Shown piece after piece: positions 1 to 64,000 of a stretch of DNA of 64,000 bases (position 1 is the first letter of the stretch; each line of letters starts with the position of its first letter). The stretch is from Strigamia acuminata. Taxonomy: Eukaryota. Made by a program: the position numbers and the translations under genes. The notes under the pieces were generated by a model that was not told the origin of the DNA, searched no databases, and worked only from the letters and a program-made list of their open reading frames with translations. The DNA lies in the NCBI GenBank assembly GCA_949358305.1, contig OX442314.1, positions 11,780,001-11,844,000 of the forward strand, written 5' to 3'.

Positions 1-789
1 ACACTCCTTGGCGTCAGTCCAAAGTGATTATCAAAGTACCCAATTTTTGGCCCAAAAGAGATTATTTCAAAAAGTTTTTAGTGGATTAGCCCTGTGGAAA
101 ATTATATGAAATGATTTGTCTTCAATGCAGTTGAATGTTGCTAAATTATTAGCTGCTTTTAAGTTTATGCGTAGCTAAACACAGGGCACAAGTAGATGGC
201 GCAGTGCCCCCTAATCTCTTTAGCACAAAATGAACTATGGTTAAAAACGAGCCTGATTATAGTATTTTTCACTAGCAGTCACCCGTGCAAGCAGAGCATT
301 TTGATTAAAAGTTGCTAAGAAATTGTAATAAACTACGTATACAACAAAAAAATAACAACAACCAACAGATAAATTCCGTGGAATCCCGCACCGCACACAT
401 GGTTAAACATATGTCTCCCTAAGCCTATTTGAGCAAAATTTTAATTGAATTTAATCTAATGTAATCGCTGAATATACTCAATTCAATTAAATAAAAAAAA
501 ATCGATGACTTTTTTTTTTTTTAACAAATTCATCGGTTTTTCTGTTTAATTCAAACATTCTAGCACAATGAACTTTAATTCAATTCAGCTGGTGATATGC
601 TCAGTTCAATTGATTGCATGTAAGCTCGAACCTGTGCTCATAGTAGATCCACTTTCAATAAGCACATCGTCGAGAAGCCATGCCAAACTGTATACGTGAC
701 AAGAATACCTAATGACGGCACGTCACATGCAAATATTTCCTGATTTTTAAGCAAAGTCCGGCCCTGATATCACCTCGTCAATTCCTTAC

Positions 790-3700
790 CTGTCTGGAGA
801 AAATGGCGCAAATGCCAATAACAAATAAAATATTAAAAACGGCAGATCCGATAATAGTACCCGTTCCAACATCTGCTTTTGCAACAAAAACCCCTAGTTT
901 ATACAGACGAAAAAATAAAAAGAATAAATTATTTCGAAGCCAGAAATGTAACACTTTTAAAAAATTACCCAAAATCGATGCAAATAACTCAGGCGCTGAA
1001 CTTCCCGCCGCCATAAACGTGGCTCCGGCGACATCTTCACTCAAACCCATTTTCTAACATTAAAATTTCAAAATAATATAACTCAGAAACGTAGACAAAA
1101 AAAAAAAAAACACATTTTTTGCCGACATGAAAAATTCAGTCATACACTCCAACCAAATATTCATTTTTAACAGTAACGGCGTTGAAAGCGAATGTCAAAA
1201 TAGGCCTACCTCGCATATTCGTTCTAGAGACGTCACGAAATATCCATCGCAAACCACCGCCAATGCGTAAAACATGTAAACGCATACTAACACATGGATA
1301 ATAACAGCGCCTCGTTGTCGTTGAACATTCGTAAATAAATCGTGTGGAAATTCGTGGTATGCTTGAGAAAAAAAAAATTTTAAAAAAATAAATAAATAAA
1401 TAAAACAAAAACATTTTTCAGCTTTAATGTGTTCATTAGGCTGTCATCATTACATAATAATTACTAGATGAAGTGATAAAATATGATGGGTGCTTAAAGT
1501 CTTTTCACAACAAACATAATGGGAACATGAAATGAGAATTTCAATCAAAGTAATGTTGGTATGAAACACAGAATTGTGCGAGGCCCCCGCTAAAAAAAGA
1601 AGAAAAAAAAGGCTAAGAGCACTTGATTCGCGTACTGGTGCCTCGAATAAACTGAATTGCAACCGCACTGTGAGTTTATCTGTAAAGCAGCTGCCTGCGA
1701 TCGATGGGACAGGCTTTGCCCACGATTTGTTTAACATGTACTTCTATATTTGTTGGTATATAACTTCTGTTACAGCGTAGTTACTGTAGAACTAGAATTC
1801 ACCCATGAATATTCAATGACAGTTATTAAAAATTTGTCATAAATTATGTACACTGTACAATAAAAATAAGAAAATCATCCAACAAATCATCCCGTAGAAA
1901 TAAATTGCGTGGATATTAGGGAATGAAAAATATTACTCGCAATGTTTCGTCAAGACAAAACGTTTTTGTTCGTTGAGTTATCTTTTTGAATATGTTTATG
2001 GCGTGCGCCCAAAATTGCGATTTTAAAGACGTAATATAAAAAATAAAAAATAAAAAGAGAGTATATTGGTGCAAAAAGTTACAATAAAGCTCAACTGATC
2101 TATATCATCCACCGATCTTTGGCGCGGAGCCAAAACGAGGCGCACGTCGGATGAACAAAAAGACATTCTCCGCAGCATCCCGTTATACCATTATCATAAA
2201 ACCTTCACCTTTACCGAATTCAATGTATTCATCAAGCGCCATTAACTCCATCTCCGAGTCCATAAAAAAATAATATAATAAAACAAAACTTTGGCAATTA
2301 AAATGTTACAAAACTCATCTACAACTCCATCCAATGTTTGCACAAATCCGCACATGGCACCTCGCATTCAAAGCTTCTGTGGGGACACATAAAATAGCCA
2401 TAAACCATCATCTAAAACTGCAGAAAAGAAAAACATAGATCGGGGTCGAACTTATAATAATGCTTGCAGGTGAAGCCACCACCACCAAAAAACGGAAGTA
2501 CAAGCAGAATTATAGGCCAAAATTCGTCAATTGGGTGAAAATAAAGAAATCTTAATTGCCATTTACTTATAAAATCCAAAAACTAAACTGTATAATCAGA
2601 CACGAAAACAAAGTAATTAGCGCATTCAAAGTTTCTGTTTTTACCGTTTATTGAGTTTCTGTAAACAGCACGAACACCAAAAACCGCAAAAAATCAAAAA
2701 ACCACATTAGAGTTGTTTTTGAAGGCGAGTTTTGATTTTTACAAACAAATTCAAAATGGCTGCCACGAAAGTTAGATTAAGACGTCAAACTTTCCGATCG
2801 TCATACCGCTTTCTGGCGATGCATCCACGTCCTAAAACGTGAGAAAAGGCGTAATTGTGCTCAAACAAGTGAATCACAATTCGTTAGTTGATTGAAACAA
2901 TGGAATTTTTAATCGTCATTTACTTGCAAGACCGAACAAGAGACTAAAACTGTTTTTGCTGTTTACACAAGAAACTTTTCGTCTTGTTTTCGTCGTTTTT
3001 AGAAACACGGAAAACCATATTACAAACAAATACTTTGACTGCACACGGACAAGCGGAAGTCGTAAAGCATGAAAACCCATCCAAAATAATCTATTGTAAT
3101 AAATCTTGCTTAGTCTGCAAAATGATGCGTACCTGCAGGAATGCACGTTGCATTATTTTCACTCCAATGCTGATGTATCTTCCTGCGGTGCATTACGTAG
3201 TCCTTTTCAGCCTCGCTTTCTTCCGATTCCACAGTGACAACGACGGTAATGGGGGAGGTAACCTCGTTTTCATCGTTCTCAACCGTTGTCGTTTCTTCTT
3301 CATTCAATCTGGTTTCATTATTCCCCGAAACGTCATTTTCGGCCGTTTCCTCCTCCTGTTCCGCGTTCAAAATATGCCTCGATTTGAACCAAACCAGCCT
3401 CGAATTCCAATCTTCGTGTTGTTCTACCGTCAAATCAGATGTCGAGCGATCTTTAACGAGATAAAAATAGAAATAAACGACGAAAACACAATGCGACCTT
3501 GGCGCCGTTATTAAGTTAGTCAATGTTGCATGGGGTTTACGTTCTATCACGATATGATGAAATTAGCTCGATGCGATCGATCATCGCCCATTAAAATTCA
3601 TTGCTAAACTTATTTCGATTAATCGACTCGGGTGTGTTTGTTAACTTGAAAGCAAGCGGTTTTCCTTTCTTTTATTTTTCTTCTTTTTTTTCCTTTCCTT

Positions 3701-4102
3701 GACCCGAGCAACGTTTTCTTCTCCCAGTTGGCAGTTGCCTTATTTTTACTGCAATCGCGTGCCATTTATTGCTGTACCAATATTTTTTATAATATTGATA
3801 TTACACTAATTGGTTGAACGATTAGCTTCCTGCAATTCTCCATTTTTCGCCAACTAAGTGCAAGTCATTTGATTGACAGTACAATAAAACGAAATGAAAA
3901 TAAAAATAAAAATGCGTCGAGGATCATCACAAACTCGTCCTTGAAACCTCCTTATTGAACCATTGCTATAGTAACCTAATCCCGGAACGATAAATGGCCG
4001 AAGAACCATCAATCCGGCGTAACATGAGGAAAAGAATAAAAAGAAAATAAAAACAATAACAACAAAAAAATACAATTCTTTTGTCCCATTGTTTTCCGCC
4101 AT
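790..4102 (-). CDS. K+-dependent Na+/Ca2+ exchanger (SLC24/NCKX family), 5' part; continues leftwards, probably beyond the window
   Basis: Exons 4102-3976, 3450-3133, 1361-1210, 1053-969 and 893-790 splice in frame (GT-AG). They give a hydrophobic N-terminus followed by [11 protein letters not shown]...[66 protein letters not shown], the NCKX alpha-1 repeat. The first exon is less certain. Confidence 0.9.
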
Positions 4103-4844
4103 AATCCGGTGCGGAATATTTTCCAAAACCGCCACTAGGCGTGACGCTTAAAAATGACATTGAATTAAAAAAAAATTCAAAGGAAAATGTCGAAGCAAAC
4201 GCTAATTTACGTCTCTTTGGAACAGACAACGGCGATAGAGTAGCAGATTAAATCCTTGATTCACAAAATAGCATCCATATTGCTCGGCACGATCAATACG
4301 GAATTAGACAAACCAAAATTCGACTTAAATTGGCCAAGTTGTGTCAAATCCGCTAAACGACTTCAAATTATTTCCATTTTTATTTAAAAAAATTTAAATT
4401 TTAAAAATAAAATTAAAAATCGTGTACTAAATTAATTTTTAAGAAAGCGAGTGGATTTGCACAGCACTTACCTCTTTTACCACGTAGTAAATAAACATTA
4501 AGAAGGCAAAACATCAATCCAATATAAACGCACCGGGCGAGCGCCCTGCGTCCGAACCCCAGTGCCATGATCCATGGAACTCTTAACTGGTTCACAACAC
4601 GATTTAATCGAGCCTCTGCGGGCGGTGCCTTTTCTCTCACCGTGCGCCGGCCAATCGCAGCCAGACAATGACACACGGTGGCGCCACTCACAGTTTGAGC
4701 AACCATTCGAGCAAAGGCCCACGCTTTGGGTAAACAAAACTCTGCATTTCCGCAATAAATAATTTAAAATGGTAGAAAACGACAATTTTAATTGAATAAT
4801 TAATAAACAAACGAAATAATGGATTTTAAAACACTGAATTTGTG

Positions 4845-5435
4845 TTACCAGTCCTCGACGTCTGAGGGCATTGCTTTAATTAGTCCTTGTACTTTTCCTA
4901 GTACGATTGTATTGGCACTTGTGCAGTTTGTGTGGAAGTAAGGCGAGGATAGCGTGAGTGCGTCCATTATGCTTAATTCGCCGTTGGTTTTCTCCTCGAA
5001 GGGAATTCGGTTTTTGCCGAACCAGCTTTTGATTTTTTCTTTTCTCGCGAGTAGTTGGTCTTTTGTGTGGACTAATTCTTCTTGGTTGCCACAAAGTTTG
5101 TCCAGTTCGCTTCTGTATTCGTCCGTGTTGTCGTTTATTATCGTGATGTTCTTCACGGAGTGCCCCAAGATGATCGTGAAGTCTTTTGGTGTTTTGGAGA
5201 CAAAATTGACGAGAATAACACTGAAATTAATAGAAACAAATCAACAAAAACTTGTTTTTTTTATTAATAAATGGCGTTTATTTTACCTTCCTGAGACGGG
5301 ATCTATCGTATAAACCCAGCCCCGTTCCCGCTTTTCATTGTGGACATCGACAGCCACTTCTTTGTATAGAAATTTGCGCAATTCGGTCGGATTGTTTTGA
5401 AAAACATTGTGAGAAAGCGGACACGTAGTCGCCAT
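4845..5435 (-). CDS. GEMIN6: Gem-associated protein 6 (SMN complex)
   Basis: Two exons (5435-5287, 5220-4845). Sm-like N-terminus LYKEVAVDVHNEKRERGWVYTIDPVSGSVILV and C-terminal KIKSWFGKNRIP...SSPYFHTNCTSANTIVLGKVQGLI match the Gemin6 pattern. Confidence 0.85.
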
Positions 5436-5803
5436 GCTTTACAAAACCACGAGGGTCGCAACCCACAATACATTGCAAACGGAACCAACCAATCATGGTT
5501 AAGAATCTCGATCGGATCTAGTCCCTCCTTCTTTGCCCGTTCATAATCATAAAACGTCATAAATTATCGTATCGTAATACTATAGTTGTTAAATTTATGA
5601 CGAAGTCTTCTAATTTTACGAGCAAAGAATTTTAGATTGAACTCTTTGTCGGTTGTTGGTGTTTTTGACACCGCCCTTGTTGAATTACCTCACCTCATTT
5701 GCATGATTTTAAGTCGGGAGACATTGTTAATCATCGCCTGTCAGAATCTCAAAATATTTTTACTGCCAATGTTCGCTTCAGCGTGATTCTGCACAGCTAT
5801 AAC

Positions 5804-6367
5804 ATGAAGCCATCACTAACTTCATTCACATTTGTTTTGATCGCAGTTTGTGTCGCTGCATTCGGTGGTCGCAAACCATTGAAAGGCGACGAATTGTCAA
5901 GCATCGAAGTGATGTCCAGTGCGAAATTCGCGTCGAACGAAATCAGAAATCAGAAATTACGCAACGGAGAGTTAAACGAATGCGAACAATTGAGTTACAA
6001 CGTCTTACGCGGCTACACACAGGTAGCACCGGTGTATTGATGACTTAAATCAATCAAATAAACGTAAATTGGATTTAATTATTAATTTTTTTAAATTTTC
6101 TTTTTTTAGGTTGTGTCCGGTGCGAAGTACATGTTGGAATTGAAGGTGTTTCCAGTCCCGAATAATGACGAAATCTGCACGAATAAAATTAATAAATCAG
6201 TTACAGAGTTTAAGGTAAAATTTGTTGTTAATTTTTGCTTGGTTTTTATCGCTTTTGGTATTTTTTTTTAGCCCGAGATTTGCGAGGTTGAAGTTTGGTC
6301 TCGACCGTGGAAGATTCCGCACGCATTGGAACTCATCCGGTCCACGTGTTTGAAGATCGAAGATTAA
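5804..6367 (+). CDS. Secreted cystatin (cysteine protease inhibitor)
   Basis: Three exons. Signal peptide, N-terminal GG, QVVSG (QxVxG) formed across intron 1, and SRPW (PW motif) in exon 3. Confidence 0.9.
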
Positions 6368-6767
6368 TTTTAATCAATACTCATGAATGATCCAGTCACC
6401 TGAATTAGAGTCACATTTATGTCTTTATATTTATCGTTTTTACACGTTTAATAAAACAACTTTTTGTTATTTTTTATTTTTATTTTTGAATAATTGTTTC
6501 TCGAATTAAATTTGGAGACTTTATTTTGAAGTCTGGTATTTATTATGTTTTTTTTTTAAATTTCTTTTGTAACATCGTATCATTAAAGCTGAATTTGTTG
6601 TAAACAATGTTGTTTTATCATGTGTTGAATCGTTTTTTGGGGATAAAAATTGAAATTCGATCGTTTTGGGTAGATAAAGACAGTTGACACGAATTACTGG
6701 ACTTTATTCCGGTCAATTGGTTGTTAAAAATTAATTTAATTTTGTTTTAATAACATTACAAAATGTT

Positions 6768-7124
6768 TTAATTTCGTTTCCGTTTTTTGGGTACTGTCGT
6801 TGGTGATGGCGAGTGAATTTCATTTTCACTCTCGTCATCGTCTTCGATATTCGATTCATCCTCGTCATCTTTCCCTATTTTAAAACAGTTTAAGTTAGGA
6901 ATTTTTTTTTAATTTTCGAGACAATTCGTATTACCTGATAGTAAACCGGAAGTCGATTTTTCAGTATCGATTATTTCGGTCAACAATTTATTACTGTCAA
7001 GTTGCATCTTTTCGGTTGCTTTGCGCAAGTCCGTAAATGTAAATTTATCATTTAGATTAACTGATAAATTAACTGTTTCACTCGTCTTATTGTTCGTTAT
7101 CAGAACGTTGACACAATTCATCAT
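6768..7124 (-). CDS. Small (~98 aa) acidic protein, candidate KEOPS subunit GON7 (C14orf142-like)
   Basis: Exons 7124-6935 and 6874-6768 in frame: MMNCVNVLITNNKTSETVNLSVNLNDKFTFTDLRKATEKMQLDSNKLLTEIIDTEKSTSGLLSGKDDEDESNIEDDDESENEIHSPSPTTVPKKRKRN. The GON7 identity rests on architecture only. Confidence 0.6.
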
Positions 7125-7825
7125 CTTTGATACCTATGTAAAATGTAAAATCACGAAGTATCTGAAATTGTATAGCGACTAACGACACCTGTTGTTGGAA
7201 ATTGTGACTTCAAGCGACGTAATAAAAGGCCTAATCTACGCTTTAAAAAAATAAACAAAGTAAGTTTTTCAATTTGTTTAATTTAGCATTAAATATTTTC
7301 AGATTTACATAAATTTTAAAATTTAATTTAGAGAGTTAATGAAAAATAACTGCGAGTATTTTTTAGTACAACGATTATGAAAGATGTATTTCCGATGGTT
7401 CTGAGCAAATATATACAAATAGACATAAAATTACACAAAATTCCAAAAATCATTTAGCTAAAATAAATATTCATAAATAAATACGTGACAAATATAAAAC
7501 CATACAACCAGGAACAATTCAATCAAACATCTCCGTTTGTGCCAGCAAAATTTATTTAACTTTAGAAAGATTCAATATTATTTTAAACCTCTACATTCAT
7601 ACAGTCAACGATACAGTCTAGCCTGTATTTAAAAACAAGCAAATGTAATTCAAATTGTAAATATATCAGAAAGGCAATCATCACTCAATCAATACATCAC
7701 GAAAGAATTACACGGTACAATCTAACCGCTATGAATCTACAATGTTGTTCCTGACAACAATAATTTAATTTTTTATAGTGTATCGAACACTAGAATAAAA
7801 CACTAACGGAACATTAATTCCCAAG

Positions 7826-10800
7826 TTAGGAATTAATACTGAGCGGAATATGCTCTTCATTATCCTCATTTCTCTTGGTTGGAAACACAAGTTGTATTTT
7901 ATCAAAACATTCTTCAGGTAACGATGCAACTTGATGCCAAAGATAAAGGCAAACAACTAGGGTCCATGTTTTCAGTGGTCCTAAAACGAACGCTAAGGTA
8001 CCGTACGCCAGGAGAAACGAATAGGCAATCCACAAATTCCATGTCAGCAATATAAGAAAAGGAATTTGCTGACATAAATAACTCCCAAATGACACTTTTA
8101 ATCGACAATACATTTGCTTGTAACGACAATCCACACTATGAGCAAGGAAAAGTGTCAACGGTATGTGGAATGTCAATATCTAAAATATTAAATCAATTAT
8201 TTCAATTATTTTAAATACTTTAAATTGGCTCGTTAACTCACGTGCACAACACCGAACGCAAAGGTGATTCCGCCGGGCAGAAAGGATTTACCTAGAAACA
8301 TGCCCCACGCAAAGCACCAACCAATATGGTCTTCGATAATTTCGCCCACAAACCACGGACCTAAAATAAACAACTCATTTAAGTATTTACTCCAAAGCTA
8401 TCGCAAATCGATAGTTTTTGTAAACATTTTGTGATAAAAATTACATTTTTTGTAAACCCACCGGGCGTTTATTCAATTTATTTAATTTATTATACTTACC
8501 GATTGGTACGTAAAGAATGCAGAACATTAAAGGATAAAATAAACGATCGATGGCGACTAATAGCCACAGTTTCCGCACCAAAGCTTGAAAACAGCGACAT
8601 TGGAATCTCGGTTTTTGTATTTTCTTTTCTGAATATTCAAATACAAATGTTTTAACTTTGAATATTATTATTTTTTTTCCATTCCAATAAAATTCACCTA
8701 AGACAAGCTTGTGCAGAATCCTCAGCGCACACAGCGGGACGACCGCAATCACCATAAAAAGACCAAAGGTTACCTGAAACTGATCATAAAAACATATTTT
8801 ATCTGTTATTTATTTAAAGCGTTTTTTACTACACGTACCACTTTAATCATGCTGGTCATTAAAACCAAACGCGAAAGAATCTTAAAACTCAGTTGTGACC
8901 CATCCAACGTAAATGGCTGATTGATCTCCTGAACACGGTTATCGGCATCCTGATACAAATTTGATAAAATTAAACTGTGTCATTTAATAAATTGCATTAA
9001 TTTACCTTTGCTTGCACATAAATAGTGTGAACTCCTGATGCGTACATGGAAGGGACCCACGAAATGATATAAAGTGGGCCTCGAGACTGGAATGCCGCCT
9101 GCCATTTTCCATCATCGATTTTAACTTTCACCTCTTCAATAGGCGACGTAGAAAACACCAAAATTCGAATGTGAGTGGACTGTAAAATTCGTTGTAAAGG
9201 TTCGACGGTTGGAATGGAATACAAAGCATGTTTCGGGTTGGTTATCACAACAACCGGCCATTGGTCGTGAGGTAGATCAACAAATGTAAAAAGTCCGTGA
9301 TCAACAACGGCGATTCGAAACCTATTAATTTAAAAAATATTGATTTAATTTTTTTAAATACGTATATAACGTTTTAATGTACATTCTGCTGTCTTTCCAA
9401 TCTGCAAGTTCCAATTCCAAACTGCCTGAATGATGTATTGTATACATTTTCTTCACTAATCCTCCGAGCGTATGAAAATGTCCACAAAAGTAAGCGTAAC
9501 TGCCTCTGCGTTGATAGATTAAATTAGATTAGATTAAACTAAACTGAATTAAAGGACAAAAAACATTTTATACTTCATTAAATTACGAATTCCAGGACTA
9601 GGTGAAAGAATCGACGACGTCGGGTAGTGTCCAAACCAAAACGTCGCATTGCTGTTCCGACTTTTGGCTTTAAATTCTTTAAGCCGTTGGATTTCTTCCT
9701 ATTTTGATTAGGTACATTTATTTTTATTTATCTCTCTTACTGCGCTCAAATTTCGTACCTCGTTTATCAAACCAATAAAATTAAAAGGTCTTCTTGGACC
9801 CGGTTCCAAGCAAGCGTCGACACCAATAAAACTGTATGTATCATTGTCACTTTGATAGTTATACATGTAGGAACGGGCATGGAGTTTGCCCTGAATAGAA
9901 TAATGTCTAGAAAAAATAAATATACATATAAAAATATTATAAATCCTCTAATAGAACACCAATCAACGTCGTAACCTTTACAACATGGGTCTAAATTAAA
10001 CAAAACCACAAAATTCAATATCTAAATTGAACACAACCACAAAATTCAATATCTAAATTGAACAAAACCTCTAAATTCAATCTATAAATTCAACAAAACA
10101 ACTAAAATAAATGTCTAAATTCAACAAAACGACTAAAATAAATATCTAAATCAATTAAAAACTAAAAAAAAATTTGCGGGGGAAATCTATGGTATGTTCT
10201 GATCAATAGAACACCCGCATTCTGTTAGAGTATTTATTGTAAACAACTATTACGAAATATCGTCAAACCTGTAATAGTTCTCGGAACTCTTTATTGAAGG
10301 TACGTTAAAATTATCTACAAAAGTTAAAAAAAATATATGAATATATATTTCTATACATTTTAATTCAAAATGCAAAAAATACATTACCATGGTTTCCTCT
10401 AATATCTAGCCAAATCGTTTCCTTTTGTACTTCCGTTTCAATTAATAATTGATTATACGTTTTCCATTCTTCAATGTATTGCTGGGAACCATGTAAATCT
10501 CCTGTTTTGGCATCAGTTAAATCACCTACATATTCAAAATTCGTATATTTCACACTTTCTATTTAATCTCTAAATAAACACTCGACCTGTTGCTAGGACA
10601 AGAGATGGTTTAATAGTTTTAACAACACGGTTACAGAATTCTCGCAACTGTTGAACTCGTTTCGAATCTGCAAATTTACTTAGGTGAAGATCGGAAATCT
10701 GTCAAACCAAAAAAAAAGAATGAATTTACATTCAAAAAGGTGAATAAAGGCAAATTTACTTGAAGAAACCAAATTGTGTGCTGTAGTGTATCATCGGGAT

Positions 10801-10954
10801 ACGGCGGACCGGACAAAAGACCGCCGCCGCCTTCTTCGTTTTCGCTCGTTAGTGAGTCGTATTTAACGGTAATTAAATCGGCGATACGCGAAACGTAAGC
10901 CGATAGAAATGTAAATAGCACTATAATCACTATACTGCACTTCGTTAGTTTCAT
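7826..10954 (-). CDS. TMEM62: Transmembrane protein 62 (metallophosphoesterase domain plus C-terminal TM region)
   Basis: Multi-exon. WFLQ-ISDLHLS, GDLTDAK, WLDIRGNHD, GHYPTS, GHFHTLGG, ELELADWK, ITNPKHALY...STHIRILVFS and a hydrophobic C-terminus AYGTLAFVLGP. Confidence 0.9.
9991..10152. repeat. Intronic 31-bp minisatellite, ~5 copies
   Basis: ctaaatt-type unit starts at 9991, 10022, 10053, 10084, 10115 and 10146. Confidence 0.85.
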
Positions 10955-11518
10955 GTTGACTTAGATTGTACATCCCATTGCCAAATTCGAAATTCATAAT
11001 ACATAATAGCATAGACCTACACACTGTCAGCTGAGAGAGCAGTAATGTTGCAATCCGGGTTAAAGGTTATTTTTTTAGCCATTTCGGTTCGACTAGATGT
11101 GAGTTTCGAGTTAATTTTGAGTTATTTCATGTGAGCATTGTATTTTTCGTTCGTTTGGATCAAAATTCGCGATATTTATCACACATTTTTACAACGATTC
11201 ATTTCCTTTCCAGCGCCGTGTCTTGTTTTATTAACACCACGTATTCCCCTGGAATGTGTAATGGATATTTTGAAAAAATAAAATTTCGACTTAATCAAAT
11301 CTAATTAGTTTACTTAATTTATTTCACTCAAGAAATTTATGTGTTGATTTTATATCGGTTATAATTTTTGTTATTAAATAAAGTTTTATCGCCTAGAAAC
11401 CATTTGTTATTTTCATCGGATAGTTCCTCCAATCTGATGAAGGCTTTAAAAACAGTTAGAGTAAACCTTACTCTTCTGCTTTGCGATCGGGATTGTAATA
11501 TTATTCACTATAATAATT

Positions 11519-12750
11519 ATGCCTAGTAAAAAGAAAAAATATAATGCTAGGTTTCCCCCGGTAAGTACCCAAAAATATCAATCATCAACAAAACAAGAAA
11601 TAGGACTACGCCACTTCCTGATTCTTATACCTTGACCCGAAATCAAAATGTGTTTTAGCGCAACGATTTTCGTGTGTGATGATCGAATTTTCAAGTTCTT
11701 TTACACTATTTTCGTGTATTAATAATCCTAACATTTTTATTCGTGCAGGCAAGAATCAAGAAAATCATGCAAACAGATGACGAAGTAGGAAAAGTTGCCG
11801 CGCCTGTCCCAGTTATCATTTATATCCTTTAAAAAATGAACTAAATCGTTGAACACATTCGTATTTCCTTAATACAGTTCCACCACGTGCATTGGAGTTA
11901 TTTGTCGAATCGTTAATAAGCAAAGCGAACGAATACACGCAAATGCGGAATGCCAAAACATTGTCAACATCGCACCTGTTAAGTTATTTCTATATTTTGT
12001 TTGAGTTTTAAAGATTATTTGAATGTTGTTTTATTTATTTTTTCAGGAAACAATGTATTTTAGCGGAAAATAAATTCGATTTTCTCAAGGATCTGGTCGT
12101 GTCGATACCAGACATACAAATTGAAGATGACACGAGTAATTCTTCAATAACTTCACCAACTGGCACCGTGACACCTTTAAGTGGCGATTTAATTAAAGGG
12201 AATCAAACAAAAACGAAAAAACAAACGTATAGAACAAAACAATCGTCATAGTTTATTTTTTTTTTAATTTTAATTTTTTAATTTATATATTTTTTAATTT
12301 TTTAACAAAAAAGAAGACGAAAACGGACCAAACAAAAAGACATTAACGACGATCCAGGTCCAAGTTGTTCGGGTGCTGAAGAAACCGGAAGTAGTGAAGA
12401 AGAGGAAGAAGAGACAACAAATGTATTTGTTTTAATAATTGTTTAAAATAATGAATTATTTAATTTTGATGACCATTTTTCTTTTTTTTTTTTTAGTTAG
12501 CACAAATTGCAGATAACGTGTCTGTAGAGTTGCCAATACCAGTGGCATCCGTAAGGTCAACAAACAAGTAAGAAATATTAATAAGATATTGGCCGCCATG
12601 TTTTGATGTAGCGTGGCGGCGCATTTGTAAACTATCAATTAATTTTGGATTGAATTTTTAAAAAGCACTGTGGGATTATTCCAAGCAAACATCTCCAGCT
12701 TACCTACTGTTACATTAGACGAAGACGACGACGAAGATTACGATTCCTGA
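11519..12750 (+). CDS. DRAP1: Dr1-associated corepressor (NC2 alpha)
   Basis: [50 protein letters not shown] histone fold, ending [10 protein letters not shown]. Boundaries of the C-terminal exons are approximate. Confidence 0.95.
11822..11883 (+). other. U12-type (minor spliceosome) AT-AC intron in DRAP1
   Basis: 5' ATATCCTTT, branch site TTCCTTAAT at 11865-11873, 3' end CAC. Removal restores VII-S-RALE. Confidence 0.95.
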
Positions 12751-13377
12751 GGTTTCGACAAAAAAATATTTCAACTTAGAATATTCGGCAATTATTCTTA
12801 GCACTTTAATCGAACTCGCGGTGAAATTTCACCGCGTGACGAAACAAATCATCTTTTTCAAGAAAACATTTGTGTAAAATTGCATGTTTTTAATTTTTGT
12901 CTTAAAACTTGGGGAAAAAAAGCTTGAAATCATTTTGCAAAAATGATCTAAACAAATGTTAAGTTATCCATTATATGTCTGAGCCTAACTGAGTGTAAGG
13001 ATATGGAACAATCAAAGTTAGGCTTAAAAATTGTAATTGAAATGAACAAATGTGTATATTTGTGATTATGTTGCGTGCCAGCAATAACATCCAACCATTA
13101 AGTGCCCTCTGACGTCCTACTTGTTTCCTGATCGCGCTCCAGTTAGCAAATTGTCTATAATTATGCTGCGGCTCAGTATAAAGCATTAATCTGTATATTC
13201 CCGTACTTTATGTAGAGAAAAAGTGAATTAAAATACGAACTTTTAATAAAATTCGACGTAGATTATTTTTCTAAGTCGCCATTTTGAATGAATGTATTGT
13301 GAATGAATTTCTTTTGTTATTTCTATATTAATTTACACGATTAAATATCATTAAAACTTTTTATTCAGATCCCGTTG

Positions 13378-16300
13378 TTACTTTTTAAATTTTCTTTTGA
13401 ATGAACCTTTCTTTTTCGGAAATTCTTTTCCGGATTTCTTCGCACTTGGTCGGAATGAACGTTTCTTGTGTTTCCAATCGACACCTCTGACAAATTCGTC
13501 GCGTTTCTTTTCCCACTTGAGTTGCTTAACATCTATTAAATTTGATTTAAAACGTTAAAAATATTTAAAATAAATTTCTCTTTCGATTTAACTTGCCGGC
13601 TTTGTCCCTGTTTGATAACGCATTCGTGGTGATCGTGTCGACTCCATCGCCTGCATTTTCCTCAATGAGTGTTCCAAACTAATGAAAAAATAATTTTAAG
13701 TTAAGATATATATTAAGATATATATATTTTTAGAAAATAGTGTAAAAATTTACCTCTTCAGCTGCAGCAAATACATTGGCCAATTGTGGACTAAAATAAA
13801 TTAAATTAAATTAACACTATAAAAATACTTCTCTTTTTTTAAAAAAATAAAAATTACTTCGAAAACTGGGACGATTTCAACTTTTTCCTGCCGTCAATTT
13901 TCGATGGCAATTTCCGCTTGTTACTCTTGTTATTACCCACAAATGGATCTGAAAAATAAAATTTTTAACGAGTCTTTCATTATTTTACCGAAATTACTCG
14001 ACAATTTACCCGAATCTGACAATTCCTCATCCTCATCATCAAAATTAATCTCCTCATCGCCAAAACTAATCTCGTCATCGTCAAAATTAATTTCTTCACC
14101 ATCAGCGATATCTTCGTCGTAATTTTTAAATGCACCCTGAAATTCTTCATCGTTCTCCAAATCATCCGACAAATCGTCATCATCCGAATCGTCGTCTTCA
14201 GCACCTTCAAAAAAAATTTTAATGTAATTTAAAAAAAAAAAAAATTATAAAAATTAAAAATCGCAAACCTTTCTTCCCCTTTTTGCTCTTATTCTTGTTG
14301 ATTTCCGCAGCGAAATCCAAGTCATCGGTGCGGTCCTTGGGTTCAAATTTAGTCAACATTTCCTCAAATTCCTCGCTTTTAACGCTGTCACCGTCCGACA
14401 TATCATCTTCATCGTCGACTTTCTTCTTCTTCGTCTTCGACACGGGCATATTCAGGAAATATTTATACAAATACATCTCATCAACTGGAATCATTCGTTC
14501 CTTCCTGGAAATGAATTCCTTGCTTTCGACGTGAATTCTCTTTGCTGCGGACGGTTTATACAATTTCCGACGTCCCCAAACCGCGTTCCTGGTTTCCATT
14601 TTCGTTCCTTCGAATTGTTTTTTCGGGTTGCGGTACACAAATCGATCTAAAAATCGAACCAAAGTGAAATCTTGTAACGGATCGCCTTGGTAGCGAACAG
14701 GTTTGCTGTCCAGTAAGTTTTGTGCGAAGAGAGACACCGACGGATGATAATGTCGAGCGAGCAAAACAAGTTCCCAGTCACAAACGTGTTCGGCGCCGCA
14801 GAACGTCGGGTTTCGATGGTGAGGATCGTAAACGGCTTTCTTAGATTTATTGCCCCCGACGTTTTCTTTGTGGTACCACGACGATCCTTTGCTTTTAACC
14901 GTCTCGTTTTCATTTCCCTCGACTTTGTCGGCATCCACAAAATGCTCTTCCTCGTCGTCATCGTTTAATAAGATCACATTCGAAGCGTCTTGCTTTAAAA
15001 CCGGCAAATTCGGCTTTAAGTTGATGATTTCGGACAGCAAATAGAGAATACTGCAAGTCACGTGCGGTGGAAGAGTGAAACAAATCTGAAATTGATTAAA
15101 AATTAATTAATTAATTTAATCAATCGTAAAAAATAAAATTTATACTTGAAGTAATCGCTTGAAAAACGCTTGAAGTCGACTTTTAACTTCGTCTTTTTTC
15201 AACGATTTGAAAATCAGGCTGATAAACATCGCATACCGAGATGAACTTTGTAAATCAGTGCTAAACAATTTACGATACAAAGCCGAATAATATCTGAAAA
15301 TCAAAATATAAATGAATAATAAGTTGAAAAAATATCAATTTATCTTAACAAACCTGTCAGAAACGTTGCTTTGTGCCTCCAATACGTGATGAATAAGCAT
15401 CAGCGCTTGCACGCTGATATTAAAACTGACACTGTGTACAACTTTATACATCGTATCAATGTGTTGCGTCACAGTGTTGTCGTCTTTCTTTGAAAATGGA
15501 TAGGCCCTATTAACTCCGGTTAACAACGCACTCATCATTTTCGTGTCAACTTCGTTCCGTTTCACTTTCGCTTTGAAAAAAGCAAAATATGTGGAAATAA
15601 GCCGCGTCGCTAGATTGTCCTCTTCGTGAGACAGCATTACTTGGTTCATGAAACAAATTGCGTAATATTGCGCACGTTCGCCGACGTTGGATCGAAATAA
15701 TAAACGCTCAACTTCGAGCACGACGGCCGCTTTTCTCTCGCGACGTCGCTCGACCAATTGGATCAGTTTTTCGGTACTTTTGGCTGCGATTTTATGCATC
15801 GGGTCGCCCAATTTGTTGGCTAAATTCGGTAAAAGGACCTGAAAAGCGAATAAAAATGTAAAAATCGAGTCAATTATACAAAATTAATACTTTACTTCTT
15901 CCTTTTCTCTGTTGCTAACTAATAATTCGTACATAGTAGACACTGCTTTTGCTTTTGTCGATTCTACGGTGTCACGAGAAACGGTATTTAAAGCCATGAT
16001 GAATTCCGCGTAGCATTTTTGCAGCATTTCTTCAAATTGCCATAAAATTAGACGCTTTTCTGACGCATCTTTATTTCCACTAGATAATTCATCTATTTTG
16101 TGAAGTGGATGCTGAAACAAATATGAAAAATCGATCAGTTTAATACGTTTTTTGAGTGTTTTATGTATTTACCTCGTTAAATTTTTTTAATTTTCTTTTT
16201 TCCACAAGCAGATCCGATATAAATAAATCTCTGAGCGTATCTACATGTCGAATAATTTAAAATTAAAATGATTTTTTTGATAAAATTACAAATTTTACCG

Positions 16301-16824
16301 ATCGCCATGATGCATTCTCTTTTCGCTTTTACGTTGACCATTGAAATTAGATTGTCGAGATATGATAAATTGTGCACGGATGAATCTTGAATTAGAATTG
16401 TAATTGCAGCCAACCGATCGGCGATTGTGCCGGATTTCAAAACCGTTTGAATCCATTGAAATTGTGAACGGTTTTTCCGATTGCTCTGATCTGTAATTTT
16501 CGTAAGAAAATAAATAAACAAATAAATAAATAAATTTCCAGCGGTTTTTTTTACAAGTTAATTAAATGTTATTTACGTTTATTATATATCTCAATGTCCT
16601 CTTTTAATAACCTGTTAGCTTTATCTTGAAACTGTTTCACTTCTTCAGGTGACAACGTGCTCGATTCGACCGGATCAGAAGAAAACTAAGATAAAAATCA
16701 ACACATTATTTACTAAAATTGTTTCTAATTTACACAATTTTCTAATTACCACTTGGTCGAACCATTTTTCATTCGATTTTATAAGCGCAAATTGTCTAAC
16801 ACGTTTATGCGACCCCGCCGCCAT
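13378..16824 (-). CDS. CEBPZ: CCAAT/enhancer-binding protein zeta / NOC1 (Mak21) 60S biogenesis factor
   Basis: SGTIADRLAA, RAQYYAICFMNQ, KMMSALLTGVNRAYPF, YDPHHRNP, HYHPSVSLFA, DPLQDFTLVRFLDRFVYRNPK, an acidic region, then VKQLKWE. The last intron (13596-13533) is GC-AG. Confidence 0.95.
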
Positions 16825-17218
16825 TTTGTGTCTTTAAAACTAGCCACGTGTTAGTTCATTACGCCACCACATCGTTTTCAACTCAAATTTTGTCCACAAA
16901 AATAAACATTTCACCATAAATAAATATTTAAAAAACGATAGAATGACCCTTTATTCATGTAATTAGTTATATAAAGTAGAAATATTTCTGTACAATCAAT
17001 GAACGAATTAAAAAAAAATACACAAATTCCACTTTATCTGCTACAAGTACATACAGTACAAATCAATTCAAATTGAAGTTCTTCTAATTGCCACCAGAAG
17101 TTTATTTATTTCCTTCTGATGAATCATAACGTGTTCATTGTTGTTTTACGTAAATATAACAAAACAAAAAAAACTTAAAACCAACAAAACAGGATGAATT
17201 CATCAAAAAACACGAATC

Positions 17219-19802
<2,584 letters not shown>

Positions 19803-21365
19803 TTATCTAGATGATATTTTATATAAATTAACTAAAAGTTTTTCAATACAGCTGCGTAAACCATCTGCTAGGGTTTTTCATGGCGACGTGTAACATAGCA
19901 GCGCCAACGTGTGGCGAATTTAGTAAGCTAAAAGTAAATATTGATAAAGCGCTGTAAGCTGAGAAATCGTCAAAATCGACAAAATTGACTTTTGATAATT
20001 AAAAATAAAAACAATCTCCAGTTTTGTCCGATTGCTGCAACAAATTTTTTTTTTGCAATCATTAAAATACAATATTTAAATTTTTCAATTTTAAAATTAT
20101 GAAAATAAAATATGAGCTAAAATTATTTATAATAATAAAAAAAATCAGAATCAGAATAACAATCATAATAGACCTACAGGAAAAGGTCAAATAAATCAAT
20201 AGAAATAGAATTATTTATTCTGTACATTTCCGATAGTTTAAAATACAAAGAAAATAAATGGTGCACTACCTTATTTTTCAATGGACTATTATATTGTTTC
20301 TTTTATTAGTCCTTTTCCTGGTCTAAAAAAAGCATATATATACGCACGTACACAAAAAAATTTGCCTATAAGAAACGTACACGCTTACGTTACGTAATCA
20401 TTTCTTTTCCACCTACGTCTACAGTCTAAAAATAGTTGTAACCATTCAACATAATGGTCCAACAACTGGAATGTAATTACATTAAATCTGTTTTCAAAAC
20501 GAACACATTTGAAAAACAAGGGCAAACGAATCGTTTAATTCAATGATCGCCGTCTTATGACGTGAGAAACTTTGAATCATTATTAATGATTCATTTCTCA
20601 AAACCATAAACCAAAAAAAAAAAAAAAAAAAAGAATAAAAAACACTCATTTTATTACGTACAGTAACTTTATTTCCTTTTCACCACCTGCCTTAAATCGA
20701 TTCACGACTTTAGTTACCATGTACTCGGCGAGTCAAACCCATTAATGCCAAATCGGATTTGAATCCCATGAATAATTTAGCAGCGAGCTAATTAAAATAT
20801 CTTCCATAAAATAAACTCTTGGAAACCCATCAAAAACACACAAAATAACTAACTTCCTTCAAACCAAAACATTTCATAACAAAAACTCGAAAATTCTCTT
20901 CACTGCATAACATGAACTCAATTCCTAATTCACTTCAAGGAAATTCGTGACGTCCAAAATGAAACCCAATATTATATTTAGTAACATTACTAACAACTAA
21001 TGACGAACGGTTATCCATCCTTCAACTTTAACAGATATATGGAGACATTAAATATTGATTTTCCATTGGCCCTGTCCTTGAACCGAATAAAAAAAAGAAA
21101 AGAAAAAAGAAAAGAAAGAAAAAGAAAAAAAAACTCAATCTTCTTTTATTATCTCAACAACAAAAGTGAAACTTGAAAGAGGAAAACATTTTCAAAAACG
21201 AGCCCATCTAACTAAAAATGCACGTGGCGTGACGACTCATCATACTGGGAAGTAATTACGAGTACAATGACTCGAAATACCTCAAGTTTCAAGTAAATTA
21301 ATGAGTAGAAAAGCGAGATCTGGCTCGTCGCCATCCTCACAAATGGATCGACCCAAAACCACACG

Positions 21366-21462
21366 CCAATGTTGCTTATGAGTTTCACCCTACTAGTGCA
21401 GTTTGACGTCACTTGCACGTCAATAGAGGCACGTCATCGTTCGATCCGCTGGTCATATAAAA
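21366..21462 (+). promoter_or_regulatory. CRE-rich TATA promoter
   Basis: CCAAT at 21366, full CRE TGACGTCA at 21404-21411, CRE half-sites CACGTCA at 21416-21422 and 21430-21436, TATAAAA at 21456-21462. Confidence 0.7.
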
Positions 21463-21558
21463 GAGTTTAATATTATTTCGCAGCCAGATGCTCGATGATG
21501 ATCCGTTGAGTGAGTTTGACGGGACGAAGTACGTATAGAGATCGGCCACTAATGTGCA

Positions 21559-21954
21559 ATGCCCTGCGGTGTTCTTCTGACCTCTCAGTCTCACATGATG
21601 ACATTCGCCCAACCGTGGAGCTCTGACAGCAATTCTTCCAGCAGAATCATGGGAGAACGAGCGAAAGTGGAAAGTCGATATCAAACAGCGGACCAAGTCG
21701 TTCTGCAGTGCCGCGCGCAAATGGGGACAAATGCGAAGAACGAAGAGCAGCAAATATCGCAGCAATTTGGTGGAATCTCACTCAATGACATTCTGATGGC
21801 ACCACTCATCACCCTGACAGATGTGGACGGTCCACCGAGACAACTGGCGATGGCGAATGCAAATAACAACGCGAGTGGAAATTCTAACATTAAGGGCTTC
21901 CTTGATGTTCCAAAGACTCGAGTGAATGACGAAGCGAGGAGACCGCCCATGTAG
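21559..21954 (+). CDS. Intronless orphan protein (131 aa) with PxIxIT-like (PLITLT) and LxVP (FLDVP) motifs
   Basis: GC-richer open frame ~100 nt downstream of the TATA box, followed by an AU-rich region with ATTTA pentamers and AATAAA near 22219. No family recognised; the start may be a downstream Met. Confidence 0.6.
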   Translation: MPCGVLLTSQSHMMTFAQPWSSDSNSSSRIMGERAKVESRYQTADQVVLQCRAQMGTNAKNEEQQISQQFGGISLNDILMAPLITLTDVDGPPRQLAMANANNNASGNSNIKGFLDVPKTRVNDEARRPPM

Positions 21955-23029
21955 AGACTATATCGTCGTGTATACATTTAATTATTATATATATCATTTG
22001 GAATTTCATGATTTTTCATTCGATTGAAAAGAAATTCCAAAGTGTAAATGCTCAAATCACTCATCGGTTGAAACTATGTTAATTAAATTAATTAGAATAT
22101 TGGAATATCAAAAAATGTATACTGTACAATTTAGAATTTATTGGGTTGGGTACAATACTGATCTTGTTTGTATATTTTTAGGTATCGATTGTACTGTTAA
22201 ATAATTTCTTGTTTTCGCAATAAATTTTTTTGTGTGTTTTTTTTCTTCGTTTTTTGTTAATTATTTTTATTTTTTGGTTTGTTAAACATGGATGACGTTA
22301 TGAGACACGTAATTACACGTTCGCGCCACTTGAGTCTTGAGTAAATTCAAGGTTACGTCTGGAGAACGGACCAGATTTAATTATTTGGTTTGAAATATTT
22401 GGATTTATATTTGCAGTGGGCAGTTTAATCGAATAAAAATTCTTTTGAATTGTCCTTGATTAATAATTTACGTTGTGCGTTTTATTTATGTGGTTATATA
22501 AAAGTAACATTTTTCATCGATTTCTTGACTGTTACTGCAAAAGTTGTTGTGTCCAAAAACAATTTATTTTTTTATTACACTAAACTGTATATAAAGCAGT
22601 AAACACGTGTCTATACGTAATAAATTACGCCCATCAATTTGCGTCAATGGATATTTTTAGTTTTGAAAACTAAACAAACGACAAAAAAAATTGTTAAAAC
22701 ATTTTTTTTTTTTTTTTTTTATTTTTAATTTTAATTTATTAAAAAGCAACTTTCAAACTAATAACGCCTCGATTTTATCAATAAAATTCACAATACGGTT
22801 TTTTAAAAAACGCGCGTTTTATTATTAGTATTTAGTAAACAAATCACGACACCTTGTGAGTGAAATATGAACTAATTCAATGGCAGAAAACGGAGCATCG
22901 AATAGCAACGTGGTGCAACGAATACCATGTGGACGAAGTGTTGACGTTTTTCACTCCTGATTTTTTTGAATTCCAAAGTTGTTGTCAGTTGTTAACGCAA
23001 TTTTGAACCGCAACTCGAAAACCATAGAA

Positions 23030-24791
23030 ATGAAACTGGATACACCAGAATTCCACTCGATCTTCACTTCGGAAATGAAAGATTTAATTAACATTTTTCA
23101 AAGACACAATTATGAATTACGAATCGCAGGTGGAGCAGTTCGTGATTTGTTGATGCACAAGCAACCGCACGATATTGATTTCGCATCGAATGCTACACCC
23201 GAACAAATGAAAACAATGTTCACCGAGGAAAACATTCGCATGTTTAACACCAAAGGAGAAACGCACGGAACTGTTTCGGTTCGAATTAACGATAAGGAAA
23301 ATTTTGAAGTGCGCGTAACGAGTGTATATTTTGAGAGCATTTAAAATTGGTTTTAAAATTGAATTTAATTGTAGATTACGACTCTACGAATTGATGTGGT
23401 CACTGATGGTCGTCATGCTGAAGTGCAGTTTACTACGGATTGGTATATAGATGCAAATAGGCGAGATTTGACTATAAATTCCATGTTTTTAGGTATTCTG
23501 TGGTTTGTTTTTGATGAATTTTTGGTCAGGTTTTAATTTTTATTTTATTTTTAAAGGTTTTGATGGAACGGTGTATGATTTTTTTAATGGGATTGAAGAT
23601 TTAGAAAGCAAAAGGATTCGATTTGTTGGTAATGCGGTCGCAAGAATCAGGGAAGATTATCTCAGGATTTTGAGATATTTTAGGTAATAAATGAGGAAAA
23701 AAAATTTGGATTGCCCTAAATGTTGGTTTTCGTAAAAATTGAATTTTTTAGTTGATCAAAAATCGAATTTTTCAAGAAAAAATTGATTTTTCTAAAAAAA
23801 AAAAAAACAATAAAATAAAATTTAAATTTATTCAGGTTTTATGGTCGGATTTCTCAGGAACCCAACAAACACGATCCCGAAAATTTAAAAACAATTCGAG
23901 ATAATGTAAACGGATTGACCGGTAAAACAATACATTATTTAAAAAGAAATAAAAATAAAACATTTTAGCTATTACTTAACTAAATTTAACCTTAGGAATT
24001 GCTGGTGAAAGATTATGGACGGAATTAAAGAAAATCTTAACAGGAAATTTCAGATTTGATTTAATGAAAACAATGCTAGAAGTTGGCATTGCACCACACG
24101 TAGGTAAACAAACAAAACGAAATTAAATCCACAATTTATTCTAATTTTCCCAATTTTTCCTAGGTTTACATGGCAATCTAAACACGAACGAATTCGATAT
24201 GCTCTTTGAAAGAGCCGCTGATTTTCCAATGCATCCAATCACAATAATCGCATCGTTACTCGCAAACGAAGCCGAAATGTTGGCGTTTAACGAACGAATT
24301 AAATTATCGCGTTTCGAAAGGGAATTGGGTTATTTCATAATCGCTCATCGAGAGGATAAACCTTGCGAAGACCCTCTGCAGCCATACCAAGCGCTTATGG
24401 TTTCAACGACGGGGAAAGAATCGGACACGAGAGAATGGGTCGAACAACTTTTGAGCTATCGAGGCGATAGTAAACTGTTGACGGAATTTAAGAGTTGGAA
24501 AGTAAAGGATTAAACTTTGAAATGTGTTGTGAAAATGTATTTTAGAGTTTTTGTTTTTAGTTGCCCAAGTTTCCCGTGAATGGACATCAGTTATTAGACC
24601 GAGGGATTGTCGGGGGAACCAGATTCCAGGGGATAATGGCGGCCATGAAGAAACGTTGGCTTAGCAGTTCGTTTACATTAACGGCTGATGATTTGTTAGC
24701 AAATTTTGATGAAATTGTTCAGGATGTTGATGAACAATATCCTTGTTCGAGTAAGGGGAAGAAAAGGAGCAAAAGAGGCTTGAAACAATAA
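23030..24791 (+). CDS. TRNT1: CCA tRNA nucleotidyltransferase, copy 1 (canonical motifs)
   Basis: Exons 23030-23308, 23375-23492, 23557-23683, 23836-23921, 23996-24103, 24164-24501, 24561-24791. MKLDTPEF...GGAVRD...[40 protein letters not shown] short upstream exon (22880-22909) is possible. Confidence 0.95.
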
Positions 24792-25118
24792 AATTTGTAT
24801 TTTTTTTTTAAAATATTAAATCTTGTTTTTTATTTATTTATTCTTTTTCACTTTTTGCACCAAGATTGCGGCATAAAATTGATCGAGCTATCAAAACAAA
24901 AGTTTTAAATTAATGGTTTAATTCTATTTGTATCGTAATATTTATTTTTGCCTATTTTACTCTTTTTGTAAATAGCGCGCTGGACGCCATTTTTGTATTT
25001 TGGAAAACCCGGAATACGGAGAGGAAAGTATCTCAAAAAGCAGGTAATGTTCATTAGCGTCTACTTTTCACATGAATAAAATACTTTCGAACCAGGAAAA
25101 ATCGTGCTTGTATCAAGT

Positions 25119-26928
25119 ATGAACTCTGGAATTTGCGTTTTTCATTCGCGGTATTTTTTTGGACGCATCTATCAAAAATGCAACCAGAAACGAAAGTTGT
25201 CACAACTTACCTTAAAAAGTCGAATAAATGGCTCGCAACAACGGACGAAATTTTCATCTCAAGCTTTAACGACGAAGCAACGATCACCAACAACGATCAA
25301 GTTGAACAGCCCAGAATTCTACGCTGTATTTACACCTGAAATGAAAACTCTAATTAATACTTTCGAAAAACACAACTGCGAATTGCGGGTCGTCGGTGGC
25401 GCAGTTCGCGATTTATTAATGCAAAAACAACCATTGGATTTCGATTTTGCCTCACCCGCTACCCCCGAACAAATGAAAAGAATGTTCCGGGATGAAGAGT
25501 TTAATACGTTCAAAGACACGGGGGAGACTCACGGCACTGTGTCAGTCAGAATCAACGACAAAGTCAATTTTGAGGTGACAGAATTAATTATAATTACAAC
25601 AACGTTTGAATTATATTTTCAAATAGATTTCGACACTGAGAATTTTCGTTGTCGGAAATGGGCGTCGATCAAAATTGGAATTCACCACAGATTGGTGTTT
25701 GGATGCATCCAGAAGAGATTTAACCGTAAACTCCATGTTTTTAGGTTTGTTCACTCGATTTTAAATTAATTTTAAATTAATTATACGAATTTTTTAAAGG
25801 TTTTGATGGGATTGTTTACGATTACTTCGATGGTATTGAGGATTTAGAAAATAAACGCATTCGATTTGTTGGTAGTGCTGTGGACAGAATACGAGAAGAT
25901 TATTTACGGATATTCAGATACTTTAGGTAAGGATTTCTTAATTATATCAAATTTAAATGATTTTCAAAAAATATTTATTTCCAGGTTTTATGGTCAAATC
26001 GCTAAACAGCCAAACGATCACGATCCTGAAGTCCTAAAAACTATTAAAGATAATATAAGTGGACTTTCTGGTGGGGTATTTAGATTTTTCGATAATAATA
26101 AAATAACAAAAATAGTTAAAATACGGTTAATACGATTTAGGAATTTCTGGAGAACGAATGTGGATGGAAATGAAAAAGATTTTGTGTGGAAATTTCAAAT
26201 TTGAATTGATGAAAACAATCTTGGAAGTAGGCGCCGCACCTTACTTAGGTTTGTGTAAGTGAATGGTTTTATGAGATCTTATATTTTTAACACTTGAATT
26301 GTTTCTAGGTTTATCCCACGATGTAAATACCGAAGAGTTGGAAGCACTGCGCGTAAAAGCGGGTTGTTTTTCACTGCATCCCGTCACGATAATGTCATCG
26401 CTGCTTAAAGACGAGGGAGAAATGTTAATATTTAATCAGCAAATGAAGTTATCCAAGTACGAAAAAGAGTTGGGATATTTCCTTATTCGCCATCGAGATG
26501 TTAAACACGAAAATGGGCTAAAACCGTACGAGGAAAGCGTCGTTTTGGGGTTAGAGAATGAAAAACATTTACGAGAACGAATCGAGCAAGTTTTGAGTTA
26601 TCAAGGTGAAGAAACGTTGTTAGCGGAGTTTAAAAATTGGGAGGTACAAGATTATATACTGATAAATTATTTTAAATAATTAAACAAACTGAAATTGTTC
26701 GTTTATTTATCGCAGAAACCAAAGTTTCCCGTGACGGGCCATCACCTTTACAGATTGGGAGTTCCTTATGGGAGAAGAATGAGCTACATTACGATGGCGA
26801 TGAAGAAACGTTGGCTCGAGAGCTCCTACACTTTAACGGAAAATGATTTGTTAGAAAGTTTTGAAGAAATTGTTGGCGAAGTTAACGAACAATATCCTAA
26901 ACATGAAAACAAAAAACAAAAAAGTTAA
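25119..26928 (+). CDS. tRNA nucleotidyltransferase paralog, copy 2 (RID changed to RIF; basic N-terminal extension)
   Basis: Exons 25119-25574, 25627-25744, 25800-25926, 25985-26070, 26141-26248, 26309-26643, 26716-26928, all in frame. GGAVRD, DFD, RRD, EDYLR and SGERMW retained. Confidence 0.92.
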
Positions 26929-27162
26929 TGAATTGTTGATTTGTTTTGATTTAAATTGAAGTTTAATTTTTTTTTCATTAAGCGACTAAAAACATACATA
27001 CATTCGTGTCAAGGAAAAAAAAGTCATTATTTAAAAAAATGAAGTGTCTCGAAAAAAGCAGAAACTTAAAATAATTTACTGTAGGTTGAACATATCGCCA
27101 CTTTTGGTAAAATAAATGTTTATCTCCATCGGATGTTGGCCACCAGGGAAGTGGCGGCAAAT

Positions 27163-28248
27163 TTACATATTCGAACTAAGTGGTTCTCCTGTATGCATTA
27201 CAACATGACGTTTTAAATTTCCACTTTCAATACAGGAATAGGCACATAAATGACACTTGAATGGTTTTTCACCTGTATGAGTTGCAATATGTGTTTTTAA
27301 ACTTCCACTGTCAATGCAGGAATAAGCACAAAGATGGCACTTGAATCGTTTTTCACTTGTTACGAGTTGCAATGTGTTTTTTACATAATACGCGTGATTT
27401 TTGGGCCACGAAAAAGTGAAATTTCGGGACACGAGACGGTTCAAGACCCGAAAAATTAAACATTTCAGGACACGGGACGGTCCGGGACCCGAAAAATTCA
27501 AAATTTTCGGGACACGGGACGGGTCAGGACTGAAAAATTGGTCCTGTTCTCATCCCTAGTACAAAGATGGCACTTGAATGGTTTTTCACCTGTATGAGTA
27601 GCAATATGTCTTCTTAAATTCCCACTTGTAATAATCACATAAATGACACTTGAATGGTTTTTCACCTGTATGAGTTGCAATATGTTGTTTTAAACTCCCA
27701 CTTGTAATACAGAAATAATCACAAAAATGACACTTGAATGTTTTTCTTCCCGAGTGAGTTCGCATATGGATAACTAATATTTGTTTAAGCCTAAAAGAAA
27801 TTGAACACACTTGGCATTTGAAGGGTTTTTCACCAGTATGTTGTTTTAAACTCCCACTTGTAATACAGGAATAATCACAAAAATGACACTTGAATCGTTT
27901 TTCACCTGTATGAGTTGCAATATGTTGTTATAAACTCCCACTTGTAATACAGGAATAATCACAAAAATGACACTTGAATCGTTTTTCACCTGTATGAGTT
28001 GCAATATGTTGTTTTAAACTCCCACTTGTAATACAGAAATAATCACAAAAATGACACTTGAATGTTTTTCTTCCCGGGTGAGTTCGCATATGGATAACTA
28101 ATATTTGTTTAAGCCTAAAAGAAATTGAACACACTTGGCATTTGAAGGGTTTTTCACCAGTATGTATAAGCATGTGATTCAAAAGTGAATAAAATGAGCA
28201 TGAATAATCACACAAATTGCAACTGTAACGCTCTTGTTTCCTCTTCAT
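27163..28248 (-). pseudogene. Tandem C2H2 zinc-finger pseudogene
   Basis: About 10 fingers with HTGEKPFKC linkers. Premature TAA at 27930-27928 (AAA in sister fingers), a 12-nt deletion near 27840, a frameshift near 27630, and an insertion at ~27385-27558. Confidence 0.85.
27385..27558. mobile_element. One end of a non-autonomous DNA transposon (hAT-like terminus) inserted in the zinc-finger array
   Basis: Ends in ttctcatcccta (reverse complement TAGGGATGAGAA, resembling Ac-type hAT TIRs), preceded by three ~42-bp subterminal repeats (cgggacacgggacgg...cccgaaaaatt). The other terminus and a TSD were not found. Confidence 0.6.
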
Positions 28249-28829
28249 TTTGAATATTAACGAGACTCCAAGCTCTGTGTACAAAACATTTGCTTCGTAA
28301 ACTGGCAGATAAGATATCACTCAATCACATCGAAAATAAACAATCTGAAATTAAAAGAATTCAAATATTATTGGTTCATTTTATAAGCAAGTAGGCAAGT
28401 GAAAAAGTGCACTCTTCCCTCATATCCTTAGTTGTTAGCAATACCAAGCAAAAACAAATTCCTTTCTGCATCCAACTCACGTGTCACTTACGTTTTCTAA
28501 ATATTTAGAAAAATAATTTCTTCTTTTTGACGCTCAGGCGGGTAACCCAGAGGCTCCAGCTATTCCCATTTCTCACAAAAACAAATGTTATTATCTCAAG
28601 TTGTTGGATCGGAGCCCTTTCAATATTTTTTGTTTTATCCATGCATGATGTTCAACTTCGATTTCTCAAACACGTATTCCAGGTCCAAATACTTTGGATC
28701 GATTTTATCTGACGCGAAATAACTCGGACGTGACAACAACTGTTGTTTTAGTATTCAAGTAGTCTTGGTTTTGAGGCACATCTTTAATAAGCTGCGCCGT
28801 CATTAGTTGGTTTTAGCGGGAAAAAATGT

Positions 28830-30661
28830 ATGCGTCCTGTGGCGCTAACAGTGGTAGAAACACGAACTGTCAAAGCAATACGATACGGCGCTGTAAAACT
28901 ATCTGCAAAACAACTGATTGAAGTAATGAGCGCCAAATTGTGCACACTGTTTAATCAAATTCGGTGTAACAAGTTTCTTACGTGCAAAAGTTGGCACGAT
29001 GGGATTCAACGGCGGATCCAGACACGTCATCCGTCTACGTTGAAGTTGGACACGCCGGAATGCCGAGCGATATTCACGAGCGAAATAAAAAAGTTGTTTA
29101 ACGTTTTTCAAAAACACAATCACGAATTAAGGATCGTCGGAGGTTCAATTCGCGACTTATTGCTGCGTAGAAAAATTGGAGATGTTGATCTAGCATCGAG
29201 TGCTACTCCCGAACAAATGCGAACGATGTTTGAAGTGGAAAACATTCGCACGTTCAACAGCAGAGGAGAAAAACACGCCACTGTCACCGTCCGAATTGAC
29301 GATAAAGATAATTTCGCGGTACACTGAAATAATAAAAATAACACATTAATGTCTAAAATAACTTTTTTTTTTTTTTTTATAGATTACGAGCTTAAGAAAA
29401 ATTATTGTAACGTCGGATTCAGAAAGTGAGCAAACTAAACTTGAATTCACTAAAGATTGGTATTTAGATGCATCTTGCCGAGATTTAACAGCAAATGCTA
29501 TGTTTATGGGTAAATTTATTCAATTTTTATTTGTTTAAATAAAAAGAGAAGATGTTTTTTTTTAAGGTTTCGATGGAACCGTGTTCGATTACTTCAATGG
29601 AATTGAAGATTTGGAAAATAGAAGAGTGAGATTTGTCGGCAATGCTGCGGACAGAATACGAGAAGATTATTTCAGAATTTTGAGATATTTTAGGCAAGAT
29701 TTTATTAATTGATAAAAATGTGATTTAAAATTACATTTTTCCATTTTAATTTTAGGTTTTATGGTCTAATCGCCAGGGATCCGAACAGCCATGATTCCGA
29801 TACTTTGAAAATAATTAAAGAAAACATAAGCGGGCTGAGCGGAGTTCCAAAATCGCGTATTTGGACCGAACTGAAAAAAATTCTATCTGGGAAATTCGGA
29901 CCGGAAATATTAGAACAAATGCTGGAAGTTGGGATAGCGCCGTACATAGGTATACAAAATAGTGAACAAAATTGAATATTTGCTAATTTTTTGTTGTTTA
30001 AATTGCAGGATTACCGGAAAATTTGAATTTTAATGAGTTTGAAAAGTTCCGCAAACAAGTTGCCGATTGTCCGATACACCCCGTCACCACACTAGCATCG
30101 CTTCTCAAAAACGAGGCGGACATGTTGGGATTTACTAAATACATGTTGATATCGCATTTTGAAGAAGACCTAGGAAATTTTATCGTAACTGAGCGAGAAA
30201 AGATGCCGCTCGATCCCTTGAAATACTATCAAGAAATGATGATTTTAACGTTAGGAATCCACAAGGAATTGAGGCAGTCGATCGAGCAGTTGTTAATTTA
30301 TCGCGGAGATGTAATGTTATTAAAGGAATTTCAAAATTGGGAGGTAAACTTGTATTTTGGATGTTTTAAATGCATTTTTTATTTAATTTTTTTTTTTACA
30401 TTTTTTATCGATTTTCAGATGCCCACGTTTCCAGTGACGGGTTTACAGCTCGTAGAACGAGGACTTTTGTCCACGGGGAGACGACTGGGCTTCGTAAAGC
30501 GGGCTTTGAAGAAACGCTGGTTTGACAGTTCGTTCACCCTCACGGCGGAAGATTTGTTGGATAGTTTTAAGGAAGTTTCGGCAGAAATCAATGAACATTT
30601 CGAAACACTTTGTAAATCGGAAAAGACGAGAAAGAAAAGAAAAAAGAATTTTGGTTTATGA
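28830..30661 (+). CDS. tRNA nucleotidyltransferase paralog, copy 3 (most divergent active site)
   Basis: Exons 28830 (or ATG 28926)-29318, 29383-29509, 29567-29693, 29756-29949, 30009-30343, 30419-30661, in frame. [34 protein letters not shown]. Confidence 0.9.
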
Positions 30662-31191
30662 TCGGTTTTGTTTTTTGTTATTATTTGTATAAAGATTTCG
30701 AATAAAATAAAATAAAACCACAAAATAAATGTCTTACCTCGCGTTTTTCAGTTTAAAAAAAGCCACTAAACGATTTTGTACGTTCCGTCTTAAGTTCTGC
30801 GCCTCACAGATGTCTCGTGTTATCTCTGAAAAAAAAAAACACAAATTATTCGGTTTTTTAATAATTTTCCACAGAATTTAAGCAGAAATTTAAATTTACC
30901 AAAATAACATGACATAATCATTCAAATTTATTAACCCAAATAGAAGAACTAATTTATTTATTAAACATTACTCATTGAATGATAAAATGTAGAAAGAAAT
31001 CCTATAATTAATATTCACATTTTGTTGATAAAAAACTAAAGATTCAATAAATTATAGATACAATTGAAAATCTCTTTCTTTTCCATTCGCAGTAAAAGAT
31101 CAAGATTACTCAATATAAATACATAAATAACACATTATATCGTTGTAATGTTTTTTTAAATTTGTTTTTAAATGCAAAACGAGTAAATTTC

Positions 31192-32203
31192 CTAATAAAA
31201 TTGTGATTTTAACTTTAATTCCGCTTGTTTAATCTCCAACTGCAGCTGCAGTTCGCGTATTTTCAGCTCCATCATTTCCTTCTCGTGCTTCCTTTGAATA
31301 TTTTCTTGATCTCTATTCCATTGCCATTTTTCCCTTTCAAAATCAAGCTGTGCCAATTTTACTTTCACCATAGCGTTTTGTTCATTGTTTTTGTCTTCCT
31401 GTCTAGCCGAATATATTTTCAGTATTGTGTCAGAAAAATTATTCTTTTTCCCACTCGTCGAAGCACCCGATGCTGAAAATGTTTTCATCGCCTTGACCGT
31501 CGTCGGTTTGCCGTTAACCGGCGACTGCGACTGCGACAGCGGAAGTTCAATTTCATCCGCATCTCTGCAGAATTTTTTCCTCGCACTGCCAAGTTCACTT
31601 ATTTCGAGATCGTCGGCATTTTCGTTGCTTTCGTTGAAACTTTCTTGAGATAAATTGTTGTCATTGTCGAGATCATCTTCGCTCTTGATTATTTTCCCAT
31701 CGATGTCGTTATAGATGGGACTATTCTGCTGAATCCGGTCGTATTCTTGATCGAGGATCCAAAACCACGGACACAGCTTGGTAATTGCACCTAGAAATAA
31801 CGTTTTAATTTAATATACATTCAATTCTTATGTATATATTCGAGCAATGCCTTGAAATGATTGCACTCCTTCGGTTTCCAGCAGATCTTGTCCACTTTCT
31901 TGGGCCCACTGTTTCGTTTTTTTGTATTTATTCTTCAGAAATGTCTCTTTTGAACTTCTCGAGTTGTTACTTCTGTTGAAAATCCCATTTTCTTCGAACA
32001 TTCGCTGCAGCCAATCCTTTTTTTTCTCTTCCTGTTAGAATAAATCGTTTTGGGTTACTCGGGGACACGGATTTTAATTCTCTTTTTCGCATTTTTTCAT
32101 TTGTTACCTTTTCCCGGTAGGGATGTTCCACCATCCATGAAGCCAACCGAATATTTTCCTCTGTTTCCGATTTAGAATTTCTTGACAATCTCGCTTCATT
32201 CAT
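31192..32203 (-). CDS. Myb/SANT-like protein with C-terminal coiled coil (resembles Harbinger-associated DNA-binding proteins)
   Basis: Exons 32203-32108, 32031-31851 and 31790-31192 (second intron GC-AG) form one frame: LASWMVEH...FLKNKYKKTKQWAQESGQDL...AITKLCPWFWILD, an acidic linker, then KLAQLDFEREKWQW...ELKIRELQLQLE. Confidence 0.7.
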
Positions 32204-32790
32204 GTTTGGGGTTGTAAAATTAAAAAAAAAAAACTAAACTTTTATTTCCGAGCAATAAATAGCCCTTGTTTTGTTGCCACCTCTAACCTTCCTCTCGGTA
32301 TTGCTAAGATGAGAACAACAACAACAACAACTTGTGGGTGTTTTTGTTTCCGAGTGAAAATAAACGAGAATATCGTATGAAACTCGGAAAATTGTACATT
32401 TTCGAATGTAAATAATCGTGCTTGTTATTTATCACATTAAAACAAAAACGAGTTACGTTCTAACGCTAAACTTCTCGTTTTATCCGAGGAAACTACCAAC
32501 GAGTGCGGAATTATGGGACATTTCCTGGCGGTGGACGTGGACCTGGTCGCAGCAGACGACGATTCATTTTTCACGATTTTTCATCGTAAAAATAAATTAA
32601 CGAACCAATTTTTAAATTTTTAAATCTTTAAATCTGTAGCGGACGGTCAAATAAAATTACAAATACACTATTTAATTAAATTGTTTACATTTTTCTGCTT
32701 GTCTTGTTGCGCACTGTAGCCAGCAGGAGCGCTAATGTTGCAATGTTTTGAATTTTCGGATGCCAATATATCTTCATCCACAACGAAAAG

Positions 32791-34490
32791 ATGTCATTAC
32801 TCTTCTCAAAGGGTTTCTCGTTGCTGTATAAAATGAGAATACACATTCTCCATCCACGACTGGTCAATTCCTTTCGAGAATTTACTGCACACACGCTAAA
32901 ACCAGCGGTGACGATCAAGTTGGACTCACCAGAGTTCCATGCGTTATTTACACCCGAACTGAAAACACTTATTAACATTTTCGAAAAACACAATCACACA
33001 TTACGGATTGTCGGAGGAGCAGTTCGTGATGTGTTAATGCGAAGACAACCCGCCGATGTTGATTTCGCTTCGATCGCTACGCCGGATCAGGTGAAAATGA
33101 TGTTCAAACACGAAAAAATTCGCATTTACCCCAACGAAGTGGGCGAAAGTCACGGAAACATAACCGTCCGAATTAATGATAAACAAGACTTCCAAGTATG
33201 CATTTTCAAAAACAAATAATTTTAAAATTTACCAATAACTTTTTTTCTTTTTTTCAGATCACAACATTACGGATCGACGAAGCGACCAATGGGCGGTATG
33301 CCAAAGTGGAATTTACCACGGATTGGTATTTGGACGCTTGTAGAAGAGATTTCACAATTAATTCCATGTATTTAGGATTTGATGGAACCGTTTACGACTA
33401 TTTAAATGGCATCGAAGATGTGGAAAATAGAAAAGTAAAATTTATTGGCAAACCCGCCACACGGATAAGAGAAGATTACCTCAGAATTTTGAGATATTTT
33501 AGGTAATAATTTGTAAAATTATTTAAAATTATCGTAAACATCTTTCATTTGTTATTCTTTAAAAATAAGATTTTATGGTCTCGTAACTCAAGACGCAGCA
33601 AATCACGATTCTGAAACATTACGAGCGATTGAAGCGAATATCTGCGGACTTTCTGGTGAAAACGAGCGATTTTAAATGTTTTTAAAACCGATTCATTAAA
33701 TGTATTAATTAGAAATCCACGGGTCGAGACTGTGGATGGAACTGAAAAAAATTCTTTGCGGAAATTTCAAATTCGAGCTGATGAAAACGATTTTGCAAGT
33801 CGGAATGGCGCCTCACTTGGGTAAAAATCCACGCGAAGCAAATTAACGTTTTTACGAACCACTCATTTATCAAAAACTTTATAGGTTTACCTCTAGATAT
33901 AAATCTAAACCACTTCGATAAACTGCACGCACAAAACTCTCGTTTTTCATACGACGCCATCACGATAATAACATCACTTTTAAAAAATAAATCCGACTTG
34001 TCGGCATTCGACGATCGAGTTCGATTGCACAAGTGGGATAGAGAATTATCCACTTTTATAATCCAACATCGTGAAGCCGAACCTCAACAAGATCCCTTAC
34101 AACTATTCCGCGAACTAATGATCCTAACGTTGGAGAATAAATCCAGCATGAGACACAAAATTGAGCAGCTTTTAAGTTACCGTGGCGACGTAAATCTACT
34201 AAGGGATTTTCAAAATTGGAAGGTAAAAGTATAAAAATAAGGAATACAAACTTGGTATTATTTAATTTCCGTTTTAGATGCCGCGATTTCCGGTGCGCAA
34301 TCAGCAACTACGGGAGCTGGGACTCGATTACGGAAAGAAATTCGAGTCCGTAAAGAAAGCCATGCTGCAACGTTGGATGAGAAGTTCGTTCGCTTTAACG
34401 GACCTAGATTTATTGATGAAATTTGACGAGATTGTTCGAGAAATCGACGAACAAAGAAAGAAACCGAAGAAAATCGCAGAAACAAATTGA
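32791..34490 (+). CDS. tRNA nucleotidyltransferase paralog, copy 4
   Basis: Exons 32791-33195, 33258-33502, 33570-33655, 33713-33820, 33885-34222, 34278-34490, in frame. [44 protein letters not shown]. Confidence 0.92.
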
Positions 34491-34785
34491 TAATTTTTCC
34501 TTAATATTTTTTTAATGTAAAAGATTTATTAGAACCAACTTGATTCTCCATCCATAAATGATTGTAATATATACTTTTAACAGTTCATTTACAACATGAC
34601 TAATTGTAATTACGTGCAATATGCACGCACTAAGTACACAATTGTATCGCGAGTCCAGTCAGAACGCGCCAATTTGACAAAAAAAAATATTGAAACTTCT
34701 GTTTTTTTTTTGTTTTTTTTTTACAATGGGAACGACAACTTGCTGCAGATTGCGGCGATTTGTTTTTGTTGTGTTTTTTTCAAAT

Positions 34786-37700
34786 TTAATTAATTTCACT
34801 TCGCAGCCAGGATCCCGGGACCCACTGAGGTTCTCTCTCGAGGATATTAATTTCTTGTAAAAGTTGGTTATACGCTCGTTCCAAGTCTGCATTTATAATA
34901 ACCATATCAAAGTAATGACCGTAACTATCTTCCATTTCTCGAGCTTTTTCAATAATATCTTTGAGCTCTTCGTCCTACACGAAAACAGAAACGATTAAAA
35001 CGTTATTTCACCAAATCTATCGGCACAAATTACCTTAACGTTGGTATTTAACTTTGCCCTGTTTTGTCTCAATTTTTCCAGGGAAGGCGGCGCCACGAAA
35101 ACAACAAACGGCTTCAAATCCGACGCTTTAAGAATCTTAAGCGACTAAAATAAAAAAAAATAAAATTTAATTCCAAATTTTGATAGTATAATCCAACAAA
35201 TCTAACCTGTGGATGCAAATTAAGTACGCAAATCTTCCCCGAATTCACCACAGTCCTGATGGCGTCCAAACTCGTCCCGTAATAATTTTTTTCGTATTCG
35301 CCGTGCTCTACGAACTTCCTGGACAGTATATCGGCCTCGAACTGCTGCCGCGTAATAAAATAATAATCTTGTCCGTCGATTTCTCCATCCTTTTTCGGCC
35401 GACTCGTGTCTGCATAAAATATTAACCGTTATTTCTTGGCCAATTTTCGCGCGCTAAAACCTTATTACGAGGAACAGCTGCGGCGAACCGGTCCACGTCC
35501 TCCATTAACTTCTGGCGCAATTCGTGCCGTCCGATATTCGGCGGTCCAATCAACACGATTGGTCGTTTCCTATTCGCTCGTGGATAATACAAAGCGACTT
35601 CTTCGTACGTCAATATTTCATCGCTGTCTAAATCTAGAAATAAAAATTAATAAATATTTTATATTTATTTTATTTATTTATTTATTTATTCATTCATTTA
35701 CCTTCGCTATTCGACGCGCTGTACAACATTTTCTTTTTCTTCTTTTTCGGCGTCCTTTTCGCACATAAGAACTTTCCAGCTTTTTTCGACTTTTCCTTAT
35801 TATTGCTTTCCGCAACGAGCGTTTGCTTCATCGCTTCGCGCCTACACAACGAAATGCGTTTCAAAATCGTGGAATTTTTTTAAATTATTTTTCAATTTAC
35901 TGTTGTTGAAAATTTTTGCTGGGAATAAGGCCCGCTAACGTTTGATCTTCCTCGCCCTCCCTGAACGCCTGCCACCAATTCGGATCCTCCTGGTTAATCA
36001 CGTGCAAAATATCTCCCTTTTGAAACGAAATGCCTAATTCACGGCACGGAATATACAAATCATCTTCAGGATCGTAATCAAAATGAGCTTTGACGTGCAT
36101 CTAACCCAAAAAAAGACAAAATTAAAATCAAATAAATCCAAAACAAACCAAAAACAATCAAAACTCACAACAATATCTCTGGTGGATTGTTTAAACCGTT
36201 CATCTTGAGTGGGTATAATTAAAAATGTCAACGTCCCCATCATATTTGCCTAAAAAAATAAAACAAATTAAAACCAAAGAAAAAATAAAAATAAAAATAA
36301 ATTAACAACAACTTCGTACCAACATATCACAGACGTCATTAACGGACTTTCCTCTCATTTCGATTCCATTAACCTCCAACACTTCGTCGCCTTCGTGCAG
36401 CAAACCACTTTTCTCAGCCGCACCGCCACGAACGATCCGTCCAATCACAACCGACTCTCCTTCATTCCTCACCGTGGCGCCCTACGAACCAAATAAAAAA
36501 TAATTCCACCCGAACAAACATTCTCACACATACCAGCGGTTCGTTCGTTTTGTCTATCCTAATAATCTTGATGCTGTCTTCCGTATACTGAGACACACGA
36601 TCGAGCAATTCCTCATCCGTCGACATCGTCGTGACCAATTCGGTTTCTGCGATCTTATCGTGCGCATAAATTAATCCTTCAATTTCAAATTTGTTGAGCA
36701 ATTCGACTAAATCAGTTGCTTCAGGCAGTGAACATTCATGGAAGCAGTTCAAAACCTTCACAAAATAAACAAAAAATTAATAAAAATTAAAAAAAAATTA
36801 AAAAAATAAATGATTACATCTTGAACCAAGTCCTGAGCATCGGCACAAACGGGAACAGGCGGCACTTTCAAGCACCAAACTTCTTGCACTTTATTATGCA
36901 CCGCGAGCGCCTTTTGGAACTCAGGATTGTTCAAGAGAGACGAAACGTCGTTGAGATCTTCCTCCAAACGTTGACTGCTTTTCAAGTAACTTTCCAGATG
37001 ATGAACTGATGTCAACAGTTCTGATGGACCTAAATAAATAAAAAATAAACCAAAAAAAATTACATTTCTTGCACTTCGATCACCAAAATTCAGACATTAC
37101 CAGCCAATTTTCCTGTTGGTAGATAAACTTCACCCTCGATGACTTCAAACTCGTCTGGGTGCGTCGGTTTCTTATAAGCAAATTGTCCATCATAGCTGTC
37201 TTCGAGTTCAAAACCCGTATTATCGATGCCCGATGTGGGTGGTGTTGGTGGATCCTGCTCTAACGCTTGTAGTTTCTTCGAGCCTCGCAACGACGTGCGC
37301 AAAAACTCCTCTTCCCTCGCTAGTCTTTCCTCCTTTTCCTTTCTTTGCTTGAGGTCCTCCTGCAAAATTTACCAATTTTTTAACAATTTTTACCAATTTC
37401 TCCAAACTTTTAAACGAAAAATATTTTTTTTTTACATTACACAACACCTGACGGTCGAGTCAAGAGTGTACGTTTACCAAAGTGACTATTCAAATGCGAA
37501 AAACGAGACCCTTTCGAGTTATCCAGTCACCCATCTAAATAGAAATGCACCTGACAGAAACAGGTACACAAAGCGAAGGCCATGGGACAGGTCCATTCAA
37601 CTTCCACCACTCGCGACTCCCTATTCACTCACGGGGGAGACGTATACACATTCAAAACTCGAATACCTGGCGCCAGGAACGACTAAGTGACAAAAAGTCA

Positions 37701-40700
37701 CATCATTAAACCAAAAAAAAAAATATTTCTTTTTCTTTTTCAAATTTATAATTTTTCTCGCTTTCAGTTTCACGAAAAATTAAAAGTTAACTTCCACGAG
37801 TTCATTACCACCTTTATATTTCACATATCCGGTCGATTTTCACTCGACCAAAGCCAGATAAAAAGCAATAAACGAGATAAAGAAGCAATAAATCGACTAT
37901 AATCGCGTTACAAAACACTAAAATCAACAAAACCAAACCAAAAATCCACGATAAACTAAATAATATTTCCAACACAACCAACAAAACTCCACTTTCAAAC
38001 CGGTTTCCACACACCCACACCCGTTCCAAAACCCATTTTACACCAAAACTCGGAGGAGCACAACTCACCCTTCCTAGAATTCTCAACGCGCGCATGCTTC
38101 AATCACTAAACCAAACATTCTGTCATTTCCATCCAACCCACAACACACATCAATTTGATATTAAAATCAACAGCAACAAAAAAAATAAATAAAAACCGGC
38201 TGTTCCATCGACAAGAGGGAAGTATCACACTTTATTATAAAATCTAAACGCAACAAATTCGATAATCATTAATTATTACCTGATACTTGCGTATCCTCTC
38301 CATTTGGTCTTCGTAAGCCTGCTGTTTTTGCATTTCTTCATCCACACTGACCGTAACAGGTGTTTTTGTTGTTGGAGGCACAAGTTCGATTTTCGTGGGT
38401 GTGACCGGAGGTGGGACAGGTTTGGGGCCAGCGACGGGTTTGTTCCAACTCGCTCGATCTCGGTCGCGCGTCGGAGGTTGAGGAATAGGCACATTAATCC
38501 CTTTATTCTCCGGCCAACTCTCCTTGGCACTTTTCGTCGTCGTTTTATCCTTAATCTGCGTCGTTGGTTTTGGCAGTGTCCCATTACCATGATGATGCAC
38601 CACTGAAACAGGAACCGGCACCGGCTGGTGCGTTTTACGTTCACGTTCGCTCGAACCTCGCGATTTGAGCGGCGGGTAACGGGGCGGCGTTTTCGACGTC
38701 GCCACGAAGGATTCGGGCACGTCGACGGCCATTTCGCGATGCAGGGGGCTCTGCGGTCCGTTTTCGTGGTGCGTGGCCTTCATTTGGGCGTCGTCGTTCG
38801 TCCGCTCGCTTTTCATCACTCTTTTGTAGTCCCTGTCACTTTGGGGTTTAATTAATTCGAGTTTGTCGGCGGTTTCGTGGATTTGTTGAGTGAGTTCTAT
38901 CTCCTCATCACCACGTGAGTCGATTCGTTTCAGTTTTCCTGTAGGTAGTGTAACTGAGATGGGTTCATTTTCGTTGCGATCACCACTGGGTTTGGAACTG
39001 ACTCTGGTTTCACCCTTGTTATCGGAGCTGGAAAGACTTAACTCTGGCACTGACGTGACGTAGATGGAATTGGATTCAATGATCCCATTAATCTCCTGTT
39101 GCGTTGTCTGGTTCGTATCTTGGCTCAACTGTGAAGAGATGTAAAAGAGAGATCTTTTAATATGATTTTTTTTTGTTGTTGTTGTGGTTTTTTTTTGTAC
39201 CTGTTGTGATAGTTTAGTCATATCAACTGGTTTGATTTTCTTGAGCGCGGATAGTTTTTCCAATCGGTCTCGTGCTTGTTGTTCAACGGCAATGACAAAT
39301 GCATCCTGCACGTTGCTGTTTTGAGCTAAATCCAGAGCTAAAAAGATTTTTTTATATCAGTAAATATCGATAATTTTATGATTAAATGACGAAGTATTAG
39401 ATAATGAAGCTAAAACAAATAATGATCGTATATTATCTGTCCAGTATCGTCAATATCTACGTTTTAAGTTGCGTTTTTACGCATAAAAACGCAATTTTGA
39501 GTCCGTAAATTATTATTTTGTAGTCTAAAAACGCAATTTCGAGTCTGAGAATTAATTTTTTGGGTCTATAAACCCAATTTCGAGTCTTAAAAGCGCGTTT
39601 TTACGCCTAGAAAAGCATTTTTGAGCCTTTTTTTTATCAAGAAAAGTACAATTTTACATTTAAAATGTGTATTTTTGTGTCACCAAAAAATGAATGAATT
39701 TACTGACAAATTCTATCAAAAAACAATAAATTATCATTAAGTTTACTCTCGAATTCGCACTTCAAAACTGAATTATAATAAAAGAATCCATTACGTAGAG
39801 AAACAATAAAATAAAGCGGTCGAGAAATGAAAAAGCAAAGTAGTGACTTAATTTGGGCATTCGCAGCAGGGAGTAGACAATAAACGCGTAGACAATAGCT
39901 CATCAGCACCGCCTCACGACAACGGACAAGCAATGAGCAATCAATTGGAAAATGAGATTACACCCATTTTCTCGCTATTTACAACCCTATTTATTGCACA
40001 CAAAGCTGAAAAGTTAAACCACCAACACAATCCATACCTGCGAGCTCCAAAAACTAGTCCTAATCAACCTGCAGCCAAGTAAACACAACAACAAAATCCA
40101 AACGATAAACCAACAAACTTGGTTGTTTTTCACTTGTCGCTGCACACCGCACGGTACCGCACCAAAATCAAAATGAAAACAAAGTCCAAGGGTCGAAAGT
40201 CTTCGCACCGGTGGCGCAAATGCACACAATGAGGTGAATTTCCCACGATTTTCACCAAGACTAATGTGACTTCGTGGAACCCATTTCTTCCAAGGGGTGT
40301 CCTTCAAGTTGACGTCAAACAACTTCACTTCGAATCTAAGCCAACCGTCTGTCTATAACTCTATATGCATCGCTGACCGCAATAATGGCGCTTCTTTGTT
40401 TTGATCGTGTTTTATCACAATTTATGACGTTATCTACGAGCGATTGTTGTAATCGATAAGTGGAGGGCCGTGCCTAACTATGAAGCAATCGGAAATTTAT
40501 TTATTTTTTTCATTTTGTACTGCCCCTTGGGTCCATTTTGGGGCATCAAATGCTCCGTTCGGGGGCCCTGGGTGAACGTTTATTAATCACAAAGCGAAAC
40601 GAATGAGGTCGTGTGATTTTGATTGTGAAAATGCATCAATTCCAACGTATCATTATGTTTTTAAATGTTTTTAAATGTGTAAATATGAGTTTGTAGCCTT

Positions 40701-43700
40701 GCATAATAATTAGCCAACAACATTCCTTTGCCGACATGCTAAAACGGCTAAGGTCAGCCAATGTTGGCCTTGAGTTTTTGCAGGCGCAATTTTACCTCAT
40801 TATTTGGGGAAAATAAATAAATAAATAAATAAATTGTAATTTTTTGGTGAATTGAATAATTTTTTAAATAATTGTGTAATAAATCGTGTTTTCAATAAAT
40901 CGGATATCCTAATAGGGAATTCATTCATTTCATCTCGGTTTCCTCCTTTAGTGTTTATTCGCTATTCATAAAGCGCATTCACTTGAGGTGAATAATTGCT
41001 CAATAGAACCCGGATGAGGATTGAGAATGATGGGAAATAATCATTTGAAGTTTGAACTCACCGAGTTTATTGCCGCTTTTCCGTTTAACGCGAAGACATA
41101 TGGTTTTCGAGCGAATACACTGTGAATAAAGGGGAGAATTAGTTGTTTATTTTGATGTTGGTGGAATAGGTAAAACGGAGCAGAATTTACATAATTGCTT
41201 CGTGGTAATAAATATTGAATGAGGTCGCTTGAGTAAATAAATAATGGGGAATTTTATGTGGAAATTCACCTGATGAATGTGTGAAATGACTTCGGTATGA
41301 GAAGCGTTATCCAGTGATTTACCATTGACCTCCAAGATTTCATCGCCAACTTCCAGATCGGCTCGGTCTGCTGGTGATCCTAAAATAAAAGAAATTTAAA
41401 AAAAAAATAAGGAATTTTAAGAACATTTCCCAAAAAAACACAAAAAAAAAGAACATCAAAAATTATAAACAAAAAAATTTTAAAATATCCAGAAAAAATA
41501 CAAAGAATTAAAAAAAAAATTCAGATTTTCAAAAAAATATCCAAAATCCAAAAAATTTTTAAAATTTTAAAAAAATATCCAAAAATATTTCAAAAATCTC
41601 GAAAAATCCGAAAAATGTAACAAAATAACCCGCAAAATATCAAAAATATCAAAAAACCCAAAAAAAATTCCAATACCCAAAAAAGTTTAAAATCTCAAAA
41701 AAAAATCTCAAAAAGGCCGAAAATATTTTTAAAAAATCTCAAAAAAATCCGAAAAATAAATCAAGTAGTCCAAAAAATATCAAAAATATCTAAAAGTCCA
41801 AAAAATGCTCAAAACACAACAAAAATATCAAAAAATTCCCAAAAAAATGCAATTCCCTTAACCCGCACCTTCGCTCGAAATGTGACATTTTAACAGCCCC
41901 ATAAATTCCCATTAAAACACTTCACATTTCAAACGAAAACAATCACTACATTGACCCTTCGAAGTTAAGTTCCTTCAGTTGCTTTTCCACTCGCTATCCA
42001 ATAACATTTCCGGTGTTCTACGTCTGTTTTCGAAACACAAACCCCCGTCAGACCTCCCCATAAACATTCCACACTTTCCTTAAACATCTCCGATTGCACC
42101 CTCGCACAAATCTCAACAAAAAAAAAAAACACTTAAAAACATACACTTTCAAGTCTAAACTCACGTCCCTCACCCGAGCGTGACACAACAGACACTCCTC
42201 CTTGACCTAATCTGCACGAAAAACGTAAACAAAACAAAACGTGTGTCGTACGCGCATCATCAAAATCCCACCATCCATTTCGACAGCAAAACAATAAATC
42301 CCTTACCGTACAACTTGATTTTTTTATCCTTAATATTCTCCACCAAAATAATCACGTATCCACTCAGATCCACCATTTTGCCGGGTTGCGTAGGCATCAA
42401 TTGGACAGCCGCAGGAGAAGGAGTGATCGAGGCGCACAGAGCGAGATAGAGACGGATAGAGAAGAGATAGACGTCGCCTCGTCCTTCCCTGGGGCCAGCA
42501 GCGCCTACTGCCGCACCCCGGCCGCGCTCATTGCACGATTCGATCAACTGCTCGCACTTAATGTGTTTCTACGGGACCATTGATGCGTTTTCAGACCGCC
42601 AAATCGTGTTTTCGTTTCAAGTCTGTCCGCTAAATTGCATCAGAGGGAGCCACCGCGATGTGCGTTTCGACTGGAATCGAGGGCGATTTCAACTAGGTCG
42701 AATCTACGTCGCAAAGTGAAGCGCAATCAATTCAGGTGGTCTCACTTTGTGCAAATTTCATCCGTCATCCCTGCACTCAGCATCAAGGACGGTATCACGT
42801 GATCTCCCCCTCTCGGCGTAGTGGTCAAGGCTATTTTAACCAAAAAGGGTGCGACGGAGAGCGGTGAGTGGATTGGATGAATCAGCATCCTGTTGCCATG
42901 ACAATAGGTGACATAGAAACTCTCCAGTTGCATCAATTTCAATTAAAACGATCGCTTTGATCAACAAAACAAGATTTGTTGACATAGAACTACGTCTTTC
43001 TCCACGGGAGAATGGGAAAGGCGAAACACAATCGGAACAATCGGAAAAGCAAGCTTTTTTCCACATTAAGGAAAAATGGGACATTGTACGAATTGTTACT
43101 TTTGTTGACGTAGTTCTACGTTGTAGGAGCTCGATATCGCAACAGCCAATAGGAGGAGCGCCATACTTGCATTTGAAACAGACTTTACTGTGACCCTTTG
43201 ATTTTTTTTTAAGGTTTACCGGGTAAAATTTCGTCCAGACACGGTGAAAATCCTTCGTCGGTTCCGCCGATAACGGAAAAACCAAATCTGGTGTCGCCCG
43301 ATGTTAACGAAATCGTAATCTCCCGTAGATCGTCCTTGGGAGAAGGAGGAAAAAAAATTGAAATGTTTTATTTACTGAATAGATTATTTAAATTCGATTG
43401 TTACATCGGTCGACAGGTCGTTGAAATTATCATATTGATGTTTATTATAGCCGGGAATGAGATTGTATTCTTTGGATAAAGCTGATTTAACTCCGTTCAT
43501 ATCTAAGTAGCCATTCGTAGACGAAAGACTCGACTTATTGGCTCGAGGAAACGTTTGGAAAGATGATAAAGTACGTGAACTGGGCCAATCGTCTGTTTCC
43601 GTCTGAAAAATAAAATAAAATAAGATAAAATTATATTTAATAAAATTCTCAACAGATGGAAGCATCGTTCACACTATAAACTATTAACTCTGTGCTATTA

Positions 43701-43889
43701 ATCTTTGGATTAAGGTCGTTTAACTCTCAAAAGTAAAAAAACAATTGTTAAAAGTTCATCCCAATTTAAATAATGAAAAAATAAATAAGAAATGCTAATC
43801 AAATTCGACTAAAAGATGAATTTTTTACGTCTTGTTTGAGATAAAACAGACGAAAGAGGGGAAAGAAAAGATTAAAAATAACTTACCAT
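34786..43889 (-). CDS. MPP5: MAGUK p55 subfamily member 5 (PALS1/stardust)
   Basis: N-terminal PDZ (RFGFSVIGG...GDEILEVNG), [12 protein letters not shown] (ECR1), [20 protein letters not shown]27 domains, PDZ, SH3 ([22 protein letters not shown]) and GUK ([18 protein letters not shown]...EPQWVP). ATG in a one-codon exon at 43889-43887. Confidence 0.93.
39465..39630. repeat. Degenerate intronic repeat with inverted elements
   Basis: aaaacgcaattt(t/c)gagtc-like units occur about four times, plus gcgtttttacgc motifs at both ends. Confidence 0.55.
42307..42376 (-). CDS. MPP5: Alternative first coding exon of MPP5/stardust
   Basis: [30 protein letters not shown]. Same phase as the 43334-43220 exon and joins in frame to exon 41379-41270. 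Confidence 0.7.
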
Positions 43890-44833
43890 TTTTATCCCGA
43901 GGTTTAAAGCTTCCTTTGTATATTCTAAAATAAAAACAAAAATATTAAATTGCGTATCCTTTACCAGCAAAGCAATACAGGAAAAAACGTATTATTTGCT
44001 TCTTTCAATTCCAAACCTCCGCCCATGTTTTTCTATACAACTTTCTTAGAAAAAGAGTACAAACATTTCATACCGGATGAACATCAAACATCTGAATTAT
44101 TTCCATTACATCATCGTTATTTCACAGAAAATTAATCAAAAATAAACTGGGAAAACATCACATCACCTCAATATAGAAGAGGTCACGTTACACGTGGATT
44201 AAAAGTTAAAAACTATATAATAAAAAAAATAAAACAGAATAAAAGTTCATCCACCTTTGCTAACTTTCTCGTTTCTCGGTTTTAAAAGTTCAAGAACACG
44301 CCCTTTATAGCGAACTGCTACTGCTATAAAAACCCCAAACAATTTTTTTTTATGACATGATGTAAATCTTTGCCGTTTAATTTGGGTTCCCCGAAAACCA
44401 CCTCGCGCCAATTACCCGCACTAATATAAACCAAACACAAACTTGTATACTATAACTTGTAATCACGTGCGAGTGAAATTCTGGCGCAAACACAACCAAA
44501 TTGCGAGTTTCGAGTAGTTATTTTCGATTGTAAAGTTTAAAAAAATTGCAAACGTACCGCACGTTTCCCGTAGTTTCAAGTTCAACAGGTAAAAACTTTC
44601 CTACACTTCGGGCTTGGACATATCCACCTGCTTGAACCATGAACCAACACCTGCCTCCGGCCACGGATGTGACTGAATGCAATGCGCAGTGGACCTGTTA
44701 CTTGGCAAATTATTATCATAATTTATTCTAGTGAAAAATAGCTGCACTTTGCTTCACATTTTTCGAATTAATAAACAATTAAACAACAATAATTCGCGTG
44801 TTTTCATTCTTTCAATTTAAATAAAAACAAAAA

Positions 44834-45830
44834 ATGTCTATCTCGAAAATACATCCATCAAGGAGATCAATTGCCTCGCATAAATACGAAGAAGAGCAAG
44901 ATTCTCTCGCACTGAGCAAAAGAATTAATTTAAGTAAATTAAAACATTTCAAAAAAGTCCCGTTTTAAGTGTTTTAGTCGTGTCGTGTTGACCGGAAACG
45001 CCCAGTATGAGGCTTTTGTGTTGCGGGCATCGTACGGTAACTCTATTTTTTTTAATAAAATTTGTTTGTTTTAGGAATAAATGAACTTCAATATTTTCGA
45101 AACACCGTGAAAGGACGATATCAAAGTCTTTCTTTGCTATCACCGAGCTGTTGCCGGTACAGCGATGCAGCTCTGCAGTGTATAAACAATCTGCAGTAAG
45201 AAACCGGGAGTTAATTATTCGTAGTTTTTAGTGTTTTTAATTAATGAAAAATTTGCAGGTTGCAGCATGATGGTCATGTGCTTTCCCGTCCTTCGACTCA
45301 GAGACTTGTTTCTGATGTACTAATGAGAATTTCAAACACAAGATCTGCCACATTTCTGAGAAGATTAGAAAAAGTCAACAAAAAGCCGGAAGATGGTTTG
45401 AAATTTTAGAAAACAAAAATCAAAAATCAAGTTTAATTCGCTTTTCTAATTTCAAAGCTGCTTCGTTAGACTCGTCGTCTCGTGGGAGCAATACGTCAAG
45501 TAAAAAAATTTAATTAATCTTATTTACCGGTAATTAATTACTTAATTAATTTAGATTGTATTTTTCAGTTCCTCAAGATTCGAATTACAAGAAAAATAAA
45601 TCGGTGAAAACCGAAGCTGAATACCATTCGTACTCACAGGACCCAAATCAATTAGCATTTATTAAGCAAATTACAGCTGAAATGCAAAATGAAGTGACAA
45701 AAATAATAAACCAAAATGAAAAATCCAAAACTAACTTGAATTACTTTTGTTCTAGGTTCCGCTTCCGGTGATGAGTCTCGTGTACAAAGAAGTCCTTCCG
45801 ATTTTAAACGGGATTTTCCAAGGCTGGTGA
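44834..45830 (+). CDS. Uncharacterised multi-exon protein (5' end unresolved)
   Basis: Consecutive short exons with phase-compatible GT-AG junctions from ~44980 to TGA at 45828-45830 (INELQYFRNTVKGRYQSL...LQHDGHVLSRPSTQRL...VPLPVMSLVYKEVLPILNGIFQGW). The link to ATG 44834 is not resolved. Confidence 0.45.
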
Positions 45831-46366
45831 ACGATCAGAGAGTAAAATAAAGTCTTAATCGAGTTCACGAACATTTCAGATTATAAGAAGTTATTGAGTC
45901 ATAAACCTACGGAGCATTTTATGACGGATGACGCACGTAAACAGTCGATTGAAGTTGCTGCTTGCATTGAAGGTGTAACACCTTCGTAAGAGTAAACTTC
46001 GAACTTGTGTATATATACACACTCGTTAATTAAAGAAATAAATATCAAATTACAACGGATCACGTTGAAAAATCTTTTATTGCAAAAGCTGCCAGTCTCG
46101 CCATTATATAGAAAAATAATCAATTTCTTCATGTAAATTTACTAAAATACGAAAATACACGTAGAAAAATTTTTTTTGTGAGTATACAATCACATTAGTT
46201 GCATTTTTAAAGATTAAAAACAACCGAATAAATAATAAATTAAGTATTTTTTCCCTGTTAAAAAATATCTAAAAAATAAAAAATAATAATAATAATACAA
46301 CACAAAAATATACATCAACAAAAATATAAATAGTCAAAATAAAAAAAATCTCAAAATTACATAATC

Positions 46367-49156
46367 TCAAATATATTTCGTACGATACTGAACGCGTCTT
46401 TTGAACCTAAAATAGCGGAACAACATGACAACACACACGAGTGAAATTACGATGATTAAAAGCAAATGATAACCGAGTTCCATCGGAAGACTTTTATTGA
46501 ATGCCGAAATCCGACCACTCTTGGTGAAATAAGCAGAATAAAAAGTTGTTGTTGTTTTCGTTTGATTTTCTTTTTCCATCACTTTCTTTCCGTGAGTATT
46601 CGAAACATTCTTCTTGGAATCATCAAACGCGTGAGATTTGCTGTCGAATGCCTTATCAACTAAATTTTTCGGCGATTCAGCCTTTCGCACGTATTCGTCG
46701 TCTTCCTCCGGATGCAATTTCTTCCTCACATCGCCGAAATACAGCGGCCGAAACCCTCCACGAAGCGGATAAAGTTTATCGACGTTCCGATCGTTTATCG
46801 CTAGATTTCTCTGTTTATTCGGAATAAAAAGCGGCTCGTCGGGGTCATTTTCTTCCGATTCTTTCGCTCCAACGTCGTATTGACCTTCTGGTTTATTCAG
46901 TCGAAGATTGTGAAATTCTGGGGGTCCAGGATCGACCATGAATCGAACGTACATCGTCAAAGCGCACGCGGCAAGACCCGTCAATTGCATGTTACAATTT
47001 CCTAAAAATTAAAAAAAATAAAATTAATAATTAATTAAATTAATAATTATATTCACATTACCACTCGTATCTTTCAATAGTTTGCGCGTTGTTGCTTGTT
47101 GCGAATGTTGACTACGTTGTCGCTCAGCTTTGAGAATCTGTTGCCGCTCTTTGAAGTCCATCATTCGTTTCATTTGCTCGTGGATTGGATATTGATACAT
47201 ATATATGCGTTTTTCGCTGCTGTTGCCACCGATGTGCTTTTCTCTATCGAAAAAATATCCGTGGTCGTCGTCTTCCACTGTTTCCGCGGTCTCTTTCTGG
47301 GTTTCAAGTAAACTGCGCCGTTTAAGCGTTTTTATTTCGCCGTTTTCATGGTTTAATGGAATGTCGAAGTTCCGGTTTCCGACGATGTGTGGATTTTCGT
47401 TTGCACTGTGGACCACTTCGTGGACGTCGTTTTGGTTGTTGTGCAACATGTGAGCATGCGCTATTTCTTCCGCGCCTGATAACCTTAAGCGTTGGTGGAG
47501 TGGATTGGCAACGTTTGGATTTGCAATCTGAAGAAAAATAAATAATTTTTTTTTAAAAAATGTCAATTTTTTTAAATTTTTTAAAATAACTCGCTTTGTT
47601 TTGAGTGTGCACTGGATTTGCATAATCTACGTTAGAAAAATGAGGATTTGGAATAGGAAACCAAGCGTTTTGCTGTGGAAAATCGTTTGTTTCGTGCAGA
47701 ACGGGAGAATTTGCATTTTCCTGAGGTTTTATCCAGTTAAGATTTGCAAACCGATCGTTCGCACTCATTTCCTGCTGGTTAACACGTACAACTTGTGAAT
47801 TTGTATCTTGCAGCGGGTGTTTTAACGGATTAAAATTCTGTTTGTGATTAATTGGCTCTTCTTGTTGAACGATTAATCGACTAGGTAATTTCTTATAATT
47901 CTTATTAACAACAGCTTCCGTAACTGAAAATACAAATCAACCGTTTTTTATTTTTTTAAAAAAGCACACACGTGTGTATATAACCTTGTTCGCTGGCCCC
48001 TGAAATGCATCCATTCGAATTTTGCCACGTTAAAATCAAATCTAGCCACTCGTCAGTTAGAAATTGAAAAAAACCCAAACTAGGGCAGTTAAATTCTGTA
48101 AAAAAAAAAAATTATTTCCGCATTATTACTATTAAAAACATAAAATTCATAAAAAAAAGGAATATAATTACCAATTAAAAGGAAAAGATTTGCAAAACTC
48201 GGCTGAATACCATAAAACTCGACAGTTTTTAATAACTCATAATACGCATTGCTGCATAACTCTCGCTGTAATTGCTCCAAATTAGTTTTGGGCGTTAAAG
48301 ATGCCAGATAATCATCTACAGCACTCGCACAACCGACCTAAAAATGTAAAAAAAAATTGAACAATAGCTACAAAGTCGTAAAAACAATACTTTCTGATTT
48401 TTACTTGTTCAGCCAAAGCTGTATAAAAGATTTGATGCTGCAAACTGAACCCACGTTGGCCTTTTGCGCTCATCATTTGCAAACAATTCAAAGTCGTCGC
48501 GCATTTATGTCCATCTGGGTTGTTCGTTCCAGTTAATTCAGCACCGCAGATGTTTCTATCATCTTCCAATATTTCTACAACAGAATTTAACGCTTTTCAA
48601 ATTAAAAAAAAAATCATTTTCATGATTTAATTTCTAGAACCAACCTTTCGGTTTGTGCGCATTCGCGGGCACACTTAGCGTCAAATGAGTATTGATCAAA
48701 CGGTGGTTGTGTGAAGCCAGCCAAGGTTTCTCCACTTGATATCTCATGGAAGTAAAAGCTCGTCGATCAAATTCCAATAAATGTGGCACGGCCATGTTAG
48801 CCGTTTTCGTAGCTTCACCGGACAAATAGCGCAGTTGTGTCATCACATTGGCCGGCATCGAGCGATGTTTTCCTTCGTTATACTCCGCTAACAGCAGCTT
48901 GAGTTGTCCTAACAACAAACAATGCCATAAACGAGTGAATACGAACATTAAATCTCTCCTTTTACTCACCTTCGACGACCCGTAATCCAAAATGTGCTTC
49001 AAAATTCAAATTTTGATAATTTTTCTTAAAGTAATCTATCATATTAGCTAAAACATTTATAACTTCATTAAGGGAATGTTTTTTACTTAGAGCAAATGTG
49101 ATTAAAAAGCTATTTAAAATAGTAGAAAAGATGAGAATGGTCAATAGCTTAGCCAT
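46367..49156 (-). CDS. UPF0764 / C16orf89-like secreted-type protein with a long insertion and C-terminal TM segment
   Basis: Signal peptide; HFGLRVVEGQLK, CGAELTGT...CLQMMSAKGQRGFSLQHQIFY, EWLDLILTWQNSNGCI and GNCNMQLTGLAACAL follow the C16orf89 pattern. Confidence 0.75.
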
Positions 49157-49614
49157 AACCAAAAACGTGCGATTATTTTCCCAATCGGCCACCAGCAGGC
49201 GCTTCTCCCATAGGAAATATCTCACACTTCCCGAACAAGTTTCTTGTCTCGACCCAAATTAAGACACACAAACCGGTTTCATTTTCAAAGATTTTATTCC
49301 CTTACAGAATTAGAATTACAATTTAAATTAAAAAAAAAAAGAAAAAGAAAATTATATTCTTTTTTAAAGCAGCAAAGTTTGAACTATGTAATTAGAAACC
49401 TTCAAAAATTCATTTACATTGGGAGAAAACACAAAAATAAAGTTGCACTACTTATACAATAGTGAAGAAAAAATTCAGTTCACAAAAGTCTCGGTATAAA
49501 TGAAGCCTTTAAAAAAATTGGTGGAAACGTTTATCACTTTCAACAAGCAACTTAGGCCTTCTTTTTTTATTATTAATTTTTGTTTTTGTTGTAGATTTTG
49601 ATAAATTTCCAAAT

Positions 49615-51832
49615 TTAAATAGCATCGATATCCAGATCATCTTCATCATCTTTAGCATTTTTAGACCCGGAAACGATAGGTTTACTGCCTTGACTTTTAA
49701 CAGTATGCTGCGGTCGATCACTGTAAACAACCTATCGCAAATAAAAAGATGATTAATCCGTGGTTATTCGAGGTACATTCCACTCTAATTACTTCCACAT
49801 CCTCCTCTTCATCTCCAGATGACGATTCTTCTTCTTCAGCTTCTTCCAACCACTTAATAAAAACAGCTGCTCGGTCATGAATTTCTTGGCTTAACTCTTT
49901 AGAAACGTACTTCTTGGAAATCTATTTTTAAAAATAAAGTTAAAACACAAATGAATCATTTTTCCTTCAAAAATCAACGCATTTATGACTTTAAGCATCC
50001 CATTTAGTCCCAAATCAACGCAATTTCGACTTTTTGCATCATGTTTACATAAAAATATAACAATTTGCATCATATTTCGTTAAAAATCAATGCAATTTCG
50101 ACTTATCGCATCATATTTACATCAAAATATGACAATTTGTATGATATTTCGTCAAAAATCAATGCGATTTCGACTTTTCGCATCATATTTATATCAAAAT
50201 ATAACAATTTGAACGATATTTCGTCAAAAATCAACGTATTTATGACTTTTCGCATCATATTTACGTCGAATATTACGTTGTGCGATTGTAAATTGTAATA
50301 AAACACAAATTAGAATTACTTTTCTGGCCCAATCAAGAATTATTTCTTCTTCCAAAATATCGCTATCGTAAAAAGTTTTTAAAATGTGTGGAACTTTGCT
50401 CATCAAGCTCTCAGAATGCATCTTTACTAAAAGCTCAAATCCTCCCAAAAGGTATTTCTGGGCCTTATGATTTCCATGCGTAAACTAAAAAAAAAATAAA
50501 CCAGATTTTTTAAAACATCTAATAAATAAAAACACTGCTCAATTCAAAACATACTCGCAACAAAAGAATCCGGTACTGCTTAATTTGGTCCTTCATATTC
50601 TCGTTAAAAAGCAACTCGGAAAGCACAAGTACACTTTTATCTTTTATGTCCAATCTATCGGCTTCTGCGGCGATTTCCTTGTCGTAGCCATCCAACTTTC
50701 CATCAGCTTTTCTTTTCTATAAAAAAGAAAAAACAAAATTAAATTTACAAAATTTCGACCCTTCATCCGCCAATCAATTCACCTTGACAAAATTATAAAA
50801 AATATCCAAACGCTCTTGTTGGGTTTTTTCCAAATCATCGTTCAGCGTGATAACTTTAGCTCCATCAGTAAGCGCCTCCATGCGTTTGGCAACCGCGTCT
50901 TCACTCGTATCCACAGCCCAATCGTCATCGTCATCCTCGTGCTGCACTTTTTCTGTCTCCGGCGGCGGCGAGTTATCTGCATCTACATTCCATTCATTTA
51001 ATTTAATCACGTCCAGACACACCACAATTCTTTTTAACCTTTAGAGTCCTCCTTCCCCTTGCGCTTCGACTTATGCTTGTCCTTGTCCTTCGGAGTTGTT
51101 ATAGGAGCCACTACAACATTCGGATTTTGACCAACGTACGTAAATTTAGCTACATAAACGCAAAAAATTAGTACAAATCAATTTTTTTCCACCTTTTCAC
51201 TCACCCGGAGGATTTTTGACAATAAATGTGGTAAGCTTATGACGCATGTCGATTGGACCTTGATAACCACACGCAATACAATGCTGAGTGATAGATTGTT
51301 TCTTTGCATGAACGATCTAATACAAAAAAAGCCAAAATAAATTAATTATCGACGAATTTGCGCGTAAAAACAACAAATTTACGAGATGAGTTTCCGGATT
51401 ATCACATTCAGGGCATAAAACAAATTTTTTGATGAAGCCATCTAACAAATCTTGAAGTTTAGGAGCATCATGAGAACCGTTGACAATGTACCGATCGTTT
51501 TTTAAATCAAATTGAGTCTGGGCACCCAGTTCGCAACCAAAATATTTAGTCGGGTCTGAAATCCGATCAAAAAAATTAATTCGCTTCCTTTGAAAAGCAT
51601 TTTAATCATCAAAACTCACATGTTGCAGGTCTTTGAAGTGATTTTGCTATATCCACCATGTTTACTATAACGGTTTTAATGCCATTGCCTTTGCCTTCAA
51701 CCTGCAATAAAATTTCATTAACATCTGGCAACACATTTTATTAATCATCCGAAATACTTTGGCAATAAGGCGTGGCATTTTATAACGATAAAATTGGTCG
51801 GATACACTGCGGTTCACATTAAGACTACCCAT
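49615..51832 (-). CDS. EIF5: Eukaryotic translation initiation factor 5
   Basis: [47 protein letters not shown], and the W2 domain [13 protein letters not shown], ending DDLDIDAI*. Confidence 0.98.
49971..50270. repeat. Intronic 72-bp minisatellite, ~4 copies (eIF5 intron)
   Basis: aaatcaa-led unit starts at 50012, 50084, 50156 and 50228, with a partial copy upstream. Confidence 0.88.
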
Positions 51833-51851
51833 TTTGAATTGTAAAAATCAG

Positions 51852-52143
51852 TCACGATCTGAACGGCTGTAATTTCCTGTGACGGTTGCTTTGAAACTTG
51901 GTTGTTCTGTATTTAAAAAAAAAAAAAAAAAAAAAAAAAATTAAAATGTGTTAAAACAAGTAAAATATTCGTAATAAATACCTGTAACTTAGAGGTTGAT
52001 ACTTCCTGCTTGACAACATACACCTAATTGGATCTGAGCCCCCGGATGGCTCTATTTGCTTTCGAAAACTAGATGGATTTCCTCGGGATAACAGTTGCTC
52101 TGAAGAAAAGCAAACTACTTCGATCTTATAATAAATTCATGCT

Positions 52144-52182
<39 letters not shown>

Positions 52183-52551
52183 TTTACAATTTTAAAATTA
52201 AATTTTTACCGTTTCTTTTTACTTTTACTTTCTCATAATTTAATTTTTTTTTTTTTTTAAATTTTTTTTTAAATTTTAAAAGAAATTAAATATTTTAACT
52301 GGTGTTTGGTTACACCATGAATTTCATCTCTCAAACAAGTGGTGCCAAAAATAACGCAGTAAGCTTATCCATCACGATGCGTGTTCAGTTCGACCCAAAA
52401 TGGATGCCATGTTGAAAGAACGTAATAAGCCTAATGCAATTTCACGCGTTTCCGCTAGTGTTCGATTCTTGGGCGTCTTAGCCTGATATTTTTTTTGTGT
52501 TTTTAAATGTCAAGCAAATTTCCACTCACCGTTCCAGCTTAATAAAGTCAT
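51852..52551 (-). promoter_or_regulatory. Spliced 64-codon uORF in the eIF5 5' leader with two poor-context AUGs
   Basis: Exons 52551-52530, 52099-51982 and 51906-51852 give 195 nt in frame. AUG contexts are TAT-ATG-A (52551) and TGT-ATG-T (52019); the main start is AAA-ATG-G. Confidence 0.8.
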
Positions 52552-53054
52552 ATAAAAAGGTTTTCGCACGAGAGGACGGTGTGAAAACGTTGGAAACAAA
52601 AAATAAAACGTGTCACAGATGGTGACGAATTCTGGTGATGGAATTCACACCAAATCCACCAAGATCTGCAAACAACAAACTGCAATTACTAAATTGTTTC
52701 ATCGTTCGCATTCGCACATCGCTAAACCAGATTTTCCCCACAAAAATAACACATCAGAGTAAGAACTGACATAATCCTGCCGTCCTTCCTTACCTCCCTT
52801 TGCCAAATCAGCAGTCGGCTCTTGGCAGCCCCGCACAAAATATTCCTCTTTTACGCCATTGGTTCGAATGTGGAATAAAACATTTGCCGCGTATTGATTT
52901 ACTTTATATCTTACACAAAATTTCCCGTTTAATTTTAGAGATTAGTCTAGCCAACAAAATGTAGACAAATAATTTGAAATGGAAAATTATTTCAATATTT
53001 CTTGGATATTTCGTCATAACAGATGACGCAATCGCTTTCCTGAATCTATCCAAG

Positions 53055-54175
53055 ATGGCCTTCACGTGTGTGGCTTGCCGAGTGGATTTTACCGTCGCTG
53101 AGAAGCACCGGGAACACTATAAAACCGACTGGCATCGATACAATTTGAAGAGGAAAGTTGCCGAGTTGCTGCCAATCGACGAAAAGGAATTTAATCAACG
53201 GTTGTTAAGTCATTTGGAGCGAAAAACTGCGCCCAAAGACGAAGGAATTTCAATCTGCAATGTTTGCAAGAAACACTTTTCGTCGTCATTGACCTTCGAG
53301 AACCATTTAAAGTCGAAAAAACACCTTGAATTGGCCGCCAAAAAACCGGAAATCAATGCCGAATCTAAGAAATACGAGAACATTACGTCAAATGCCGAAT
53401 TCGACGACGAAGACGACGAAGAATGGGAAGATGTGGCCGAAGAAGCTGTATTGACCGTCGACGAATGTTTATTTTGTTCGTTTAAATCGGAAAATATCAT
53501 CGAGAACCTGAAACACATGACCGACAGTCACAGTTTCTTCATCCCCGATGTCGAATATCTAGCCGATTTGGAGGGACTCATTAAATATTTGGCCGAAAAG
53601 GTCAGTTGTGGCAATATGTGTTTGTGGTGCAACGAGAAGGGAAAAGCGTTCCACACCACGAAATCCGTCCAACGACACATGCTGGACAAGGGACACAACA
53701 AGATATACTTCGAAAGCGAGAGTTTATGCGAGTTTGCAGATTTCTACGATTATTCCGCGAGTCATCCGGATAATGGCGAGGAAAATGGGGACGAGGAGGT
53801 CAATATTGACGTTTTGGACGACGAGGGCTACGAATTGGTGCTGCCTTCGGGCGCGACGATTGGACACAGATCGCTAATGAGATATTACAAGTGGGTTGGA
53901 GCGGAAAATTTAATTCGAGATTGTTTTTAATCATTTTTTTTTTATTTTTTAGGCAAAATATTCCTCCACCTCGACCGGGACAACTTCGTTCGAAATTGGC
54001 GCCGGTGATGGCGCATTATCGAGCGTTGGGATGGAGCCACAGCCCGCACGAAATTGTGCAGAGGAATGCACGTGACGTTAAATATCTGCAAAATCTGCGC
54101 GCTAAACGGATGATGCAGCAAGGCATTCGAAACAATAAATTGCAGAAACACATTCACACGCAGAAAAGATGGTGA
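53055..54175 (+). CDS. ZNF622: Zinc finger protein 622 (Rei1/Reh1-like 60S maturation factor)
   Basis: FTCVAC...HYKTDWHRYNLKRKVA, CLFC...HMTDSHSFFIPD, ELVLPSGATIGHRSLMRYY. Exons 53055-53890 and 53953-54175. Confidence 0.95.
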
Positions 54176-54347
54176 TAACGAAATTAGTCACTATAATCTT
54201 GTAAAAAAAACCGATTAAAACGCTTTTTTTTACAATTACAATGTGTTTTTTCTTTAATTCAACGTGATTAATAATATACAACTCGGATTTTGATTGATCA
54301 CAACTTGGAAGTGAGTGGAAATGACGTAGTGTTCGATTGATTAACGT

Positions 54348-57300
54348 TTAAAGTCTATACGCAGCGTACTTGACCCGTAAGTCTTCTAATTCTTGTAGAA
54401 TTAATGGATCCTCCTAATAAAAATAAATAAGTAAATAAAAGTAATGAGAAAATGAATATATTTACCGGTAATGACGATTCATCGTTCCCTGCCTTATCGA
54501 GCCATTCGATGGCCTCTGCGTAGTGTTTTTCTCCTATGTAAGTCTGTAAATAAATTGTGTATTTCTAGCGTTGGATTTTACGACTGCGATTTACCTTTGC
54601 GAGAAATAACAAGTTTTCTTTCCATACGCCTTTTTTGGTGCTGTGTAACTTCTCAGCAGCGATGAAATAATTACGAGCTTCTTCTAAAGTGGCCGTTGGA
54701 ACTGCTCCGAACATTGCCGTTGCAATTTTCCTGTGAAGCCAAGGCATTAGCGCAACCTAGTGCCAATAAAATGGGAGTTGGTTTATTTATTTATTTTATT
54801 TATGGGCGAACTTGCTTCGTAACACCATCGTCCCATCAAATAGTACAGCGATTCATCGGTTGAGTTTATTTGTAATGCTAATTGCACATGATCCTGGTGT
54901 AAATATTGGATTATATTTTAAGTTGTAAAAGTGAATTTTTAAATACGAGTGAGTGAGACTGACTTTATATATAAATCCGTATTCGATTTTTTTTTGGACC
55001 GACTCGAAGTCCGAGCAACTGCCAATACAAATTGCGTACCTGTTGTGGAAATTGTAAAAATTGTTAGTTTTATAAAACGCAGAAACTACAAATAAAGTGT
55101 AAATAATCAACATTTATTATGATAAAATGTGGGGATACACCGAATAGTAAGATCACCAAATACCGGTTAGATACCGAATATTAAATTTACCAAATACCAA
55201 ATGATTTTTCGATAATTAGACACAATTTGTATCCTTTAATTGTGTTCACGAATCTACAGTAAACAAGGGATGGATGGGCAATTCATTAAACAATATAAAT
55301 TTGGGTTTTCAACATGGTGACGTGTGACGTCATTCCCATTAAATCACATGAGGATGACGTCACATGTACAGACACGAAACGAGTTTTAGAGGCGTTTTAG
55401 AGTTTTTGAATGCAGCTGTACTCAAAAATGTCAATTGTAAAGTTGTAAAGTTGTACATTTGAAATGTAATTAATGATAAATTACTATGTTACAAATTTCA
55501 TCATAAAGGTTTCCTGCCTCACTAATCATTCTCTCACTGTACACACTACTTGCTTGGGCTAAAAGAAATTTCTTTTACTATTTTAGCATCACTGTGGATA
55601 CACATCTATGTTGTTTCCACCATAGCAAAGAGTTTTCTGATCATGATAATCAGCAGAAGATAAATAATCATTCAATACATAGATGTATCGAATGATTAGC
55701 AGCTGTGCTAATCTGGCTTTCAGTACTCCAGACCTTTCTGCTAATATTTCATCGTAACAATCCCAAATTTCTTGATGATTATCTATCAATAAAGTATTGC
55801 TCTGTTCAGTTATAAAATCATTATCACAACCTTCATCTATGCCAGATAACTGTTCTTTCAGTTCATTATAAAACATTTTTTAACTGCGGAATGATCAGCA
55901 GTTGAAAAAAATGCCATTTTAAATCAAGAGTTGAGTAAAGTAACGAGAACAAATAAAATAACGTACTTAATTTGGCTTAAAAACTCTAAACTTGTTTCCC
56001 AAACGTCTGATTTTTGCCACTAATAACATTTTTCGACATAAAAGTGACTCAAATACCGTATTACCCCGCATATTGCCGCATGCCGTTGGGCTTGGGTTTA
56101 TCAGCTAATTCAAATCTCGCTCAAAAACTCTATACCGGCTTGCGGGTGTAGAGCGAAACTTGCTGGTATAAGTGAAAAACTGGGTATTTGTTTTTTTGTT
56201 TGAAATAGCCCAGATGAATAATCATGTTAAAATTTGGGCCTGAAACTTAAGTTTGATATTCTAAAGATTACTACTAAATTTTTGGGAAAATTTATAGAAA
56301 TTTAGGCCAATTTCCTACATCCTGAACATCTAAATATGCATTTTAAGCATTGTTTGGGCTCAAAATTAAAAAAAAATTCGTACTCGCTTACACCGGCATG
56401 CCGTTAAAAACGGGGTTTATCGGCATACTGGTAATACTTGTACTATAATGACATGCGGCAATAGACGGGATAACACGGTACATGGGAGATTATGAAAGTT
56501 TCTGGAAGATTACAACAAATATGAGACAATACCGAATACAGTACAAACCATTTGTGAACGTTGGCATCGTCATCCGTTAAAGCTAAAGCATTTTTAGCAT
56601 ATTTGAGACCTAACGCAGAATAATATCAAATAAAAATTAACATTTGCTAAATTTAATAATTAAAAAATTATACCGGTATGCATATATTCTTTTTTCGCTT
56701 CAATATTTCCCTTCTCGCCGGAAATCACACCACACACGTGACAAGCTTTAGCGAGTCTCCATAAATAATCATGCTTATCAATATACTATAAAGAAATAAA
56801 AATAAGTAAAAAGAGCAAAAATAAAAATTCTTATCAAATAGCCTATAACCTTGTTGTGATAACTTGATATTTTGTTATGCAACATTAAATAATTATCCGG
56901 CTTTTTCGCTAAATGTTCTAAAATGTCATCTATAACCGCTAAACGTTTCTTAAAACTTAACTTATCATTACATGTTAAATTATTCTTGTTATTAGAACCA
57001 TTCGATTCTGTTGATGAAGTGTCGCTTGGATTTCTACGAGCAATTTCCACATCATCTTCATCATATTCGTCCTCTTCTACACCACAACTTCCATTTCGTT
57101 TTTTGAAAACTTCCAGCATATTATCCTCTCTAGAAAAAATATAAAAACATGAAAAATTAAAACGTAGTGGTTTGAAAACGGTAGGGATTAAGAAACGTAC
57201 AAAAATTAAATTAAATTAAATAATAAACATTAAATAATTTCGCATTTCATGCAATTTAACCATCTTACATCCCTACCTAATGAACGGTTGTCGAAGCACT

Positions 57301-57628
57301 TCCAAAGAAGGAATAATTAAAACATAATTAAATAAAAAATTCAAATTTTTCTAATATTTTTTTTTTTTTCGTTTTACCCTTCATCAGAAAAATCGTAGTA
57401 AACATCCGATGTTTCGTCACTGAAACTCGAACCTGGAGCCAACCCCTTTCGTTTGCCTTTCAAATCGGAAATGTCCCTTTTAATATCACTAACAATCTGA
57501 GTAATATTACGGAGTTCATCGTGCAACATGGTTTGAATTTTATAAAACAAGTAATAGCTGCCTGCCGTCACGCACAAGCCGACCCCAGCTCCGGCCATTG
57601 CGGCATAAATGACGGTCGTGCGGTTCAT
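54348..57628 (-). CDS. Regulator of microtubule dynamics family protein (RMDN2/3-like: N-terminal TM, coiled coil, TPR)
   Basis: N-terminal hydrophobic anchor; WRLAKAC, NVHKWYAICIG, YLMGRWCYE-VALMPWLHRKIATAMFGAVPTATLEEA. One GC-AG intron at 54815-54757. Confidence 0.88.
56056..56478. mobile_element. Tc1/mariner (pogo-like) MITE in an RMDN intron
   Basis: Imperfect ~27-bp TIRs, ccgtattaccccgcatattgccgcatg and catgcggcaatagacgggataacacgg, flanked by TA at 56054-56055 and 56479-56480. Confidence 0.8.
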
Positions 57629-57814
57629 GATCGAGTTTTGCACATTTTGATTCGTGTTGACATCGTAGATATATAAATGTTTACAAAAAAAGTAAATCTG
57701 GTGTAAATAAAGTCATCTAAAAAAAGCCGCATTCATTAAGGCAAAGGAAGAAAAACAGGATGCAATGACACCTGCCAGCGCAGCTTTCTAAATACCACCG
57801 CATCTGAATTCCAC

Positions 57815-58119
57815 AACGCCTTCTAATGGCGACATAATACAACTAAATCTACTTATTTTCACATCTTTAAATTTTGTTTTTATTTTTTATTTGTACTTGA
57901 AATATCTAAATTTATGTTTGAAAATAAAAATCTTTTTTCACATATTTTTAGTTTTGTTAAAATAAATATCTACCATCGCATCACGGATTAACAATAATTA
58001 ATAATACAGCGCAATCTAATGGCGACACAACACAACAAACTCTACTTATTTTCACGAAAACAAATATTCTATTTTATTTTCCAACGTTGTTTTATTTTTA
58101 ATTTGCACTTGAAATATCT
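57815..58119. repeat. ~190-bp diverged tandem duplication upstream of RMDN
   Basis: ctaatggcgaca...tctacttattttcac...acttgaaatatct occurs at ~57823-57907 and ~58016-58119. Confidence 0.75.
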
Positions 58120-58949
58120 TATTTAGTATTGTTCTTGAAAGAGAAATATGTTATTTTTTATATAATTGTTAACAAAAAAAATTGGAGGTAATTAAGTGAT
58201 ATGCCAAAAAAGCAAATTAAAAGGCAAGCTGACACACTCAGCGCCTTTATTGGTGGCGTCTTAAATCATGGAAGATGCTAGCAAACTTCCCCAATTTTGA
58301 AACAGCTAAGCTAGGAGAGCGGCCAGATTTATACCCTGATATGCGCTTGGGACGCAACTGTGTGAGAAGGTACTCGTACCGTGCGTGCTGTGGCAGCGGG
58401 AATACCTACTCATATATGGTCTTGTGTGGTTAAGGGACACTACCTCTGAGCAGATCTGCCTAATAACAGCGATCAATGTTCAGATGTGTCTCAGACACAC
58501 GCCTCCATCAGCTGACTACTTGTTATTTCCTTTATATAGCACTTGGATTTCTAACTTCCATTACACTGGTCCGTCTGAGTTTGATGATGTATTTCGAGTT
58601 ATTTGTAAAACAAGGTAGATTTCTATCAACTCCAACAAATAAATTGAAAATAAAGTTATCTTTTTAAATGTTTGATAATATTTGAGTTTTATTTGTTTTT
58701 CGAATTAATAATTGGAACTTAAGTGTCTGATTTATACATCAACTGGAAATTGAAAAGCTAAAAAATGGTTGGTTCCCAATTTGATCACCAGTCAGCAACA
58801 CTACCAGCACATTTCTATTCCCATGCGAGTATTGAGTTCAGTACAAAAAAACAAAGAGTTAACAGAAAAATCTATTTTATTAACGTCAATAAGTTACACA
58901 AATTCATGCTAACATCGACGAAATCAAAAACAATGAACGTAGAAAATGA

Positions 58950-61900
58950 TTAATAACCATTTTTTCCTTTCGAGGATAAATTCATTTCGATACATTTTTT
59001 AATTTCCAGCCCCAAAGCGCGAGCCAATGGTGGCGGGACGGCATTTCCCACCTAAATAAAATCAAAAACAATTACAAAAAAATTCCACCAGTTCTATATA
59101 TAAAAAAAAAACGTATTTTCACCTGTCTATGTCGATCCAGAACAGATCCGTGAAACTTATACGAATCAGGAAATCCTTGTGATCGAGCACACTCACGAAC
59201 ACTTAAAACCCTGTGTTGGTTCGGATGCAAAACTTTACCCTAAAAACCCAAAAATAAATTAAAAAAAACAAAACCTAAAACAAATCGTCATCTTTACTTG
59301 TTTTCCCATGGGCTCGGGATTTGTAATGGTAGTTTTAAAATGACTATCGAGATCCAAGCGCCCGTAAAGACCCGCCCAATTATTATGTCTATTTCCCGTA
59401 TGCGGAAGACACCATGGAATAATAGTGTTGTCTTGCGGCTGTCGGTAGAGCGGATTGCATTTTCTGAACGTCCTATCCTCAACGCACTGACAAACACCTC
59501 TGAAAGCACCGCTTTTCGAGAGTCCGTGTTTAGCATCGTCGTATCGGTACACCCTAGAAGAAATAATAATTAATTTTGATAAAAACACTGACAAATTAAA
59601 TAAAATTTACAATTTTTTAGTGATGGTTCCATCGCTTAGTGCGATTTCTGTGTTGGGCAAATCGCGCCAATCACACGACGGCTCGCACGGGATCAGCTCA
59701 AATCGAGCTAATACGAGTGGCTTCATTTCTTTGCAAATGTGATCGTAGATTCTATCTTCTTTAATGTTTCGACGCATCTGGAATGATTTTTCGTATTGGT
59801 TTAATTGAAAAATAAAATAAAAACGCGAGATTTTATACCAGTTTTTGGAAATGTGACTGTTCCGTTGGATGGTAGTCGAGTTTGCCAATTCTGTCACCAT
59901 TTTTAATAAGCGGTAAATCCGACAGACTGTCCCGCACGGTCACGTATCGGTACGGAGCTGAAGTTGTCCATTGCGTGTTGATTTTGTACCTGCAATTGTC
60001 AACCACTGCGCTGCAATTGTTTTCCTGCTTGAAAACGTGCAGGGGTTCGGGAAATAGTGGCAATTTCTCGCCCGGTGCTGCGGCCAAAATAAAAGCGCTT
60101 CAAACAAAAACGAAATAATTAACATCAAATTAAAAACATGAAATAAAAATCCAAATTTTACCGCATTCGAGATTGTGGCACGCCGTAATTCCCCGCTTGA
60201 AGCGCGCCAAAAGTGCACTGGTAGCCCATTTCGATCAAACATTGCAGACTTAATTTTAAAATCATATTCTCTTTAAAATTCAGAAAATTTCGAACATTTT
60301 CGAGAAGAAAATATTTCGGTCGATAAAATTCACAATAACTGAGGTAGGTCGCGATTAACGAATTTTTGAATTGAGAATATTGCCCCGTAGTGAATCGATT
60401 CATGCCGCTGAACCCCTGGCAGGGCGGTCCGCCACAAAGGAACTCCACGTCGCCTTTCCCCGGCAATGTTTGACCATCTTTAGTTCTAGTTTTGCCCTTT
60501 TAAATCAAAACGAGATAAATTAATTTATGTTTATCGTATTTGCAAAGCTCCAATTACTACCTCCATAATCATCTTCAGTAAAACATTACAATCTTCGTTA
60601 TAAACGTTGCACTTCGGATTATTTTTCTGGTAAGCTCGAGCCGCAATATTGTCATTTTCGATGGCCCAAAACGACTCACACATTCGAGATTGATGCAATC
60701 CTTCTGATAATCCTTTAGAAAAATAATAATTAAGTATTCAAATATAAATAAATACAACGAATCGTTATTTATTAGGAACCTCCACATCCAGCAAACACAT
60801 CCATGGTTTTTAAACGTCGGGAAGTAACTCGATTGGCTGTTTTCTCATTTCTTAGTCTTTTTAATTCACTCGATGGTTCTTCGAACGTCTTTAGATCTGC
60901 ATCGTACACCTAAATAATTAAAAAACATTAGAAAATCAGATGTGTTTTAATTAAAATAAGACTAACAACCTTATTAAAATAAAAGTTATGCTCATTGGAA
61001 TCCCAAAAAAACTGGGTTTCTGATAAATCATTACAATAGCTGACGTTGCACTTTCCCTTAACGATTGAAAAATCAACCGCGGCCTCTATAAAAACAAAAA
61101 CAAAATTGTTATTTGAATTTCCTTTACAGCGATCGATTTTAAGCGCTCAAACCTTCGTTGCTCCAATACAAGTAATTGAAATCGCTATGAAAACTTGCCG
61201 TATCACCTTCGTGAGTGTTCTCCGGTCGATAAAGCTTTTTAATTCTTAATTTAACATCAATTGGCTCAACTAAATCCTTAGAATTAGTTGAGCGGCAATA
61301 TATATTTTCTATGTGACCTATTCTGAACGGTTCTTGAATGACACCATTAACAGTGTTTTTACTTTTCCGGTAATATTCGGGATACAGCTTTTCATCGACC
61401 TGGATTAAATCAAATCAAATTAAATTAACACTGCCAAATATATATTAAAAATTAAAAAAAATTTAAATTACTTTTTTGAATGATGGCTTTTTTAATTTCA
61501 ACGAGGGCGCTGGTTCGGCATCAAATTCAAACGCGTCGGGCGTCAAAAATACTTGATCACCGACGGAATATTCAACATCGTTCCAAGTAACCGAATTGTA
61601 ATAAATGTATTTTGAATTTCTATTCACTTCGTCTTCAATTTGAATCATTTTCTTCTAAAAAATTGATAAAATAAAAATAATTAGTAACTGTAAGATGGTA
61701 AAATGTAGTATTTTGGTGTTTTCAAACCTCTTTTGCCGATTGCAATCTCTTACAACACGGACAGTAATTATAATAGATTTCATCTTCCTTCAAGTATATT
61801 TCTGGTGGATCTTCGAAACGCGCGCTGGATCTTTGATACCACTTCTCATAAAAATAACAACCATCTTCGTTTTGTTCGTCTTCCACTTCATTTCCCCCTA

Positions 61901-63925
61901 AAAATGCCCAATTAGAGGGCGGCGGTTTGTAAACGACCGAACATTTTGATTTAACATCTGATAGCTGCACATTTTCACATTCGTCGACTAAAAATAAGAG
62001 ATTTTTCTTGGCAGTTCCCCCTAAAACCGTGTCGGAGCCGTTACTAGAGTAAAATGTGTTTAAAAAACAAGTTAGAAATTGATTAAAATATCTCTTAATG
62101 ATGTTTAAAATACCAGAACCAATGGCAATGGAATAATTTGGCGTTATTCTTATTTTCCCACAAGTACACCACTTTTCCTACTAATATTGAATCGATTGAT
62201 TGGTCGGGAGTGACAATCACGGAATCGCCAACTTTAATCTAAATTTATAAATTAAATAAATAATTTTAATTTATTATTATTATTATTATTATTATTTTGT
62301 AATTTCTTACCACTTCACCATTAACCTTCACTGCACTGTAAAACGATTTATCAGCAATAGTTAATTCCTTTTTTCCCACCCAAGCCACCCGAGCACTGCA
62401 CGAGTCGGAATTTCGCTGCCGTGTAAGTTTGGGAAAATTTACTTCACTTTCAATCTAAAAATCGAATAAAAAATTATAATTAAATAAATCGTAAAACTTA
62501 ATTAAGGTATTACGTCTTTTAGAAATTCATCTTCGGAATCGCTGAATTCATTTTCACTACTATCACTTTGTTGCTAAAATAAAAAAAGGTAAAACAAAAA
62601 TTAATTTCTATACTAAATATAAAATATTTCCTTCTAACTCACTTTGCCGCGCCCGTTTTCCACTAATTTCGGACTGGTTTTTAGTTCACGCGCAATTTGG
62701 TCTCTGAACATCGTTTCAAAAACTTTTCTAACTACAGGTGTCGTTGTAGCTTTCGATCCTTTCTGTTTCTCTCTAACAACTCTCGGCAACCGATCAACTT
62801 TCTGTGAGCTGACCTTCTGCTTAGTTTCAGGAGATTCAGCTGCCTCGTGTCTATCTCGTATTGTAACTCCAGCGAGTCGCGTCAGTGTTTTCATACACTT
62901 CGTTTGGCACAAAGAATTTTCGTCGTATTCGGCAGCGTCGTCGTAACTGGAGAGATGATCAGCTATGAATTGAGCATGATGAATTAAATTCTCTTCACTA
63001 AAATTACTGAATCCTTTCGGTGGCGTGTGTACCTACAAGTACAATAATCATTTAGAATAAAGTACATAAACGAACAATTTTTGTCTGACTTGTATTTTAT
63101 TTATTAGATCTTCGTACGTTCCATTCTCATTATCCTCCAGAAATTCAATCACCAATTTACTTAAATACACTTTAATCATGGTGGATTTCATAAAAGGTGC
63201 GTACGACGTGTTGGGTGTTCCCAAATAATAATTGGCAAATTCTAAAAAAAAAAAAAATAATAATAAAAATTAGAATAAAATAAAATAAATTGATCTAGAA
63301 ATTCTTACCGGATGAAATCCCTATGATTACATCACTACCTCCGTCGTAGCCACTGCTCCACCACTCAGTAATAGGCCCAATCAACGAAACACACACACCA
63401 CCTGTAATCGAAAAATATTGATTTTCCATTTCGTAACAGCGAATTAAAAATTGACCTTCTGGACTGAGATCATCATCAAATATCGGTTTAACACAACCGC
63501 TGAGAGAGAGAATTTGTCCATCCTCTATTAATCCGGAATCAAAAGGACATAAATGCATTTTTTTGTCGTACACGCTAAAATCAACGATTTTATAATCGGG
63601 TTTGGAGTCTTCGTCGTAGTTGAAAGCGCCACCAGTGTCCACGCTCAACTTTGCGTCAAAAATTACGTCGGTTTCACTCAACTATATAAAAATAAACACC
63701 AGATTAATCTATTCAAACTGTTAGAAATAAAAAATTAAAAAAAAATCGATCGTTTACTCCATTATCTGTATTCTCTGTATATGTAACCAGATTATCGTCT
63801 AAAAATTGCAAACAACTAGAACATCTGGAAGGTCGCGATTTTTTGCACTCGTTTAGTTCTAGTTCTTCATATTTCATTTTTTTGGTAATTAAGTTGTTGG
63901 TACCACTAGATTTACGTTTGGAAGA
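58950..63925 (-). CDS. DNMT1: DNA (cytosine-5)-methyltransferase 1; 5' end probably beyond the window
   Basis: RFTS domain ([18 protein letters not shown]), two BAH domains, motif [59 protein letters not shown]. Confidence 0.96.
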
Positions 63926-64000
63926 GCTGAAATTAAAAAATGAATGATTATATCTTTTGGAAATTGATATTAAGCAGTAAATTAAACACTCACAAGCAAT

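What the first reader, a model, noticed from the sequence alone, without database searches (positions are those of the whole stretch)
23030..34490. Four intact tandem CCA-adding-enzyme paralogs: a candidate specialised tRNA 3'-end maturation or repair system in an animal
Seen: four same-strand TRNT1-type genes within ~11.5 kb, all with open spliced frames, DxD and EDxxR, but substantially diverged from one another. Known: animals typically use a single dual-targeted TRNT1; multiple or split (CC-adding plus A-adding) enzymes are described in some bacteria, fission yeast and a few protists. Inference: retention of three diverged extra copies, each with different changes in otherwise conserved motifs, points to division of labour rather than decay. 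Some arthropods and relatives (centipedes, spiders, velvet worms) have truncated or mismatched mitochondrial tRNA acceptor stems whose 3' ends are rebuilt post-transcriptionally by enzymes that, to my knowledge, are unidentified. These paralogs are plausible candidates if this species has such tRNAs.
Basis: partly seen in the sequence, partly recalled or inferred. Interest (0 to 1): 0.92.

Follow-up and report, generated by a model that had tools for sequence, protein, structure and literature searches.

The report
Centipede's four specialised tRNA-tailing enzymes
A soil centipede carries four intact, long-conserved copies of the gene that adds the CCA tail to tRNAs, where animals usually have one; one copy looks ordinary and likely serves the cytoplasm, while three altered copies are predicted to go to mitochondria and likely share out the finishing, and possibly the repair, of mitochondrial tRNAs that are stunted in a close relative.

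Summary
Confirmed and extended. Four same-strand TRNT1 genes (23030-34490) splice into open frames (428-504 aa, 49-62% identical), each under purifying selection (branch dN/dS 0.10-0.17). The host is a geophilomorph centipede close to Strigamia maritima, whose mitochondrial tRNA genes often lack acceptor stems. Copy 1 is canonical and has no recognisable mitochondrial leader. Copies 2-4 have basic leaders and lost the internal Met, so they are predicted mitochondria-only. Their changes hit residues of known role: copy 2 lost D128 (human D128G abolishes A addition), a change kept in its S. maritima ortholog; copy 4 and a further S. maritima paralog share E121Q at the third catalytic carboxylate; copy 3 lost D128, the loop, R150 and E121. 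All keep the EDxxR C/A template. Best reading: one cytosolic CCA enzyme plus a mitochondrial team with partial activities (copy 2 CC-adding, copy 4 finishing A76). That they rebuild acceptor stems, as in Lithobius editing, is possible (about 0.2) but unsupported by the intact template and the apparently young duplication. No expression or activity data. New variant of a known kind; I found no report of it in animals.

The parts
23030..24791 (+). g1: canonical TRNT1, 428 aa, exons 23030-23308, 23375-23492, 23557-23683, 23836-23921, 23996-24103, 24164-24501, 24561-24791; starts at the conserved internal Met; predicted cytosolic/nuclear CCA-adding enzyme
   Evidence: model; all catalytic residues kept; 4 of 104 conserved columns differ; in-frame stop at 22967, no leader-like spliced extension from ATGs at 22600-23030
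25119..26928 (+). g2: 480 aa, exons 25119-25574, 25627-25744, 25800-25926, 25985-26070, 26141-26248, 26309-26643, 26716-26928; 59-aa basic leader; D128F, R99N, altered loop; E121 kept; predicted mitochondrial CC-adding enzyme
   Evidence: ortholog S. maritima T1IQP8 77% identical with the same D128F and leader
28830..30661 (+). g3: 504 aa, exons 28830-29318, 29383-29509, 29567-29693, 29756-29949, 30009-30343, 30419-30661; basic leader; E121A, D128I, loop replaced (+3 aa), R150C, E236S, K314/K317 lost; most remodelled copy; one GC-AG intron
   Evidence: dN/dS 0.17
32791..34490 (+). g4: 464 aa, exons 32791-33195, 33258-33502, 33570-33655, 33713-33820, 33885-34222, 34278-34490; 41-aa basic leader; E121Q, T110N, E236S, one-residue insertion before the beta-turn; keeps R126, D128, G133, R134, R150; predicted mitochondrial A76-finishing enzyme
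   Evidence: groups with S. maritima T1ILR3, which shares E121Q
27163..28320 (-). degenerate C2H2 zinc-finger repeat between g2 and g3, high-copy in the genome; not part of the system
   Evidence: Pfam zf-H2C2_2; summed contig depth 8,000-35,000 against about 110
31192..32200 (-). unrelated spliced gene between g3 and g4, head-to-head with g4; no Pfam match above cut-off

Best explanation
An ancestral dual-targeted TRNT1 gene was tandemly duplicated in a geophilomorph centipede lineage into four intact, selected copies that likely split the work: copy 1 is predicted to add CCA in the nucleus/cytosol, and copies 2-4 are predicted to be mitochondria-only enzymes with partial activities that together would finish the 3' ends of degenerate mitochondrial tRNAs. 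Shown: gene structures, open frames, purifying selection, one centipede clade, leader gain/loss pattern, which residues changed, conservation of the copy-2 changes in a second species. Inferred from human and yeast mutants: copy 2 adds CC but not A76. Inferred by elimination: copy 4 (intact B/A motif, loop G-R, R150) adds A76 or full CCA in mitochondria despite E121Q. Weakest step: copy 3 is a slow C-adding or 3'-end-binding factor tuned to tRNAs with a poor acceptor stem (it lost E236, K314, K317, which touch the acceptor stem in human TRNT1).
For: Open spliced frames and shared intron positions. Branch dN/dS g1 0.10, g2 0.15, g3 0.17, g4 0.17 over dS near 1 per branch; dN/dS=1 rejected for g2, g3, g4; an unconstrained copy keeps frame and splice sites in under 2% of simulations after 0.05 substitutions/site. 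Six centipede proteins form one clade 100/100, derived copies 90/82. g1 begins at the Met found in 74 of 85 homologs and has the length of the short isoform listed for Anopheles (428 against 468 aa); g2-g4, T1IQP8 and T1ILR3 have Ile/Leu there plus leaders of net charge +5 to +12, like homolog leaders (median +7). Changes at near-invariant columns: 14, 21, 17 of 104 in g2, g3, g4 against 4 in g1 and 0-8 in 85 homologs, concentrated in the 3'-end-handling region (17 of 32 columns against 13 of 55, Fisher p=0.009, region chosen after seeing the data). All 10 g2-specific changes are also changed in T1IQP8, 8 to the same residue. Human D128G specifically abolishes ATP addition (bioRxiv 10.64898/2026.03.02.709036); the S. 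pombe CC-adder keeps only the basic residue of the B/A motif (PMC7014341); human loop D103/G104/R105 to Ala gives CC only (PMC2910056). S. maritima: acceptor stem severely truncated or lacking in 8 of 16 mt-tRNAs found (PMC4368715).
Against: No expression, localisation or activity data. E121 is one of three catalytic carboxylates in human TRNT1 and is E in 85 of 85 full-length homologs; E121Q/A may kill g3 and g4, and I found no paper on its mutation in class II enzymes. Leader assignment rests on charge and amphipathicity only; 11 of 85 homologs also lack Met in that column, and an unseen upstream exon or non-AUG start could target g1 to mitochondria. S. maritima orthologs of g1, g3 and g4 were not found, so g3 and g4 are confirmed in one genome only. 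dS is close to saturation (pS 0.66-0.71), and dN/dS of derived copies is not significantly above g1's (p=0.16). Sequence alone failed to predict activity for S. rosetta enzymes, and A-adding specificity in bacteria lies in the C-terminal part, not tested here. Single TRNT1 enzymes cope with armless tRNAs in nematodes (PMC7730189), so odd tRNAs do not require duplication; split enzymes elsewhere are thought neutral.
Confidence: 0.55

Rival explanations
1. One or more of the mitochondrial copies (most likely g3 or the E121Q lineage) is the long-sought editing enzyme that rebuilds the missing 3' strand of mt-tRNA acceptor stems, either copying the 5' strand or by trial-and-error C/A addition.
For: Host clade and mitochondrial leaders fit; S. 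maritima genes lack acceptor stems; in Lithobius 21 of 22 mt-tRNAs are 3'-edited by an unidentified activity (PMC4284800 passages; still called unidentified for related cases in 2024, PMC11571959); changes cluster in primer-handling elements; E236, which binds position 71 of the acceptor stem in human TRNT1, is lost in g3, g4 and T1ILR3.
Against: E193/D194/R197 template intact in all copies, whereas Lithobius editing uses all four nucleotides; recombinant CCA enzymes could not restore truncated ends; mtPAP repairs the human case (PMC4787750 abstract); the duplication lies after 0.40 of stem with 0.18 left to g1, so it may postdate the split from Lithobius (rough, assumes even rates); editing has not been shown in Strigamia.
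Confidence: 0.2
2. g3 and g4 are catalytically dead or nearly dead pseudo-enzymes kept as tRNA-binding helpers; mitochondrial A76 comes from mtPAP or from an unseen mitochondrial isoform of g1, with g2 supplying CC.
For: Loss of the third carboxylate in both; T1ILR3 also has D77E; g3 has partial, broken extra pieces elsewhere in the genome; the predicted fold of T1ILR3 stays TRNT1-like (pLDDT 88, Foldseek to 4x4w E 1e-34), as a binding scaffold would.
Against: DxD, H108, R126, R151/D152 and the whole template are retained in all over long branches; the E121Q lineage keeps precisely the A-switch residues; motif C/D columns are mostly intact.
Confidence: 0.15
3. Neutral subfunctionalisation or tissue-specific redundancy with no link to odd tRNAs: all copies add CCA more or less normally, or some are just starting to decay.
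For: Split activities are argued to be neutral in other eukaryotes; tsetse flies also hold a second, loop-shortened TRNT1-like protein; loss of function within the last 0.02 substitutions/site leaves frames intact in 14-20% of simulations; loop D-to-N occurs in 4 of 85 ordinary homologs.
Against: D128F is conserved between two species and E121Q between two paralogs 52% identical; changes cluster in functional elements; compartment pattern is consistent across five derived proteins.
Confidence: 0.1

Closest known systems
Animal TRNT1 (a-type class II CCA-adding enzyme; human 4x4w)
   Same: Fold, motifs A-E, intron-bearing orthologous gene; g1 keeps every catalytic residue checked and is 55-58% identical to tick and other homologs.
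   Different: Usually one dual-targeted gene (PMC4538823); here four, with the leader and the internal Met apparently sorted to different copies and catalytic residues changed in three.
Split CC- and A-adding enzymes of Schizosaccharomyces and Salpingoeca rosetta
   Same: CC-adders keep the loop but lose B/A acid or loop residues, as g2 and g3 do.
   Different: There two enzymes replace one; here a canonical enzyme persists and the partial ones are predicted mitochondrial; no third-carboxylate loss is described in the passages I read.
Four tRNA nucleotidyltransferases of Acanthamoeba castellanii (Ntr1-4)
   Same: Four genes; one CCA enzyme without and one with a mitochondrial leader; a CC-adder with altered B/A motif, loop and motif B; an organism with mt-tRNA editing.
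   Different: e-type enzymes plus a horizontally acquired A-adder, not a tandem a-type expansion; editing there is 5'-end and by another polymerase.
Romanomermis culicivorax CCA enzyme adapted to armless mt-tRNAs
   Same: Adaptation maps to the beta-turn region, where g2, g3 and g4 also carry changes.
   Different: A single enzyme serves both pools; catalytic motifs unchanged.
Lithobius forficatus mt-tRNA 3' editing activity
   Same: Centipede; defective encoded acceptor stems.
   Different: Enzyme unknown, uses all four nucleotides with apparent RNA template (seen through review PMC4284800 only); different centipede order.

Membership tests
class II a-type tRNA nucleotidyltransferase (TRNT1 family) | PF01743 head domain and placement among animal TRNT1 | tested here: met
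   fold of the S. maritima paralog matches 4x4w
class II a-type tRNA nucleotidyltransferase (TRNT1 family) | motif A DxD, motif B xRD, motif D EDxxR | tested here: met
   all four; g3 has CRD instead of RRD
full CCA-adding enzyme | three catalytic carboxylates D77, D79, E121 | tested here: not met
   met in g1 and g2; not met in g3 (Ala) and g4 (Gln) (residue role)
full CCA-adding enzyme | B/A motif R126-x-D128 and loop G133-R134 | tested here: not met
   met in g1 and g4; D128 lost in g2 and g3; loop lost in g3
full CCA-adding enzyme | adds C, C, A to tRNA in vitro | not testable with these tools
   needs recombinant assay
eukaryotic CC-adding enzyme | loss of B/A acid and/or loop residues with intact core | tested here: met
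   g2 and its ortholog T1IQP8; g3 also, but lacking E121
eukaryotic CC-adding enzyme | CC addition without A76 in vitro | not testable with these tools
   needs recombinant assay
A-adding enzyme | C-terminal constraint excluding tRNA without CC | not tested
   no sequence signature available for a-type enzymes; g4 assignment is by elimination
mitochondrial protein | N-terminal basic amphipathic leader | tested here: inconclusive
   g2-g4 net +5 to +12, 0-3 acids, moment 0.33-0.49 against homolog median 0.48; crude score, no trained predictor
RNA-templated acceptor-stem editing polymerase (Lithobius type) | ability to use all four NTPs, expected to need a changed protein template | tested here: not met
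   E193/D194/R197 unchanged in all copies; sequence-level test only
pseudogene | broken frame or dN/dS near 1 | tested here: not met

The most novel reading that the evidence does not exclude
The mitochondrial copies, having shed a catalytic carboxylate and acceptor-stem contacts, are the centipede tRNA-editing enzymes: CCA-adding enzymes repurposed to rebuild the missing 3' strand of mitochondrial tRNA acceptor stems, the activity sought since its discovery in Lithobius.
Probability: 0.2. Interest if true: 0.93.

Novelty: new variant of a known kind. Interest (0 to 1): 0.76.

Why it matters
Animals are held to manage both tRNA pools with one CCA-adding enzyme. A selected family of four or five, sorted by compartment and each altered at a different step of the reaction, would be the first split CC/A system in an animal that my searches could find, and gives natural variants of residues mutated in human TRNT1 disease (D128, T110, R99). 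It hands over concrete, clonable candidates for the unidentified enzyme of animal mt-tRNA 3' editing, in a genus whose mt-tRNA genes lack acceptor stems, and tests whether a class II nucleotidyltransferase can work without its third carboxylate.

Tried and rejected
No whole genome held, so copy number outside the window and this species' mt-tRNAs were not examined. RNA search: no RNA holder listed; no evidence either way. Assembly or haplotype artefact rejected (49-62% identity, single-copy depth). Pseudogene reading rejected for the long run, not for very recent loss. Searched for a leader-coding upstream exon of g1: 58 ATG/GT/AG combinations from 21700 on, net charge at most +4 overall and at most +2 for ATGs downstream of 22600. 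First gene-model script had off-by-one donors, fixed. A fragment alignment was too poor and not used. S. maritima orthologs of g1, g3, g4 not found (best 120 of 424; best 150 of 156, 50% clusters can hide them; 2 hits among 7994 scored). T1ILR3 as one-to-one ortholog of g4 disfavoured: 1.24 changes/site against 0.30 for the g2 pair. The first tree was the quick one only. Three rows of the residue table (G64, G65, R67) are mis-numbered and not used. Earlier scan findings: three look-ups, nothing. Papers not held: Lavrov 2000, Toh 2009, Cho 2007. No complex was predicted, as no binding is claimed.
Full report
Observation. The window holds four TRNT1-type genes on the + strand between 23030 and 34490. 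Spliced by coordinates they give 428, 480, 504 and 464 aa without internal stops, with introns at shared positions and phases; g3 and g4 each lack one different intron. 21 of 22 introns are GT-AG and one in g3 is GC-AG. Exon 1 of each passes PF01743. Identity is 49-62%. Contigs of two DNA-like runs from one study match g1, g2 and g4 without difference and tile g3 at the depth of the flanks, about 110 in X1; they may be the source, so they check the assembly only.

Host. A 280-aa exon of the neighbouring ZNF622 gene is 85% identical to Strigamia maritima T1IQQ3 and 51% to the next named hit, a millipede (best 120 of 2642). The host is therefore a geophilomorph centipede close to S. maritima. 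[quoted passage not shown] In Lithobius 21 of 22 mt-tRNAs are completed at the 3' end with all four nucleotides by an unidentified activity (review PMC4284800, passages; the original paper was not held). The mt-tRNAs of the window's own species were not seen.

Selection and history. On 410 codon columns pairwise dN/dS is 0.13-0.21 with dS 1.6-2.2, near saturation. A branch codon model gives 0.10 (g1), 0.15 (g2), 0.17 (g3), 0.17 (g4); dN/dS=1 is rejected for each derived copy (p 1e-6 to 8e-8), but derived copies are not significantly faster in dN/dS than g1 (p=0.16). An unconstrained copy keeps frame and splice sites in 14-20% of simulations at 0.02 substitutions/site and under 2% at 0.05, without counting indels, so only very recent loss of function is open. 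Two S. maritima relatives were found: T1IQP8, the ortholog of g2 (77% over the core), and T1ILR3, 45-54% to all four. In a 24-row tree with the trait columns removed, the six centipede proteins form one clade (100/100), the five derived ones 90/82, g2+T1IQP8 100/100, g4+T1ILR3 82/88. T1ILR3 is probably a fifth lineage. The stem to the duplication is 0.40 and g1's own branch 0.18, so with even rates the duplication is late in centipede history and may postdate the split from Lithobius (inference).

Compartment. g1 starts at the Met found in 74 of 85 full-length homologs; an in-frame stop lies 21 codons upstream, and no enumerated upstream exon yields a leader-like peptide. Its 428 aa equal the short isoform listed for Anopheles beside a 468-aa long one; that this Met starts the cytosolic form in animals is recalled knowledge. 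g2, g3, g4, T1IQP8 and T1ILR3 have Ile or Leu there and carry leaders of 37-70 aa with net charge +5 to +12 (homolog leaders median +7, n=53); the g2 leader is visibly conserved in T1IQP8. Prediction: g1 cytosolic/nuclear, the others mitochondrial. The score is crude, and 11 of 85 homologs also lack this Met.

Active sites. Human numbering was read from the alignments; residue roles come from bioRxiv 10.64898/2026.03.02.709036 (passages and parts 2-3 of 9; its supplements and gels not seen). Of 104 columns at least 95% conserved in 85 of the 120 listed homologs (those of 380-600 aa), g1 differs at 4, g2 at 14, g3 at 21, g4 at 17; homologs differ at 0-8. The changes concentrate between the beta-turn region and motif B (17 of 32 columns against 13 of 55 in the rest of the core, p=0.009, post hoc). 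g2: D128F, R99N; E121 kept. Human D128G specifically abolishes ATP addition, and the S. pombe CC-adder keeps only the basic residue of this motif (PMC7014341, parts 1-2 of 7). All 10 g2 changes are also changed in T1IQP8, 8 identically, and T1IQP8 has further lost loop R134. g3: E121A, D128I, loop replaced, R150C, E236S, K314 and K317 lost; xRD in motif B with loop changes is typical of CC-adders (PMC7947759, passages). g4: E121Q, T110N, E236S, one-residue insertion, but R126, D128, G133, R134, R150 intact; T1ILR3 shares E121Q and has D77E, E236Q. E121 is the third catalytic carboxylate (aligns with Bacillus E79, whose role is recalled). Of 141 fetched proteins that match this motif (274 scanned) only T1ILR3 lacks the Glu. 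D79, H108, R126, R151, D152, E193, D194, R197 are intact everywhere. The AlphaFold model of T1ILR3 is confident (pLDDT 88) and matches human TRNT1 (E 1e-34); it says nothing on activity.

Mechanism. Best reading (0.55): g1 adds CCA outside mitochondria; inside, g2 adds CC, and g4, the only derived copy in the window with the A-switch elements, finishes A76; g3 is a weak C-adder or 3'-end factor for tRNAs with poor stems. The g2 step rests on mutant data, the g4 step on elimination and is threatened by E121Q, for which I found no class II mutant data. Rivals: stem-rebuilding editor (0.2), dead helpers with mtPAP or a hidden g1 isoform supplying A (0.15; mtPAP repairs human mt-tRNA-Tyr, PMC4787750 abstract), neutral redundancy (0.1). 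Against the editor: intact C/A template, failure of ordinary CCA enzymes to restore truncated ends, young duplication, editing unproven in Strigamia. For it: clade, leaders, loss of acceptor-stem contacts.

Novelty. Multiple and split enzymes are known in bacteria, Schizosaccharomyces, choanoflagellates and Acanthamoeba; eukaryotes usually have one gene (PMC4538823, passages), and a nematode with armless tRNAs adapted its single enzyme (PMC7730189, passages). No paper in the library holds both 'CCA-adding' and 'Strigamia'; searches (20 of 1,089 listed) showed no animal case in their listings; subscription journals are mostly not covered. Extra copies in animals are not unique, however: tsetse flies and a horsehair worm have second TRNT1-like proteins. 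Other papers consulted as passages without changing the reading: PMC11571959, PMC2910056, PMC3925840, PMC11646218, PMC9601646. Verdict: real, selected, new variant of a known kind; interest 0.76.

Noticed in passing
pieces laid on window 29277-29718 and 29892-30782 (runs X1, X2): Extra g3-like fragments exist elsewhere in the genome: one at about 0.37 of single-copy depth with several substitutions and a 2-base loss in exon 1, and one at about twice single-copy depth that joins 29928 to 30641. g3 is shedding partial, broken duplicates while the window copy stays at full depth.
   Followed up: partly
P0304 and cluster (Glossina, five species): A conserved second TRNT1-like protein of 364 aa with the B/A acid changed to Lys, a shortened loop, KRD in motif B and no tail domain; looks like an independent animal CC-adding-type paralog.
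   Followed up: partly
P0346, P0424 (Gordionus sp.): Two near-identical TRNT1 copies with adjacent accessions in a horsehair worm; one has Asn in place of the template Asp.
   Followed up: no
P0241 (S. maritima T1ILR3): D77E together with E121Q, and in g4 an Asp two residues before Q121 on the same strand: possible carboxylate compensation; speculative.
   Followed up: no
window 27163-28320 (-): High-copy degenerate C2H2 zinc-finger repeat with an insertion at about 27367-27560, between g2 and g3.
   Followed up: no
window 34786 onward (-), 52965-54175 (+), 59600-64000 (-), about 17360 (-): Neighbours: MAGUK with SH3 and guanylate kinase domains tail-to-tail with g4, ZNF622, a DNA cytosine methyltransferase, SRP54-like exon. 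UniProt ids T1IQP8 and T1IQQ3 are close, hinting at the same neighbourhood in S. maritima (inference).
   Followed up: partly
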